Under the pieces are notes generated by a model that was not told where the DNA came from, did not search any database, and saw nothing but the letters and a program-made list of their open reading frames with translations. Positions 1 through 56,509 of a DNA stretch of 56,509 nt are shown here, piece by piece. This DNA is from Anaerolineae bacterium (GTDB taxonomy: Bacteria > Chloroflexota > Anaerolineae > B4-G1 > SLSP01), in assembly GCA_049975205.1 (NCBI GenBank), contig JBNGDL010000018.1, positions 1 through 56,509 on the forward strand, in the 5' to 3' direction. How positions within the stretch are numbered: the first letter of the stretch is position 1; every line of letters starts with the position of its first letter. Made by a program: the position numbers and the translations under genes.

Positions 1-113
1 GTGCTGCGATCGACGACATGCTGATCAGTGTCCTGGACGGGGCAGATCCAGCCTCTTCGCTAGATTCCACCGTCGAGGAGTGTAACGAGTATCTGGAAGA
101 GGCTGCTCCCTAA
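1..113 (+). CDS. 3' end of a gene entering the window, possibly a sugar ABC substrate-binding protein
   Basis: Frame 3 is open to TAA at 111-113 (AAIDDMLISVLDGADPASSLDSTVEECNEYLEEAAP), resembling the C-terminal helix of extracellular solute-binding proteins; followed by a terminator. Confidence 0.5.
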   Translation, partial: AAIDDMLISVLDGADPASSLDSTVEECNEYLEEAAP

Positions 114-169
114 TCTCTGGAGCTCAGATCCTAGACCAGATGCTAGGCTTGTAGCTTAGCTTACAGTTC

Positions 170-214
170 AGGTGCCGGGCCTCCGTCTCGAAGAGGCTCG
201 GCACCTTTCTATTT
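170..214 (+). terminator. intrinsic terminator
   Basis: AGGTGCCGGGCCTC / GAGGCTCGGCACCT inverted repeat followed by TTCTATTT. Confidence 0.75.
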
Positions 215-240
215 GCAGATTCCGCTCTTTTCTATACAAT
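213..240 (+). promoter_or_regulatory. putative sigma70 promoter for the glmS leader
   Basis: TTGCAG-16 nt-TACAAT upstream of the ribozyme. Confidence 0.4.
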
Positions 241-310
241 GAATGTCCTGAGTCCATCGGTGGGAGCGCGGAGGTGAGATCGAGCCCAAATACGGCATAG
301 ACAAATGGGG

Positions 311-520
311 AAACAGCGCCTGATCCCGTGCGTCTTGTAGACGCGACGCGGATGACGAGGAGACGGTCTATCGAGGAAGTTGTGTCGCAGCAGCACCGCG
401 ACCTCAACGGTTCGGCGGATGACCGTCAGGAGACTTAAGCCCTCTCCTTATTTCCCCCAAAGACAAGCCACACCTCAAAGCCGACGGGTGACCGTCGGGA
501 CAAAGGGTACGGCGGGGCGA
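311..520 (+). ncRNA. glmS glucosamine-6-phosphate-activated ribozyme (variant with core insertion)
   Basis: Cleavage-site motif AGCGCC (315-320), P1 hairpin, TGACGAGG, P2 GACGGTC (362-368) / GACCGTC (421-427), TATCGAG...TTCGGCGGATG, P4.1 hairpin CCGACGG-GTGA-CCGTCGG (481-498) then GACAAAGG; lies 5' of glmS. Confidence 0.9.
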
Positions 521-750
521 GCTGACCTCACCACTTCTGGTGAGATGTGCAGTATACGCGCGGGCAGCTGTCTCTTCGTGGAGCGGACAGCGGGTGTTGC
601 GCATTGTCGTGTCTGCCCCGGGATTGCCTCTATTTCCCATCAGCGCGTTCTTGCTGGTCCTGTGGAAAGTGGAATCCCGACTGAGCGGCGCGTATCGCAT
701 GGCGGCAGACCTAACTTTCGACCCCAAACCTGATCCAGGAGGTCATTTCG

Positions 751-2595
751 ATGTGTGGTATTGTTGGCTACGTTGGGCCGCGGAACGCGGCATCCGTTGT
801 CTTGGGTGGTCTAAAACGACTTGAGTACCGGGGCTATGATTCCGCGGGCGTCGCGGTGCTGCACGAAAACGGTGCTATCGACGTCGAGCGCGCGGTGGGC
901 AAACTCCACAATCTCGAAACGAAACTGGCGGCCTGTTGTCTGGAGGGCCACGTGGGCATGGGGCACACCCGGTGGGCCACCCACGGCGGCGTCACTGAGG
1001 AGAATGCCCATCCGCACCTCGGTATGAATCGCCGCGTCGCGGTGGTTCACAATGGTATCATAGAGAACTACGTTGAGCTCCGCGAGCGGCTGTCCGGGCG
1101 GGGCGTGACCTTTGCCTCGGAGACGGACACGGAGGTCATTGCACATTTGGTGGAGACGCAGTTAGCCGAAGGTGCCGACCTACTCGCTGCCGTCCAGAGG
1201 GCTCTGCCCCAGATTAAAGGCTCAAGCGCCTTCGTCTTTATCAGCCCTGAGGCGCCTGACTGTCTGGTCACGGCAAGGCTGGGCAACGCGGGGGGCATCG
1301 TCGTCGGCCAGGGCCGTGGCGAAACCTTCGTGGCCTCGGATATCCCGGCGATCCTCGAATACACTCGCGACGTTATCTTCTTGGAGCATCGTCAGGTGGC
1401 GCGGATCACGAGGGAGGGTGCCGAGGTCTTCGACCTCGAAAGCCAAGTTGTGACGCCAAGGTTCTACAGCATTCCCTGGGATCCGGTGGCGGCGGAGAAG
1501 GGCACCTATCGCCACTTCATGCAGAAGGAGATCGCGGAGCAGCCACGCGCGATCACCGACACAATTCGCGGGCGTGCGGATTTCGCTCGGGGACGGATCC
1601 AGCTGGACACGCTCTCTCTGACCGAGGCGGAGGCCAGGGCCCTCGATAAGGTCATCATTGTTGCCTGTGGTACTTCCTACCACGCTGGCCTTGTGGGCAA
1701 GTTTATGCTCGAGAACCTGGCCCAGGTGCCGGTCGAGGTGGACTATGCGTCTGAGTTTCGCTATCGGAACCCGCTGATTGGGCCGAATACGGCGGTGTTG
1801 GCGATCACGCAGTCGGGGGAGACGGTCGACACGCTGGCCGCCATGACCGAGGGGCGCGAACAGGGAGCCAAGCTCTGGACCATCGTGAACGTGTTGGGAA
1901 GCCAGGCGCAGCGCATCTCCGATGGCTATATTCTGATGCAGGCCGGGCCGGAGATTGGGGTCGCCTCCACGAAGGCTTTCACAGCCAGCCTCGTGGATCT
2001 CTATCTGCTCTCGTTGAAGCTGGCTGAGTTGCGTGGAACGCTATCGGGGGAAGGACTCCGGCAGTATGTCGACGCCCTGGCACGGCTGCCCGACCTCGTG
2101 GGACGGGTCTCAGAGCAGGGGGATCGGTACGACGCGCTGGTCGAGGCCTTTCACCGTCGCGAGCACTTTCTCTACCTGGGCCGCGGCATTAACTACCCCA
2201 TCGCGTTGGAGGGGGCGCTGAAGCTCAAGGAAATCTCCTACATCCACGCGGAGGGCTATCCTGCGGGTGAGATGAAGCACGGCCCCATCGCGTTGATCGA
2301 CAAGGTCATGCCGGTGGTGACCATCGCTACGCAGGACCACGTCTATGACAAGATGATCAGCCAGATCGAGCAGGTCAAGGCCCGCGGGGGGATCGTGATT
2401 GGGTTGGTCCAGGACAGCGACGCCATCGCGCGCAGCAAGGCGGATTACGTGCTGGAAGTGCCGGTCGCACCGCCTTTCCTGGCGCCGGTGGTGAACACCA
2501 TCCCGCTGCAGTGGCTGGCGTACGCCATCGCGGTGCGGCGCGGTGCCGACGTGGATCAGCCAAGGAACCTGGCGAAGAGCGTGACGGTGGAGTAG
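751..2595 (+). CDS. glmS: glutamine--fructose-6-phosphate transaminase (isomerizing)
   Basis: N-terminal MCGIVG (catalytic Cys), GHTRWATHG, HNGIIEN, SIS domains, C-terminal PRNLAKSVTVE; RBS AGGAGG. Confidence 0.98.
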   Translation: MCGIVGYVGPRNAASVVLGGLKRLEYRGYDSAGVAVLHENGAIDVERAVGKLHNLETKLAACCLEGHVGMGHTRWATHGGVTEENAHPHLGMNRRVAVVHNGIIENYVELRERLSGRGVTFASETDTEVIAHLVETQLAEGADLLAAVQRALPQIKGSSAFVFISPEAPDCLVTARLGNAGGIVVGQGRGETFVASDIPAILEYTRDVIFLEHRQVARITREGAEVFDLESQVVTPRFYSIPWDPVAAEKGTYRHFMQKEIAEQPRAITDTIRGRADFARGRIQLDTLSLTEAEARALDKVIIVACGTSYHAGLVGKFMLENLAQVPVEVDYASEFRYRNPLIGPNTAVLAITQSGETVDTLAAMTEGREQGAKLWTIVNVLGSQAQRISDGYILMQAGPEIGVASTKAFTASLVDLYLLSLKLAELRGTLSGEGLRQYVDALARLPDLVGRVSEQGDRYDALVEAFHRREHFLYLGRGINYPIALEGALKLKEISYIHAEGYPAGEMKHGPIALIDKVMPVVTIATQDHVYDKMISQIEQVKARGGIVIGLVQDSDAIARSKADYVLEVPVAPPFLAPVVNTIPLQWLAYAIAVRRGADVDQPRNLAKSVTVE

Positions 2596-2779
2596 GCGCC
2601 TGTAATGGGCGCCTGGTAGCATCAGGGCGGGTAATTCGGGCAAACCTGGGTTCGATGGTACCTGACCCGGAGCAGGTGCCGCAATGGAAGCCTAGCGCTT
2701 TCAGGGTGTGATCCTGAGGGAATGCCACTGTGGCTACCCGGAGGCTAGGGAGGCCCAGCGCTGTTGAAGGCGCCCTGGG

Positions 2780-4528
2780 CTAGTCGTTTCCGTCAGAAGC
2801 GCCCCAGATCCTTCGCAGCCGATGGGCTGCCAGCTTGGGCCGTCGGTCTCGGGTAAACACACCCTTGAGGTTCATACTACCCACGCGCCGCACGCCCTGT
2901 GAAGTCTGGAAGTCGCACATGTTCCAGACGTGCTCCCCGACCACGTAGGGCTTGCTGCGCAGGACCTCGCTGTAGCGCTCGAGCATGTCTGCCTGGTATT
3001 CCTCACTGAACATGTCGGGCGGTTGGGCATGGTGACCAGCTACGGTATCCGCCCCGTACTCGCTGAGGATGAGCGGCTTCCTGAACTTATCGTACAGCGC
3101 ATCGATCTCGGCTTCGAGGTTTTGGCAACCCGCGTCAAGTTGACCCGACTCGGTGTACCATCCATAGTAGCGGTTAAGGCACATGAGATCGCAGAACTCG
3201 AAGGACTCCTCGTCGAGGCCAACGTGACTGACCAGGGTTACGGGACGCGTGGGATCAAGCGACTTACACAGATCGTACAGATTGCGGAAGAACGGCTTGG
3301 CGGCGGGCACCGCTGAATGTGGCTCGTTGGCCAGGCTCCACACGATGACGCTGGGGTGGTTCTTGTCACGGGCGACCAGTTCGTTGATATATTGACGACA
3401 GAGCCGCAGCCTGCGATCTAGGCCTTCCTCTGCAAAGAACAGCCCCACCGCCGGCGTCTCGTCAATGACGAGAAATCCTAAGCGGTCGGCCAGATCCATC
3501 ATCTGCTCGGAGTAGGGGTAGTGTGTCGTGCGGAAGGAGTTAGCCCCGACCCATTTCATGAGGGCGTAGTCCTTCACGATCACCGCGGGAACATAGCCGC
3601 GCCCCGTCACAGGGAAGTCCTCGTGACGACCAAAGCCCTGCAGATAGATCGGTTGGCCGTTGAGCAGTAGAGCGTTGCCCTCTACCCTGATCTCCCGGAT
3701 TCCGATGGGCAGTGTGTAGCGATCGACCACCGCGCCTCGGCTAATCAGCTCCACGGTTAGATCATACAGATGCGGTGAGTCAGGCGACCACAGGGCTGCG
3801 TTAGGCACGTCCAGCACGAACTCGGCAGTGCCGTCCGAGGGGGTAGTTTCGGCCTGTACGGGCGTGTCAGCCAGTGAACAGCGCACTGTCGTGGATTCCG
3901 ACCCGGTCAGGTCGACTCCAACGTGGACGCGACCGGGTAACGCCGTCACCAGCGTTAAGTCGGCGATGGCTTGAGACGGCGTCGCGGTTAGCAACACAGG
4001 TCTATGAATGCCACAATAAGGAAAGAAATCGAATGAGGCGGGCGGGAAATTTTGGTGCTGATCCAGAAACATGTGTTTGGGATCCGCCGGGACATTACCC
4101 GGCGGCACGCGATCGGGAGCAAGCTCACCCTCGACGCGCACCACCAGTACATTCTGCTCAGGCCGAACATAGGGCGTGAGATCAAATGAGAAGGGCAGAT
4201 GTCCCCCTTCATGCTCACCCAAGCGAGCCCCGTTGAGCCACACTTCGGCCAGGTAGTTGACTGAACCAAAGCGAACACCAAGGCGATGCCGGGCGACATC
4301 CCATCCCCACGGCAGATCGAAGCATGTCTGATACCAAGTCTGGCCGAGGTAATCGCGCCACTCTGCGAACTGATCGTTCCAGCTGGCTGGCACGGCGGCC
4401 GGACGACCTCCGGTGAACCCCTCGGACCAGCCAGCCGCTTGGCCCCGGTTCGTGGGATCGAATCTCAATTCCCAGAGCCCTGAGAGGTCGACGAACTGCC
4501 GAAATGGATTAGAGCGTGGATAGAGCAT
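2780..4528 (-). CDS. uidA: beta-glucuronidase (GH2)
   Basis: DFFPYCGIHRPV, GFGRHED, NSFRTTHYPY, acid/base WSLANEP, NRYYGWY, nucleophile SEYGAD, GUS-specific NxKG motif (NLKG). Confidence 0.9.
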   Translation of the reverse strand: MLYPRSNPFRQFVDLSGLWELRFDPTNRGQAAGWSEGFTGGRPAAVPASWNDQFAEWRDYLGQTWYQTCFDLPWGWDVARHRLGVRFGSVNYLAEVWLNGARLGEHEGGHLPFSFDLTPYVRPEQNVLVVRVEGELAPDRVPPGNVPADPKHMFLDQHQNFPPASFDFFPYCGIHRPVLLTATPSQAIADLTLVTALPGRVHVGVDLTGSESTTVRCSLADTPVQAETTPSDGTAEFVLDVPNAALWSPDSPHLYDLTVELISRGAVVDRYTLPIGIREIRVEGNALLLNGQPIYLQGFGRHEDFPVTGRGYVPAVIVKDYALMKWVGANSFRTTHYPYSEQMMDLADRLGFLVIDETPAVGLFFAEEGLDRRLRLCRQYINELVARDKNHPSVIVWSLANEPHSAVPAAKPFFRNLYDLCKSLDPTRPVTLVSHVGLDEESFEFCDLMCLNRYYGWYTESGQLDAGCQNLEAEIDALYDKFRKPLILSEYGADTVAGHHAQPPDMFSEEYQADMLERYSEVLRSKPYVVGEHVWNMCDFQTSQGVRRVGSMNLKGVFTRDRRPKLAAHRLRRIWGASDGND

Positions 4529-4557
4529 GGGTGTCTCCAGGATGTTGTCTCTTTGAC

Positions 4558-5433
4558 TCAGCCCTTGATACCGGTGGACGCTACGCCCTCGACGAAGAAC
4601 CGTTGGAACGTGAGGAAGAGCACGATCACGGGGATCAACGATACCAGCGACGCTGCCATGATCAGGGCGTAGTCAGCGGAGTATTGCTGGATGAACATGC
4701 GCAGGCCCAGCTGAATGGTCTTGCGCGACTGCGAACTCAGGTAAATCAGCGGCCCCATGAAGTCGTTCCAGACAAAGACGGCGGTGAAGATGGTCAGTGT
4801 GGCAATTGCCGGTTTCGAGAGCGGTAGCATGATGCGGGCGTAGATCCCATACTCATTCAATCCATCGATGCGTGCTGCATCGATGAGGTCGTTTGGGATG
4901 CTGATGAAGAACTGGCGCATCAAGAACACGCCAAATGCCGAAAAGGCCTGCAATAGGATCAGTGCCAGATGAGTGTCGGTCAGATCCAGTCTCCGCATCA
5001 TGATGAACTGAGGGACCATGTAGGACTGCCAAGGGATCGCGATGCTGGCGACATAAGCCAGGAAGATGACGTCCTTGCCCTTGAAGTCGAGCTTGGCAAA
5101 GGCATATCCGGCGAAGCTGCTGGTGAAAAGCTGGAGCGCCGTGATGATCACCGTCAGCTTGGTGGTATTTGCAAAGAAGGTGAGGAACGGGATCCGTGTC
5201 CAGATTTTCACGTAGTTATCCCATTGCGGCTCCTCGGGAATCCACTGAACCGGGAAACGAAAGACATCCTTGTCCATCTTCAGCGAGGCGGAGACCATCC
5301 ATAAGAACGGCATCAACATGGTCACCATCAATGCGATCAAGACCGCATAGGTGAGTGCCCTGCTCACCCCGACGCTCAGTTGATGGACTAGCTTGTCGTG
5401 TCTGGGGCTGCTCTGTTTTTGTAGGCTGTGCAC
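4558..5433 (-). CDS. carbohydrate ABC transporter permease (MalG-like)
   Basis: EAA-like loop LIDAARIDG, WNDFMGPLIY, TM helices; start moved to GTG at 5433 behind GGAGGAG. Confidence 0.9.
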   Translation of the reverse strand: MHSLQKQSSPRHDKLVHQLSVGVSRALTYAVLIALMVTMLMPFLWMVSASLKMDKDVFRFPVQWIPEEPQWDNYVKIWTRIPFLTFFANTTKLTVIITALQLFTSSFAGYAFAKLDFKGKDVIFLAYVASIAIPWQSYMVPQFIMMRRLDLTDTHLALILLQAFSAFGVFLMRQFFISIPNDLIDAARIDGLNEYGIYARIMLPLSKPAIATLTIFTAVFVWNDFMGPLIYLSSQSRKTIQLGLRMFIQQYSADYALIMAASLVSLIPVIVLFLTFQRFFVEGVASTGIKG

Positions 5434-5453
5434 GTTCAGTCTCTCCTCCATGC

Positions 5454-6380
5454 TCACATGTAGCTGACCCAACGCTGTTCCATACGGAACTGGATGATGG
5501 TGATGATCAGAACGATCAGAAACAACACCATAGCTATCGCGCTGGAGTAGCCGAATCTCCATTGCCTGAACGCTGTGTTGTAAGTGTGAATGACCAGCAC
5601 GTTGGTCGCGCGCCCAGGGCCTCCGTTGGTCATAACCAGGATCAGATCGAAGACCTTGAAGGATGCGATTGTGAGCATGATGCTAACAAAGAAGGTGGCT
5701 GGCGTGAGCATCGGCAGGGTGACGTAGCGGAATCGCTGCCAGGCGTTCGCCCCGTCGATCATAGCTGCCTCGTACAAGTACGAGGGAATGCCCTGCAGGG
5801 CCGCAAGGTAGATCACCATGTAATAGCCCATGCCCCTCCAGATGCTGGCTAGGATCACGGTGGGCATCGCCCAGTCCACCGATGCGGTCCAGCGTGGCGG
5901 GTTCTCCACCCCCAAGTTCACCAGTAGCTGATTCACGGGTCCCATCGCGGGATGGAAGAGCATATTCCAGACGACGGCGACCGCCACGAGAGACGCGACG
6001 TAGGGGAAGAAGTAGGCGGTGCGGAAGAAATTCCTCCCACGCAGGGGTTGGTTGAGGAGCAGCGCCAGGATGAGGGCAGCGACCATCGTTGTGGGCACCG
6101 TTCCGACGACGTAGTAGAAGGTGTTTCGCAGAGCGATGTGGAAGGTGTCGTCCTCCAGTAACCGTTTGAAGTTGTCCAACCCTGCCCACGTGACCACGTT
6201 AGCCCCGTCCCAGTGCATAAACGCAAGGGCGAGCGAGAAGACCATGGGAACCAGGGTAAATAGCGCGAAGCCAACCAGGTTGGGCAGGATGAAGGAGTAG
6301 GCAACCAAGTTCTTCTTGAGCGTCTTCCATCTGCCGCTGCTCATAGGTTTCCTGGGGATCTGCGTTTGCATAGCGCTCAT
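5454..6380 (-). CDS. carbohydrate ABC transporter permease (MalF-like)
   Basis: LYEAAMIDGANAWQRFRYVTLP EAA motif, multiple TM helices. Confidence 0.92.
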   Translation of the reverse strand: MSAMQTQIPRKPMSSGRWKTLKKNLVAYSFILPNLVGFALFTLVPMVFSLALAFMHWDGANVVTWAGLDNFKRLLEDDTFHIALRNTFYYVVGTVPTTMVAALILALLLNQPLRGRNFFRTAYFFPYVASLVAVAVVWNMLFHPAMGPVNQLLVNLGVENPPRWTASVDWAMPTVILASIWRGMGYYMVIYLAALQGIPSYLYEAAMIDGANAWQRFRYVTLPMLTPATFFVSIMLTIASFKVFDLILVMTNGGPGRATNVLVIHTYNTAFRQWRFGYSSAIAMVLFLIVLIITIIQFRMEQRWVSYM

Positions 6381-6494
6381 AGGTCTACGGAACCTCTCGA
6401 TCTGTTATCCGAACTTGCTATCGCCTTGAGGGGGGACAGCCGATCATAGGGGTCATGCCATCCTCTCCGAATGCGCATGGCGATGATGATACCT

Positions 6495-6533
6495 GGCAGG
6501 GAAGCCCTGTTGGCACGTCGGGGCTTCCCTGCC
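6495..6533 (-). terminator. stem-loop between SBP and permease genes (mRNA stabiliser or partial terminator)
   Basis: Perfect 13-bp inverted repeat GGCAGGGAAGCCC / GGGCTTCCCTGCC. Confidence 0.65.
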
Positions 6534-6551
6534 CCGACTGATCGATCCTGT

Positions 6552-7859
6552 CTACTCGTTCAGAACTTCTGAGACACGCTGCGACATGGCCTCAATTCCC
6601 TCGTCCACGGTGACGGACTTGGTCATGATCAGGTCGTGTTCCTCGTTGAGGATCTGCTCAACCTCGCCCACCTTGGGGTGCATGGGCAGCTCGAGGCGCA
6701 CGGTCGTGGTCTGCAGTGCTTCGCTAGCTTCCGGGGGTACACCCTCGAGCGAGGCGAAGATGTCCAGGACCTCTGGAGGACGCATGGCGGGGAGGTTGCC
6801 GGTCTCTGCCAGGGCCTTGGCGCCCTCGATACCGCTGTAGAACTTGACGAAGTCCCAAGCGGCATCCTTCTGATTCGAGTTCGCGTTGATGGCCAGCGAG
6901 GTCAGTGTGCCTGCCGTCGTGCCAGGCTCAACGCCCTCAGGATGCGGGAACTTGGCGACACCCCATTCGTAGTCAATCTCGCCCTCATTCTTGGCATTGA
7001 TCAGCGAGCCGATGAACCAGGATCCCATCGGCAGCATTGCGATCTGCTCATTGTAGAAGACGCCGGAGTAATGGATATTTCCAGCCCTCAGCGCGCCGTA
7101 ATCCATGATGATCTCGTCGTCTTGCATTCTGATGATCATATCATAGATTGGCTTCATGAAGCTGTAGTCCTCGGCAATGACGGTGTTCTTGCCGTCCTGT
7201 ACCGTGGCTAGCTGGACGGTCGAGCGCCACACGTGATGGTGGGTGCCATAGACTCTGTCGGCGCCGGTCCCACTGGTCAACTGGCGCGCCACCTCCTCAT
7301 ACTCTGTCCAGGTCATGTCGTTGGAGGGGTAGTCCACGCCGGCAGCGTCGAAGAGATCCTTGTTGTAGTAGAGGATCCAGATGTCGCTGCGGAAGGGGAG
7401 GGCGTAGATCTTGCCCTCGAACGTCAGCTCTTCGGCTGCGCCGCTATAGACGCTCAGATCGAGCCCGTCGGCGTCGATGTAGTTGTTCAGCGGAATGATC
7501 TGGTTCCGGGTTAGCATGGCGGAGTAGCCTGGGATGTCTTTGACGGTGATGAGATCGGTCTCGTCACCACCCGAGAGCATGATATTGACAACGTCCTGGT
7601 ACTCGGCGGACGAGATGTCGGTCAACTCAACGGTGACGTTGGGATTTTCCGCCTCATACGCGTCGACCACGGCCTGCCAATAGGGCGTCGTGGCGACATC
7701 CCACGCTGCCATCGTGAGCGTGATCGGTTCGTCTACCGGTTCCTCGACGGGTGCCTCCGATTCGGGCTCCTCGGTCGGTACTGTGGTCGATGGGCCGCAT
7801 GCCGCCAGAGTCAGCGACAGCAAGATGATAAGGGTCAAAAGCGTGTGTGCGCGTTTCAT
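6552..7859 (-). CDS. sugar ABC transporter substrate-binding lipoprotein
   Basis: Start MKRAHTLL behind AGGAGGAG, lipobox LAAC, family-1 SBP motifs (LYYNKDLFDAAGV). Confidence 0.92.
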   Translation of the reverse strand: MKRAHTLLTLIILLSLTLAACGPSTTVPTEEPESEAPVEEPVDEPITLTMAAWDVATTPYWQAVVDAYEAENPNVTVELTDISSAEYQDVVNIMLSGGDETDLITVKDIPGYSAMLTRNQIIPLNNYIDADGLDLSVYSGAAEELTFEGKIYALPFRSDIWILYYNKDLFDAAGVDYPSNDMTWTEYEEVARQLTSGTGADRVYGTHHHVWRSTVQLATVQDGKNTVIAEDYSFMKPIYDMIIRMQDDEIIMDYGALRAGNIHYSGVFYNEQIAMLPMGSWFIGSLINAKNEGEIDYEWGVAKFPHPEGVEPGTTAGTLTSLAINANSNQKDAAWDFVKFYSGIEGAKALAETGNLPAMRPPEVLDIFASLEGVPPEASEALQTTTVRLELPMHPKVGEVEQILNEEHDLIMTKSVTVDEGIEAMSQRVSEVLNE

Positions 7860-8080
7860 TAGAACTCCTCCTGAAGCTAAGGTAAGCAGCTGAACTTGCT
7901 TTTCCAACACGTGTGTTGAGCAGCATCGAACAGGTGAGGGGGCTAGCCTCTGACATGGGACCCCGGATCCTGGCACCTCCTGACAGAGCGGACTCGTTGA
8001 GAGCTGGACAGCCCGTTACCTAGACTGAGCGGTCAAACTAGACATCAAGCACAATGCCCACATAAGGGGCAGCTACCCAG

Positions 8081-8109
8081 ATTATACATCTTTTCAGTAA
8101 GTATGTCAA
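8081..8109 (-). promoter_or_regulatory. consensus sigma70 promoter for the SBP-permease-uidA operon
   Basis: Minus strand TTGACA-17 nt-TATAAT, perfect consensus. Confidence 0.85.
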
Positions 8110-8116
8110 CTGTGGG

Positions 8117-8145
8117 TTGCATTCTTTCGAAAATTACAGTATAAT
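8117..8145 (+). promoter_or_regulatory. divergent sigma70 promoter for the LacI regulator
   Basis: TTGCAT-17 nt-TATAAT. Confidence 0.75.
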
Positions 8146-8177
8146 TATCATGTCGCTATCTTAGAGGAGAAGGTGAG

Positions 8178-9212
8178 ATGAACAGAAAAAAGCGCCCAAC
8201 GCTTGCTGATGTCGCTGAACATGCTCAGGTTTCCACGGCCACTGTCTCCCGAGTGGTCCGTAACACGGGCTCTGTGAGTGAGAGCCTGCGCGAGCGCGTC
8301 GAGGCCTCGATTGCCGAGTTGGGGTACAAGCCCCGGAACTCATTTACCGGTTCTTCCGCGCAAGGCATTATCGCCCTCTTGATTGGCGACCTACTCAATC
8401 CCTTCTTTCTGGAAATCGCGCAGGGCGTGCAGGACGAGGTCAACAATGAGCGGATGATGATGGCGATCTATAACGTGGCCGATCAGGCCCATCATCAGTC
8501 TCAGCTCTTAACCGAACTGCATAAGGCGGGGGTTGCCGGCGTGATCTTGGCCGGACTGACGCCTATCCCCGAGCTACTGGATTGGCAGGAACGCTACAAG
8601 GTCCCCGTGGTGCTTCTCAACCGGCGTGTCTCGCAATCGGGCGTGCACTGCATTGTGGTGGACTTCGAGGAAGCCATGGTCCGCGCCACCCGGCACCTGC
8701 TGGCGTTGGGGCATAGGCGCATCGGGCACCTGGCGTCGCCCAGCACCGGAGAGATCGCCGAGGCCCGTCAGCGCGGCATCGAGGTTGCCTTGAAGGAGGC
8801 TGGGCTGGAGTTGCGACCCGAGTGGTGCCCCATCGTGCCGCCCGGCAGGGAGGTGGGCGGTGGCTTTCAGGCGATGCGCGTCTTGCTGGACCTGCCTGAG
8901 GAAGAGCGCCCGACCGCGGTCATCGCGTTCAACGACATCATCGCCGTCGGAGCCCTACACGCCGTACGCAATCACGGCCTGTCCGTGCCGCAGGACATCT
9001 CAATCATCGGCGTGGACGATATCGCGCTGGCGGGCCACACCTACCCACCGCTTACTACCATCAGTCAGCCTAAGTATCACATGGGGAAACTGGCAGTCCA
9101 AACATTGCGTCGCTTGGGCGAGGGTCGGGTCAGTATGAGCAACAACTGCACGTTGCTGGAGACCCCATTGATCGTCCGTGAATCTACGGGACCTTGTAGG
9201 GAGACCCGGTAG
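8178..9212 (+). CDS. LacI-family transcriptional regulator
   Basis: TLADVAEHAQVSTATVSRV HTH; C-terminal sugar-binding domain (PTAVIAFND, VPQDISIIGVDD, PPLTTI). Confidence 0.95.
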   Translation: MNRKKRPTLADVAEHAQVSTATVSRVVRNTGSVSESLRERVEASIAELGYKPRNSFTGSSAQGIIALLIGDLLNPFFLEIAQGVQDEVNNERMMMAIYNVADQAHHQSQLLTELHKAGVAGVILAGLTPIPELLDWQERYKVPVVLLNRRVSQSGVHCIVVDFEEAMVRATRHLLALGHRRIGHLASPSTGEIAEARQRGIEVALKEAGLELRPEWCPIVPPGREVGGGFQAMRVLLDLPEEERPTAVIAFNDIIAVGALHAVRNHGLSVPQDISIIGVDDIALAGHTYPPLTTISQPKYHMGKLAVQTLRRLGEGRVSMSNNCTLLETPLIVRESTGPCRETR

Positions 9213-9307
9213 TCGCCAGGTCTCCCTCTGCATCTGGAGGCAGAGCTCGGAGGCGATGGCTCCTTCAGGGTGCTGTGGGCCACCGTCACCGCCCTTTCGG
9301 ACCGATC

Positions 9308-9400
9308 TTATCGCGCCAACAGCGTGACAATCAACACGATGACTGCAATCCCCAGAGATGACCAGTCAATCAACTTCCACTTCGGCTCTTCCCGACCCAT
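9308..9400 (-). CDS. 30-aa single-TM peptide under predicted LexA control (absent from the ORF track)
   Basis: ATG...TAA gives MGREEPKWKLIDWSSLGIAVIVLIVTLLAR; AGGAGG RBS 5 nt upstream; dedicated promoter and two SOS boxes. Confidence 0.75.
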   Translation of the reverse strand: MGREEPKWKLIDWSSLGIAVIVLIVTLLAR

Positions 9401-9418
9401 CGCGCCCTCCTGGTGTCT

Positions 9419-9430
9419 GAACGTTTGTTC
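9419..9430. promoter_or_regulatory. LexA (SOS) box, Gram-positive/Chloroflexota type
   Basis: GAAC-GTTT-GTTC, just downstream of the predicted start site of the minus-strand promoter. Confidence 0.75.
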
Positions 9431-9441
9431 TATATGCCCCT

Positions 9442-9470
9442 ATTATACTAGAACTTGTGTTCTATTGCAA
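9442..9470 (-). promoter_or_regulatory. sigma70 promoter with a LexA box in its spacer
   Basis: Minus strand TTGCAA-17 nt-TATAAT; the spacer contains AGAAC-TTGT-GTTCT (9450-9463). Confidence 0.8.
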
Positions 9471-9649
9471 GAGCCAATTTGCCCCTCTGGTCACGAAACC
9501 CATGTGGCAGTGCGTCACAGCGTGCCCCTTTTTGACGCGCTTTGCACTTCGCGACAATCCGGGTACGCTGTGGAAGGAGCGAGGCGAGGCGACAGATCGT
9601 TCTCGCTCTGCCCACTTAACGCCAATCTCATCTGTATTAAGGAGGCAAG

Positions 9650-10039
9650 ATGCGCAAAGAGATCTTTACCGAGAAGGGTGCCGCCCCCGTGGGGCCCTAC
9701 TCCCAGGCGGTTGTGGCTGACGGACCATTTGTCTTCGTCTCAGGACAGGGTCCCGTCGACCCGGCGACGGGACAGATGAAGCTAGGCAGTATCGCGGAAC
9801 AGGCGGAACAGGTCTTCGAGAATATCACGACGTTGTTGGAGGCCGCGGGCACCTCGTGGGAGCACGTCGTGCGCGTCGGCATCTTCCTGGTCGACATGGA
9901 CGACTTCGCGGAGATGAACAGCATCTATCAGCGATACTTGACGAAGCCCTACCCGGCTCGGACGACGGTAAGCACCGGCTTGCCGGTCGATGGGATGCTT
10001 ATTGAGGTCGATTGCATTGCTGTGGTCCCCGAGGCGTAG
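9650..10039 (+). CDS. ridA: RidA/YjgF family enamine/imine deaminase
   Basis: GPYSQAV, VSGQGP, PARTTV (active-site Arg), IEVDCIA; RBS AAGGAGG. Confidence 0.9.
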   Translation: MRKEIFTEKGAAPVGPYSQAVVADGPFVFVSGQGPVDPATGQMKLGSIAEQAEQVFENITTLLEAAGTSWEHVVRVGIFLVDMDDFAEMNSIYQRYLTKPYPARTTVSTGLPVDGMLIEVDCIAVVPEA

Positions 10040-10045
10040 GCTTCG

Positions 10046-11095
10046 ATGAGGATCGGGGAACTGGACACGCCGGTCGTTGTCGTAGATCTGGACCGCGTGA
10101 CGTCGAATATCGAGCGGCTCCAGTGCTACTTGGACGATCACGACATCGCCAATCGGCCCCACATCAAGACTCACAAGATCCCAGACTTTGCACACCAGCA
10201 GGTCGCTGCCGGCGCCGTGGGCATTGCTTGTCAGAAGGTGAGCGAGGCCGAGGTGATGGCTGATGCTGGCCTGGACGACATTATGATTCCCTACAATATC
10301 CTCGGCAAGCAGAAGCTGCGGCGCCTGATGGCTCTGGCGCGACGAGTGCGGATTCAGGTCACCGCTGACTCCGCCCACACGGTGCGGGGCTACGCGGCAG
10401 CCGCGGAGGAAGCAGCACTCACTCTCTGGGTCCTCGTCGAGTTCGACACGGGGATGCATCGTTGCGGCGTTCAGTCACCGCAGGAGGCGGCGGAGCTGGC
10501 GTGCCTGATCCATAGATCGTCAGCGCTGACCTTCGGCGGGTTGATGACGTTTCCACACAACGCAGAGAGCGACGCGTTCGTGCGCGCGACGAAGGCCTTG
10601 TTGAAGGGAGATGGGCCGTCTGTGGCCTGCGTTAGCTATGGCGGGACGCCGGGGATGTGGCAGGCGCACACCAGGACGGAGGTAACCGAGTATCGCGCGG
10701 GGACCTACATCTACGGAGACCGGTCCATCCTCAAGGCTGGCGCTATGACGTTGGATCAGATCGCACTCAGCGTGATCACAACCGTTGTTAGCCGACCCAC
10801 CGCTGACCGCGGGATCCTCGATGGGGGCAGCAAGACCTTTTCCTCGGACTTATTGGGGCTGGACGGACACGGGTTCATCCTCGAGTATCCCGAGGCGCGG
10901 TTCTATGGGATGTCGGAGGAGCACGGACACGTCGATTTTGGCCCTTGCGCCCAGAAGCCCGAGATTGGGGAGCGGGTGACCGTGATTCCTAACCACGTCT
11001 GCCCAGTCAGTAATCTCTTCGATGCCATCGTGGGTGTCAGGGGCGATGAGGTGGTGCAGACTTGGCCTGTCGCCGCGCGCGGCACCGTGCGATGA
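10046..11095 (+). CDS. PLP-dependent D-serine dehydratase / D-threonine aldolase-like enzyme (alanine racemase fold)
   Basis: RPHIKTHK (PLP Lys), EFDTGMHRCG, MSEEHG, IPNHVCP (metal His/Cys). Confidence 0.88.
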   Translation: MRIGELDTPVVVVDLDRVTSNIERLQCYLDDHDIANRPHIKTHKIPDFAHQQVAAGAVGIACQKVSEAEVMADAGLDDIMIPYNILGKQKLRRLMALARRVRIQVTADSAHTVRGYAAAAEEAALTLWVLVEFDTGMHRCGVQSPQEAAELACLIHRSSALTFGGLMTFPHNAESDAFVRATKALLKGDGPSVACVSYGGTPGMWQAHTRTEVTEYRAGTYIYGDRSILKAGAMTLDQIALSVITTVVSRPTADRGILDGGSKTFSSDLLGLDGHGFILEYPEARFYGMSEEHGHVDFGPCAQKPEIGERVTVIPNHVCPVSNLFDAIVGVRGDEVVQTWPVAARGTVR

Positions 11096-11148
11096 GTTGT
11101 GGATGGATGCGGAGGGTTGAACGCCGCCCGCGGATAGAGGGCGGGAGA

Positions 11149-11994
11149 TCAACCCTCTGCCAGGAGGGCGCGCGAGAAGATCATGTAGCCCGTGTGGGCG
11201 ATCATGCGATCGATGGGACGGAGGCGCTGGGGCACAGCCTTGTAGGGGCGCAGCAACAGCTCCTCCACCTCCGTAAAGCCGTATGGCCCCCGCTCGAGAT
11301 GGCGCAGCAGCACGCCGACCTGATTGACGGTGGGCACGAGACAGCCGAAGAAGCCGCCGCCCCGCAGCGCCCGATGTACCTGGTCCAGATAGAGCCAGGG
11401 CTCGCGCACGTCCAGGATCACGGCATCTATGCCCTCCTCGTCAAATCCCTCCTCGATGTCACGAACCTTGAAGGTGACGAACTCATCGAGGCCCACGCGC
11501 GCGAGGTTTTCTGTGGCGATGGCCTGGATGTCGGGACGGACCTCGTAGCTGTAGACGTGGCCTTCAGGCTGGACCATGCGGGCGAGGGCGAGGGTCAATC
11601 CGCCACTTCCGGTGCCCGCTTCCAGGACCCGCGTGCCAGGGCCGATGTTCATCTTCATCAGCATGTAGCCGATTTCCTTGGGATAGATGATCTGGGTAGC
11701 GCGGCGGATGTCGCGGATGAGCTCGTCCAGGGATGGGGGTAGGATCATATAGGTGTAGCCTAGATGCGTATCGACCGTGTCGCCCCAGGGCTTGCCGATC
11801 ACGTCGTTGTGTTGTAGCACGCCGTGATGGGTTTGGAACTCCAGCCCTGGCTGCATCCGGACGATCGCGGTCTTGCGGTCGCTACCAACCATAAGGACCA
11901 GATCGCCGGCGCCGACGCGTCGTCGGTCGGGGCCATCCGGTGTCTCATGGGTGAGCCCCTGCGCTGCTCTAGGATCTAGATCTGTCTCTTCCAC
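11149..11994 (-). CDS. trmI: tRNA (adenine-58-N1)-methyltransferase
   Basis: TQIIYPKE, VLEAGTGSGGLT, DVREPW, MIAHTGY; likely GTG start at 11994 (the longer ORF overlaps the darA-like gene). Confidence 0.88.
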   Translation of the reverse strand: MEETDLDPRAAQGLTHETPDGPDRRRVGAGDLVLMVGSDRKTAIVRMQPGLEFQTHHGVLQHNDVIGKPWGDTVDTHLGYTYMILPPSLDELIRDIRRATQIIYPKEIGYMLMKMNIGPGTRVLEAGTGSGGLTLALARMVQPEGHVYSYEVRPDIQAIATENLARVGLDEFVTFKVRDIEEGFDEEGIDAVILDVREPWLYLDQVHRALRGGGFFGCLVPTVNQVGVLLRHLERGPYGFTEVEELLLRPYKAVPQRLRPIDRMIAHTGYMIFSRALLAEG

Positions 11995-12066
11995 ACTTCG
12001 TCCTTGCTGGCCCCTGTTGGATCCATTCGCTTGACGGGGGGCTATGGTCAAGCGAGGCCGGATCTT

Positions 12067-12095
12067 TTTACAAATCGCTGCAAAGGGATTATAAT
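12067..12095 (+). promoter_or_regulatory. sigma70 promoter for the darA-like operon
   Basis: TTTACA-17 nt-TATAAT. Confidence 0.7.
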
Positions 12096-12132
12096 CAGTG
12101 ACGTACAGACCCGCAACCTGACGAGGATACGT

Positions 12133-12474
12133 ATGCCAGACGAAATCATCGACCGCATGGCCATTACCATTGTCGACGGGGGGCAGTCGAAAGATCTCCT
12201 GAAGGCCCTGAATAAGCACGGATTTCCTGTGACCACGCTGGACGCGGTCGGGGGCTTCCTTCATGAAGCCATGGTGACCCTGGTGGTCGGTATGTCCGCA
12301 CAGCGGTTGCCCGCTTTTTTCGCCCTCGTGCGTGAGAAATGCCCTAGCCGCATCCGCTATGTTCCGATGGGCGTAGAGCTGTCCCTTTCCCCGGGATACC
12401 CTATGATGATCGAGGCGCGCGTGGGCGGTGCATCCGTCTTCGTCTTGCCGGTTGAACGCTTTGTGCAATTGTGA
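12133..12474 (+). CDS. divergent PII-like cyclic-di-AMP receptor (DarA/PstA, DUF970 family)
   Basis: GGFL...TLVVG core and C-terminal VGGASVFVLPVERF; ATG at 12133 behind GAGGA. Confidence 0.75.
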   Translation: MPDEIIDRMAITIVDGGQSKDLLKALNKHGFPVTTLDAVGGFLHEAMVTLVVGMSAQRLPAFFALVREKCPSRIRYVPMGVELSLSPGYPMMIEARVGGASVFVLPVERFVQL

Positions 12475-12486
12475 GGAGAGCTGAAA

Positions 12487-12756
12487 ATGAAACTTGTCGT
12501 CGCTATCGTCAAAGACTCCGATGCTATGGATGTTTCAGACGCCCTCGTTGAAAACGATTTCCGCATGACACGCATTGCGAGTACCGGAGGATTCCTACGT
12601 CGCGGGAATGTGACGCTTCTGATCGGCTTGGAGGAGGAGCAGTTGGAACTGCTCTTTGCTACGATTCAGGCCGCGTGTCGTCCCCCTGAGAATCCTGACG
12701 AACACAAGGCCACGATTTTCGTCCTCCCGGCAGAGGATTTCGTCCAGCTAGGGTAA
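12487..12756 (+). CDS. darA: PII-like cyclic-di-AMP receptor (DarA/PstA family)
   Basis: MKLVVAIV...D.D, canonical STGGFLRRGNVTLLIG, ATIFVLP. Confidence 0.85.
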   Translation: MKLVVAIVKDSDAMDVSDALVENDFRMTRIASTGGFLRRGNVTLLIGLEEEQLELLFATIQAACRPPENPDEHKATIFVLPAEDFVQLG

Positions 12757-12774
12757 TGCCCCAGGGAGTCTGAG

Positions 12775-13374
12775 GTGGCGGAAAGCGTCGAGCAGCGCGC
12801 CTACCACGGTGACCTCGATCCTCGGGATCTCGCCAGGTCGCTGGTCGTGCGTTTCAGCGAGGGGGAGACCCGGGCCCACTGGGTGGAGGGAGAGGCGAGG
12901 CGCGCGATTGTCCAGATTCAGAACCGGCAGGTGGAGTATGGAGACCCGTCTACGGCGGTGACGGTCCATATCTCCCCCACCGAGGCTGGGATCACGGTCG
13001 CGGTGAGCGAGCAGAAGGTGCTGAGCGTGGCCGCCGATATGGCGAAGAGCGGCGTTCAGGCCTGGTTCAATCCGCTCCGGCTGCTCGGTGAGATCGACGA
13101 TATCGCGCGCAACGTGCGGTGGCTAGGACTTCGAGCGGAGGTCTGGCAGGCCATCGATGAGTATTGTCGAGCGCAGGGCAGCGGTCGGGGGGCTGCGCGG
13201 ATCCTCTCCAACGTTATCTGTCCCTACTGTGGCACCCCCAATGACCTTGGCGCGCAGAACTGCAAAGCGTGCCATGCCCCGTTAGCGGAGGCTCAGCCCA
13301 TCGTCTGCGGGCGATGTGGGTTTATGAATGAGCCTGGAACAAGCCTATGCGTCAACTGCGGCGCCAAGTTGTAA
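12775..13374 (+). CDS. double zinc-ribbon domain protein
   Basis: Four C-terminal CxxC pairs (CPYC, CKAC, CGRC, CVNC); uncharacterised N-terminal domain. Confidence 0.8.
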   Translation: MAESVEQRAYHGDLDPRDLARSLVVRFSEGETRAHWVEGEARRAIVQIQNRQVEYGDPSTAVTVHISPTEAGITVAVSEQKVLSVAADMAKSGVQAWFNPLRLLGEIDDIARNVRWLGLRAEVWQAIDEYCRAQGSGRGAARILSNVICPYCGTPNDLGAQNCKACHAPLAEAQPIVCGRCGFMNEPGTSLCVNCGAKL

Positions 13375-13666
13375 GATGGTCGCCGGGCTCACAGCGCTTT
13401 TGAGGGTCGGGGGACACCACCTTCTCCCCAGAGGGTGGTCTAAGCCAACAAGGCCTCGGGCCGCTGTTGTCTCTTATTGCAGACGGTATCTATCCCAATC
13501 CTGGTATCTGGGTGATTCTGGCCTCTGATGTCCCGACTGCTTCTTGCTTACTTGGTACACACGTGGCACACGTGCTCGGCAAGGCTATCCACAGATCTCT
13601 AGTCTGGCTCCTTTTGTGGTTCCCGTGTATCATTGATGCGAATCGATAAGGCATAGGAGGTACAGC

Positions 13667-14080
13667 TTGGAGCAGAGAGAGCGGCAAGCAATCCGCGTGC
13701 TGATTGCCAAACCCGGCCTTGACGGCCACGATCGCGGCGCCAAGGTCGTTGCGCGCGCCCTGCGCGACGCCGGTATGGAGGTCATCTACACGGGCCTGAG
13801 GCAGACGCCCGCGATGGTGGCCGAGGCTGCCCTGCAGGAAGATGTCGATGTGATCGGTTTATCCATTTTGTCGGGCGCGCATATGGCGCTCGTTCCCCGC
13901 ATTCTAGAGGCCCTCGAGAAGCGCGGCATTGAGGACTTGCCGATCTTCGTCGGCGGCATCATCCCCATAGATGACATCTCCACCCTCGAGGAGATGGGCG
14001 TGGAAAAGGTCTTCGGTCCAGGCACGGATACGCAGACGATCATCTCCTACATTCGCGAGACGGTGGAGCGTCGTCGTTGA
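13667..14080 (+). CDS. cobalamin-binding subunit of methylmalonyl-CoA-mutase-like enzyme
   Basis: [12 protein letters not shown] (DxHxxG), [20 protein letters not shown]; TTG start behind AGGAGG. Confidence 0.93.
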
Positions 14081-15084
14081 GCCATAGACGAGGAGACGCC
14101 CTAGACGGCACCCGTTTAGCGGAGCTGGCGGTAGGCGGCGACCGTCGTGCTGTGGCGCGGCTGCTCACGTTGGTCGAGAATGGCGAGCCGGAGGGACGTT
14201 TGGCCCTGGCCAAGCTCTTTCCGCGAACGGGCAACGCGCACGTGGTCGGTTTCACGGGCTCGACGGGCGTGGGGAAGAGCACCTTGGTCAATCGGGTTGC
14301 GGGTGAGATCCGGGGCCGAGGTCCGAAGCTGGCTATTGTCGCAGTCGACCCGACCAGTCCCTTCTCGGGGGGCGCCTTGCTAGGCGATAGGCTTCGGATG
14401 CGGGATCTGGTCGAGGATCCGGGGGTCTTTATCCGCAGCATGGCCTCTCGTGGGCATCCCGGGGGCGTGGCTCATGCGACCCGGGACGTCGTGACTGTAC
14501 TGGATGCCCTGGGCTTTCCGATCATCTTGGTTGAGACGGTTGGAGCAGGCCAGGTGCAGGTCGAGGTGGCACGGATCGCGCACACGGTGGTGCTGGTCGA
14601 GGCGCCGGGTATGGGGGATGACATTCAGGCCCTCAAGGCCGGCCTGATGGAGATCGCGGATATCATTGTCGTCAATAAGGCGGATCGACCAGAGGCGCGG
14701 CAGACGCTGGTTGCCATCCGTAGTGCCGGCCTCCAGGGAGTTCGGTTCCAAGCCTCGGAGGCGGCGAGCGAGCCGGGAGCCTGGGAGGTGCCGGTCTTGG
14801 AGACAAGTGCCCTCGAGGGGCAAGGGATTCCCGAACTGGTGGATGCGGTGATGCGCCATCGCGACTACCTACAGCGGAGCGAGATCTGGGACTCCTTGCG
14901 TATGCGCCATGCGCGCGCCGAAGTGGAGGCGTGGCTGCACCGCTATCTGGAAGATTGGGTGCGCCAGCACATCGGCCCTGATGTGATCGAGGACGCGATA
15001 GAAGCTGTAGTGCGCAGACGAACCGATCCTGCATCTGCTGCGCGAAACCTTCTGGAAGCCCTGGTCGGACCCTTGTCTTCGTAA
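14077..15084 (+). CDS. meaB: MeaB/ArgK GTPase chaperone of acyl-CoA mutases
   Basis: [51 protein letters not shown]. Confidence 0.93.
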
Positions 15085-15159
15085 GGTTGCTATCAGATGG
15101 AGGCGTCTCCCCGTTGTGCCAAAGAACGCCAACTCAGGTGAGGGAAGGAGGGAGTCTTG

Positions 15160-15329
15160 CTCTGCGGTGCGTGAGCGCGGGAAACGAGCGGGCGATTTGG
15201 TCTTGTGAGAAGTGCGGTTTTCAGCACGAGCGGCGTTTACGGAAGGCTACCTTTGTCGATGGCACCTACCGCGATCTGCTGGTCACAAGCGTCCTCGCGG
15301 GGGAGCAGAAGGAGAAGGGGGATGACTGA
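15160..15329 (+). pseudogene. C-terminal remnant of a RimJ/RimL-type GNAT acetyltransferase
   Basis: NERAIWSCEKCGFQHERRLRKATFVDGTYRDLL matches the N.RA...YEK.GF..EG.LR....DG.Y.D pattern, with no N-terminal half. Confidence 0.6.
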
Positions 15330-16290
15330 TGTAGGGTGCTACGGAGGCGTTGTGATTTATAGTGGCACAGGTTCTCCAGATCTTGCTTCGCAGATCGCCG
15401 AAAACCTGGAGCTGAAGCTGTGTGAACGCGAAGTTATCACATTTCCTAATTCGAATCTCTTTGTTCGTCTTGGCTCGAGTGTGCGCGGCCAAGATGCCTT
15501 TATCATTCAGACGACCTCCGCGCCCACCAACGACAACCTGATGGAGCTTCTCATCTTCATCGACACGCTCAAGCGCGCATCAGCGGGCCGCGTGACGGCG
15601 GTCGTTCCCTACCTTGGCTATGCCCGGTCTGACAAGAAGGACCAGCCCCGCGTTCCGATCACAGCGCGGCTGGTCGCTGACATGATCCAGAGTGCTGGCG
15701 CGGATCGTTATATCACGCTCGACCTTCACTCCGGGCAGATTCAGGGCTTTTTCAGCATCCCTGGGGATATGATCACGGCTTTCCCATTGCTGGCAGACCA
15801 CATGCGTAAGAAGGACCTTCAGAATGCGGTCGTGGTGGCTGCCGACCTGGGATTTGCAAAGAAGGCACGGGCCTTTGCGACGGAGCTTGACCTACCTGTC
15901 GCGTTCGTCGAGAAGCGCCGCATTGACATGCATACCGAGGCCTTAACCGTCATTGGCGACGTCGACGGCATGGATGCCATCATCGTGGACGATGAGGTCG
16001 ACACAGCGGGCACGATGTGCGATGCGGCGACCGCCCTGATCGATGCCGGGGCACGAGATATCTACAGCTGTTTCGTCCATCCGATATTGTCCGCCGACGC
16101 GGCCGATATGCTCCGCCAACACTCCTTCAAAGAGATTGTAACCACGAACTCGGTGCCAATTCCTCTTAAGAAACGCTTGCCCAATATGACCGTGATCTCG
16201 GTTTCTTCGTTGTTGGCGGGTGTCATCAAGCGTGTGCACGCCGGCAGAAGTGTTGGTGAGATGTTCGTCCCATATCACGGATACAGCTGA
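15322..16290 (+). CDS. prs: ribose-phosphate pyrophosphokinase
   Basis: VRGQD, NDNLMELL, PYLGYARSDKK, DLHSGQIQGFF, PRPP loop VDDEVDTAGT; ATG at 15322 behind GGAGAAGGGG. Confidence 0.93.
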   Translation: MTDVGCYGGVVIYSGTGSPDLASQIAENLELKLCEREVITFPNSNLFVRLGSSVRGQDAFIIQTTSAPTNDNLMELLIFIDTLKRASAGRVTAVVPYLGYARSDKKDQPRVPITARLVADMIQSAGADRYITLDLHSGQIQGFFSIPGDMITAFPLLADHMRKKDLQNAVVVAADLGFAKKARAFATELDLPVAFVEKRRIDMHTEALTVIGDVDGMDAIIVDDEVDTAGTMCDAATALIDAGARDIYSCFVHPILSADAADMLRQHSFKEIVTTNSVPIPLKKRLPNMTVISVSSLLAGVIKRVHAGRSVGEMFVPYHGYS

Positions 16291-16334
16291 GGTGCCGATC
16301 GGCGGCTACGCCTGAGGGTTATGATGACACAGCC

Positions 16335-16361
16335 GAGCGCGCGACTCGAGTCGCTCGCTCG
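16335..16361. terminator. hairpin between convergent prs and flavodoxin genes
   Basis: CGAGCGCGCGAC / GTCGCTCGCTCG imperfect inverted repeat. Confidence 0.45.
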
Positions 16362-16377
16362 ATGCTACAGGCCTTTT

Positions 16378-16929
16378 TCAGGCCTCTGCCTCAACCATCG
16401 CCTCTGCGGCGGCGCGGATGGCCGTGAGCTTGTACTCTCGGCTCCAGCGGTTGACGGGAAGTAGGTCCCAAACCCTGGCGCGGACATGGTGGATCCAGCG
16501 CTCCATGCTTGCCAGGCACGTGATCATTCCCCCACCGCTGCCACCGGCGGCGGCTACCGCGAGCACGGGCTTGCCCGCCATGCAACTTTGGTCGCCTCTG
16601 GTCGCCTCGCACCGCCGAAAGCGATCGGTGAAGGCCTTCGCCGACTCGCTCATCTCTCCCCAGTAGACCGGTGTCACCAGGACAAGCGCATCAGCGGCAC
16701 ACGTCCTGGCGTGCAGGGCCTGGAAGTCGTCTTCGACCTGACATTCGTGTTCGCTTAGGCAGGTGCCCCAGCCATTGTCACAGGCCTGGCAGAGGCCCAC
16801 GTCGAGGTCGTTGAGTCGCACGATTTCCACGTCGCCGCCGGCTGAGCGGGCTCCTTTTGCGGCAGCTGTAGCACATGCTGCCGTGAGGCCGTCTTGGTTG
16901 GGGCTTGTATGGATGACCAGGATGTCCAT
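16378..16929 (-). CDS. flavodoxin-like iron-sulfur flavoprotein / NADPH-dependent FMN reductase
   Basis: SPNQDGLT, CQAC...C.....C cluster, DDF, TPVYWG. Confidence 0.85.
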   Translation of the reverse strand: MDILVIHTSPNQDGLTAACATAAAKGARSAGGDVEIVRLNDLDVGLCQACDNGWGTCLSEHECQVEDDFQALHARTCAADALVLVTPVYWGEMSESAKAFTDRFRRCEATRGDQSCMAGKPVLAVAAAGGSGGGMITCLASMERWIHHVRARVWDLLPVNRWSREYKLTAIRAAAEAMVEAEA

Positions 16930-17062
16930 GAGCGTCTCCTTAACTTGGGTTGGTCACTTCGTGATGGGGTCGGGCAATGTTTGGAAGGGTTCGATTTCGT
17001 TAGGGCTCGGACCGTCATAGCCGGTCGATTTCTTTCCTTATCTCCTTTTGCTCGACGCTGCG

Positions 17063-18229
17063 CTACCAATCTATCTGCTCAAACTCTGCATCCTTGACCT
17101 GATAGATCCAGATCTGCGGATCAGCTAGATCTCCGTCGGGCTCGAAGCGGAGCTCGCCCAGGAGTGTGGTCACCGGATTCTGCCGCAAGGCTTCGCTGAT
17201 CCGCCCTGCTTCGATCGAGTTCGCTTGCTCAACGCCCTGGGCCAAAGCCTCCATTGCGACGAAACCGTTCACCGAGTAGGTATCGGGGTTTCGGTACTCA
17301 ACAGCCTGGTAGGCCTCGAACCAGGCTTCATCCCCGACGGCGCGGGGGCTGGGAGCGAAAGCGCTCACGTACATGCCCTCCGCTGTGCCGTCGGCCTCGT
17401 CGATGGTTGCCGCAAGGAAGGCCCCGTCGCTGCACAGCATCGGGACCGTCACACCAGCATCGATCAGCTGGGCGCGGAGATAGGGGGCCTCGATCTCATA
17501 ACCGGCGTAGAAGATGGCGTCGGGGGCGACGCCCTTGATCCGTGCCACCTCCTCGGCATACTGCCCCTGGCCTTCCTCCACCTCAATTTGCACGACGGGG
17601 TCCGCCCCCAGCGCGCGGAGCTCATCGCTGAGGGAGCGCGCCAAGCCCTGCCCATACTCCGTGTTGTTGTAGACTACGGCGACAGTGTCGGCCTCCAGCT
17701 GTTCGACGAGGAAGCGCGCGTCCACAGCAGCCTGAACGACGTCGTTGGCGTTGACACGGAAGAAGTTCGTGTATCCTTTCTCGGTCAGGCTCTGCTCCGA
17801 CGCCGTGGGCGTGATGACGACCAGCGGCATCTCCGCATACAGCGTCATCGCCGCCAGGGTCTGACCGCTATTGAGATGCCCAATCACGCCCAGAACCTCT
17901 TCCCCGCCCTCAAGTGCGGCGTCAATCTCGGCGACCTGCGCCACTGCGACATCGCTGTCGGATTCGTCGTCCAAGGGCATCACGACTACCCGGTAGCCGT
18001 TCAGACCGCCGTTGCGGTTGATCTGCTCCGCAGCCAGCCGAACGCCGCCTAGCACGGTCTGCCCGCCGTTGGCCTGAAATCCGCTCAGCGGCACGGCGAC
18101 GAAGACCAACACATCGCCCTTGGTCGGCGCTGTTGAGCGACCTCCACATGCTGTCAGCATGGCGGCGAGTAGCGAGACCATCAGACCCAAAGCTATCAAG
18201 ATGATAACCCGTCGCTTCATAGTGTTCAT
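17063..18229 (-). CDS. branched-chain amino acid (LivJ/LivK-like) substrate-binding lipoprotein
   Basis: Lipobox LTAC, VPLSG...G, INRNGGLNG, VIGHLNSG, NFFRV; no permease or ATPase nearby. Confidence 0.88.
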   Translation of the reverse strand: MNTMKRRVIILIALGLMVSLLAAMLTACGGRSTAPTKGDVLVFVAVPLSGFQANGGQTVLGGVRLAAEQINRNGGLNGYRVVVMPLDDESDSDVAVAQVAEIDAALEGGEEVLGVIGHLNSGQTLAAMTLYAEMPLVVITPTASEQSLTEKGYTNFFRVNANDVVQAAVDARFLVEQLEADTVAVVYNNTEYGQGLARSLSDELRALGADPVVQIEVEEGQGQYAEEVARIKGVAPDAIFYAGYEIEAPYLRAQLIDAGVTVPMLCSDGAFLAATIDEADGTAEGMYVSAFAPSPRAVGDEAWFEAYQAVEYRNPDTYSVNGFVAMEALAQGVEQANSIEAGRISEALRQNPVTTLLGELRFEPDGDLADPQIWIYQVKDAEFEQIDW

Positions 18230-19050
18230 CCTTTGTTCAACGCGTCGGTATAGAGTGCATCTACCTGAGACACAAGATCGGTCATCTGCCCTAGATGTCG
18301 CTCGATCTCCTGGTTCAGACGCCTAACGTGGTCCTGTGCGAGGCCGCCCTCGGCTGCGATGAGGTGAAACTCACTAGCCGCCCTCGCCATCGCCGTGAGC
18401 GACTGCCCCAGCTGGGACTCAGCTTGCTGCATTTGGGCGTCCAGCAACTTCAGGCTCTCCCAGTCCTTGCCGAGCGCTTCCATCTCGTTGTTCAGACGCT
18501 CGATGATGTCAGGGTCCTTCTCATACTTAAGTCGGGCGACCAGGGTCTCGATCAGACCGGGTAGTTCCTGTCGCCGTAACTCCAACCGGTGATCGCGTTG
18601 GTAAGTGTCGGCGTATCTCGCAAGCAGCGCGCCCTGCTTGGTCCAATCGACCATCTGCTCGGCTGCGGTCTCCAGGGCTGCCCTGTGGGGCGAGCCCTTT
18701 GTTCGATAGAGGTCGGCCTCAGCCTGTCGGACGTAGTCCGTCATGGTCGCTACCCGCGTCCGGAGGGTCTGATCCTTGATCTCCTGGAGGTCGAGCCGCT
18801 CCCTCAAGAGCTGCCACAGCACCTTGGCCGAGGTCTCAGGATCCGTGAGGCTGGCGTAGACGACGGTGCCCCAGCCTACCAGTCCCAGCAGCGGCCATCC
18901 CCAGGAAGGCCACCAAGCGAACGGATGCGGCAAGAAGACGCTTAACAGGATCGTACCCGCCACCACGAGGGCGCTTTCGAGTCGCAGCAGGGCATACTGA
19001 AGGAAGGCGCTCGTTGCTCTGTTCCTCAGCTCGTCGTGCAAACTTGCCAT
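18226..19050 (-). CDS. hypothetical membrane protein with two N-terminal TM helices and a long coiled coil
   Basis: Hydrophobic segments at about residues 20-65, then heptad-rich helical region; stop overlaps the next start (ATGA). Confidence 0.8.
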   Translation of the reverse strand: MASLHDELRNRATSAFLQYALLRLESALVVAGTILLSVFLPHPFAWWPSWGWPLLGLVGWGTVVYASLTDPETSAKVLWQLLRERLDLQEIKDQTLRTRVATMTDYVRQAEADLYRTKGSPHRAALETAAEQMVDWTKQGALLARYADTYQRDHRLELRRQELPGLIETLVARLKYEKDPDIIERLNNEMEALGKDWESLKLLDAQMQQAESQLGQSLTAMARAASEFHLIAAEGGLAQDHVRRLNQEIERHLGQMTDLVSQVDALYTDALNKG

Positions 19051-19154
19051 CGTCTAGCCCTGTCGTCGATCACAAAAAAACAACACGCCGTGTCCTCGCA
19101 CGCTATCCGGCATCATCACGAGATTTCGCCGATGCTGCCCGCTGCCCTGAGCGA

Positions 19155-20930
19155 TCAGAAGTAGGTCGAGATGATCCTGTAGAGCTCCTCGATATCGGTC
19201 TCATCCGCCCTGCGGAATTGGCCGCCGCCGATGAGCGCGATCTCCTGCAACAGCTTTACGTCAGCGTCGTTCCCAAAGCCAATGGTGAATACGACGATGC
19301 GTTGGGAAGCACTGTCCTCGAAGGCGCGCTGGAGATCCCGGCTAGTCCGGCGGCTGGCGTTTTCTAGACCGTCGGTCATCACCACGATGGCGTTGATGGC
19401 CTCCGGGTCGTTCTCCGCGACGATCTGACGGTGCGCTTCCCAGATCCCGTCGAGCAGCGCGGTGTTGCCGTTGGGCCGCATCGCGCGAATCAGTGTCTCA
19501 ATCTGGTCTCGTCCAGCGTCGGTCACGGGTCGCAGCGGCGCGATCTGCTTCACCTCGCTTCCAAACTCGATGAGGCCTATCTGGTCCCGATCGCCGCGGA
19601 TATTGTCCACGAAGGCAAGCAAGGCCTCCTTCGCGAGGTCCATCTTGTCGCCCTCCTCCATGCTTCCGCTGGTGTCGACCACCAGGACAACGTTCGTGGG
19701 GCGTTTCGTGTACCACCAGACGTTCTGCACGACCTGGACCACCTGTTGAGACGGCATCTGCAAGGTCGTCTGGGGCTGCCGCCAATCGACGGCGTCGGTG
19801 CCGCTGAAGGGGCTGCCCGCGCTCTCCAGCGATAGCCCAAGGTCAGCAGGCCGGAAGCCCATCGAGAGCAGCATCAGCTGGGCCTCCTCGCTCGTGAGGA
19901 ACGATACAAAGGCCTGATAGGTGCGACGCTGTGCCTCACTCAGGGTCTCCAGCTCCAGCAGCGCCAGCGGATGGTCGGCCCAGAGGGTACCCTCTGCCGG
20001 GTAGATGGCGACGAGCCGCTCGGCGGGCTGAGTCTGGTTCCAGGCGATGACGACCTGCTCTTGAGCGACAAAGGCGTCGAGGAAGGCCCGGCCCTCGGTG
20101 CGCAGGCGCTCCAGAATGACGGCCTCGCCCTCTCCGTAGAAGCGCACGGTGCCCTCGACAGCACGGACGTACTCCAAGGTGGTTGGCGCGGTTGCGGCCT
20201 CCTCGGTCAGGCCGCGCGTGAGGCCAGCCCCGGCGTAGAACTCCGCCAGGGTCGCCAGCAGGCCGCTCGCGTTGTTGGTGCTTGGGTGGTTCCATTTGAA
20301 CTCGGGATCCCGGGTGGCCCTGAGCTGGATCTGCTCCCAACCGACCGGTTCGTGCGGCCAACCGAGCTGGCGCGCCGTGCTCTCCCAGGCGACGATGACG
20401 ATGGGGCTGACAGCATACCGAACCGGGGTACTCGTGCGGCGATTGGCTATGGGGATTACCGAGGCCTCGCCGTTGGTCTCCAGCGTCGTCGACCAACGCC
20501 GCTCCAATTGGTGGAACCAGAGGCTACTGTCCGGCGCCAGAGCCTGGAACGGGGGGGCGGCCTCCAGCCCTTGCTCGACCATCTTGTCGGGGGCAAGCTC
20601 CAGGGTAAGGATGGGGAGCAAGTCCTCCGCCGGGGCCTGCTTGTCGCCCTGGGCATTAAAGGTCTCAACCAGCCGATCGAAGGTCGGTTTCATCGCTGGG
20701 GACACAGCGATCGTAAGCTCACGGATATCCGCATCGACCGGCACCTCTTCCGTCCTCTGCGGCAGGCGCTCCTCCAGCCAGCCCAGGGCCAATCTTCCTC
20801 CGTAGACAACAGCTCCGAGCACCGCGCACGCCAGCCCAAAGCCGACGAGCAGCCAGGCGAGGCGCTTTTGCCGGCGCTGCCGGTGCGGGTCCGGCGGCAG
20901 GTTTAGCGGTGACTGCGTTCCGGTACTCAT
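19155..20930 (-). CDS. membrane-anchored extracellular solute-binding domain fused to a vWA domain
   Basis: N-terminal TM, SBP-like region (SPIVIVAW, YPAEGTLWADHP), vWA with intact MIDAS (VDTSGSM, GNTAL, MTDG). Confidence 0.88.
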   Translation of the reverse strand: MSTGTQSPLNLPPDPHRQRRQKRLAWLLVGFGLACAVLGAVVYGGRLALGWLEERLPQRTEEVPVDADIRELTIAVSPAMKPTFDRLVETFNAQGDKQAPAEDLLPILTLELAPDKMVEQGLEAAPPFQALAPDSSLWFHQLERRWSTTLETNGEASVIPIANRRTSTPVRYAVSPIVIVAWESTARQLGWPHEPVGWEQIQLRATRDPEFKWNHPSTNNASGLLATLAEFYAGAGLTRGLTEEAATAPTTLEYVRAVEGTVRFYGEGEAVILERLRTEGRAFLDAFVAQEQVVIAWNQTQPAERLVAIYPAEGTLWADHPLALLELETLSEAQRRTYQAFVSFLTSEEAQLMLLSMGFRPADLGLSLESAGSPFSGTDAVDWRQPQTTLQMPSQQVVQVVQNVWWYTKRPTNVVLVVDTSGSMEEGDKMDLAKEALLAFVDNIRGDRDQIGLIEFGSEVKQIAPLRPVTDAGRDQIETLIRAMRPNGNTALLDGIWEAHRQIVAENDPEAINAIVVMTDGLENASRRTSRDLQRAFEDSASQRIVVFTIGFGNDADVKLLQEIALIGGGQFRRADETDIEELYRIISTYF

Positions 20931-20931
20931 A

Positions 20932-22212
20932 TCACTCCGTCACGTTCAGCTCGAACCACCGCAATAGCGCAAGCAGCACATCCCGGTTGGGATTCCGCAT
21001 AGCGTCTGCGCGGGGTACTACGGTCTCGACCCCTCGACCCTGCCAGGTGATAAACAGGCTGTCGGCCACCGCATCGAGCGGTACCCTGGGATTGGCGGGT
21101 CGGAGGCCATAGGCCAGTCCGGCCTGCTGCTGCTCGTCGCTAAGAAGATAGCGCTGGAAATCCAGGGCTGCGTTTTTCTCGAGGGCCGTGGTCTCCGGCC
21201 CCACCCAGACGGAGAAGGGGAAGTCGAACCAAGTCACGTAGCGGGGGTAGTAGAGGTTGATGGGGTCCTCCCAACGCGTCAGGATTCCCTCCATGTTAAG
21301 TAGCAGGTCCGCCTCGAGCAGCTGACCGCCATCACCAACGCTGTACCCGAAAAGTGCGAAGTCCTCAGCTGTGTAGGCGCTGGCACTGCTGAAGTCGGTG
21401 ACGGCGCCCATCAGCTCCTGCAACCAGGCCTGGAAAGCGGGATCGGTGACATCGGCCACGCTGATGTCGGGGCGGCTGTGATACTCGCCAGCTGCCGCGA
21501 TCATCGCGTGGAGGCCGGCGACGTTCTTGTTGGGATTTGGTACTACGAGCTTGAAGTATCCCCAGCCGGGGTCGCCGCCCAGCTCGGGCCATCCACCCTT
21601 GGCAATGGCAGCATCGTGAATGGTGTCCCAGCTGATCTGACCGAACTCCTCCTGGAGCACCTTCGCGCGGCTCTCATAGAGCCCCCACGTCAGCAAGCTC
21701 GTGGCTATGGGGCGCGCGCGGTATTCGCCGTCGGTGAGGAACACGTCGCGTCCCAGGCGCTCCTTGTAGGAGGCATTGGCCAGCTCCACCAGGTAGCGGC
21801 TCTCCGGAATCCAGACGGCTGGGAAACCCGCCAAGGCCTCGCGACCGGCTTCGTCGAGATCCTCGGGTCGAACCCCGGATTCGAGCGCGCCAAAGGTATT
21901 GCGATCCCACCGACCCAGCGCGGTCAGCCCGTCCATCGCGGTGATCTCAACGGTGATGGGAACGCCTTCGATGCTAGGTGCGGTCGCGTTGTAGGCTTCG
22001 GCGGCGCTGCGGACCCAGGCCTCGACGGGCAGAGCGGTGATGACGCGCACAGTGATCGCGTCCGGCCGATCCACGGTGATGGGCTCTCCTTCGCCCGATG
22101 GGCCTGTGGGTGCGCCGCCATCGGGCCGTAGACCCTGGACAGCCAGGGAGACGCCTACGATGACGAGTGCGACCACTACGATGCCGACAAAGATCCAACG
22201 TGTACGATTCAT
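20932..22212 (-). CDS. membrane-anchored solute-binding-like protein, paralogous to the SBP part of the vWA fusion
   Basis: N-terminal TM; shares motifs with its neighbour (W.P.S, YP...W.D.P, FQRYLLS.EQQ, GLRPA); 1 nt from the next start. Confidence 0.82.
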   Translation of the reverse strand: MNRTRWIFVGIVVVALVIVGVSLAVQGLRPDGGAPTGPSGEGEPITVDRPDAITVRVITALPVEAWVRSAAEAYNATAPSIEGVPITVEITAMDGLTALGRWDRNTFGALESGVRPEDLDEAGREALAGFPAVWIPESRYLVELANASYKERLGRDVFLTDGEYRARPIATSLLTWGLYESRAKVLQEEFGQISWDTIHDAAIAKGGWPELGGDPGWGYFKLVVPNPNKNVAGLHAMIAAAGEYHSRPDISVADVTDPAFQAWLQELMGAVTDFSSASAYTAEDFALFGYSVGDGGQLLEADLLLNMEGILTRWEDPINLYYPRYVTWFDFPFSVWVGPETTALEKNAALDFQRYLLSDEQQQAGLAYGLRPANPRVPLDAVADSLFITWQGRGVETVVPRADAMRNPNRDVLLALLRWFELNVTE

Positions 22213-22372
22213 AGTTTCGTCCCTGGTCTGAAGATCATAGATCCTGCGTTATGCCTCATGCTTGGCTAGAATGAGCCGGTGGTGAGCCGTGTGTCTGACC
22301 GCTAGGCAGGCCCAGCTTGGCCCTGTTCATCATTACGAAAACAAGCGGCTTGTGTTGCATGCAGCCTGACGC

Positions 22373-23695
22373 TTACGAGGCGCTGGAACGGTCCAGCGAC
22401 CGCCACAAGCAGAGCTTTCCCTGGTCATCGGCAGAGGCCAACCACCGCCCTCCCGGGCTGAAATCGACCGCGCGCACGTGGCCTCCATGCTCTGAGAGGC
22501 TGCCCCGGAGGGTCCGGCGGTGCAGGTCCCAGAGACGCACCTCGCCCTGCCAATCACCTGCTGCTAACGTCGCCCCAGCGGGTGAAATCGCGATGCTAGT
22601 GATGAGGTGAACGGCCTCTTCCTCGATGACGAGTTGCCCCACGGAATCGCCCCGGAGTGGATTCCACAGTCGGACCGTCTCATCCCATCCACCGGACGCC
22701 ACGAGGGCGCCTTTGGCGCCGAAGCGCACGCAGGTCACCTGCGCTGTGTGCCCGGAAAGCGTCCAGAGCTCCTGAGCCTGGGCGACGTCCCAGAGGCGCA
22801 CGTTCCGGTCCCAGCCTCCTGCTGAGGCCAGCGTACGACCGTCGTCACTGACGGCGAGACCCAGCACGGCCTCACGATGGCCCGCGAGCGTGGCCTCCAT
22901 CCGGCCCGACTTGGCATCCCACAGGCGCAGGGTCGCGTCCCGGCTGCTCGAGGCTAGCAGATCACTCCCTGGGACAAAAACCATCCCTGTGATCTCCCCG
23001 CGGTGACCGCGCAGGCGAGGGATCTCGGCGCCGGCATTGGTCCATGGCCAGAGATAGATGCCGGTGTCGCCACTGCCCAGCGCCAGGGCTAGGCCGTCGA
23101 GGCGCCACGCCACGCTCGTGAGGATGCCCGTCTGCTGTTTGAGCATCGTGGTCTGCTCGCAGCTAGCGACGTCCCAGATGCGGGCTGACGTGTCGATCCC
23201 GACCGACGCAAGCTGATGCCCATCGGGGCTGAAGGCGAGATCGGCGATCTCGCCCTCGTGGGCCGTCCAACACTGGGCCAGCTGGAACCCGAGGGCCGTG
23301 GTGCGCTGAGTCGACGCGAGGGTTTCGGGTAGCGACTTTCGCGCCGCAGCTGCGGTTACAGCTGCAATCTGCGATTCTGAGCCAAGGGCGAGGGCCTCCG
23401 CCCAGATGCTGACGGCCCATAGCGCGGCGTCCGCGGACAGAGCCGTCGTGTCGCGCAGCTCCGCCGCCAGCCGCGGCAGGACCACGGTTAACGGCAGTTG
23501 GGCAGCCATGGCGCGTAGATCGCTCACGATGCCGTGCTCCAGTGCGCTTACCAGGACGAAGATCTCGCGCTGGTAGTCGCCACAGAAGTCGCGGAGCAAG
23601 GCCTCACAGCGCCGGTGGTCGTCGCAGACCTCGGGACCATACTGCTGCACGATGCGTTTGAGGCTTTGGCGTGGGACGTCGCTCATCGCATTCAT
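22373..23695 (-). CDS. WD40-repeat beta-propeller protein with an N-terminal helical domain
   Basis: About seven GH...WD repeats (LRGHRG, LAGHRE, LSGHTA; RLWD); N-terminal CDDHRRCEALLRDFCG domain. Confidence 0.9.
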   Translation of the reverse strand: MNAMSDVPRQSLKRIVQQYGPEVCDDHRRCEALLRDFCGDYQREIFVLVSALEHGIVSDLRAMAAQLPLTVVLPRLAAELRDTTALSADAALWAVSIWAEALALGSESQIAAVTAAAARKSLPETLASTQRTTALGFQLAQCWTAHEGEIADLAFSPDGHQLASVGIDTSARIWDVASCEQTTMLKQQTGILTSVAWRLDGLALALGSGDTGIYLWPWTNAGAEIPRLRGHRGEITGMVFVPGSDLLASSSRDATLRLWDAKSGRMEATLAGHREAVLGLAVSDDGRTLASAGGWDRNVRLWDVAQAQELWTLSGHTAQVTCVRFGAKGALVASGGWDETVRLWNPLRGDSVGQLVIEEEAVHLITSIAISPAGATLAAGDWQGEVRLWDLHRRTLRGSLSEHGGHVRAVDFSPGGRWLASADDQGKLCLWRSLDRSSAS

Positions 23696-23813
23696 CGGTG
23701 AGCGGATTATAGTCTCGGGTAGGGCGTTGCCAAGCTACTAGGCTCGCTGACATGCCGGAGCACTCCGGCAGAAAGGTGGTTGCGGCTACCACGACGTTAG
23801 GTTAGCTTCGCCT

Positions 23814-24656
23814 TCAGAGGGGCTCCCAGTTGGTCTCCGACGGGCCCGCGGGGAGCTGTGCGGCGATTGCATCCATAACTTGTCGGATGACGGCGTGGTC
23901 CCGCGCTGGCCGTGTCTGGGGCATCTCCGGCACGAAGGGAGCGCCAAAGCTGATCCGCAGTCTGCCATCGGGCTCCGAGACCCCCACCGGTAGGATCGGA
24001 AGCCCGGTCCGCACGAGGAGCGCGATGAATTCGCCAGCGCCTGCTGGAGGCTCCCCCAGTAGATTCGGTGAGTCCCGGCCCTCAGGAGCCAGGCCCAATA
24101 ACCCGCCCTCAGCGGCGACCCGACGGGCTAACCTCACCGTGCGCAAGACCGCAACAGCCCGGGCCTCGACTTCTTCAGGGGAGGGCGGCATGGGCGGCAT
24201 CGTGATCATATCATAGACGTCCGCCACCCTTGCAAAGGCCCAGCGCGTCAGCGGAGTCACGACGCGGTGTCGCCAGTCCCCTTCCGGATAACGCCAGGCC
24301 GCGGTCATCACCCAGTGGATGTTCTTTGGCGATCCCGGCGCCCGTTGCGCCGCGATCGCCGCGGTGATGCTCAGACCGGTCCACCACGCATCGAAGCCGG
24401 GGCGAGTATAGTGATTGCAGGTGACAAGGCACGCCCGTTCTGCCGGCACGTTTGCGGCGCCTACGATCTCAGGCTCCGGGTGAAGATGCTTTATGGCGGC
24501 GCCAGCGTCCGCGGCGCTCGAGCGCTTCCCCCCCACGAGCACGGAGCCCACCAACTTGCCAACGAGGAGGGGCGGAAGCTTGTAGGCTGGCAGCGGAGGG
24601 CCATCCTCACCACGGGCACGAGTCCGCGCTTGCGTATCTAGCCTTCTGAGTACCAT
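23814..24656 (-). CDS. PlsC-like acyltransferase family protein
   Basis: CNHYTRPGFD, GLAPEGRD, LPILPVGV...ISFGAP. Confidence 0.65.
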   Translation of the reverse strand: MVLRRLDTQARTRARGEDGPPLPAYKLPPLLVGKLVGSVLVGGKRSSAADAGAAIKHLHPEPEIVGAANVPAERACLVTCNHYTRPGFDAWWTGLSITAAIAAQRAPGSPKNIHWVMTAAWRYPEGDWRHRVVTPLTRWAFARVADVYDMITMPPMPPSPEEVEARAVAVLRTVRLARRVAAEGGLLGLAPEGRDSPNLLGEPPAGAGEFIALLVRTGLPILPVGVSEPDGRLRISFGAPFVPEMPQTRPARDHAVIRQVMDAIAAQLPAGPSETNWEPL

Positions 24657-24696
24657 GGGTGCATCCTACACCGTATTGCCGGGAGGGGAAGGCTTG

Positions 24697-25950
24697 ATGA
24701 AGCCTCGCGCTTATACCTTTGTGACGATGAACGTCTACTGGTTCGGGCTGGCCGTGATGTGGAACGCGCTCCATCCCATTGTACTGCCGGCTCTGCTCCT
24801 GCAACTCGTGCCCGAGGGCCTCAAGAATACATACCTCGGCGCGATGACCTTTGCGGGATTGCTCTTGGCGATGGGTGTTCAGCCGCTGGCGGGAGCGCTG
24901 AGTGATCGCACGCAGATTCGCTGGGGGCGGCGCCGCCCCTGGATCGTGCCCGGCACGATCGCCAGCTTGGTGTTGTTGGCGTTGATGGCCCGCGCTCAGA
25001 CGCTGTGGCAACTCGTGGTCGGCTATCTCCTCCTCCAGATTGTCTCCAACACAGCCCACGGCCCCGCTCAAGGCCTGATTCCCGACTTGGTGCCACCGGA
25101 GCGCCGCGGGCTTGCCTCCGGCATCAAGAATCTCTTCGATATGGGTGGCCTGATCGTGACATCGTTGATGGCGGGGCAGCTGATGGAGGAGAGTAGATCC
25201 GGCCTGACCTTCGCAGTCATCGGCGCTGTCTTGGCGGCGAGCGCCGCGGTGACCGTGTTGACTGTGCGAGAACCGGTTCCCGGCGCGCGTATTGCCACGC
25301 CCGTGACGGATGTGGGGCGGCTGGGCCATGCATTGGCCCGATACCCGACATACGGGCGTCTGCTGGTCGCACGCTTCCTGATCCTCTTGGGGATCTATGT
25401 CGTCCAGAGCTTTGCGCAGTACTACATCCGCGACTGGATCGGGGTCTCGAATCCCACAGCGGTCACGGGCAATCTGATGGCCGCCATCGGCGTGACGCTC
25501 ACGGTGCTGGTCTTCCCCGCGGGTTGGCTCTCTGATCGGGTCGGGCGGTGGGAGCTCAATGTCGCAGCCGGGGGTTTGGCCGCTCTAGGCATCTTTCTGC
25601 TAGTCTTTGCACGCAGCGTCAGTGCTGTCTATGCCTTCGGCGCGATCATCGGGATGGCGCTGGGTGTCTTTCTCAGCGTCAACTGGGCCTTGGCGACAGA
25701 CCTGATCCCTCAGAGTGAAGCGGGCAGGTATTTAGGGCTCTCCAACCTGGCGACGGCGGGAGCCGGCGCAGCTAGCCGGCTGGGCGGCCCTGTGATTGAT
25801 GGTCTCAATGCCCTGTTTCCGGGCTCATCGCTGGGATACCCGGCGACCTTTGCGCTGGCTGCGTTGGCGACGTTGGGCGGTGCCCTACTACTGGGCCGCC
25901 TGTGGCGGCGGGAGGGCTCGCCGGGAGTTAGAACGCCAGATACTGCTTGA
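24697..25950 (+). CDS. MFS transporter
   Basis: GALSDR...WGRRRPW and GWLSDRVGR motifs, about 12 TM; start likely ATG at 24697. Confidence 0.9.
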   Translation: MKPRAYTFVTMNVYWFGLAVMWNALHPIVLPALLLQLVPEGLKNTYLGAMTFAGLLLAMGVQPLAGALSDRTQIRWGRRRPWIVPGTIASLVLLALMARAQTLWQLVVGYLLLQIVSNTAHGPAQGLIPDLVPPERRGLASGIKNLFDMGGLIVTSLMAGQLMEESRSGLTFAVIGAVLAASAAVTVLTVREPVPGARIATPVTDVGRLGHALARYPTYGRLLVARFLILLGIYVVQSFAQYYIRDWIGVSNPTAVTGNLMAAIGVTLTVLVFPAGWLSDRVGRWELNVAAGGLAALGIFLLVFARSVSAVYAFGAIIGMALGVFLSVNWALATDLIPQSEAGRYLGLSNLATAGAGAASRLGGPVIDGLNALFPGSSLGYPATFALAALATLGGALLLGRLWRREGSPGVRTPDTA

Positions 25951-26983
25951 AGAAGGCCTCGGACTTGTTTCCACCCCAGCCGTGTTCTCCTGGATGGAGG
26001 TCGAGCTCTAGGCGGTCGCTGGCGCCGGCTGCGTTATAGATTCGCTCCAGTTGCCGGTAGCATTGCATCGCAGTGTCGACCTTGAAGCAGGTGTCGTTGG
26101 CGCCGATGTCGATCAGCAGGGGACGGGGCGCGATCAAGCCCTGGAGGTCGGGAAGATCCACGAGCTTGAAGAGCCCTGGTGCGACCTGCATCCCGCAGTA
26201 GTTGATATCGCGCATCCCGAAGGCCCACCAGAGGTCGCTGTAGCAGATGATCTCGCTGGCCTTGAAGCGCTCATCGCAGAGCGTCATCCACAGCGTCATC
26301 GTGCCCCCGCCGCTAAGGCCCATCACGCCGAGCCGATCGGGGTCGACGTTAGGGAATGCGCTGACGACGTCGGTCGCGACCTTGCCATGGGCCACGTTGA
26401 TCGACAGCGACGTCATGCCAAACATCGTGGCGTGAAGGTAGTAGAGGTTGCACCAGTCCCGGTTATTGGCCACCGAGAGGTGATTGGGCTTCTGGCTGTC
26501 GTTGCGCTCCCCAAAACCGATCCAGTCGATGGCGTAGGTGACGAAGCCTTTCTGCGCCATCACCTCGCCGTAGTTATAGTTGTGGTCCTCGATAGCCTGG
26601 CGCAGTTCGGGGCTGGTGTCGTTACCCATCACAGGCTCCTTGCCGAACTGCCCGTGACCGTGGCAGCAGAGGATGGCGGGGCGCTTTTCGCCCTCGGCAA
26701 GCCCTTTGGGGAGGTTGACGCGCAGGATCGCAGAGAGATAGGGCTGCACGTCGATGATCCACCGCTGGCAGCGCAGGCCTTTGTGGTCCCACTCGGCCAG
26801 GAGCTGCGGATTGGGATCGACACGGGGAGGGTAGTCACCCAGGGTGGCCAGCACCTTGGGGAGCGCCTCGGCTTTCCAAGCTTCGAAGGCTTCCTTGGTC
26901 GCGCCTGCGAAATGATATACTGGCGTATGAGCCTTTGCCATCTCGACGAACATCTGGTTAGGACTCAGGTTGCGGACGGTCAT
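25928..26983 (-). CDS. alpha/beta hydrolase (dienelactone hydrolase / acetyl xylan esterase-like)
   Basis: CCHGHG, IDWIGFGER, nucleophile GLSGGG, IAPRPLL, Asp (GAND) and His (GEHGW). Confidence 0.85.
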   Translation of the reverse strand: MTVRNLSPNQMFVEMAKAHTPVYHFAGATKEAFEAWKAEALPKVLATLGDYPPRVDPNPQLLAEWDHKGLRCQRWIIDVQPYLSAILRVNLPKGLAEGEKRPAILCCHGHGQFGKEPVMGNDTSPELRQAIEDHNYNYGEVMAQKGFVTYAIDWIGFGERNDSQKPNHLSVANNRDWCNLYYLHATMFGMTSLSINVAHGKVATDVVSAFPNVDPDRLGVMGLSGGGTMTLWMTLCDERFKASEIICYSDLWWAFGMRDINYCGMQVAPGLFKLVDLPDLQGLIAPRPLLIDIGANDTCFKVDTAMQCYRQLERIYNAAGASDRLELDLHPGEHGWGGNKSEAFFKQYLAF

Positions 26984-27035
26984 GGTCTACCTCCCCGTGT
27001 CGCTATCGGCACTTTGTGCCGGGTGTGAAGAAGCT

Positions 27036-27417
27036 TCATCTTCGGTAGTTCGAGGTCTGAAAGCTATCTCTCGCGAAAAGGACTCCTAGATCTGACTGGC
27101 GCGATTGTACTATGGGGCCAGAACCCTGCAAGACGTTGAGGCATCCATCGCACTGCCGCCGGTGTACGTTTTTCCAAGCTGAGGTCGGGCGAGGAGAGGG
27201 TACCTCCAAGTCATCGGCATCGTGCGCTACGGCAACCGGTGTCAGAGAGGCTCCAGAGGTGAGCTCCGCGGCGATCTGTGCGCTCTGCCGCGCCGGTTCC
27301 ATCTGTCCAGCTTGTCGTTTGGGAAGCAGGAGTGGTTCTGGTCACCTCCACGGGCAGGGCTGCACAAGCGGAGAGCGTCAGCGATAGAGATAATCCCAGA
27401 GCTGCGATTGTTCTCAT
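27036..27417 (-). pseudogene. frameshifted lipoprotein gene remnant
   Basis: MRTIAALGLSLSLTLSAC lipoprotein signal at 27417, then low-complexity linker sequence that continues in another frame. Confidence 0.35.
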
Positions 27418-27469
27418 CTCACATTGTCGCCTTCTCGTCGTGAACAGCGTCGTATAGTGACGCAGCGGT

Positions 27470-27670
27470 TTGGCTTGGCTGGATAGCCTGGAGTCCCCAG
27501 ACTGGGATGCTGAGGCCGAGGCACCCTGGGGCACGATGCGGGCTGGCGATATGCTTGCTTCCTGGGTGGTCCATGGTCAGTGGCACATTGAGCAACTGAT
27601 CCGACTACGGCGAGACTACACGATCGACCGGGCGCGGCCCTACGACGTTCGATATGCCGGCACGCTCTAG
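27470..27670 (+). pseudogene. C-terminal fragment of a DinB-like protein
   Basis: WLDSLESPDW...GDMLASWVVHGQWHIEQL (H...H metal-type motif), N-terminal part absent. Confidence 0.55.
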
Positions 27671-27724
27671 CTAGTGTGCTATGATGAGTGCGTTGAAGGT
27701 GACACTATCTTTCGGGAGCTACCG

Positions 27725-28345
27725 ATGAGGCCGCGGCCTGTGTGCAGACCAGCTATTGGACATCCTCTGGGGCTTATGCTGGGTGTATTGGCGGCCTTGT
27801 GGGTCGCCGGTGTGGCTGGCGCCGCACCGCTGCCACGGTGGCCCGTCATCGAGCTGCGCACCGTTTCGATCGCATCAGCGTCTGACAGCGAAACACTATC
27901 CCTGGGCCGCGCACCACGAATCCTTGGCGACGAGCTCTTCGCTCGTGATGCGGATGGATCATATCTGTGCCCACGCAGTATCGTGCAAAGGACGCCGGAA
28001 CGGTGTCCCCCCTTTGGCCCCGGTGTGCGCGAGGTGCGGGTGAGGGGCAGACGTGGGTGTGGGTTCATCACTCGGGTCCGGCGATGGTGCATAAACCCTG
28101 ACGGCAACGAGCGGCGGGTCGAGCACTACGGTCCGGTAGTTGACCTCGTCGGGATCCGCGACGCTTGCGAGCGATTCATTGTAGGCTTCCTCAGGCACGA
28201 TTTGCAGTCCTTGGCTCGTATGGTTGCGTGTGCTATGGCGCTCTTGTACGATCCCAGAACCGAAACGATCTGGGTGGGCGCATCGGGGAGGTCGAAAGCG
28301 TGGTTATCCCCAGATCTGGCGCATCTCCTGACAGCTGTCCATTAG
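27725..28345 (+). pseudogene. truncated secreted-protein gene (signal peptide plus Cys-containing N-terminus)
   Basis: Signal-peptide-like LGLMLGVLAALWVAGVAGAAP and C...CPPFGPG; later sequence loses protein-like composition and overlaps the ABC gene end. Confidence 0.3.
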
Positions 28346-30157
28346 CGCTTCGAGCGTCCCCTGGGCTTCGATGCGACCTTCTCTGAGCACGAGGATGTGG
28401 TCGGCACGGCGCAGTGCTGGTCGGCGGTGGGAGACAACCAGACACGTGGCCCCGCTCTCACCTCCGGTTCTTCCGAAGACGTTCTCCCACAGGGCTTGCT
28501 CCGTCTCGACATCGAGCGCGCTGGAGAGGTCGTCGAAGACGAGGAGTTCGGGCTCGCGGACGAACATCCGAGCAGCGGCGGTGCGCTGTCGCTGCCCGCC
28601 TGAGAGGCGAACGCCCTTTGGCCCGATCAGGGTCTTCAGACCGTTAGGCATTCTTGCGAGATCGGGCTCGAGGGCCGCGAGGTGAATGGCGCGCATCAGA
28701 TCGACCCGATCTTCAGGCAACCCCATAAGGATGTTGTCCTTCAAGGTCTCGCTGAAGAGGTGAGGAATCTGGGCAGTGTAGGCGCTGCGCGGCGGCACGA
28801 AAAACGCAGCAGGATCCTCCACCGGCGTTCCATTCCACAGAATTGTCCCCTCCTCTGCCGGCAGCAGCCCGAGGAGCGTTCGCAGCAGCGTCGTCTTGCC
28901 CGACCCGATGCGGCCCGTGATCACGACGAAGTCGCCATGCCGAAGCATAAAGGACATATCGTCGATGCCCTCGGCGTGGCCGTTCGAGGACCCGTTGTAG
29001 TGGTAGGTGAGCCCTTGCACGCGAAGTTCGATCAAGTGATCGGCTGCGGTCCGCGTTGGCAAGTCTAGGTCCGGTAGACTGCCGCGTAGGTAGATGGGCT
29101 TGTGCGCCACCAAGATCTCGCTGGCTTCTACCTGTGACATCATCTTCGACTCGTTGCGGATGAGCTCGTTGATGCGCTGGAAGGCGACCTCCGCCTGCTT
29201 GATGCGCGCCGTGAACCCGCCAGCTTCGACGATCAGCATCACGATGCTGTCCAGGCAGGTGATGAAGAGTGCGAAATCGCCGATCGTGAAGGCGCCGTTG
29301 CGGATCGCGCCCGCCACCAGCATCAGGACAAAGCCGGCGCTGAGCGCGCCCGCCTCCTCGCACATCGAGTAGAGCATCTGGTTGAGCGTCCTGTCCCTCA
29401 CCATCGCGTCCTGGCGGCGTCTTCCCAGCTTATCGACGTGGGTCGCAGCGTAAGATTCTGCTCCCGCTACCTTCACGGCTTGGACGGCCCCGAGGATCTC
29501 GTTGAGAGCACCGTTGAACCGCGACGTGGCGCGTCGGCTTGCCTGACGGTATCGCTCTGCGTGGGCACTGGCCGCGCGGGAAATCAAGATAACGCCGATC
29601 ACCGGCAGCAGCGATAACAACGTGATGCGCGCGTCAATAGCGATCATGATGCCTATGGTGATCGCCGCATAGGTCAGGACCGCGATCTGGTCCACAAGCC
29701 AGGCCATCAGACCCTCGATCTCGCCGACATCGTCCCGTAGGGTGTTCAAGGCCTCACCAGGCGATCCCGGGATTGCCTGCGCGCCAGGGCGATTGAGAAT
29801 GTGGGCGAGCAGGTTGCGACGCAGCAAGCCACCGACGGTGAAGCGATGGCGCGCGCTGACGATCGCGCCTGTGCCGATGGTCAGGATGTGGAAGCCGCGC
29901 GAGACCAGAACCACAATCACGATGCCCAAGAGCCCGAACTGGAAGGGCCGATCGCCGGTGATGGTGTCGAAGAACGACTTCAGGATCAGGCGTGGTGCGA
30001 GCTCCATGATGTGGATCACCAGCCAGATGCCAAGGTAGCCCGCGGAGAGTGTGGGATTGTAGGTGATTAATCGCCAGATCATCTGTTCGGTGGTCATCAC
30101 GGCGTTCTTTGCGACGGACTGTGCCGTCTCTGGTGTTTGGTTCGCAATAGCTGTCAT
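28304..30157 (-). CDS. ABC exporter half-transporter (TMD+NBD), degenerate-site subunit
   Basis: Walker [17 protein letters not shown], Walker B VFDD (catalytic Glu replaced by Asp), SHR. Confidence 0.93.
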
Positions 30158-30221
30158 AGGTTGATCCTCATACTGCAGATTCTCGTATGATCGGGGCCGG
30201 GTCGCATCAGGCCGAAAGCGA

Positions 30222-32090
30222 TCAGGCCAGAACCTCCTGCATACCGGTCTGCAGGAGATGGTGGAAATGCGAGTCTGGATCCTCTGCCAGCTGAGCTCGA
30301 TCGCCTATCTCGCGTATGCGCCCGTCCTCAAGGATGAGCACCTTATCGGCACGCTCAACGGTGTTCAGCCGGTGGGCGATCACGATGCCGGTCCTGTCCT
30401 TCAGGAGGAGATCCACAGCTCGTTCGATCTGTTGCTCTGTGGCAGGGTCCAGCCGAGATGAAGCTTCGTCTAGAATCACCACGTCAGGATCCGTCAGGAA
30501 GACCCGCGCAAAAGCCAGTAGCTGTGCCTGGCCTGCGGAGAGTCCGCTACCCTCGGAGCTCAGTTCGCTGTCCAAAGCTTGAGGTAAGCTCTCCAGCCAG
30601 GGAGTCAGCCCAAGCTCCTCTAGCACCCCCACGATGGCCTCATCGGAGATGTCGGGCCTGAAGAGTGTAAGGTTCTCCCGAACGGTGGCCTGGAATAGCT
30701 GCACCTCCTGCGTCACGAGCGCTACCCGGCGACGGATCTCGCTGATTGTTGTGTCGGCCAGGCGCACACCGCCAAGCCGGATTTCCCCCTCATTCGGATC
30801 GTAGAGTCGCAACAGGAGCCGGGCAAGTGTCGTCTTTCCGCTGCCTGTGCGTCCCAGCAGCCCCAGGACTCGGCCCGGCGCAAGGGTAAAGTCGAGATCT
30901 TCAAGGACTCTGTCTTGAGAGACTGCGGGCTTGGCTTCTCTCTCTGGATCAGTATCGTCCTGAGGCGAGGCTCCGACCGCCTGCTCCGCTTCAGGTGTCA
31001 CCTCAGCTCTGGCGCTTTGTGGGCCTGTCAGCGGGAAGTTGTCATCATAGGCGAAGGCGACACCCCGAAAGGTAACCCCCAGCGCACCTGCAGGGAGGGG
31101 GCCTCCCTGACCGTCGGCGAGCTTCGGGCGTCGGTCGAAGAGCTCCTGAATGCGCTCAATGCCGGCCTCCGCTTGCTGGAGGTCCGTGAGCTGCCATCGC
31201 AACTCGGCAATTTGGCCGAAGAGCAGGCCCATATAGTCCGAGATCAGGTAGGCTGCACCCAGTGTGATCTGTCTTCGTAGAAAAAGGTAGCCTCCCAGTC
31301 CGTAGGAGAGCGCCTCCCCCGTCGCCACCAGTGCCGCGTTCGTCATCCATCCGGAATAGGCGGCGAGGCTCTCGTTGCGATGGAGGGGCAACCAACGACG
31401 CAGGAACTTATAGAAGCGCCGCATCACGTAATCCTGAGCACCGTTGGCCCGGATGTCCTCCGTGCCGGAGAATTGCTCACCGACGAAGCCGTAGAATTGG
31501 GCGCGAACCTCCCGGACCTTCGTGTAGAAGGGGATAGCAATGTTGCGAAGGCGCATCAGGATGAGCAGACCTGCGATCGCGTAGGCGGTGAAGCTCACGC
31601 CCAATTCCCATCCCTCACGGAATATGAGCACCAGGACGCCAATCGTCAGCACCCCGTTGCCGATCACGTTGACCACGAAGCTCGAGAAGAAGTTGGAGAG
31701 CGCATCGACGTCGCTGTCGATGCGCTCCGTCAGTTCCCCGGGGGCATGAGCTTTGTGGAAGCCCATGTCAAGCCCCAGCAGATGACGGAGCAGATCCAGC
31801 CGCAATGCATTCGTTGCGGTCCATGCGACGGTTTCACCGACGTAGACGTTCGCCACCGTCAGTAGTTGCGTGACGGCTGCGATGGCGAAGAAGGTAGCGC
31901 CCTGTTGCACGAGCGAGGCCACCGGCGCCCCGGCCAATGCCTGATCCAGGAACGTCCGCACGATCTGGGGGTTGACCAGGCGTGCAGCGATTTTCAGCGC
32001 CAGGAGTAGCGCGAGCACCGCCATCCTCCGCCACTGAGGTCGGAGATAGGTGTGCAGCAAAGACCAGTATTTCCTGATCGGAATCTTCAT
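30222..32090 (-). CDS. ABC exporter half-transporter (TMD+NBD), partner subunit
   Basis: Walker [25 protein letters not shown]. Confidence 0.93.
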
Positions 32091-32108
32091 CGATCCGCCC
32101 TCGCATCT

Positions 32109-32147
32109 ATAAAGAAAGAGCCGCGAACGTCACTGACGCCCGCGGCT
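32109..32147 (-). terminator. intrinsic terminator in the 5' leader of the ABC exporter operon (attenuator)
   Basis: Minus strand AGCCGCG-GG-CGTCA-G-TGACG-TT-CGCGGCT followed by CTTTCTTT, about 20 nt before the start codon. Confidence 0.7.
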
Positions 32148-32267
32148 GGTATGGCTGTTGTTTGAGATCTTGATTCTGCTGGACGTCCTGCGACGAGGGA
32201 TGTGCTTAAGCGACGTCTATCAGAAGAGGAAGCTGATGATGCGACTGATGGGTAAGTGGGTGTAGCC

Positions 32268-32318
32268 CTAGGCTTCGGGGATCGGCCTCAAAAACAAGGC
32301 AGCCCAGAGTCGGGGCAT
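32268..32318 (-). CDS. candidate leader peptide MPRLWAALFLRPIPEA
   Basis: ATG...TAG within the long leader between promoter and terminator. Confidence 0.35.
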   Translation of the reverse strand: MPRLWAALFLRPIPEA

Positions 32319-32444
32319 AGCTCACACCGAATACCCTTCGGATAGAGGCACTTAAGCGATGTTGGCGTCGCAGACCATCTTGTCGGTAATCTCCAGCAGG
32401 GTAGCGCTATAGAAAGCAGCGCACAACCGAATCAACTGCCCACA

Positions 32445-32472
32445 ACTATAGCTGAAGTGGGACCGATGTCAA
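32445..32472 (-). promoter_or_regulatory. sigma70 promoter of the ABC exporter leader
   Basis: Minus strand TTGACA-16 nt-TATAGT. Confidence 0.65.
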
Positions 32473-32603
32473 GAGCTCATCGACGTCCGAACCGTACCCA
32501 TGCTCTAGGAAGCCCCCAAGATCGTTGTCTCTCCTAGAGGTTCTGTCTGTGAGGCAGAGTTCCTCTTCTCCCGTGCGATTGTATAGTTTTTGACGAGAAT
32601 ATC

Positions 32604-32632
32604 TTGACAAATACCTTTCTGTGTGATATAGT
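32604..32632 (+). promoter_or_regulatory. strong sigma70 promoter for heliorhodopsin
   Basis: TTGACA-17 nt-TATAGT with extended -10 TG. Confidence 0.8.
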
Positions 32633-32664
32633 TAGATCAAATCCAATGAGTCAGGAGAATTGAC

Positions 32665-33444
32665 ATGAGCAAGAAGACGTCTGAACAAGTCTACAAGGGT
32701 CTGCGACGGTTTAACCTGGTGATGGGCTTTTTGCACCTAATTCAGGGCATCCTGATGATCGTGCTCAGCAATGACACGACCTATCCAATCTACACGAACT
32801 TCCTCAAGTTCAACACCGAGACATTCAGTCTCAGGCCCGATCCGAAGCTGTTGTATGAGTTGCGCTTTGGGCCTGCGGTGGCGGTGTTTCTGTTGATCTC
32901 TGCCGTTGCGCACTTCTACCTCTCGAGCTTCGGATATCCGCGGTATGTGAGGAATTTGAAGCGGGGGATGAATCCCGTACGCTTCTACGAGTACGCGTTG
33001 AGCTCCTCATTGATGATCGTGCTTATCGGGATGCTGACCGGGATATGGGACCTAGGCAGCATTATCCTGATGTTTGGGGTCAACGCGATGATGAACCTTT
33101 TCGGGATCATGATGGAGCTGCACAACCAGCACACTGAACGTACCGACTGGACCGCGTTTATCTACGGCTCCATCGCCGGGATTATCCCGTGGATCGTGAT
33201 CGTGCTCTATTTCTTCAGCGCGCTCAGCTCGTCGGACGCGAAGCCACCGGCTTTCGTGTACGCGATCATCCCGACGATCTTTGTCTTCTTCAATACCTTC
33301 GCGATCAATATGTTGCTGCAGTACAAGAAGGTGGGCCCTTGGAAGGACTACCTCTTCGGGGAGCGAATGTATATCGTACTAAGCCTGCTGGCCAAGACGG
33401 CGCTAGCCTGGCAGATTTTCGCGGGAACCCTGGCACCTGTTTGA
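32665..33444 (+). CDS. heR: heliorhodopsin
   Basis: LRRFNLVMGFLHLIQG, SAVAH, NPVRFYEYALSSSLM, MNLFG..ME, YLFGERMYIVLSLLAK (retinal Lys), AWQIF; 7 TM. Confidence 0.95.
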   Translation: MSKKTSEQVYKGLRRFNLVMGFLHLIQGILMIVLSNDTTYPIYTNFLKFNTETFSLRPDPKLLYELRFGPAVAVFLLISAVAHFYLSSFGYPRYVRNLKRGMNPVRFYEYALSSSLMIVLIGMLTGIWDLGSIILMFGVNAMMNLFGIMMELHNQHTERTDWTAFIYGSIAGIIPWIVIVLYFFSALSSSDAKPPAFVYAIIPTIFVFFNTFAINMLLQYKKVGPWKDYLFGERMYIVLSLLAKTALAWQIFAGTLAPV

Positions 33445-33466
33445 GTCTCTGAACTAGAATCCGAAG

Positions 33467-33496
33467 AACGGCCCGGCTCAATTGAGACGGGCCGTT
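33467..33496. terminator. bidirectional hairpin between heR and the MFS gene
   Basis: AACGGCCCG / CGGGCCGTT inverted repeat. Confidence 0.7.
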
Positions 33497-33498
33497 TC

Positions 33499-34818
33499 TC
33501 ATGAGTCGGCTTTGGGCGAACCGGCTGGCACTCCGAGCTCTAACTCTGCCTCGGCGGTCTTCAGCAGCCAGAAGAGGAGCGCTGCCACCAGGTGGATGCC
33601 GCTGGCGATGAAGAACACGGCCCGTAGGTTCGTCAGCCGCGCGACGAAGCTGCCGAGCAGAGGTGCGATGAAGATGGCGAAACTGGCGAGCATTGTGTTC
33701 ACGGCAATGAAACTGGGCCGCCGGTCCTCCGGACACACCCCAAGCAGCGTATCGAAGAATGCGAGATTGACGCCGGTGATGAAGAACCCTTGCACGATCG
33801 AGATAACGGGGAGCCATACCTGGCTGGGGATGAGGGTATTGAGCAGAGGATAGAGGCCCATGCCGAGCGTGCAGATCAGCAAGGGACCGGAATATCCCTT
33901 GCGGCTGATGATCTTTCCCCACACGGCATATCCGAGGATCAGGGCAAGCTGATTAGCCGTCGCGTGCCAACCAATCCAAAGGTCGGAGGCTTTGAGTTCC
34001 CGAATCCAGTAGATGCTGTAGAGGGCTGTGGGCATATTGAACCCCAACCGGAAGACAGCCGTGGTCAGCTCGTAGCGCACGAAGGCCGGTACACGCAGAC
34101 TCCGCCAATACGCGCGGATCTGCTGTCGTAGGTTCCGTGTGGGGCGGGCATTGGGCTCTGGGCGGGCTTGGTCGGCGGTGCGAAGCTTTCCCCAGAAGAC
34201 CATGCCGAGCGAACCGCCGACAAACGAGACCAAGAAGACGATCTGATAGTTCAGCGGGAAGGGGAGCCGGTCCAGCATATAGCCAAAGATTGCGACGGCT
34301 CCCGCAGTCACAATGCTGACGATGGTCCAGCGCATCCCGTTGACCTGGGCTCGTCGGTGAGCCGGGATGATCTCCGCAACGACAGCCATCCACGAAGACT
34401 CGAGGAGGACATTGGAAATGGCCTTCACGGTCCAGATGGCGATGATGAGGCCGATCAAGTGTCTCTGTGTGAAGAAGGGCAATAGTGCCACGAGCAGGAT
34501 CGCGCCCCGGTGGAAGACGCGCACCCAGTTCGTGAATCGAACCAGGTTGCGCTGTCGTTGGACGAGTCGTCCCGCTGGAATTGAGGCGAGGACCATCACA
34601 ATGGCTGGGAGTGAGGTCACCAAGCTGGTCTGAAGCTCGGAAGCGCCCAGTCGGACCACAAAGACGGAGAGGAAGCTGAAGATGCCGCCCATCATCAAGC
34701 CCTGCAAGGCTGTGTCGATCGTGAAGAAGAGGATATTGCGATTCTCGAAAGAGAGCTGGCGAGGGTCCAACCATCGTAGACGCGTGCGGAGCGCGATCCG
34801 TGCCTGATGAAGCGTCAT
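33499..34818 (-). CDS. MFS transporter
   Basis: About 12 hydrophobic helices with MFS-like two-fold layout; start likely ATG at 34818. Confidence 0.85.
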   Translation of the reverse strand: MTLHQARIALRTRLRWLDPRQLSFENRNILFFTIDTALQGLMMGGIFSFLSVFVVRLGASELQTSLVTSLPAIVMVLASIPAGRLVQRQRNLVRFTNWVRVFHRGAILLVALLPFFTQRHLIGLIIAIWTVKAISNVLLESSWMAVVAEIIPAHRRAQVNGMRWTIVSIVTAGAVAIFGYMLDRLPFPLNYQIVFLVSFVGGSLGMVFWGKLRTADQARPEPNARPTRNLRQQIRAYWRSLRVPAFVRYELTTAVFRLGFNMPTALYSIYWIRELKASDLWIGWHATANQLALILGYAVWGKIISRKGYSGPLLICTLGMGLYPLLNTLIPSQVWLPVISIVQGFFITGVNLAFFDTLLGVCPEDRRPSFIAVNTMLASFAIFIAPLLGSFVARLTNLRAVFFIASGIHLVAALLFWLLKTAEAELELGVPAGSPKADS

Positions 34819-34840
34819 ATGCTTGTGAGCCTTGCCCGAC

Positions 34841-36961
34841 CTAGGGCACAATGACCGCCGCCGACTGGGGCGGCAGGACGACCCCGTCCTCGAGCGAGGC
34901 CCAGGTTGGATCGTCCACAAGCCGGTAACGGGTCAGCGGCGTCCCGTCATTCACCGAAACCCGAGCCGTGATGGTTGTCTGCTCGTCGTAGTTGGCGATC
35001 ACGACGCCCGGCTTGCCGTTCTCGCGGTTCACAAAGACTGCATAGGGGCGGTGCGGCTCACCTTCCACGGTGACGGTTGCGCCGACCTCGTGCCGAAACT
35101 CCCCGTCCCAGAAGTAGCTCCGGAGCTCCGTGCGCAGGGCGTCCATCTGCGCCCCATAGGCTATCGTCGCGGGGTAGTCGCCAAGGCGACCCTTGAAGTT
35201 GTAGGGCTCGTAGCTGATGGCGTAGCGGTAGAGCAAGCACTGGTTGATCATGTTGCGGTCGTCGAATCCCGTGACGGCCGTCAGCAGCGGCACGTTGGGC
35301 TGCATGTAGCGGCTGAGCGGGATGTGATCCTTACTCTCACTGCGATGGTACGAGACGTGATAGGCTTCGAATTCCCAATCGTAGGCGGCCTCTGCCGCAA
35401 GAAGGAAATCCGGCTTCTGGTGCCGTGCCATCTCGGCAAAGCGCTGGATCAGTAGCCTGTCGTTGGCGTAGACCGGCGCGCCGTAGCGGTGTCCATGGCT
35501 CTCATCGAAGCAGAGCAACGCCGGCGTGTGGTGAAGGCACTCGTCGAAGAGGATACCGTCGGCGCCAAGGTCTAGCGTCTTCTGGAACTCCTCCTCGCAG
35601 ATCTGCAGGTAGTCCTCACTCAGGAAGCACATGGGGACCAAGCGCTTCGTGTTGATGTCGAGCAACTGCGTCATTGTCTGGTACTGGTAGCCGGGATGGA
35701 CCTGATAGTCGCCGTACGGATCTTTGACGGCGTACTTCACCAGTTCATTGCGGAAGCGTTCCGTTGCCCTATCGGCCCAGGTGAACTTGGCGAAGAGCAC
35801 GACCTTGACGCCCATCGCTTGGATTGCGGCGATGACTTCGCGCAGCTCTTCAAACGTCCCCAGGCGCGGATCGGGATCGTGGGAGGGGTTGCCCTGATCC
35901 TGCCCACCGACCGTCCAGCCCGTGAGTTGGATGGCTTTCACGCCGCGGCGGGCGCAGTCCTCGCCGACCTTGGCTAAGTCGCGGAAGGGGATGCGTAACT
36001 CATCCTCCGGTGAGTTGATGTGGATTTGCTGCCAGGCGTTTGGACCGCGAGCCCAGGCGGGCACCTCAGGTGTCCTCATCCACGTATCCCGCCACTGCTT
36101 GTAGATGTCCACACCCTGCTGCCACCCGCCCTGATAGGCCTCCAGGGCCACCGGTGTCAGGGTGCGCGTCTCGCCGGGCTGGATGAACGGAGTGTGCACC
36201 GCTGCAAAGCGCGTGACCACGTCCTGTCCCGCGATCACGGACGCCGCCGGGACGCGGGCGTCGATGGAGCTGCCATAGCCGGGTCGCAGCTCGGCATGCC
36301 AGGCGACAAGCTCCGCGCTGGGCTCTGCCACGCCGACGTAGAGTCCCTGATGCGCGTCCCGCAGAAGGATGTACGGCGACATCGGCGCGCCAACCCCGGC
36401 GCTCCATGAGGCGACCTGGGTCGGATAGTCGACGCCGTAGTAGCCACGCATGTTCTGGAAGGTTGGCCACATCGACCACTCGTTCGCGGTGGCATACTGG
36501 TAGATGAAGGCTCTGAACCAGTCCGCATCCTTGGGGTACGCCACGTCGCCGAGGTACGGGCAGGCGACGGTTTCGATCATGAAGGACGAGCCGTTCTCGA
36601 CGGTGAGGGCGAAGACGGCCTGACGCTCCGAGAGTATGACCTGGAGCGTTAGCTTGATGTCTAGGGGACCACCGACCTCCGATGTGACGCCGTCCCAAAC
36701 GAAGGTGGCGCCCTGACCATTGTCATCCACGTGCAGTGATGTGAGGAACTGTTTCTCTCCCAGCACCGGATTGTTTCGGCGCCCAGTGAGCAGATCCTCG
36801 TCCGATCGCCGCAGCGGGACCAACAGCTGAAAAGAGAGACCCAGGTGGGGCCGGTCGAGGATGGGCCAGCCGGTCTCGACCGTTGTCAGGCCGACCATAG
36901 CGCCGGAGGCGCGGTCGAACGTCAGGCGCAACGAGTCGTTTTCCAGGACGAATGTGTCCAT
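34841..36961 (-). CDS. putative glycoside hydrolase (DUF6259-like; N-terminal beta-sandwich plus TIM barrel)
   Basis: LENDSLRLTFD N-terminus, GWTVGGQD..NP...DPRLGT, GADGILFDE (nucleophile-like Asp). Confidence 0.6.
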   Translation of the reverse strand: MDTFVLENDSLRLTFDRASGAMVGLTTVETGWPILDRPHLGLSFQLLVPLRRSDEDLLTGRRNNPVLGEKQFLTSLHVDDNGQGATFVWDGVTSEVGGPLDIKLTLQVILSERQAVFALTVENGSSFMIETVACPYLGDVAYPKDADWFRAFIYQYATANEWSMWPTFQNMRGYYGVDYPTQVASWSAGVGAPMSPYILLRDAHQGLYVGVAEPSAELVAWHAELRPGYGSSIDARVPAASVIAGQDVVTRFAAVHTPFIQPGETRTLTPVALEAYQGGWQQGVDIYKQWRDTWMRTPEVPAWARGPNAWQQIHINSPEDELRIPFRDLAKVGEDCARRGVKAIQLTGWTVGGQDQGNPSHDPDPRLGTFEELREVIAAIQAMGVKVVLFAKFTWADRATERFRNELVKYAVKDPYGDYQVHPGYQYQTMTQLLDINTKRLVPMCFLSEDYLQICEEEFQKTLDLGADGILFDECLHHTPALLCFDESHGHRYGAPVYANDRLLIQRFAEMARHQKPDFLLAAEAAYDWEFEAYHVSYHRSESKDHIPLSRYMQPNVPLLTAVTGFDDRNMINQCLLYRYAISYEPYNFKGRLGDYPATIAYGAQMDALRTELRSYFWDGEFRHEVGATVTVEGEPHRPYAVFVNRENGKPGVVIANYDEQTTITARVSVNDGTPLTRYRLVDDPTWASLEDGVVLPPQSAAVIVP

Positions 36962-37021
36962 ACGCGGTCTCCTTACAGACCATGACGCCCATGTCGGGGC
37001 ATCTTGGGGTGTTGCCCTGCT

Positions 37022-38410
37022 TTACCCTTGGACCCTCGCCATGTTGAACAGGAAGTGGATGGCTGTGGCGATGTTGGTGTCGAAGTAGTCCAGATCAAAA
37101 TACTCGTTCGGGGAGTGCCCGTTACTGCCGTGTCCGAGCCCCATGCTGACCACCGGGATGTCCAAGACGTGCTGGAACATACCGATGATGGGCACCGAGC
37201 CACCCGCACGTTGCATCCGTGGCGCCTTCCCCCACGTCTCGGTATAGGCGTCGATGACGGCTTGCGCGACGGGTCCGCTGATCAGCGTCTCCGCGGGCCA
37301 GGAGCTGGAGTAGATCTGCGGCTCGATCTCCAACGTATCGCACACAAAGCTGTGGATGAAGGCGATGAACTTCTCCGCGATGTCGTCGGGGTTCTGATTG
37401 TTCACGAGCCGCATGCTGACCTTGAAACCGGCCTCGGCGGGCAGCACGGTCTTCGCGCCGACGCCTTGGTAACCACCATAGATGCCGTTGACGTCGCAGG
37501 TGGGCCGCGCCGTGGCGCGCTCAAGGTAGGAATAGCCGGGCTCGCCCCAGAAGGTGTCGAGTCCCGTCTCCTCCCGGGCTCGCTTGATAGCCCTCGCCTC
37601 GTTGGCCTCAATCAAGGCCTGTTGGGTGTCGGAGACCGGCACCACGTCATCGTAGAAGCCGGGAATCTGGATGTGGCCTGTGACATCGTGCAGGGCAGCA
37701 ATGATCTCGCCGACCATGTGAGTCGGATTATGGACGACGCCGCCAAAGCTGCCGGAGTGCAGATCGCGCTTCGGGCCCCGGACCTTCACCTCCGCCGTCA
37801 CGATGCCGCGGACTGCAGCCATCATAGACGGTGTCTCGTCGGATGCCCCCCCGTCGGAGATGACGGCGACATCGGCGACGAGTAGATCCTTATGTGCTGT
37901 GATAAAGGGTGCCATCGTCGGCGAACCGCTCTCCTCTTCGCCCTCGAAGATGAACTTCACATTGATCGGCAGAGCGCCATTGGCGCGCATCACCGATTCG
38001 AAGGCCTTGAGGTGCAGGAAGACGCCGGCTTTGTCATCGATGACGCCACGAGCGAAGAGCTTGCCGTCGCGGATGTCGGGCTCGAAGGGCGGTGCGACCC
38101 AGAGATCCAGTGGATCTACCGGCTGGACGTCGTAATGGGCGTAAAGGAGCGCTGTCGGTGCATCCTCTCCAGCGTGCAGCCAGTCGCCGTAGACCACGGG
38201 CTGCCCGTCCGTTGGCAGGATCTGGGCATGTTCGATGCCCAGGCGCTGCATCTCGGCAAGGATCCACTCGGCCGCGCTCTGGACTTCAGCGCGGTAGGCG
38301 GGGTCGGTGCCGATCGATGGAATCCTCAGGAATTCTTTGTACTGCTCCAGGTAGGCTTCGGTGTGGTTGTAAGCATGGGATAGGCTCGCGTCCAGCGATG
38401 TGTCTGTCAT
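37022..38410 (-). CDS. M20 family dipeptidase
   Basis: YAHYDVQP, ARGVIDDKAG, EGEEESGS, DLHSG, GGSVPI, HSPNE; ATG at 38410 behind GGAGG. Confidence 0.92.
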   Translation of the reverse strand: MTDTSLDASLSHAYNHTEAYLEQYKEFLRIPSIGTDPAYRAEVQSAAEWILAEMQRLGIEHAQILPTDGQPVVYGDWLHAGEDAPTALLYAHYDVQPVDPLDLWVAPPFEPDIRDGKLFARGVIDDKAGVFLHLKAFESVMRANGALPINVKFIFEGEEESGSPTMAPFITAHKDLLVADVAVISDGGASDETPSMMAAVRGIVTAEVKVRGPKRDLHSGSFGGVVHNPTHMVGEIIAALHDVTGHIQIPGFYDDVVPVSDTQQALIEANEARAIKRAREETGLDTFWGEPGYSYLERATARPTCDVNGIYGGYQGVGAKTVLPAEAGFKVSMRLVNNQNPDDIAEKFIAFIHSFVCDTLEIEPQIYSSSWPAETLISGPVAQAVIDAYTETWGKAPRMQRAGGSVPIIGMFQHVLDIPVVSMGLGHGSNGHSPNEYFDLDYFDTNIATAIHFLFNMARVQG

Positions 38411-38540
38411 GTGGTCCTCCGAGTGTCTATTGCGTGTGTGGATACCCGTTGCAGAGCGGGTATCCTGGTTGATGTCCAGGTCAGAGACTGATCGATGGTA
38501 GCACAAGGCGCTGTTTTGTGAAGCGTTGCCGCTACAAGAA

Positions 38541-38568
38541 AGAGCGCGCCCTTATGGGGGCGCGCTCT
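38541..38568 (-). terminator. terminator after tRNA-Lys
   Basis: AGAGCGCGCCC / GGGCGCGCTCT stem followed on the minus strand by TTCTTGT. Confidence 0.8.
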
Positions 38569-38571
38569 CTA

Positions 38572-38645
38572 TGGGTCGTGCAGGATTCGAACCTGCGGCC
38601 CTGGGCTTAAAAGGCCCCTGCTCTGCCGGACTGAGCTAACGACCC
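38572..38645 (-). tRNA. tRNA-Lys (anticodon UUU), CCA not encoded
   Basis: GGGTCGTTAGCTCAGTCCGGCAGAGCAGGGGCCTTTTAAGCCCAGGGCCGCAGGTTCGAATCCTGCACGACCCA folds as a cloverleaf; anticodon loop CTTTTAA. Confidence 0.95.
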
Positions 38646-38655
38646 AGCTAGGGGC

Positions 38656-38683
38656 AGTATAGCACGGGGGTAGGGGAAGTCAA
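38656..38683 (-). promoter_or_regulatory. tRNA promoter
   Basis: Minus strand TTGACT-16 nt-TATACT immediately upstream of the tRNA. Confidence 0.75.
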
Positions 38684-38712
38684 CAAAACGGGAATGGCAC
38701 GACACCATTCCG

Positions 38713-41484
38713 CTACAGGTCTTGGGTGCCGCTCACCAGGACGACGTCAAGGGCATGCGCCTTTTCCGCGGCGAGAGCCGTGAGAGCGCTCCGGGGCACG
38801 ATGACGGACTCGTTTCGGCGCTCATGGGACACCTCCTCACCGTCCAATCGTAAGCTAGCGATGGTGTATGCCTCCCACGATAACCGGTCTGGATTGTGGT
38901 AGGTAATCCTGAGCTTGCGGTCAGCGAACAGCGTCAGGACCGACGCCTGACCATTGTCATCGAACTGCTCCGAGACAAGCTTGGGCTCCAGCATCAGGTC
39001 GCCGAGTTGGCCTTTTATGCCCAAGACCTCGGTGAGCATGGTCAACAGATACCAACTGGCCGAGCCCGTGAGATAGGGATACATCCCGCGTCCCCCTGGC
39101 TCGATATACTCGGGGATACCGGGATAGATCCCGCTCTGCTCCATGTCCTGGCTGTGGCGGTAAATACCGTCCAGCACGGAAAACCCCTCACGGACGAGGC
39201 CGCGTTTGTAGAGGGCGTTGGCATACATAACCGCCATGTGACTGAACATCGCCCCGTTCTCTTTATGACCAAACGCGAAGCCAAAACAACGGCCCAGGGT
39301 CATACTCAACCTTTCCGCGTCAGGGCCGAAATCGGTATTGAGCCGATAGCCACCGACGTTTGGATCGTAGAGGTACCGATCGGCTGCACGGGCGATCTGC
39401 AGAGCCTGTTCGTCGGTGGCGATGCCGCCCATCAGGGTGAATACTTGGCCTGTGAGTGTCATGCGAATCCTGTCGGCGTGTTCTCCTTCCAGCCGCCGCC
39501 CCTCCTCGTCATAGTAGCCGTTGAACCAGCCGAGTTCCTCGTCTTGCTGCAGCCATTCTTGGTGCCGTAGATGAGCGTAGAGCCAGTCTGCCTTGGCTGC
39601 CAGGTCAGTCGACAGTTCTCGCAAGGGGACCGCCACCTGTTCTCCTGAGATGCTGTGTTCCGTCACGGTGAAATACTCTGCCAGGCGCGATTGCTTTTCC
39701 GCGACCGAATCATAGTTCACCGGGGCATTCAACGTGTCCAGAAGCGATGCAAGTTCAGCGAACAGCCTCACCTCGGTCAAGCCCAGAGAGTGCAGCGCCA
39801 GAACCAGTTGGCTGAGCGCCCGGAGATTGCTGGCATAGAAGGCCGCAAAGGCTACGCTCTCACCGCGCCGGCGGGCCATATCTAGGCCATCGTTCCAATC
39901 AGCGCCCTCCAGGCGAATGATGTTGTGCTCGCCAACGTTGAAGAAGGCCGTGAGATGCTGCACCAGCATATGCTCCAGGACGCTGCCTTGATAGACGCTC
40001 CTCGTGCTGGTTCGCAGCTCTGTGCCATCCTCTGGGTTCCATGCCTCGTCCACGGCTTGGGCTCGGTGGATCCAGGGGTCCTTGAAGTAGGTTTGCTCCT
40101 CCAAGAGGAAGGCCAAGTCTCCACTGCGGTCCAGGTAGAGCTGGGTGGTGAGAAAGGGCCAGGCACCGTGGTCCATCCAGACACGGGGGATGTTGTTGCG
40201 ATCGGCCTGGAACTCGCCCGGCGCGTCGCCGATGATGGTCGCATTGCTGCCGTCAACACGGATCCCAGCGAAGTTGCTGAGTAGCTGCTCGCGGACCTCT
40301 CCGGGTTCCATCAGGAGCAAAGCTAGTTGGTCTTGCCACAGGTCGCGCCAGCCGCGACCTCCGCGCCCGTAGTCATGATAGGGCAGGAACGAGTTGCCGC
40401 ACATACGGCGCAGAATAGGCTGGAGGCTGACCCACTTAAGCCACCCATTGAGGCGTGCCTCGCCTAGATCCATCTGTAAAGAGGATAGCTTCTCCTCCCA
40501 GTAGCTCCGCGTCTGGCTCAGCCAGGTTTCGAATTGGGCCTCGTCACCGTAACGGCCTATGACTGCGCTGGGATCTGCGTCCTGGTCTAGGATGGCCATG
40601 ACCAGGACATACGTCTGATGCTGGCCTGGATCGAGTATGACCTTGGCGAAGCGTATCCCGCCCATCGCTTCATAGCCAGCCAGTTCCGGCCCGGCATCAA
40701 GGTCCGCCGATTCGGGTTCCACGACGGCTAGCGGCCAGTCGAGGGTACCACCGGGACCGACAAACGCCTCCAACTTGGGGCAGAACGCCGTTGGGGCTGT
40801 GCCATTTCCTTCAACACCCAGAACAGCGTAGGTCACGGTGTTTGCTCGGTGCCCACGTTCGTCAAAGGTAAGAGTGGGTCGGACGAGCACGCCGTATTGA
40901 TGAGTGTAGATCCGGTGCAATAGAGAGGTCACGTGGCGATGGTCGCGAACTCTATCGGCAGAGCGGCCAAAGATGGGAATGGCGGCGGTGGGGGTCAGGG
41001 TCAGTGGCTCCGAACCCGTATTCGTCAGTACGACTCGCATAAGCTCGACCAAGCCGGCCTCTTTCGGCAGGTTATCACCCGAGGGCACAAAGTTGGTGAT
41101 CTCAGCGCGCAAGCCTAGCACAGGGTTGCGGCGTGTTACCCGGTGCCAGAGGAATCCGGCCTCCAGTTCCACCTGCTCGGTGTCCTCTGCCACAAAGGTC
41201 TGCGCGATTTGGCGTGCCGAGTTGCCGGTCGCCGACCAGGCCCCATAGCCCGCCACGTTGACCCAGAAATTGCGAGCCGCTCGCGAGATGTGCAAGTCTT
41301 CGGCTGATACAGGCAAGGTCAGGTATCTGTGTTGTCCGGCCTTGATGTCCCCGTGCAACGTGGGCGTGATGGCTGTTACCAACCCTTCCTCGTTGACCAA
41401 GGGGAAGTAGAGGTAGCTGTGTCGCTGTGGATCAGGTAGGGTAAATGTGCCTTTGTCGTCGGTGAATTGCCAGTCTGTCGTCAT
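38713..41484 (-). CDS. laminaribiose phosphorylase (GH94)
   Basis: N-terminal SYLYFPLVNE, RDHRHVTSLLHRI, FDERGH, HDYGRGGRGWRDLWQD, catalytic ADWNDG, KENGAMFSHM, YLTGSASW; closely recalls Paenibacillus laminaribiose phosphorylase. Confidence 0.85.
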   Translation of the reverse strand: MTTDWQFTDDKGTFTLPDPQRHSYLYFPLVNEEGLVTAITPTLHGDIKAGQHRYLTLPVSAEDLHISRAARNFWVNVAGYGAWSATGNSARQIAQTFVAEDTEQVELEAGFLWHRVTRRNPVLGLRAEITNFVPSGDNLPKEAGLVELMRVVLTNTGSEPLTLTPTAAIPIFGRSADRVRDHRHVTSLLHRIYTHQYGVLVRPTLTFDERGHRANTVTYAVLGVEGNGTAPTAFCPKLEAFVGPGGTLDWPLAVVEPESADLDAGPELAGYEAMGGIRFAKVILDPGQHQTYVLVMAILDQDADPSAVIGRYGDEAQFETWLSQTRSYWEEKLSSLQMDLGEARLNGWLKWVSLQPILRRMCGNSFLPYHDYGRGGRGWRDLWQDQLALLLMEPGEVREQLLSNFAGIRVDGSNATIIGDAPGEFQADRNNIPRVWMDHGAWPFLTTQLYLDRSGDLAFLLEEQTYFKDPWIHRAQAVDEAWNPEDGTELRTSTRSVYQGSVLEHMLVQHLTAFFNVGEHNIIRLEGADWNDGLDMARRRGESVAFAAFYASNLRALSQLVLALHSLGLTEVRLFAELASLLDTLNAPVNYDSVAEKQSRLAEYFTVTEHSISGEQVAVPLRELSTDLAAKADWLYAHLRHQEWLQQDEELGWFNGYYDEEGRRLEGEHADRIRMTLTGQVFTLMGGIATDEQALQIARAADRYLYDPNVGGYRLNTDFGPDAERLSMTLGRCFGFAFGHKENGAMFSHMAVMYANALYKRGLVREGFSVLDGIYRHSQDMEQSGIYPGIPEYIEPGGRGMYPYLTGSASWYLLTMLTEVLGIKGQLGDLMLEPKLVSEQFDDNGQASVLTLFADRKLRITYHNPDRLSWEAYTIASLRLDGEEVSHERRNESVIVPRSALTALAAEKAHALDVVLVSGTQDL

Positions 41485-41541
41485 GGGTTCTCTCTCTGGT
41501 GTCTTGTGCATCTCTTCCTAGCGATTAGCCTCATCTCCTGT

Positions 41542-44500
41542 CTAAAAAAAGACATCGATCCTCCTTATCTGACCGGCCCGCACCATCCGAGCATAGGGTT
41601 CGCCGATGACGTCTCCCACGCACTCGATCTGACGCTGATCCGGTGTATGCAAGGACATTGATTGAACGCGCATCCCGTTGTCTGGAAACAGATCCTGCCT
41701 GTCATGGTTGTGATAAGTGACAAGCACTCGTCCGAGGAAGGTAAAGGTAAGCCGACCGTCTTTGTCGAACAGCCAGCCAGGTAACGTTGGCCGGAACTGG
41801 AGACACAGGTTGCTCTTCTGAAGGAAGAAGGGTTGTCGACCGGCCATCATGGTGGTCCAAATACTCAGGAGCTCGGCCGCAGCGCCACTGAGCCGCGCGA
41901 CGAACCCGGCGCCGTGTAAGGACTCGTCGGGGTGGGCGCTACTGACGAGGAAAGACGAATTCTCTAGGGGGCTGCGTCCGTAGACGGTCGGATCTTGGAA
42001 GCAGACCAGCACGTGCCGGAACTCCTCAAAGAACTCCTCGTACAATCCTGCTCTCAGGACTTCTAGCAGATACTTGTATTCCATGTGCAGGAAGACCGAT
42101 TCATTTTCCAGCCAACCTGGCGTGAAGGCTCGGGCGCGGCCGATCTCGTGCGACTCGTCCTTGAGCGGAGCGTTGACCTTGTACATGCCCAGCTTGCGGT
42201 CATATAGGTCGGTAGTCTTGAGCTTGACATAGAGCGCTCTAGCCGAGACCACGTTCTGTTGGACCTTCAGAGCGTGGACTGGACCCTCCAGGAACAAGGG
42301 AAGCACCCGCGGCTCGAACCGCTTCGCCCGTACGTAAGGCCGGCCCTGCTCATCGCACTGGGCTTCCCCATCAGCGTCAGTGATGAGGTCATAGTCGCTG
42401 ATGGTATAGGCGAAGTAGGTAGGAGGAATACTGACCGGGACACTGGGCGACGTGCCTTGGTCCATCTCGACGGCGCGCTGAATCCCGGTGCGCACCTTGC
42501 CCTGGAAGGCCTCCAGGTTCGGGATCAGCTCCTCAAAGGACAGCTCTTTGGCCTCCCCGTCAAAGCCTAAGCGGATGGAAGCTCGGTAGCTTTCCCGGGC
42601 GCTGGTTACGGCGTCCCAGTAGCGGAAGTCTCGCTCCAGATCGTCTGATTCGCACCAATGATGCAGGGACTCGGCGGCTGTTTCCATCAGCGCGACTTGT
42701 TCAATGGGCAGATCGACCGCACCCGCTCCCTTGTTGGTCGTCGCTTCGAGCAGGAAGGTGAGCAGCCGGTCCAGCTCGTAGGTCTCGCAGAGCGACGAGC
42801 CGAACAGACCCGGCAGGCCATTGAGAGCGTCGTACCAGCCCGGCTTGCCCGCCTCCATCTCAATGCCCATACCCCATGGGTCTAGGGTGGCGAACTTGAG
42901 CAGCGCCAACCCGACTAGCTTGGCAAAGACAGTTGTGCGATATATGTCACCTCTGCCGTGCGCCGTCCGCATCAAGTTGGGTGACTCGGTGCGACCAGCG
43001 ATCAAGGCTGTCTTCTCCTCATCCTCCACCACCGCTCCGTACTGGCGTACCCGCCCCTTGCCAGCGAGCACGTACTTGCGGGCGCGAGGCTGAACAACAG
43101 CCGGGCTGTCGAAGTAAGGGACGGTTTGCTCGCTGAACAACAAATCGTTCTTTCGTTCGGGGTAGACGGCCAGGTAGGTCTCGATCAAGTCGAGGTTGTA
43201 CGTCCAGTGGTCGATCCAGTAGCCCTCACCAACTGCGGCCTGGAAATGGTGTTCCGCGTGGTCCAGCGCCTCCGCAACCAAGGCCTCGGGCCTGACCTTC
43301 AGCCCTATCTCCTCATCGGCGATGGCCCGCAGAAGCTTGCCAGGCGTGAAGGGTTGGGCCAGCACCGACTCCAGCTCTTTCGGTCGCTCGACCAGGTCCA
43401 ATACAGCCGTGCGCTGCTCCGCGGGCAAGGTGAAGCGACTGCCTTCCACAACCAGCGGATTGTAACCGTCAGCCTGTATCAGGCCCAGAAAGGACAAGAT
43501 ATTGAAGGTGTCCACCTCTGGTCGAAGCAGGACGTCACAGCGCCGGTTCTGATTCACGTCGCGGTAGCTGCCGTTTCCTTGTGAATACGGCTCGGCGGCG
43601 ATGGAAAAATAGTTGTAGTCGCGCTCTAGGTCGCCGTGCTTGCGCGAGTAGATATGGTAGACCGTTGGCTTCTGCTCGTTCCCCAGGAGCAGGGGCCAGC
43701 CGCCGCGGAGCACGTTGTCGAGGAAGGTCTGGCGGATGTAGGCATCGAAGCGCGGTGATGAACTACGGGTATCAACAGCCTCGGTGAGTGTGTCGGCAAG
43801 TCGGTTCGCGTCCTGCCGTCTCTGCTGCAGGTATGTCGGCTGCGACAGGCGCGCCCGTTGACGATTGAGGTGCCCGAAGTTGTCGGTGTGACCGATGATG
43901 AAGTAGAGCGTTGTCGCTTCCCCTGGTTCCAGGACCTTGCTTGTGCCGAATAAGCCGCAAGGTGTCCTGCCAGTGGTGATCTGCTGTTGCTTGCTGAGAT
44001 CCGCCAATGGCAGGACGACGAAACCATCCGGTGTGCTTAGGGCCGTATTTTGGCCAAAGACGACGGTCGGATCCACGAAGGGCATCAATCTTTGACCTGA
44101 CTCATCAAACGCCAGGTAGAAGTGCCCAGCCTGGATCTCGCTCACTTCAGCCGTGTCGCCAGCGCTGGCCTGGAAACGGTAGAAGGGCATACCCTCTTCC
44201 AGATTGTACACCGCCATCCACGCTTCAATTGTGCGCCCCATCTCTTTCAGACTTCGGTTGTCCACGCCATAGGGCATCACTCGGGCCATCCCATCGAGTA
44301 TCTCCATATCCAGCGGCTTGTCGGCCAAGTTGGTCAGCGTAACCTGGCGCACAAGTCCAGCAAAGGGCTCGCCGGGTAAGGTGAAGTAGAGGACGTTTGT
44401 CTGGATGCAGCGCGCCGGGTTGATAGCCTGTAGCTCCAACTCATTCATGCCGATGCACATCTGGAGCTCGTCGTTGACGCTCCACGGGGCAAAAGGCTCG

Positions 44501-44781
44501 TAGAGATCGGGCGTTGCCCCTCGTTTCAGTTTGACGAAGGTGCGAAAGCCGGTGTAAGGGGTAGTTTGGTAGGCCTTGTTGGCCGGCTCGAACTCCATGA
44601 TCGGGTTGTCTTTGTTCTCCACGCCGAAACTGGCGATGGCCTGACCGCGATTGACGTAGAACACCCAGAGGGGGATGCCCAGTGGCCCGGCGATGCCGGG
44701 CAAGAAGCTAGAAAAAGGGCGTGCGCTAGTAAAATCACTCAAGACAAACCGACCATGGTTGTCAGGGAGAACGTTGTCCAT
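41542..44781 (-). CDS. beta-1,3-glucan phosphorylase (GH161-like)
   Basis: About 1080 aa; FSSFLPGIAG..GIP.W.FYVNRGQ, YSRKHGDLERDYN, QGNG.YRDVNQNRR, GYWIDHWTY, KPGWYDALNGLPG, GWLENESVFLHMEYKY; adjacent to GH94 and GH16 as known for GH161. Confidence 0.78.
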   Translation of the reverse strand: MDNVLPDNHGRFVLSDFTSARPFSSFLPGIAGPLGIPLWVFYVNRGQAIASFGVENKDNPIMEFEPANKAYQTTPYTGFRTFVKLKRGATPDLYEPFAPWSVNDELQMCIGMNELELQAINPARCIQTNVLYFTLPGEPFAGLVRQVTLTNLADKPLDMEILDGMARVMPYGVDNRSLKEMGRTIEAWMAVYNLEEGMPFYRFQASAGDTAEVSEIQAGHFYLAFDESGQRLMPFVDPTVVFGQNTALSTPDGFVVLPLADLSKQQQITTGRTPCGLFGTSKVLEPGEATTLYFIIGHTDNFGHLNRQRARLSQPTYLQQRRQDANRLADTLTEAVDTRSSSPRFDAYIRQTFLDNVLRGGWPLLLGNEQKPTVYHIYSRKHGDLERDYNYFSIAAEPYSQGNGSYRDVNQNRRCDVLLRPEVDTFNILSFLGLIQADGYNPLVVEGSRFTLPAEQRTAVLDLVERPKELESVLAQPFTPGKLLRAIADEEIGLKVRPEALVAEALDHAEHHFQAAVGEGYWIDHWTYNLDLIETYLAVYPERKNDLLFSEQTVPYFDSPAVVQPRARKYVLAGKGRVRQYGAVVEDEEKTALIAGRTESPNLMRTAHGRGDIYRTTVFAKLVGLALLKFATLDPWGMGIEMEAGKPGWYDALNGLPGLFGSSLCETYELDRLLTFLLEATTNKGAGAVDLPIEQVALMETAAESLHHWCESDDLERDFRYWDAVTSARESYRASIRLGFDGEAKELSFEELIPNLEAFQGKVRTGIQRAVEMDQGTSPSVPVSIPPTYFAYTISDYDLITDADGEAQCDEQGRPYVRAKRFEPRVLPLFLEGPVHALKVQQNVVSARALYVKLKTTDLYDRKLGMYKVNAPLKDESHEIGRARAFTPGWLENESVFLHMEYKYLLEVLRAGLYEEFFEEFRHVLVCFQDPTVYGRSPLENSSFLVSSAHPDESLHGAGFVARLSGAAAELLSIWTTMMAGRQPFFLQKSNLCLQFRPTLPGWLFDKDGRLTFTFLGRVLVTYHNHDRQDLFPDNGMRVQSMSLHTPDQRQIECVGDVIGEPYARMVRAGQIRRIDVFF

Positions 44782-44907
44782 GAATCTCACCCCACGATCC
44801 TCTATGATGTGGCTGGTGAGGATGGCTCTCAACAAGAGAGCCGTCCTCACCACTTGACGGGCAATGCCTTTCGCCTCGAAGGTATATCGCGAAAACGGAC
44901 GTCAACT

Positions 44908-45024
44908 TTACCCTTCTCTTGCGATCAGCGGTAGGTAGTAGTGGTAGACCGGTGCCTCCAATTTCACTTGGTCTAGATAGAAGGAGTCACTCCCGGCCAA
45001 GGGCAACTCGAAGCCATAGCTCCA
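44908..45024 (-). pseudogene. stranded C-terminal remnant of the GH16 gene (CBM-like strand plus YYLPLI tail)
   Basis: In frame after TAG-GCT-TGA: WSYGFELPLAGSDSFYLDQVKLEAPVYHYYLPLIAREG*. Confidence 0.6.
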
Positions 45025-45030
45025 TCAAGC

Positions 45031-45894
45031 CTAAGGCGTCGTCTTAAAGGCGTCTACGAAGGTCGCCTCAAAGCGCTCTGCTGTGTCAGCGGCCTGATAC
45101 ACCCTGACATAATCCACAAGAAACTGGGTCGGGAAGACAGTGTCGAGACCTATGGGGCCGGGTAGCTGACCGCCTAGGGCCAGGTTCAGAATGATGAAGA
45201 AGGGGTGTTCGAATACCCATTCCCGGTCGCCAACATCAGCGCTGGTCACGGTGAAGTAGTGGTCGCCGTCGTAGAACCAGTCAATCTGACCGGGCTTCCA
45301 CTCGATGGCGTAGGTGTGAAAATCATCGGCGATATTGTAGTCCTGTCGGTTCCACTGACTTAGCCCTAGTGCCCCAGAGTAGCCTGGGCCGTGCATGGTG
45401 CCCATAACCAGATCCGGCTCTCTGCCGATGTACTCCATGATGTCGATCTCACCGCAGTCAGGCCAGCCAATCTCTTCGAAGTTGTCGCCGAGCATCCAGA
45501 ACGCGGGCCACGTGCCAGCCCCGCTGGGCACTTTGAGGCGCGCCTCAATCCGTCCGTACTGGAACGACTGCAACCCCTGGGTCTTGAGCCGTGCAGAGGT
45601 GTAGTACGAGTCTTCATACTTCTCCTGGCGCGCCTCGATCACGAGCATGCCGTCTTCGACGTGGGCATTTTCGGGACGTGAGGTGTAGTACTGCGCCTCT
45701 CCGTTCCCCCAGCCACCAGCGCCTATATCGTATGTCCAGTTAGCATCGTTGATTTCAGTGTCGTCGAACTCGTCGTGCCATACCAGGTCCCAGCCGGGCA
45801 GGTCTGGGATGGGTGTGGCTGCCGATGGCCAACCGGCCACGCAAGACGAGAGCAGAGCCAGCACGAGTAGAGCGTAGTGGGCCAGTCGTTTCAT
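45031..45894 (-). CDS. GH16 endo-1,3-beta-glucanase (laminarinase), probable lipoprotein or secreted
   Basis: LVWHDEFD, GWGNGEAQYY, YTSARL, WPAFWMLG, catalytic EIDIME, DFHTYAIEW, VDYVRVYQ; start MKRLAH at 45894. Confidence 0.93.
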   Translation of the reverse strand: MKRLAHYALLVLALLSSCVAGWPSAATPIPDLPGWDLVWHDEFDDTEINDANWTYDIGAGGWGNGEAQYYTSRPENAHVEDGMLVIEARQEKYEDSYYTSARLKTQGLQSFQYGRIEARLKVPSGAGTWPAFWMLGDNFEEIGWPDCGEIDIMEYIGREPDLVMGTMHGPGYSGALGLSQWNRQDYNIADDFHTYAIEWKPGQIDWFYDGDHYFTVTSADVGDREWVFEHPFFIILNLALGGQLPGPIGLDTVFPTQFLVDYVRVYQAADTAERFEATFVDAFKTTP

Positions 45895-45899
45895 GTTTC

Positions 45900-46763
45900 T
45901 TACCCTTTGACAGCTCCTGCTGTCAAGCCAGAGACGATATATCGCTGTAGAAGCAGGAAGATGGCCAGCATCGGGAGGGTCATGATCAGCACCGCAGCCG
46001 CCAGGGTGGGCCAGTCGCTGCCATACACGCCCTGGAAGACGATCATGCCTCGGGTGATGGGATAGTATTCCTTGCTGGTCAGATAGATTGTGGGCAGGAT
46101 CAGCTCGTTCCAGATGCCGATGGCGTGCAACACGGCCACGGTAGCCAGGGCTGGCTGACTCAGGGGTATGATCAACGTGGCGACAAAACGCAGATACCCG
46201 CACCCGTCCATAGCCGCGGCCTCATCCAATTCCTTGGGCAGCGTCTTGAAGTAGTTGACCAGGATCACGATGCCGATCGGGTTCACCAAGAACAGCATCA
46301 CGTATCCGATAGGATTGTTGTACAGTCCCAGAGCTAGCATCATCTGGAACTGAGGGATCAGGGCGACCGGTAGAAACAGCGCGACAACGTACAAGGTCAG
46401 CAGGACGCCAGCGCCCTTGACATATCCTCGGGCGATGGGAAACGCCACAAACACCGCTGTCACGACGTAGATGACCGTGGCCGAGACAGTGTATAAGATG
46501 GTATTCGTCAGATAACGGGGGAAGTTCGCTTTCTGCCAGGCATCCACGAAGTTCTGGAAGTTCAGGGTTGATGGCAAGGCAGTGGCGTTCTTCATGAAGT
46601 CTGGCATGGTCTTCAGGGAGGTGTTGAGCAGCATCAAGAGCGGTCCGAGATAGATTACGCCGAAGATCACGAGGACCGCATATGAGGCGATCTTCATCCA
46701 GTTGGGGCGTCGGCCAGTGACAGGCTTCTTATCCAGCGCCTTCATTGCTAAGTTCGTGTTCAT
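45900..46763 (-). CDS. carbohydrate ABC transporter permease
   Basis: ELDEAAAMDG EAA motif, GIWNE, GLTAGAVKG. Confidence 0.92.
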   Translation of the reverse strand: MNTNLAMKALDKKPVTGRRPNWMKIASYAVLVIFGVIYLGPLLMLLNTSLKTMPDFMKNATALPSTLNFQNFVDAWQKANFPRYLTNTILYTVSATVIYVVTAVFVAFPIARGYVKGAGVLLTLYVVALFLPVALIPQFQMMLALGLYNNPIGYVMLFLVNPIGIVILVNYFKTLPKELDEAAAMDGCGYLRFVATLIIPLSQPALATVAVLHAIGIWNELILPTIYLTSKEYYPITRGMIVFQGVYGSDWPTLAAAVLIMTLPMLAIFLLLQRYIVSGLTAGAVKG

Positions 46764-47689
46764 CCTAGTATCCTCTTTTCTCTACGCTGCAGGAGGTATT
46801 GCACTGGCATGCCGATCAGAAGGACCAGACAGAACAGCACAATGGAAGCGGCGGCAGCGTACCCCTGTCGGAAGCCGCTTGTGACGCTCCCCGACGTTTG
46901 GCCAAACCCTTGGGCAAAGATCAAATATCCCAGGACCTGGGTGCCGTTTCTGTAGCCGATGAGGACCAGAAACAACTGCCATGCCTGTAGCGAGCCGATG
47001 ATGTTCAAGACGAGGTTCGTGTTGACGGCCGGGGTGAGCAGGGGCCATGTGACGTTCTGGAAGACCCGCCAAGGGCCGGCACCATCGATCTCGGCTGCCT
47101 CATAGAGCTCCGTTGGAATGGTCTGGAGACTGGCAATGAAGATCATCATTGTGATGCCCATGTTCGCCCAGATCTGCACGATCATGACCCAAGCGAAGGC
47201 CTCGGTGGGTTGTCCGCCAAGGAATTCGCTGCGGAGACCAAAGAGCCCAAGCAGCTGCGCCATAGGACCGCCGAGGGGATAGAGAAACAGTGACCAGATC
47301 AAGCCTTGGATCACGGCCCCTAGGATCACCGGCATGAAGTAAAGCGTGCGGAATATGTTGACGCCCTTCAGCTTCTGGTTCACAACTAACGACATGACGA
47401 GGCCGAGTGCAAACTGGATGGTGGTCACACCGGCACAGAAGATCAAGGTCCGCCCAAGCGCATCATAGTTGTCGCGAGAGGCCTGGCCCATGAACAGGAA
47501 CTCTCGGTAATTCTCAAGTCCCACCCAGTTAACCGGCGCCCCTTTGATGCCGGTGGCGTCGGTAAAGGAGTAGACCCCGGTGGCCACCGAGGGCCCGACC
47601 TGGATGAGCAGGTAGAAGAACAGGCCGGGCAGAAGCAGAAGGTAGGGTAACAACCGTGTCCACCCACGACCGAAATGATAGGTTTTCAT
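46760..47689 (-). CDS. carbohydrate ABC transporter permease
   Basis: LYEAAEIDGAGPWRVFQNVTWPLL EAA motif. Confidence 0.92.
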   Translation of the reverse strand: MKTYHFGRGWTRLLPYLLLLPGLFFYLLIQVGPSVATGVYSFTDATGIKGAPVNWVGLENYREFLFMGQASRDNYDALGRTLIFCAGVTTIQFALGLVMSLVVNQKLKGVNIFRTLYFMPVILGAVIQGLIWSLFLYPLGGPMAQLLGLFGLRSEFLGGQPTEAFAWVMIVQIWANMGITMMIFIASLQTIPTELYEAAEIDGAGPWRVFQNVTWPLLTPAVNTNLVLNIIGSLQAWQLFLVLIGYRNGTQVLGYLIFAQGFGQTSGSVTSGFRQGYAAAASIVLFCLVLLIGMPVQYLLQRREKRILG

Positions 47690-47714
47690 AGGGTGCCTCC
47701 ATCGTGTGTCAGAG

Positions 47715-47750
47715 GGCAGGCCTCTCGACCCAAAGGCCGAGAAGCCTGCC
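47715..47750 (-). terminator. stem-loop between SBP and permease genes
   Basis: GGCAGGCCTCTCG / CGAGAAGCCTGCC imperfect inverted repeat. Confidence 0.55.
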
Positions 47751-47784
47751 TTAGGAATGTCGGCGATATCTTTGGTGACGTCTA

Positions 47785-49143
47785 CTAATTGGCGTCGAGC
47801 CCGGACTGTAGATCCTCCTGGACCTTGTCGGCCAGCGTCTGGGGATCGTCGTAGGTGCCGAAGGGCTTGAAGTATGAGGCGAACGGATTGGCGTACTGGC
47901 CGGCACCCTTGGGCGCAACCCAGTACTGCTCGTAGCCCACACGGAAGTTCTCCAGATAGGGCGCGACCTCTTCACCGATCTGCGTATCGAGCGTGGCGCC
48001 CGGCTGGGTGGGGATGAAGCCAACCGCGTTGGCGAAGGCTTGGTAGTTGTCCGGTTCAGAGAACGCGGCCAAGTATGCGAGCGCGGCGTCTTTGGCGGTG
48101 GTATTGGCGGCAATGGCCCAACCCTGATCGTACTTGCCGAACAGGTATTTGTTGTCTTCGGGGTCGTCGCTGCCAGGGAATGGGATGTACCCCCACTCAA
48201 AGTCCGGCTCAGCATCCTCGATGGCAGCAGCATACCATGTGCCGCCAGGGAACATAGCGACCGCGCCAGAGGCAAAGCGTCCAGGTGCTGCATCTCCGGC
48301 GATACCGCTGGCTCCTGGCTCCATCATGTCTTGGGCATAGACCTTCATTTTCTCCCACATTTCCATGGAGGTCTCGTCATTCCACTTGATCGTACCGGTC
48401 CACAGGCCCTCCACCAAGGCTGCCTGGTCAGGATAGATGGACCCGATGAGGCCATAGGCCCCTACGAAGATCGGCCAGCCATCCTTGCCGCCAGCGGTCA
48501 TGCAGGGGATCCCAGCCTCGTTGAACGTTTCACACGCAGCAACGAGCTCGTCCCAGACGGTGGGTACCTCGACGTTGTTCGCGGAGAACAGATCCTTGTT
48601 GTAGTAGATGCCGCTGTATGAAACGCGACCAAGGTTGACCTGGTAGACCTTGCCGTTATAGGTGCCGGCGTCCTCGATGGTGGCTGTATCGTAGTTGTCG
48701 ACGAACGCCTGGTCGGACAGATCCATCAACAGCCCGGCCTCAATCAGGGTCTGCCAGTTGGGCGGGGTCACATTCTCCATATAGGGCTGAGCCGCGTTGG
48801 CGAAGCCGAAGATGTCGATGACATCCACATCGTTGGCATTCAAGCGGGTCTGGGTGACGGTGCTCAGGTCATTGGCGTTCACGACCGACATGTCCACAGA
48901 GATGTTCGGATTGTCGGCTTCAAACTGATTATTGAAGGCCTCCATGAACTCCACCATCGGCGGGTTCTGGTGAACTAGAACCTTTAAGGTTACTTCCTCG
49001 CCCGCAGGGGCTTCGGCTGACTCGGACTCCGAGGCGGATTCCTCGGTTGGTTGGGCAGCAGGCTCTGTTCCTCCGCCGCAAGCGGAGATCAAGAGGACTG
49101 CCACTAACAGCATACTCGCAAGACTAAACCACTTAGTCTTCAT
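47785..49143 (-). CDS. sugar ABC transporter substrate-binding lipoprotein (likely laminari-oligosaccharides)
   Basis: MKTKWF start behind AAGGAGG, lipobox ISAC, IYYNKDLF. Confidence 0.92.
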   Translation of the reverse strand: MKTKWFSLASMLLVAVLLISACGGGTEPAAQPTEESASESESAEAPAGEEVTLKVLVHQNPPMVEFMEAFNNQFEADNPNISVDMSVVNANDLSTVTQTRLNANDVDVIDIFGFANAAQPYMENVTPPNWQTLIEAGLLMDLSDQAFVDNYDTATIEDAGTYNGKVYQVNLGRVSYSGIYYNKDLFSANNVEVPTVWDELVAACETFNEAGIPCMTAGGKDGWPIFVGAYGLIGSIYPDQAALVEGLWTGTIKWNDETSMEMWEKMKVYAQDMMEPGASGIAGDAAPGRFASGAVAMFPGGTWYAAAIEDAEPDFEWGYIPFPGSDDPEDNKYLFGKYDQGWAIAANTTAKDAALAYLAAFSEPDNYQAFANAVGFIPTQPGATLDTQIGEEVAPYLENFRVGYEQYWVAPKGAGQYANPFASYFKPFGTYDDPQTLADKVQEDLQSGLDAN

Positions 49144-49358
49144 TCTTACTTCCTCCTTCAAAGATAGAGTTGAGCTTTGGCCAGTGGTCAGGACAATCTG
49201 TGAGGCACATCTATATCTCTTTGCTGATGCCGGTCACCTCCTTCCGAGGCTATCGTGTGCGGCCTGTGGGGTCGACTTCACAGGCAGTCAGAGAAAAAGA
49301 GCCTACACTACTGATGCGTCCACTCGAAGCATGCCCTCCATCCCTACGGTAGAACGCT

Positions 49359-50381
49359 TCATCCACCCAAACGGGAACCACAGGAGGCTCGGACTACAAG
49401 CTCTGTGGGCAGGATGCGGCGTTGGGGAGACTCTGCTCCATTTTCCAGAACGTCGATGAGCATCTCAACGGCCAAGGCCCCCGCTCGTTGAATGGGCTGG
49501 CGGACGGTGGTCAGGTGTGGGTCCGCGGTGACGGCTTGAGGCAAGTCCTCAAAGCCCACGAGAGCTACCTCCTCGGGCACGCGGGTACCCTCCTCGTGCA
49601 AGGCCGCCAAACACCCCAGTGCTATCAAATCTGAGGCTGCGAAGACCGCGTCCGGTGTATACGGCAGTAGACGTTGCATCGCCTCGTAGCCGCTCGCCTC
49701 CGTGTAATCGCCATGTATCATCAGCGCTTCGTCGACACTAATCCCTCGCTCCCGAAGAGCCTTCAAATACCCCTGCTTTCGATCCTCCGCGGTCACGCTG
49801 TTCTGGGGGCCGGTGACGAGCGCGATGCGCCGACGGTCCATGTGCATCAGATGGGTCACCGCTCTGTACGCCCCGCCCACGTCGTCAACATCGACAAAGC
49901 TGACTCGGGGATCGTCGTGCCGACCGCGCAGTACGAAGGGGATCTTGTTGGCAAAGAGCTCCGAGATCAAGGGGGCGCGAGTGTGTGTATCCGCGACAAT
50001 GAGACCCTCCAAGAACTGGCGATGCGAGATTCTGCGGTAAAGCCGTGCTTCCTCCTCCAGACTGCGGGGGAAGAAAATAGTCAGAGTGTAGTCACGGTCA
50101 CTGCAGCCCCGTGAGATGCTCTGCACCAGATAGGGGAACAAGGGATGCTCGAAGAGGCTCTGGTTGGCGAGAGGGATGACGAAGCCGATCATGCCTGCAT
50201 TGCGTCCAGAAAGCGAGCGGGCGATGGGATCGGGGCGAAAGCCCGTTTCCGCAATCACCTGTAACACGTGCTCGCGCGTTTCCGGATTGACATAGGGATG
50301 GTCGTTGAGCACCCGAGAAACAGTTGACCGTGAGACCCCGGCTAGCTTCGCAACCTGTCTGATGGTGAGCTTCTCTGCCAT
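49359..50381 (-). CDS. LacI-family transcriptional regulator
   Basis: TIRQVAKLAGVSRSTVSRVLN HTH; PDAVFAASD, VPEEVALVGFED, LTTVRQP. Confidence 0.95.
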   Translation of the reverse strand: MAEKLTIRQVAKLAGVSRSTVSRVLNDHPYVNPETREHVLQVIAETGFRPDPIARSLSGRNAGMIGFVIPLANQSLFEHPLFPYLVQSISRGCSDRDYTLTIFFPRSLEEEARLYRRISHRQFLEGLIVADTHTRAPLISELFANKIPFVLRGRHDDPRVSFVDVDDVGGAYRAVTHLMHMDRRRIALVTGPQNSVTAEDRKQGYLKALRERGISVDEALMIHGDYTEASGYEAMQRLLPYTPDAVFAASDLIALGCLAALHEEGTRVPEEVALVGFEDLPQAVTADPHLTTVRQPIQRAGALAVEMLIDVLENGAESPQRRILPTELVVRASCGSRLGG

Positions 50382-50408
50382 GAGTCCTTTCAGAAAACCC
50401 TAGGCTCC

Positions 50409-50430
50409 CGTTTGGGACCGGTCCCAAACG
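50409..50430. promoter_or_regulatory. probable LacI-family operator (perfect 22-bp palindrome)
   Basis: CGTTTGGGACCGGTCCCAAACG, about 28 nt upstream of the lacI start; similar to CelR-type TGGGAGCGCTCCCA operators. Confidence 0.75.
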
Positions 50431-50609
50431 TCTCATATTCATCATAGCTGCCCGAGGTATCTGAGGCTAGGACAAAAGCGAGCTTGGGGTGGACATTTCA
50501 GGGAGGATCGGCCCTACGTCTGCGTGGGACGTCGCATCGAGGGAGGGAACAACCTTGCTGCACCCTCGGCGACACAGCGTGTTCTTGGAGCTAGACTCGG
50601 CGGAAAGGA

Positions 50610-53600
50610 TTACGCCTTGCGATAGGCGTCAGGGGATAGCCCAACCTCGCGGCGGAAGACGCGGCTGAAATAGCCGCTGTCGGAGAAGCCAACGTCTAGA
50701 GCGATCTCCGTGATGCTCTTGCCGGACTCGATCAGGAGTCGCCTGGCCTGGTTCACCCGGTAGCGATTAATGTAAGCAATCGGCGTGACTCCCAGCTCTT
50801 CGCGGAAGCAAGAGGTCAGATAATCCTCGCTGAGCGCGACGTGGCGGGCCAGATCGGCCCGCGAGATGGGTTCGTGATAGTGCGTGTGGATGTAGGCCAT
50901 AGCCTGTCGCACCAAGCGCTGCGCCTCGTCGCTCAACTGGCGACTGCGCTCGAGGGCGGTATCGAGATGAGCAAGGGTTTCCTCTAGGCTGAACATGCCT
51001 TTGCTCAGCACCGTCTGCACGCCCCGATTCAGGCGCACCATATCCTCTTCGGTCAGCACCTGACCGGTCAACACAATCACGGGGATTTGCCGCGTACTTT
51101 CATTCTCATGCATCGTTTCCAGCACGCCAAATCCATCGAGTTCGGGCATCATCAGGTCCAGCAGCACCAGATCCACCTGCTCTTGCTGCAAGATATTGAG
51201 TGCCTCAAGTCCGTTTCGCGCAGGCCGCACCTGGTAAGATGGCAGATGATCCTGCACGATTCGGGCATGCATTTTGAGCGTGGCTGGATCGTCGTCTACA
51301 ATGAGGATCACCCTGGTGTTATCCCCCGCCTCGGAAGTCAGCCAGTGCTGATCGAGGGCCTGTGTCAAATCAACCATTCCGATGGGCTTAGTGAGATAGG
51401 TGAGCTCCATCACCGATCCGCCGTCCGACGACAGAGAGCAAAAGAGAACGGGCAGGGACTGCATTCCGGGTTGGCTCTTGATCGCCCGAAGTACATTCCA
51501 GCCTTGTTGCGGGGCAGCGCTCACATCTACGACGACGGCCCCAGGGGGCGATGTCGTCAGCTGCGACAGCCAGTCGGGAGTCTCATCCATGAGCACGGTC
51601 TGCACGTTGAAGCCGCGTCTGGACAGGTGCTCGTGTAGCCGTCGACTACTCGCCGCCTGGTGGCTCAACACCACTATGTCCCGCTGGGCACGAGCCACGA
51701 GGGCGGAGCGTTGAACCTGGCTGGCTGGTGGCTGTGCTGTGGGCAAGCTGAACCAGAAGGTTGACCCGGCGCCCTCCTCGCCGGATGAGCGCACGCCGAT
51801 GGCCCCTCCGTGCAGCTCGATAAGCCGCTTACAGATCGCCAGTCCTAGACCCAGGCCGCCATAGCCGCGGCCCGCGCTCCGTTCTGAGCGGCGGAATTCG
51901 TCAAAGATTGCGGTTTGCTCCTCCGGAGGAATCCCCAGGCCGGTGTCACGCACCGTCACTGTGACAGAATTGGGGCCTGTTTCGAGTGTTAGGCTCACGT
52001 AGCCCTGCGCCGTGAACTTGATGGCATTGTTGACAAGGTTCAGCGCAACTTGCCGTAGCCGGGTCCGGTCTCCCCACACCCAGGAGCCATCGCTAGACAG
52101 ATCCGCATGCCACTCTAGTTCTTTGTCGGAGGCCAACTGGCGGCCGGTTTCAGCCACCAGGCGCAGAGCCTCACTCAAGTCAACATATTCGTTTGCTAGG
52201 TTCAGCTGGCCAGCATCGCCTTTGGCCAGCTCCAGGACGTCGCCGAGGAGCCCACCGAGATGCTGGGCGTTGGCGTGAATCTGTTGGACATCATTGCGAT
52301 ACAGCTCGGGCAGGGATGAGCTTACCTCGTCGCTCTCCTGTAGGAGGATCTCGCTGAGGCCTACGATCAGACTGAGTGGGGTGCGCAATTCGTGACTGAC
52401 CGTAGACAGAAAGCGACTCTTGAGCGCATTCGCTTCTTCCGCCAAGCGCCGGCCCTCGGTGGCCTCTCGATACAAGTCAGCGCTGTTGAGCGCCGTCGCC
52501 AGCTGCTGCGCGATGGCACCATAGAGGTGGAGGTCGCTCGTATCAAAGACGACGTAGCCGAACTGGCCGCGAGGTCCGGTAAGAGGAAACAAGGCTAGGC
52601 TGTAGGCTTCATCGTCTGGGAGAAGGCTCCGGGGCGGAAACTCATGGCTGGGAAAATGGAGCGTGGACGGATCACTGCCTCGCTCCTTGGGAAGGATGAC
52701 GCGCAAAGCAGTACGGTGGTCAGCTGCCTCCTCCCTGGCGTCCATAAGCGCAAGCCACGCAATGTGAACGCCCATGGCGGGCAGGTGCTGGGCCAGAACC
52801 TGGTAGATCTGCGCCTCGTCGAGGGCGGCCAGCAGGCGCGCCGTAAGCGTGCCCAATCGATTCAACATCCAGCGCTGTTCCACCACATGGCGGCTGAGCT
52901 GACGGTAAACGCTGACGCTGATGGTCAGTTGTGCCTGAGCCAGCAGTTCAGCTGCCAGCCCGCGGCTCGCGGCAGGCAACTCATCCAGGGTAGCGCCTAG
53001 GTTCGAAAGGGCCGCCTGCCAGGTCTGCAAGTCATCCCCGCTGGCGGTCGCTCGACGGACAACGGCATCCAGCGCCGCCCGAAATCGCGAAGCGTCCCTT
53101 CGCTCAACACTGGCGTCAAAGGCGGAGGCCAGACGTTGACACAGGGCCTCAACCTCGTCGGAGGGCAGGCCTTGTGCGCCAGCCAGGACCGCTGCCGTCA
53201 TGGCCTTTGCAAGCTGCTCAGAGGTCGCCATCGGCTCTGGTTTCTCACTCTCGGGAGCGGCGATAACGGGCGCTGTGGGGCGCGGCGTGTTCGGCCCACA
53301 GCCGCATGACTCACGAGCCACGAGACGCGTCGCCACCCTGGCTGCCTCAATAGTTTCGGCCTGGCCAGTGAGAAAGCGATAGAGCGATTCCACCGCCCGA
53401 TACCCCATTTGGTGGAGCGATATGCGCACGCTGCTGAGCGCCGGTTCCTGAACAGCACTCTCTGGCCGGTCGTCAAAGCCAATGATGGCCACATCGTGGG
53501 GAATTCTGCGCCCATCCTCGCGGAGGGCCTGCATAGCGCCTAAGGCCGACTCGTCGTTGCTGGCCAAGACGGCGGTCAAAGGTACACCTGAGGCCAGTAT

Positions 53601-54203
53601 CTTCCGCATGGCGCGGTAGCCGCCATCATACAAATGGTCGCTCCAAGCTACCAACCGCGGATCGGCTGACAGGCCATACCTCTCCACAGCATCGTGATAG
53701 GCGCACAAGCGCTCGCCGCTGTCGCCCTCCATATCCTCCACGCTGCCGGCAATGAAGGCGATGCACCGGTGCCCGTGATCGGCAAGGTGCTCCATTGCTT
53801 CAAGTACGCCGCTGCGGTTGTCGGCCACGATTGTGGGCCCGGGTTCTCCGCTGGCAACAAAGACTACTGGATGTCCGGCTGCACGTAAATCCTGCACGTA
53901 TTGCGAGCGGGCAGGGGAATGCAGGGGGTTCACAGCGATGAGGCCATCGGTGTTCCAGGGCCCGATGGGCACAAAGTCGGATTCGGGAGATGAGAAGGGC
54001 CATGCGGGTCGCAGTAGATCGCTCTTGCCAGACCAGGATCCCATACCACATCCAAGGAGTAGGTTGCAACCCAGATCGCGTGCGCCTCGGCTGATTCCAG
54101 CGTACACTGGCTCCAGGTAACTCAGCGGCGTCGCCGTCCAGGCAAACTGCCACCCAGCCAACGCCCCGATCGTCGGTCGCCCTTGGGGATCCTTCCGTGA
54201 CAT
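50610..54203 (-). CDS. soluble hybrid regulator: LacI-type ligand-binding domain, GAF-like region, His kinase, two receivers, AraC HTH
   Basis: [51 protein letters not shown], degenerate REC, canonical REC (IVDDD...LLDLMMP), [20 protein letters not shown]; no TM seen. Confidence 0.9.
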
Positions 54204-54358
54204 GTGTCGCTCGCTTCCTAAGTTACGCTCCCGACTCAGGCATAGCATACCCGGGTGATCTGAAAAGCCAAATGGATGCGTGCTCTCTATGCGTAGCTGA
54301 GGGCACTATACGGGAGGCCGCGAAGGGAGGTGGCGAATCGCCGTCGTCAATGCTCTGG

Positions 54359-54808
54359 CTAAGCTTCGATCAGTTGCCGCTCTGGGCCGCCTGGCAGCTC
54401 TAGCACATCCAAAGAGATCTTGTGGAGAAAGAAAAGGTGTGTCTCACACCGACAGTCGGAGGCGCCGAACCGGGGAACCACGATCTGCGTGCCGCGATGC
54501 TGGGTGAGATACCGGGCCCAGGCGCATTCAAGACGTGTTCCGGGCGCTAGAAAGACAGCGATCGGCTGAGCGTGCTTTCGTAAGTAGTCGACGTGCCAAT
54601 GCGCATTGAGGCTGCCACGAAGGTGCCGGCTGATGCGAGCCTGGAGCCCACCAGGTCCCCAGGCGCTGCCCACATAGAGGTACGTTCCCGCAGGAAAGAA
54701 ATGGGTCCCTAGCGCCCCAACGGTGATGGGCCCTCGCGCCGAAGGAGGCAGCCTAAGGGCCAAGCCATACGTACCACCCTCAGCGGGAAGCGCCAGCCTG
54801 TGCGACAA
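54359..54808 (-). CDS. GIY-YIG nuclease family protein (DUF123-like)
   Basis: GTYGL...YLYVGSA, ARISRH, HWHVDYL, FGASDCRCETHL. Confidence 0.85.
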   Translation of the reverse strand: MSHRLALPAEGGTYGLALRLPPSARGPITVGALGTHFFPAGTYLYVGSAWGPGGLQARISRHLRGSLNAHWHVDYLRKHAQPIAVFLAPGTRLECAWARYLTQHRGTQIVVPRFGASDCRCETHLFFLHKISLDVLELPGGPERQLIEA

Positions 54809-54817
54809 TTGGAAGCG

Positions 54818-55057
54818 TTACGAGAGCAGTTGGCGGTTCCAGAGCTTGCCACCGACCCACGTCAGGGCTACGCCTAGCCCAAGGGCGAAGGCGCCTGCAG
54901 CGTCCATCAAGTAGATGGCGTGAAGGGGACCCAGCTGCCAAAGCTCAACACCTTCCTGCGAGGGGGGCAGGGCGAGTGCTAGAAGGCCTAGGAGAATGAA
55001 CAAGACGCCGGCTGAACTGACGGCCACCACGAGGCCGTTGTCCTTCAGAGACGGCAT
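54818..55057 (-). CDS. small two-TM hypothetical membrane protein
   Basis: MPSLKDNG..., two hydrophobic helices; start overlaps the upstream stop (TGATG). Confidence 0.65.
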   Translation of the reverse strand: MPSLKDNGLVVAVSSAGVLFILLGLLALALPPSQEGVELWQLGPLHAIYLMDAAGAFALGLGVALTWVGGKLWNRQLLS

Positions 55058-55305
55058 CAACCTTCCTCGGGCGGCGGGACGGGCAGATCTTCCACAGGGG
55101 TATCCATCCATTTTTCGCCGGTCTCGATGAGCATGACGGGGATATCGTCTCGGATCGGGTACTTGCGCCCGCAATCCTGACAGACGAGCCAGCTGTCCTC
55201 ACGCACGAGGTCGAGCCTACCCGGGTCCTCTTTGTCCTTCAAGCGCGTCTCCCCGCTCACGCAATGGGGGCAGCGCAGGATCTCCAAAAGCTCGGCGTCA
55301 ACCAT
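55057..55305 (-). CDS. Trm112-like protein
   Basis: MVDAELLEILRCPHC...LVCQDCGRKYPIRDDIPVML; RBS GAGGAGG. Confidence 0.88.
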   Translation of the reverse strand: MVDAELLEILRCPHCVSGETRLKDKEDPGRLDLVREDSWLVCQDCGRKYPIRDDIPVMLIETGEKWMDTPVEDLPVPPPEEG

Positions 55306-55577
55306 GGTCCCTCCTCTGGTCAAGAACGTCAATGTGCGACGCCTGGAGTATACCACGCTGCCCCGCCCATGCAAGACCGCGGATTCTCTCACGCCAACTC
55401 TGAGTGAATGGGGCACGGTTTTGCCAGATGACCATCTGAGTGAAGCGCGCCTCAGTCTGTGGGCGACCTGGGTTCGAACACAACATACATTCGGGATACT
55501 TGGCTTGACGTCACAGCGGCGACAAAGACAATGCACTCGTCAACGGATCATAGCCACCAGTCCGAGGAGGGAACAGG

Positions 55578-56348
55578 ATGCATATGCTAGATCGATTCCA
55601 AATGGATGGTCGCGTCGCGATCATCACTGGGGGAAGCCGGGGCCTGGGCAAGGTCATGGCGCATGCCTTGGCAGAGGCGGGATCCAGTGTTGCGGTCGCC
55701 AGCCGCGACCTGTCAACCGTTCAGGCCGTCGCGGAAGAGGTTCGGACGACGCACGGGCCACGCTGCGCGGGGTATCGGTGCGATGTGACCGACCCAGACG
55801 ATGTGGCGTCGTTTGTAGGTCAGGTCCTCGAGGATTTCGGCAAGATCGACGTGCTGATCAATAACGCTGGGATAAACATCCGCGGACCGATCGAGGAGCT
55901 ATCCTTGGCTGAGTTCCGCCAGGTCCAGGACACCAACGTGACCGGCGCGTGGTTGCTCTGTCGGGCGGTCGCGCCCCACATGAAGGCGCGCCGATATGGG
56001 CGCGTGATCAACGTGGGCTCGATGTTGTCGGTGGTTGCGATGTCCGAACGCACGCCCTACGCCACGAGCAAGGGCGCCGTTCTACAGCTCACGCGTACGC
56101 TGGCCCTGGAATGGGCGCCTTACGGTATCACGGTCAATGCCTTGCTGCCGGGTCCCTTCGGCACCGAGATGAACCGCCCGCTACTCGACGATCCGGAACG
56201 GTACCAAGCCTTCGTCTCGCAGATCCCGCTGGGGCGCTGGGGAGACTTGGAGGAGATCGGTGGCGTGACGCTGTTCCTCGCCAGTGACGCCTCGAGCTTC
56301 GTCACGGGCGCCGGTATCCTTGTGGACGGTGGGTGGACGGCGCGATAG
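55578..56348 (+). CDS. short-chain dehydrogenase/reductase (gluconate 5-dehydrogenase-like)
   Basis: TGGSRGLG, NNAG, YATSK, VDGG. Confidence 0.93.
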   Translation: MHMLDRFQMDGRVAIITGGSRGLGKVMAHALAEAGSSVAVASRDLSTVQAVAEEVRTTHGPRCAGYRCDVTDPDDVASFVGQVLEDFGKIDVLINNAGINIRGPIEELSLAEFRQVQDTNVTGAWLLCRAVAPHMKARRYGRVINVGSMLSVVAMSERTPYATSKGAVLQLTRTLALEWAPYGITVNALLPGPFGTEMNRPLLDDPERYQAFVSQIPLGRWGDLEEIGGVTLFLASDASSFVTGAGILVDGGWTAR

Positions 56349-56453
56349 TCGGAGCTGGCCCTGCCCCCGTAGCGCCAGGAGAGGGCCGACCGACTCAGCC
56401 CGCGCGCGCCTGCCTTCTGATGCGACATCTCGGATGCTGTGTGCTCGGCGCCC

Positions 56454-56509
56454 TTAGTCCTCTCCGCCCACGATCTTGAACACGCGCTCTTGACTGGCAG
56501 GCACCCACG
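56454..56509 (-). CDS. possible 3' end of a gene entering from the right edge
   Basis: Open frame WVPASQERVFKIVGGED* to the window edge. Confidence 0.3.
   Translation of the reverse strand, partial: WVPASQERVFKIVGGED

Follow-up and report, generated by a model that had tools for sequence, protein, structure and literature searches.

We identified a gene for a 30-residue membrane peptide in an Anaerolineae genome and consider it very probably a real, translated and LexA-controlled gene. The anatomy of the locus, its conservation, the purifying selection on its ORF and the identity of its operators with those of lexA and recA are documented below. By analogy with SidA, its product may be a single-pass membrane protein of 30 residues that probably pauses division, encoded by a stand-alone gene under LexA repression and damage induction; to this interpretation we give about an even chance of being correct. 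Granted a real LexA-controlled membrane peptide, whether it acts as a division or checkpoint effector is, in our judgement, a balanced question. We regard it as a new sequence family of SOS-controlled small membrane peptide, a type that is already known.

The unit occupies positions 9308–9470 on the minus strand of the window, which is the whole 56,509-nt stretch of DNA analysed. The −35 hexamer TTGCAA (9465–9470) and the −10 hexamer TATAAT (9442–9447), both read from the sequence and recovered by a promoter scan, are separated by a 17-nt spacer, TAGAACACAAGTTCTAG, that contains the first of two predicted LexA boxes (TAGAACACAAGTTCTA, 9449–9464, with its GAAC-N4-GTTC core at 9451–9462). The second predicted box (9417–9432, core GAACAAACGTTC at 9419–9430) begins 9 nt past the −10 hexamer and covers the transcript start, which the position of that hexamer would place near 9435. 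A Shine-Dalgarno AGGAGG (9406–9411) stands 5 nt upstream of the ATG at 9400, and the 30-aa coding sequence (MGREEPKWKLIDWSSLGIAVIVLIVTLLAR, 9308–9400) ends in a TAA stop at 9308–9310. The peptide promoter was the sole sigma-70-like match between 9050 and 9750, agreeing at 10 of 12 positions, and shuffled sequences averaged 0.2 matches. Each element described in the initial annotation, namely the promoter, both boxes, the ribosome binding site and the ORF, was found where it had been placed.

Downstream, the unit is closed by a convergent LacI-family gene (8178–9212, plus strand) and by a hairpin with a 12-bp stem and 6-nt loop (9198–9227, minus strand), which lies 80 nt past the stop codon and appears in both the MFE and the centroid fold. 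This hairpin, which has no U-tract and was not picked up by a terminator scan, is possibly a terminator common to the peptide gene and the LacI-family gene. By eye, several orthologues also have GC-rich hairpins 3′ of the stop codon, though the sequence there is unconserved. On the other side ridA (9650–10039, plus strand) is divergent from the unit. The neighbours of the peptide gene in the window are ordinary metabolic genes, with no prophage genes among them.

Of the 22 genomes of the genus, 15 carry the peptide gene, each in a single credible copy; beyond the genome of the window, an HMM search recovered it from 14 of 21 at E-values of 3e-11 to 4e-22. The search did not detect it in the other seven, which are 84–93% complete. 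The 15 distinct peptides share invariant M1, E5, P6, W8, D12 and W13. Comparison of these sequences gave a pS of 0.61 against a pN of 0.26 and a variability of 0.33, 0.23 and 0.47 at the three codon positions, and by this measure the ORF is a real gene under purifying selection. The promoter recurs with it, the −35 element being TTGnnn at 14 of 15 orthologous loci (CTGGTA in L027) and the −10 element TATAAT at 13 and TATACT at two. Box 1 lies inside the spacer at all 15 loci, as a perfect 16-mer at 13 and with 1–2 mismatches at the other two. Box 2 is present at 14 (it is absent from L011), where its centre is 28–35 bp from that of box 1; its 16-mer has at most one mismatch at 10 of the 15 loci and two mismatches at four, including this window, where the mismatches fall in the flanks of a perfect core. 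In the Shine-Dalgarno and 5′UTR comparison, which took in 14 loci and left out L010, all 14 orthologues have a GGAG, GAGG or AGGA upstream of the start codon. Mean identity was 85% over the promoter and box 1, 58% over the 5′UTR and 65% over the coding sequence, as compared with 37–42% in the flanks and 37% in a shuffled control. The earlier proposal of a small membrane peptide encoded by a self-contained gene on the minus strand, with LexA-type operators, is thus borne out by the conserved promoter, boxes and ORF, and the homologues with SOS boxes that it had named as a check were found within the genus, with box 1 at 15 of 15 loci.

An HMM search of 123 other genomes of the order returned no peptide with a credible score. 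Over 145 genomes of the order, the matches beyond the genus were weak (E 0.004–0.09), lay inside frames of 101–871 aa and were taken for unrelated TM segments rather than homologues. As far as these searches reach, the family occurs as an accessory gene of a single genus, a distribution which means that the peptide cannot be the general checkpoint of the lineage. Neither this restriction to a genus nor the existence of divergent, phage-borne relatives had been foreseen in the initial annotation. A single weak match to Acetobacteraceae was also seen (E 7e-4, 10 residues).

Searches of Pfam and NCBIfam (E up to 10) returned no relevant family for the peptide and no toxin family, PHROGs matched none of the three peptides tested, PADLOC matched none of 22 members, and the best ESM Atlas score, 0.80, was at chance level. 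The exact 30-aa peptide is present in the protein collection searched, and relatives are labelled ‘hypothetical protein’ in some public MAG annotations. We found neither a named family nor a paper on it, in agreement with the earlier statement that no equivalent in this lineage was known to have been described.

As judged from its genomic placement, GAAC-N4-GTTC is the SOS operator of this genome, because it occurs in or beside the promoters of lexA, recA, radA, uvrB and repair genes. The box of lexA, a gene at C95:3895-4554, is at C95:3783 in the 17-nt spacer of the lexA promoter and departs from the 16-mer at two positions, while the recA box (C6:103706) is in or overlaps the promoter spacer, with one mismatch. 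The boxes of radA (C29:6228), an imuB-like gene (C49:9875), a radical-SAM repair gene (C47:16719) and uvrB (C44:20864) are in or beside the respective promoters, and the box-in-spacer layout of the peptide promoter is common to lexA, recA and radA in this genome. Nine other genera of the family gave 19 matches to GAAC-N4-GTTCTNNTATAAT; 17 of these loci were inspected, and 14 were upstream of radA, two upstream of lexA and one without an evident ORF. A reversed control pattern had no match across all 71 genomes. The initial annotation had named GAAC-N4-GTTC as a LexA box, and in this Anaerolineae genome the lexA, recA and radA promoters support that identification; its assignment in Chloroflexota rests on the regulon evidence of this analysis.

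The number of boxes in the window is by itself weak evidence, since 12 of 100 shuffles reached the two perfect GAAC-N4-GTTC sites seen in its 56.5 kb, both of which are at the peptide promoter (0.62 expected). The 12-mer core is not enriched genome-wide, with 38 occurrences seen against about 45 expected. The perfect 16-mer TAGAAC-N4-GTTCTA occurs twice in the 3.62-Mb genome, once as box 1, and our own arithmetic from base composition gives an expectation of about 0.07. The question of chance is settled by conservation, as promoter, boxes, ribosome binding site and ORF recur together at 15 of 15 distinct orthologous loci. Among 39 SOS-type sites in the genome (at most two mismatches), the peptide is the sole convincing membrane ORF led by a Shine-Dalgarno sequence directly behind one.

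After its N-terminal motif, E5-P6-x-W8-x3-D12-W13, the peptide continues as an uncharged TM helix of 17 residues and ends in Arg. The TM segment spans 17–21 uncharged residues across members, with a mean Kyte-Doolittle value of 2.4, and is followed by a tail of 0–5 residues in the single-TM members. Family members of 29 to 107 aa keep the frame and the motif, including phage copies in different nucleotide contexts, and an AF2 model of a 52-aa form has a short helix (residues 7–10) and a TM hairpin (13–34 and 37–51) at a pLDDT of 76. Conservation sits in the juxtamembrane motif, and the TM residues vary freely. Of 28 members, 18 have an N-terminus with a net charge of +1 to +6 (the full range being −1 to +6), whereas that of the window's peptide is 0, so the topology proposed here draws mainly on the relatives.

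From LexA binding and damage induction through to topology, target and phenotype, we infer the following course. In an undamaged cell, a LexA dimer on box 1, between the −35 and −10 elements, would block RNA polymerase binding, and a second dimer on box 2 would lie over the transcript start. Sustained damage would lead to RecA-stimulated cleavage of LexA and free the near-consensus promoter, after which the short leader, some 35 nt long and equipped with a strong ribosome site, would be translated directly. The N-terminus of the peptide would be cytoplasmic after membrane insertion, which would put the E-P-x-W-x3-D-W segment at the cytoplasmic face of the membrane. There the motif would most likely bind a membrane-embedded partner and bring about a pause in division, as SidA does. 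A complex prediction with the cognate FtsW (C24:37241-38455, 29-row alignment) gave no answer, scoring 0.00 in both control-free runs, and counts neither for nor against such a partner.

SidA is described as a 29-aa LexA-controlled inner-membrane division inhibitor of Caulobacter crescentus (PMC4211646), and the anatomy of our locus appears to fit a SidA-like peptide. The two are of similar length (29 and 30 aa), single-pass in the inner membrane (a prediction here) and monocistronic, with LexA control (LexA-type operators here) and no RNA antitoxin, in the case of SidA as described in PMC4211646. The likeness is one of description and not of demonstrated sequence relationship, Pfam and NCBIfam having returned nothing. 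The peptide also differs from SidA in its LexA motif and phylum, in having two operators, in a conserved determinant that is the predicted cytoplasmic E-P-x-W-x3-D-W motif and not the TM helix, and in having 2-TM variants and phage-borne relatives.

In SOS responses, small membrane-integral proteins that act against late division are reported to be widespread, with YneA, and by prediction SidA, ChiZ and SosA, contacting FtsW through the TM helix (PMC13396833). Since it is the juxtamembrane motif that is conserved here and the TM helix that varies, our peptide, if it is a division inhibitor, may use a mode of contact different from that of YneA. YneA of B. subtilis, ChiZ of M. tuberculosis and SosA of S. 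aureus, bitopic division inhibitors of monoderms, are membrane-anchored and damage-induced, as our peptide is predicted to be, and the GAAC-N4-GTTC family of LexA motifs (PMC3323433) is common to them and to our locus. YneA and ChiZ have an extracellular LysM and SosA an extended helix, which are needed for activity, whereas the 30-aa peptide has 0–1 residues outside the membrane and no Pfam domain, and hence lacks the pairing of TM helix and extracellular LysM that marks the YneA/ChiZ type. The SulA domain PF03846 had no match in the genome (completeness 88.9%), and the peptide differs from SulA in size and type. An SOS operon pairing a 4-TM protein with a lytic transglycosylase was not found in this genome either, neither of its SLT-domain genes being preceded by a credible box or a 4-TM partner.

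A different target might be read from the more distant relatives. Four divergent members came with DNA context, two metagenomic and two viral; they count as three independent cases, L090 and L092 representing one kind of element. Every one of them is located in a lysogeny or early region of a phage and lacks a LexA box. Genes next to these phage-borne members encode a CI/XRE-type repressor, integrases, a Sak4-like ATPase or a replication initiator (phrog_2447, E 5e-27), which may mean that the original role of the family was in phages. Their position between repressor or integrase and replication genes is like that of the early-operon takeover genes of temperate phages; the chromosomal clade differs in being detached from prophage and, as predicted, wired to LexA, and it has no PHROG match. 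Phage early genes often include host division inhibitors, and the phage context therefore does not separate a non-divisome target from the division reading.

It is conceivable, though we think it unlikely, that the peptide modulates a membrane protein outside the divisome or is a domesticated phage peptide for host takeover or exclusion. As candidate roles, the peptide could regulate a membrane protease or a transporter, block superinfection as a phage product taken into the SOS regulon, or serve as a membrane tether for the FtsK-like ATPase of the SOS response, comparable to SmeA-SffA, a LexA target in Streptomyces in which SmeA is described as the membrane tether for SffA (PMC9380542). The regulon of this genome does include a soluble FtsK/SpoIIIE ATPase, and the invariant motif, predicted to be cytoplasmic, suggests a specific protein partner. 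However, the FtsK-like gene also occurs in genomes of the genus that lack the peptide and has a 2-TM partner of its own, neither PADLOC nor PHROGs recognised the peptides (0/22 and 0/3), and the window neighbours are metabolic and not of prophage origin. In the peptide-less genomes, perfect boxes precede the FtsK-like gene and a few genes of unknown function. A 142-aa 2-TM protein with a box in G005 was considered as a replacement for the peptide and rejected, as it is present in 17 of 22 genomes, often alongside the peptide, and has its own box at only two of 21 loci. We also give a low probability to the reading that a peptide of phage early regions was captured by the host and wired to LexA, or the reverse, so that this genus gained a DNA-damage effector with the juxtamembrane E-P-x-W-x3-D-W motif, and not the TM helix, as its active part and a target or contact other than that of SidA, YneA, ChiZ or SosA; the phage copies would then reach the same damage-induced timing through repressor cleavage.

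The initial annotation had also offered a toxin like TisB or DinQ, which would oligomerise in the membrane and dissipate the proton-motive force, leading to dormancy, with the LexA operators as its only safeguard. The peptide is of about the right size (~30 aa), very hydrophobic and encoded by an accessory gene of patchy distribution. Its direct LexA-type control by two operators suggests a product that is harmful if leaky. DinQ of the E. coli DinQ/AgrB pair is likewise a small hydrophobic peptide from a LexA-repressed gene. TisB of TisB/IstR-1, also of E. coli, is described as a small, hydrophobic, LexA-controlled depolarising peptide (PMC11575346). The safeguards of tisB/istR-1 are nevertheless missing here, in that antisense promoter-like sites were found at none of 15 loci (from 40 nt before the ATG to 200 nt past the stop) and none between 9050 and 9750 of the window, and the antisense RNA for which a search had been proposed thus found no support. 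The flanks are at shuffled-level identity, and the inferred 5′UTR is short (34–51 nt), with the Shine-Dalgarno sequence unpaired at a probability of 0.33 as compared with 0.39 in controls (14 loci); in the window itself it is more paired (0.14 and 0.30, respectively) through non-conserved pairing with the 3′UTR. There is no long structured 5′UTR or inert primary transcript of the TisB/IstR-1 kind, the TM helix has none of the charged or polar residues that would line a pore, selection acts on the cytoplasmic motif and not on the helix, and each genome has a single credible copy. None of the marks of a type I toxin-antitoxin system was found, these being an antisense or divergent RNA antitoxin, an inert structured primary transcript and a curated toxin family; Pfam, searched above, presumably includes a TisB model. 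Overall, the absence of antisense promoters, the unconserved flanks, the short open 5′UTR and the uncharged TM helix disfavour a TisB/DinQ-like toxin, and we would be surprised, if not astonished, to find one.

That the ORF is untranslated and the unit yields a LexA-controlled non-coding RNA is very improbable. In favour of that reading, the ORF is very short. Nothing mapped to 9150–9700 in the one metatranscriptome used, which came from the same study as the best-matching DNA sample, but this carries no weight for or against expression. The pS to pN difference and third-position excess argue against a non-coding RNA, as do the frame and motif kept in members of 29–107 aa, phage copies included, and the strong Shine-Dalgarno sequence at the correct distance in 14 parsed loci. 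Rfam had no match to 8800–10000 or to the C43 and C66 loci, and the mRNA fold of the unit is unremarkable (z = −0.7).

We give next to no probability to the idea that the boxes control the divergent ridA operon and that the small ORF is there by accident. ridA is divergent from the unit here and at six of 11 loci, but box 1 falls inside the spacer of the minus-strand promoter, and the ridA start is 187 nt away. At the five of 11 loci where ridA is not adjacent, promoter, boxes and ORF are still there. Four peptide-less genomes (G001, G004, G005 and G014) retain some 700 nt of uninterrupted DNA upstream of ridA, without a credible SOS box, and purifying selection on the ORF argues against incidental status. 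The G005 upstream region has two GC-rich near-boxes, with one mismatch each, more than 500 nt from ridA, and in a fifth peptide-less genome, G003, this region is cut by a contig end. On this comparison the boxes belong to the peptide and not to ridA, and regulation of the ridA operon alone, which the initial annotation had raised against its own proposal, is contradicted by the loci away from ridA and by the peptide-less genomes.

Anaerolineae are abundant, filamentous and mostly uncultured, and to our knowledge nothing is known experimentally of their SOS response or cell-cycle checkpoints. The ~165-bp unit, with its near-consensus promoter and two operators, could serve to report damage or as an expression switch under tight repression. 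The 30-residue effector that it encodes, in which six positions are invariant, is open to synthesis and to testing in heterologous hosts. Were the peptide a toxin that has no RNA antitoxin, double-locking at the level of transcription would be shown to suffice for taming such a gene. Were it a division inhibitor, the small-membrane-protein SOS checkpoints would gain a sixth sequence family, unrelated to the others, and a new phylum, and through the phage relatives of the peptide host checkpoints would be tied to phage takeover genes.

The peptide unit lies on the minus strand between a LacI-family gene and ridA, and re-reading that strand returned exactly the coordinates and sequences given for it in the initial annotation. 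A −35 hexamer TTGCAA (9470-9465) and a −10 hexamer TATAAT (9447-9442) are separated by a 17-nt spacer, TAGAACACAAGTTCTAG, that contains box 1, the first of two putative LexA operators with the core GAAC-N4-GTTC. Box 2, GAACAAACGTTC, follows at 9430-9419, then a Shine-Dalgarno (SD) sequence AGGAGG (9411-9406) and a 30-codon ORF with its ATG at 9400 and its end at 9308. Scanning 9050-9750 for promoters found this one as the only sigma-70-like match. Both perfect cores in the window belong to the unit; 0.62 were expected, and at least two occurred in 12 of 100 shuffles. Judging from this anatomy, box 1 should exclude RNA polymerase from the hexamers on either side, and box 2 would cover a transcript start predicted near 9435. 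That a near-consensus promoter carries two operators speaks for tight repression and for a product whose leakage would do harm.

In the genome as a whole (3.62 Mb, 101 contigs, of which C18 is the window, 60.7% GC, 88.9% complete), the bare 12-mer is not enriched, with 38 copies against about 45 expected, and it is the extended form TAGAAC-N4-GTTCTA that appears to mark a recognisable SOS regulon. Perfect 16-mers number only two, one of them in the peptide promoter, where base composition predicts about 0.07. At lexA itself the box sits in the 17-nt spacer of a TTGACA/TATAAT promoter (C95:3783); at recA it overlaps the promoter (C6:103706); at radA it falls in the promoter spacer (C29:6228); and at a gene of radical-SAM DNA-repair type (397 aa; C47:16719) it falls in the promoter. 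Boxes also precede an imuB-like Y-family polymerase gene (476 aa; C49:9875) and uvrB (C44:20864). Pfam models identified lexA and recA, and the other names come from reading N-terminal sequences. These sites support GAAC-N4-GTTC as the probable LexA box here. GAAC-N4-GTTCTNNTATAAT was matched in 30 of 71 genomes of the taxonomic family and its reversed control in none; among 17 loci examined from the 19 matches outside the genus, radA lay downstream in 14 and lexA in two, and one had no evident ORF. Two further putative regulon members have a box in or next to their promoter spacer, encoding a 308-aa protein (C16:34831) and an 849-aa protein read from its N-terminus as TPR-type (C10:10284). 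Of the ORFs directly 3′ of the genome's 39 SOS-type sites, only that of the peptide is convincing as an SD-led membrane ORF.

Other sites were also noted. A LexA box sits within a TTGACA-17-TATAAT promoter on the minus strand at C27:16456 (locus L130), with N bases in the sequence downstream. A stretch of about 1 kb in C43:22430-23390 (L128:530-1490) has two strong LexA-type sites separated by 660 nt, one being TAGAACATACGTTCTG at 22510 and the other a pair of overlapping boxes at 23173-23192; a long ORF, a sigma-70-like promoter and an Rfam match were looked for there and none found. An SOS-type promoter from a different genus of the family, GAACAAATGTTCTGGTATAAT (L058; G023:C109:5363-5383), has no SD-led ORF in the 150 nt that follow; its product may be a small RNA, or its gene leaderless or otherwise unusual.

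That the ORF is a gene is supported by its distribution and its pattern of change. When 41 relatives were searched at the DNA level, 11 of the 21 from the same genus matched: ten over the promoter into or through the ORF, and the eleventh (G011) over an unrelated 28-nt part. A peptide profile extended this to 14 of the 21 (E 3e-11 to 4e-22) and gave no credible match in 123 genomes of the order's other genera; it is an accessory gene, restricted to a single uncultured genus. The 15 distinct peptides take three forms: 29-30 aa with one transmembrane (TM) helix, 52-53 aa with a second TM helix, and 55 aa with a basic N-terminal extension. M1, E5, P6, W8, D12 and W13 are invariant. Over 29 codons of 11 sequences, variability is highest at third positions, and synonymous pairwise differences (0.61) far exceed non-synonymous ones (0.26). 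Only 23 relatives, all unnamed or "hypothetical protein", were found among 5.8 billion clustered proteins, and an exhaustive HMMER search of 1.84 billion representatives gave 19; Pfam, NCBIfam, PHROGs and PADLOC hold no family for the peptide.

The operators travel with this gene. Box 1 lies within the promoter spacer at all 15 loci (17 nt in 14, 18 nt in L027), and its 16-mer is perfect in 13. Box 2 begins 5-12 nt 3′ of the −10 hexamer and is present at 14 loci, ten with no more than one mismatch and four with two; L011 lacks it. Mean pairwise identity is 85% for the promoter with box 1, 58% for the 5′UTR and 65% for the CDS, falling to 38% upstream and 37-42% downstream (shuffled sequence, 37%). 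The divergent neighbours are ridA and a D-threonine-aldolase-like gene (labelled from sequence reading) in 6 of 11 loci, and others in five. Four genomes without the peptide (G001, G004, G005, G014) have about 700 nt of intact DNA upstream of ridA, with near-boxes in G005 only (two, GC-rich, one mismatch each, more than 500 nt away); in G003 this region is cut by a contig end. The possibility, raised in the initial annotation as a refutation, that the boxes serve only ridA is excluded by this intact DNA upstream of ridA and by the changing neighbours, while the box-in-spacer design stays with the peptide.

After the invariant D-W come 17-21 residues without charged or strongly polar ones (mean hydropathy 1.7-3.1), with a C-terminal tail of 0-5 residues in single-TM members. 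The segment before the TM helix carries a net charge of +1 to +6 in 18 of 28 members and 0 in the window's peptide. The basic flank of a TM segment stays cytoplasmic under the positive-inside rule, by which the N-terminus is predicted to be cytoplasmic; this would put E-P-x-W-x3-D-W where the membrane meets the cytoplasm. For the 52-aa form, AlphaFold2 (pLDDT 76) models residues 7-10 as a short helix and residues 13-34 and 37-51 as the two arms of a helical hairpin. Selection bears on the juxtamembrane motif and leaves the TM residues free to vary, a pattern that speaks for a specific partner and not for general damage to the membrane.

The initial annotation had offered a TisB/DinQ-like toxin or a SidA-like division inhibitor. 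We rank a SidA-like checkpoint effector first, giving it an even chance, because neither layer that silences tisB was seen and the peptide resembles SidA in size and control; a toxin is improbable. PMC11575346 describes these two layers for tisB: an inhibitory 5′ structure that has to be processed, and the antitoxin RNA IstR-1. At the peptide loci, a search for antisense promoter-like sites between 40 nt upstream of the ATG and 200 nt beyond the stop codon found none in any of the 15, and flank identity is at shuffled level. Inferred leaders are 34-51 nt, the mean probability that the SD is unpaired is 0.33 over 14 loci (L010 dropped) and 0.39 in controls with shuffled downstream sequence, and the whole-mRNA fold is unremarkable (z = −0.7). 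As a caveat, the SD of the window's own gene is less open than in its control (unpaired probability 0.14 vs 0.30), through one of two CCUCC stretches in the 3′UTR (9230-9290, minus strand) that pairs the SD region in the MFE fold. This partner is not conserved in orthologues, and since the 3′ flank is unconserved the pairing may be chance in GC-rich sequence. SidA of Caulobacter, as described in PMC4211646, is a LexA-controlled inner-membrane protein of 29 aa that blocks division via FtsW, close to a 30-aa peptide with LexA-type operators. According to a 2026 YneA study (PMC13396833), small integral membrane proteins blocking late division are a widespread feature of SOS responses, and YneA contacts TM7 of FtsW. 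No SulA was detected in the 88.9% complete genome.

Perfect boxes in genus genomes without the peptide mostly lie upstream of the gene for a soluble ATPase in the FtsK/SpoIIIE family, about 351 aa long (PF01580, E 3.5e-36; L137:405-1457, minus strand) and with no TM region; relatives' loci include L139-L142. The window's genome has a copy at C66:18289-18363 (L129), with a perfect LexA 16-mer just 3′ of a TTGACA-17-TATAAT promoter and the gene truncated by the contig end. In relatives the ATPase is often followed by a 132-159-aa two-TM protein (P0038 family) with no Pfam family. This protein was considered as a replacement for the peptide and rejected, as it is found in 17 of the 22 genomes of the genus, often alongside the peptide, and a box of its own is present at 2 of its 21 loci. 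The pair looks like an SOS-controlled split FtsK-type translocase, for which the nearest described parallel is SmeA-SffA of Streptomyces (PMC9380542). A LexA-controlled operon of a 4-TM protein and a lytic transglycosylase was also looked for behind the boxes of the window's genome, and none was found.

Another membrane target or a phage-type role for the peptide is as unlikely as a toxin, and it is among phages that divergent relatives occur. These members (29-107 aa) retain E-P-x-W-x3-D-W-x-x-L with a TM helix after it. Six metagenome loci comprise four of the genus clade with the SOS promoter and two divergent ones without it, the latter translationally coupled within strings of tiny genes. 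In L091 the peptide has a Xis-like HTH gene (so labelled from its sequence; no family match) on one side and the gene of a phage replication initiator (phrog_2447, E 5e-27) on the other; in L090 it lies opposite a CI/XRE-type repressor. Two IMG/VR viral contigs also encode members. In L092 an integrase and repressor diverge from an early operon ending in the peptide gene and, abutting it, a second tyrosine-integrase-like gene; the two integrase-like genes (phrog_1, E 8e-45 and 6e-32) flank the repressor/early-operon region in L092:611-5255. In L093 the peptide lies between an XRE-type regulator and a Sak4-like ATPase. No perfect LexA box occurs in roughly 8 kb around each viral copy, and the phage members are presumably expressed on induction.

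A search of literature listings, covering few subscription papers, found no publication on a Chloroflexota SOS division inhibitor or SOS small peptide. Gene content and promoters suggest a family of temperate-phage members plus one chromosomal clade wired directly to LexA. Small membrane peptides of this kind have been described before; what is new is the sequence family, its occurrence in this phylum, its cytoplasmic motif and its link to phages.
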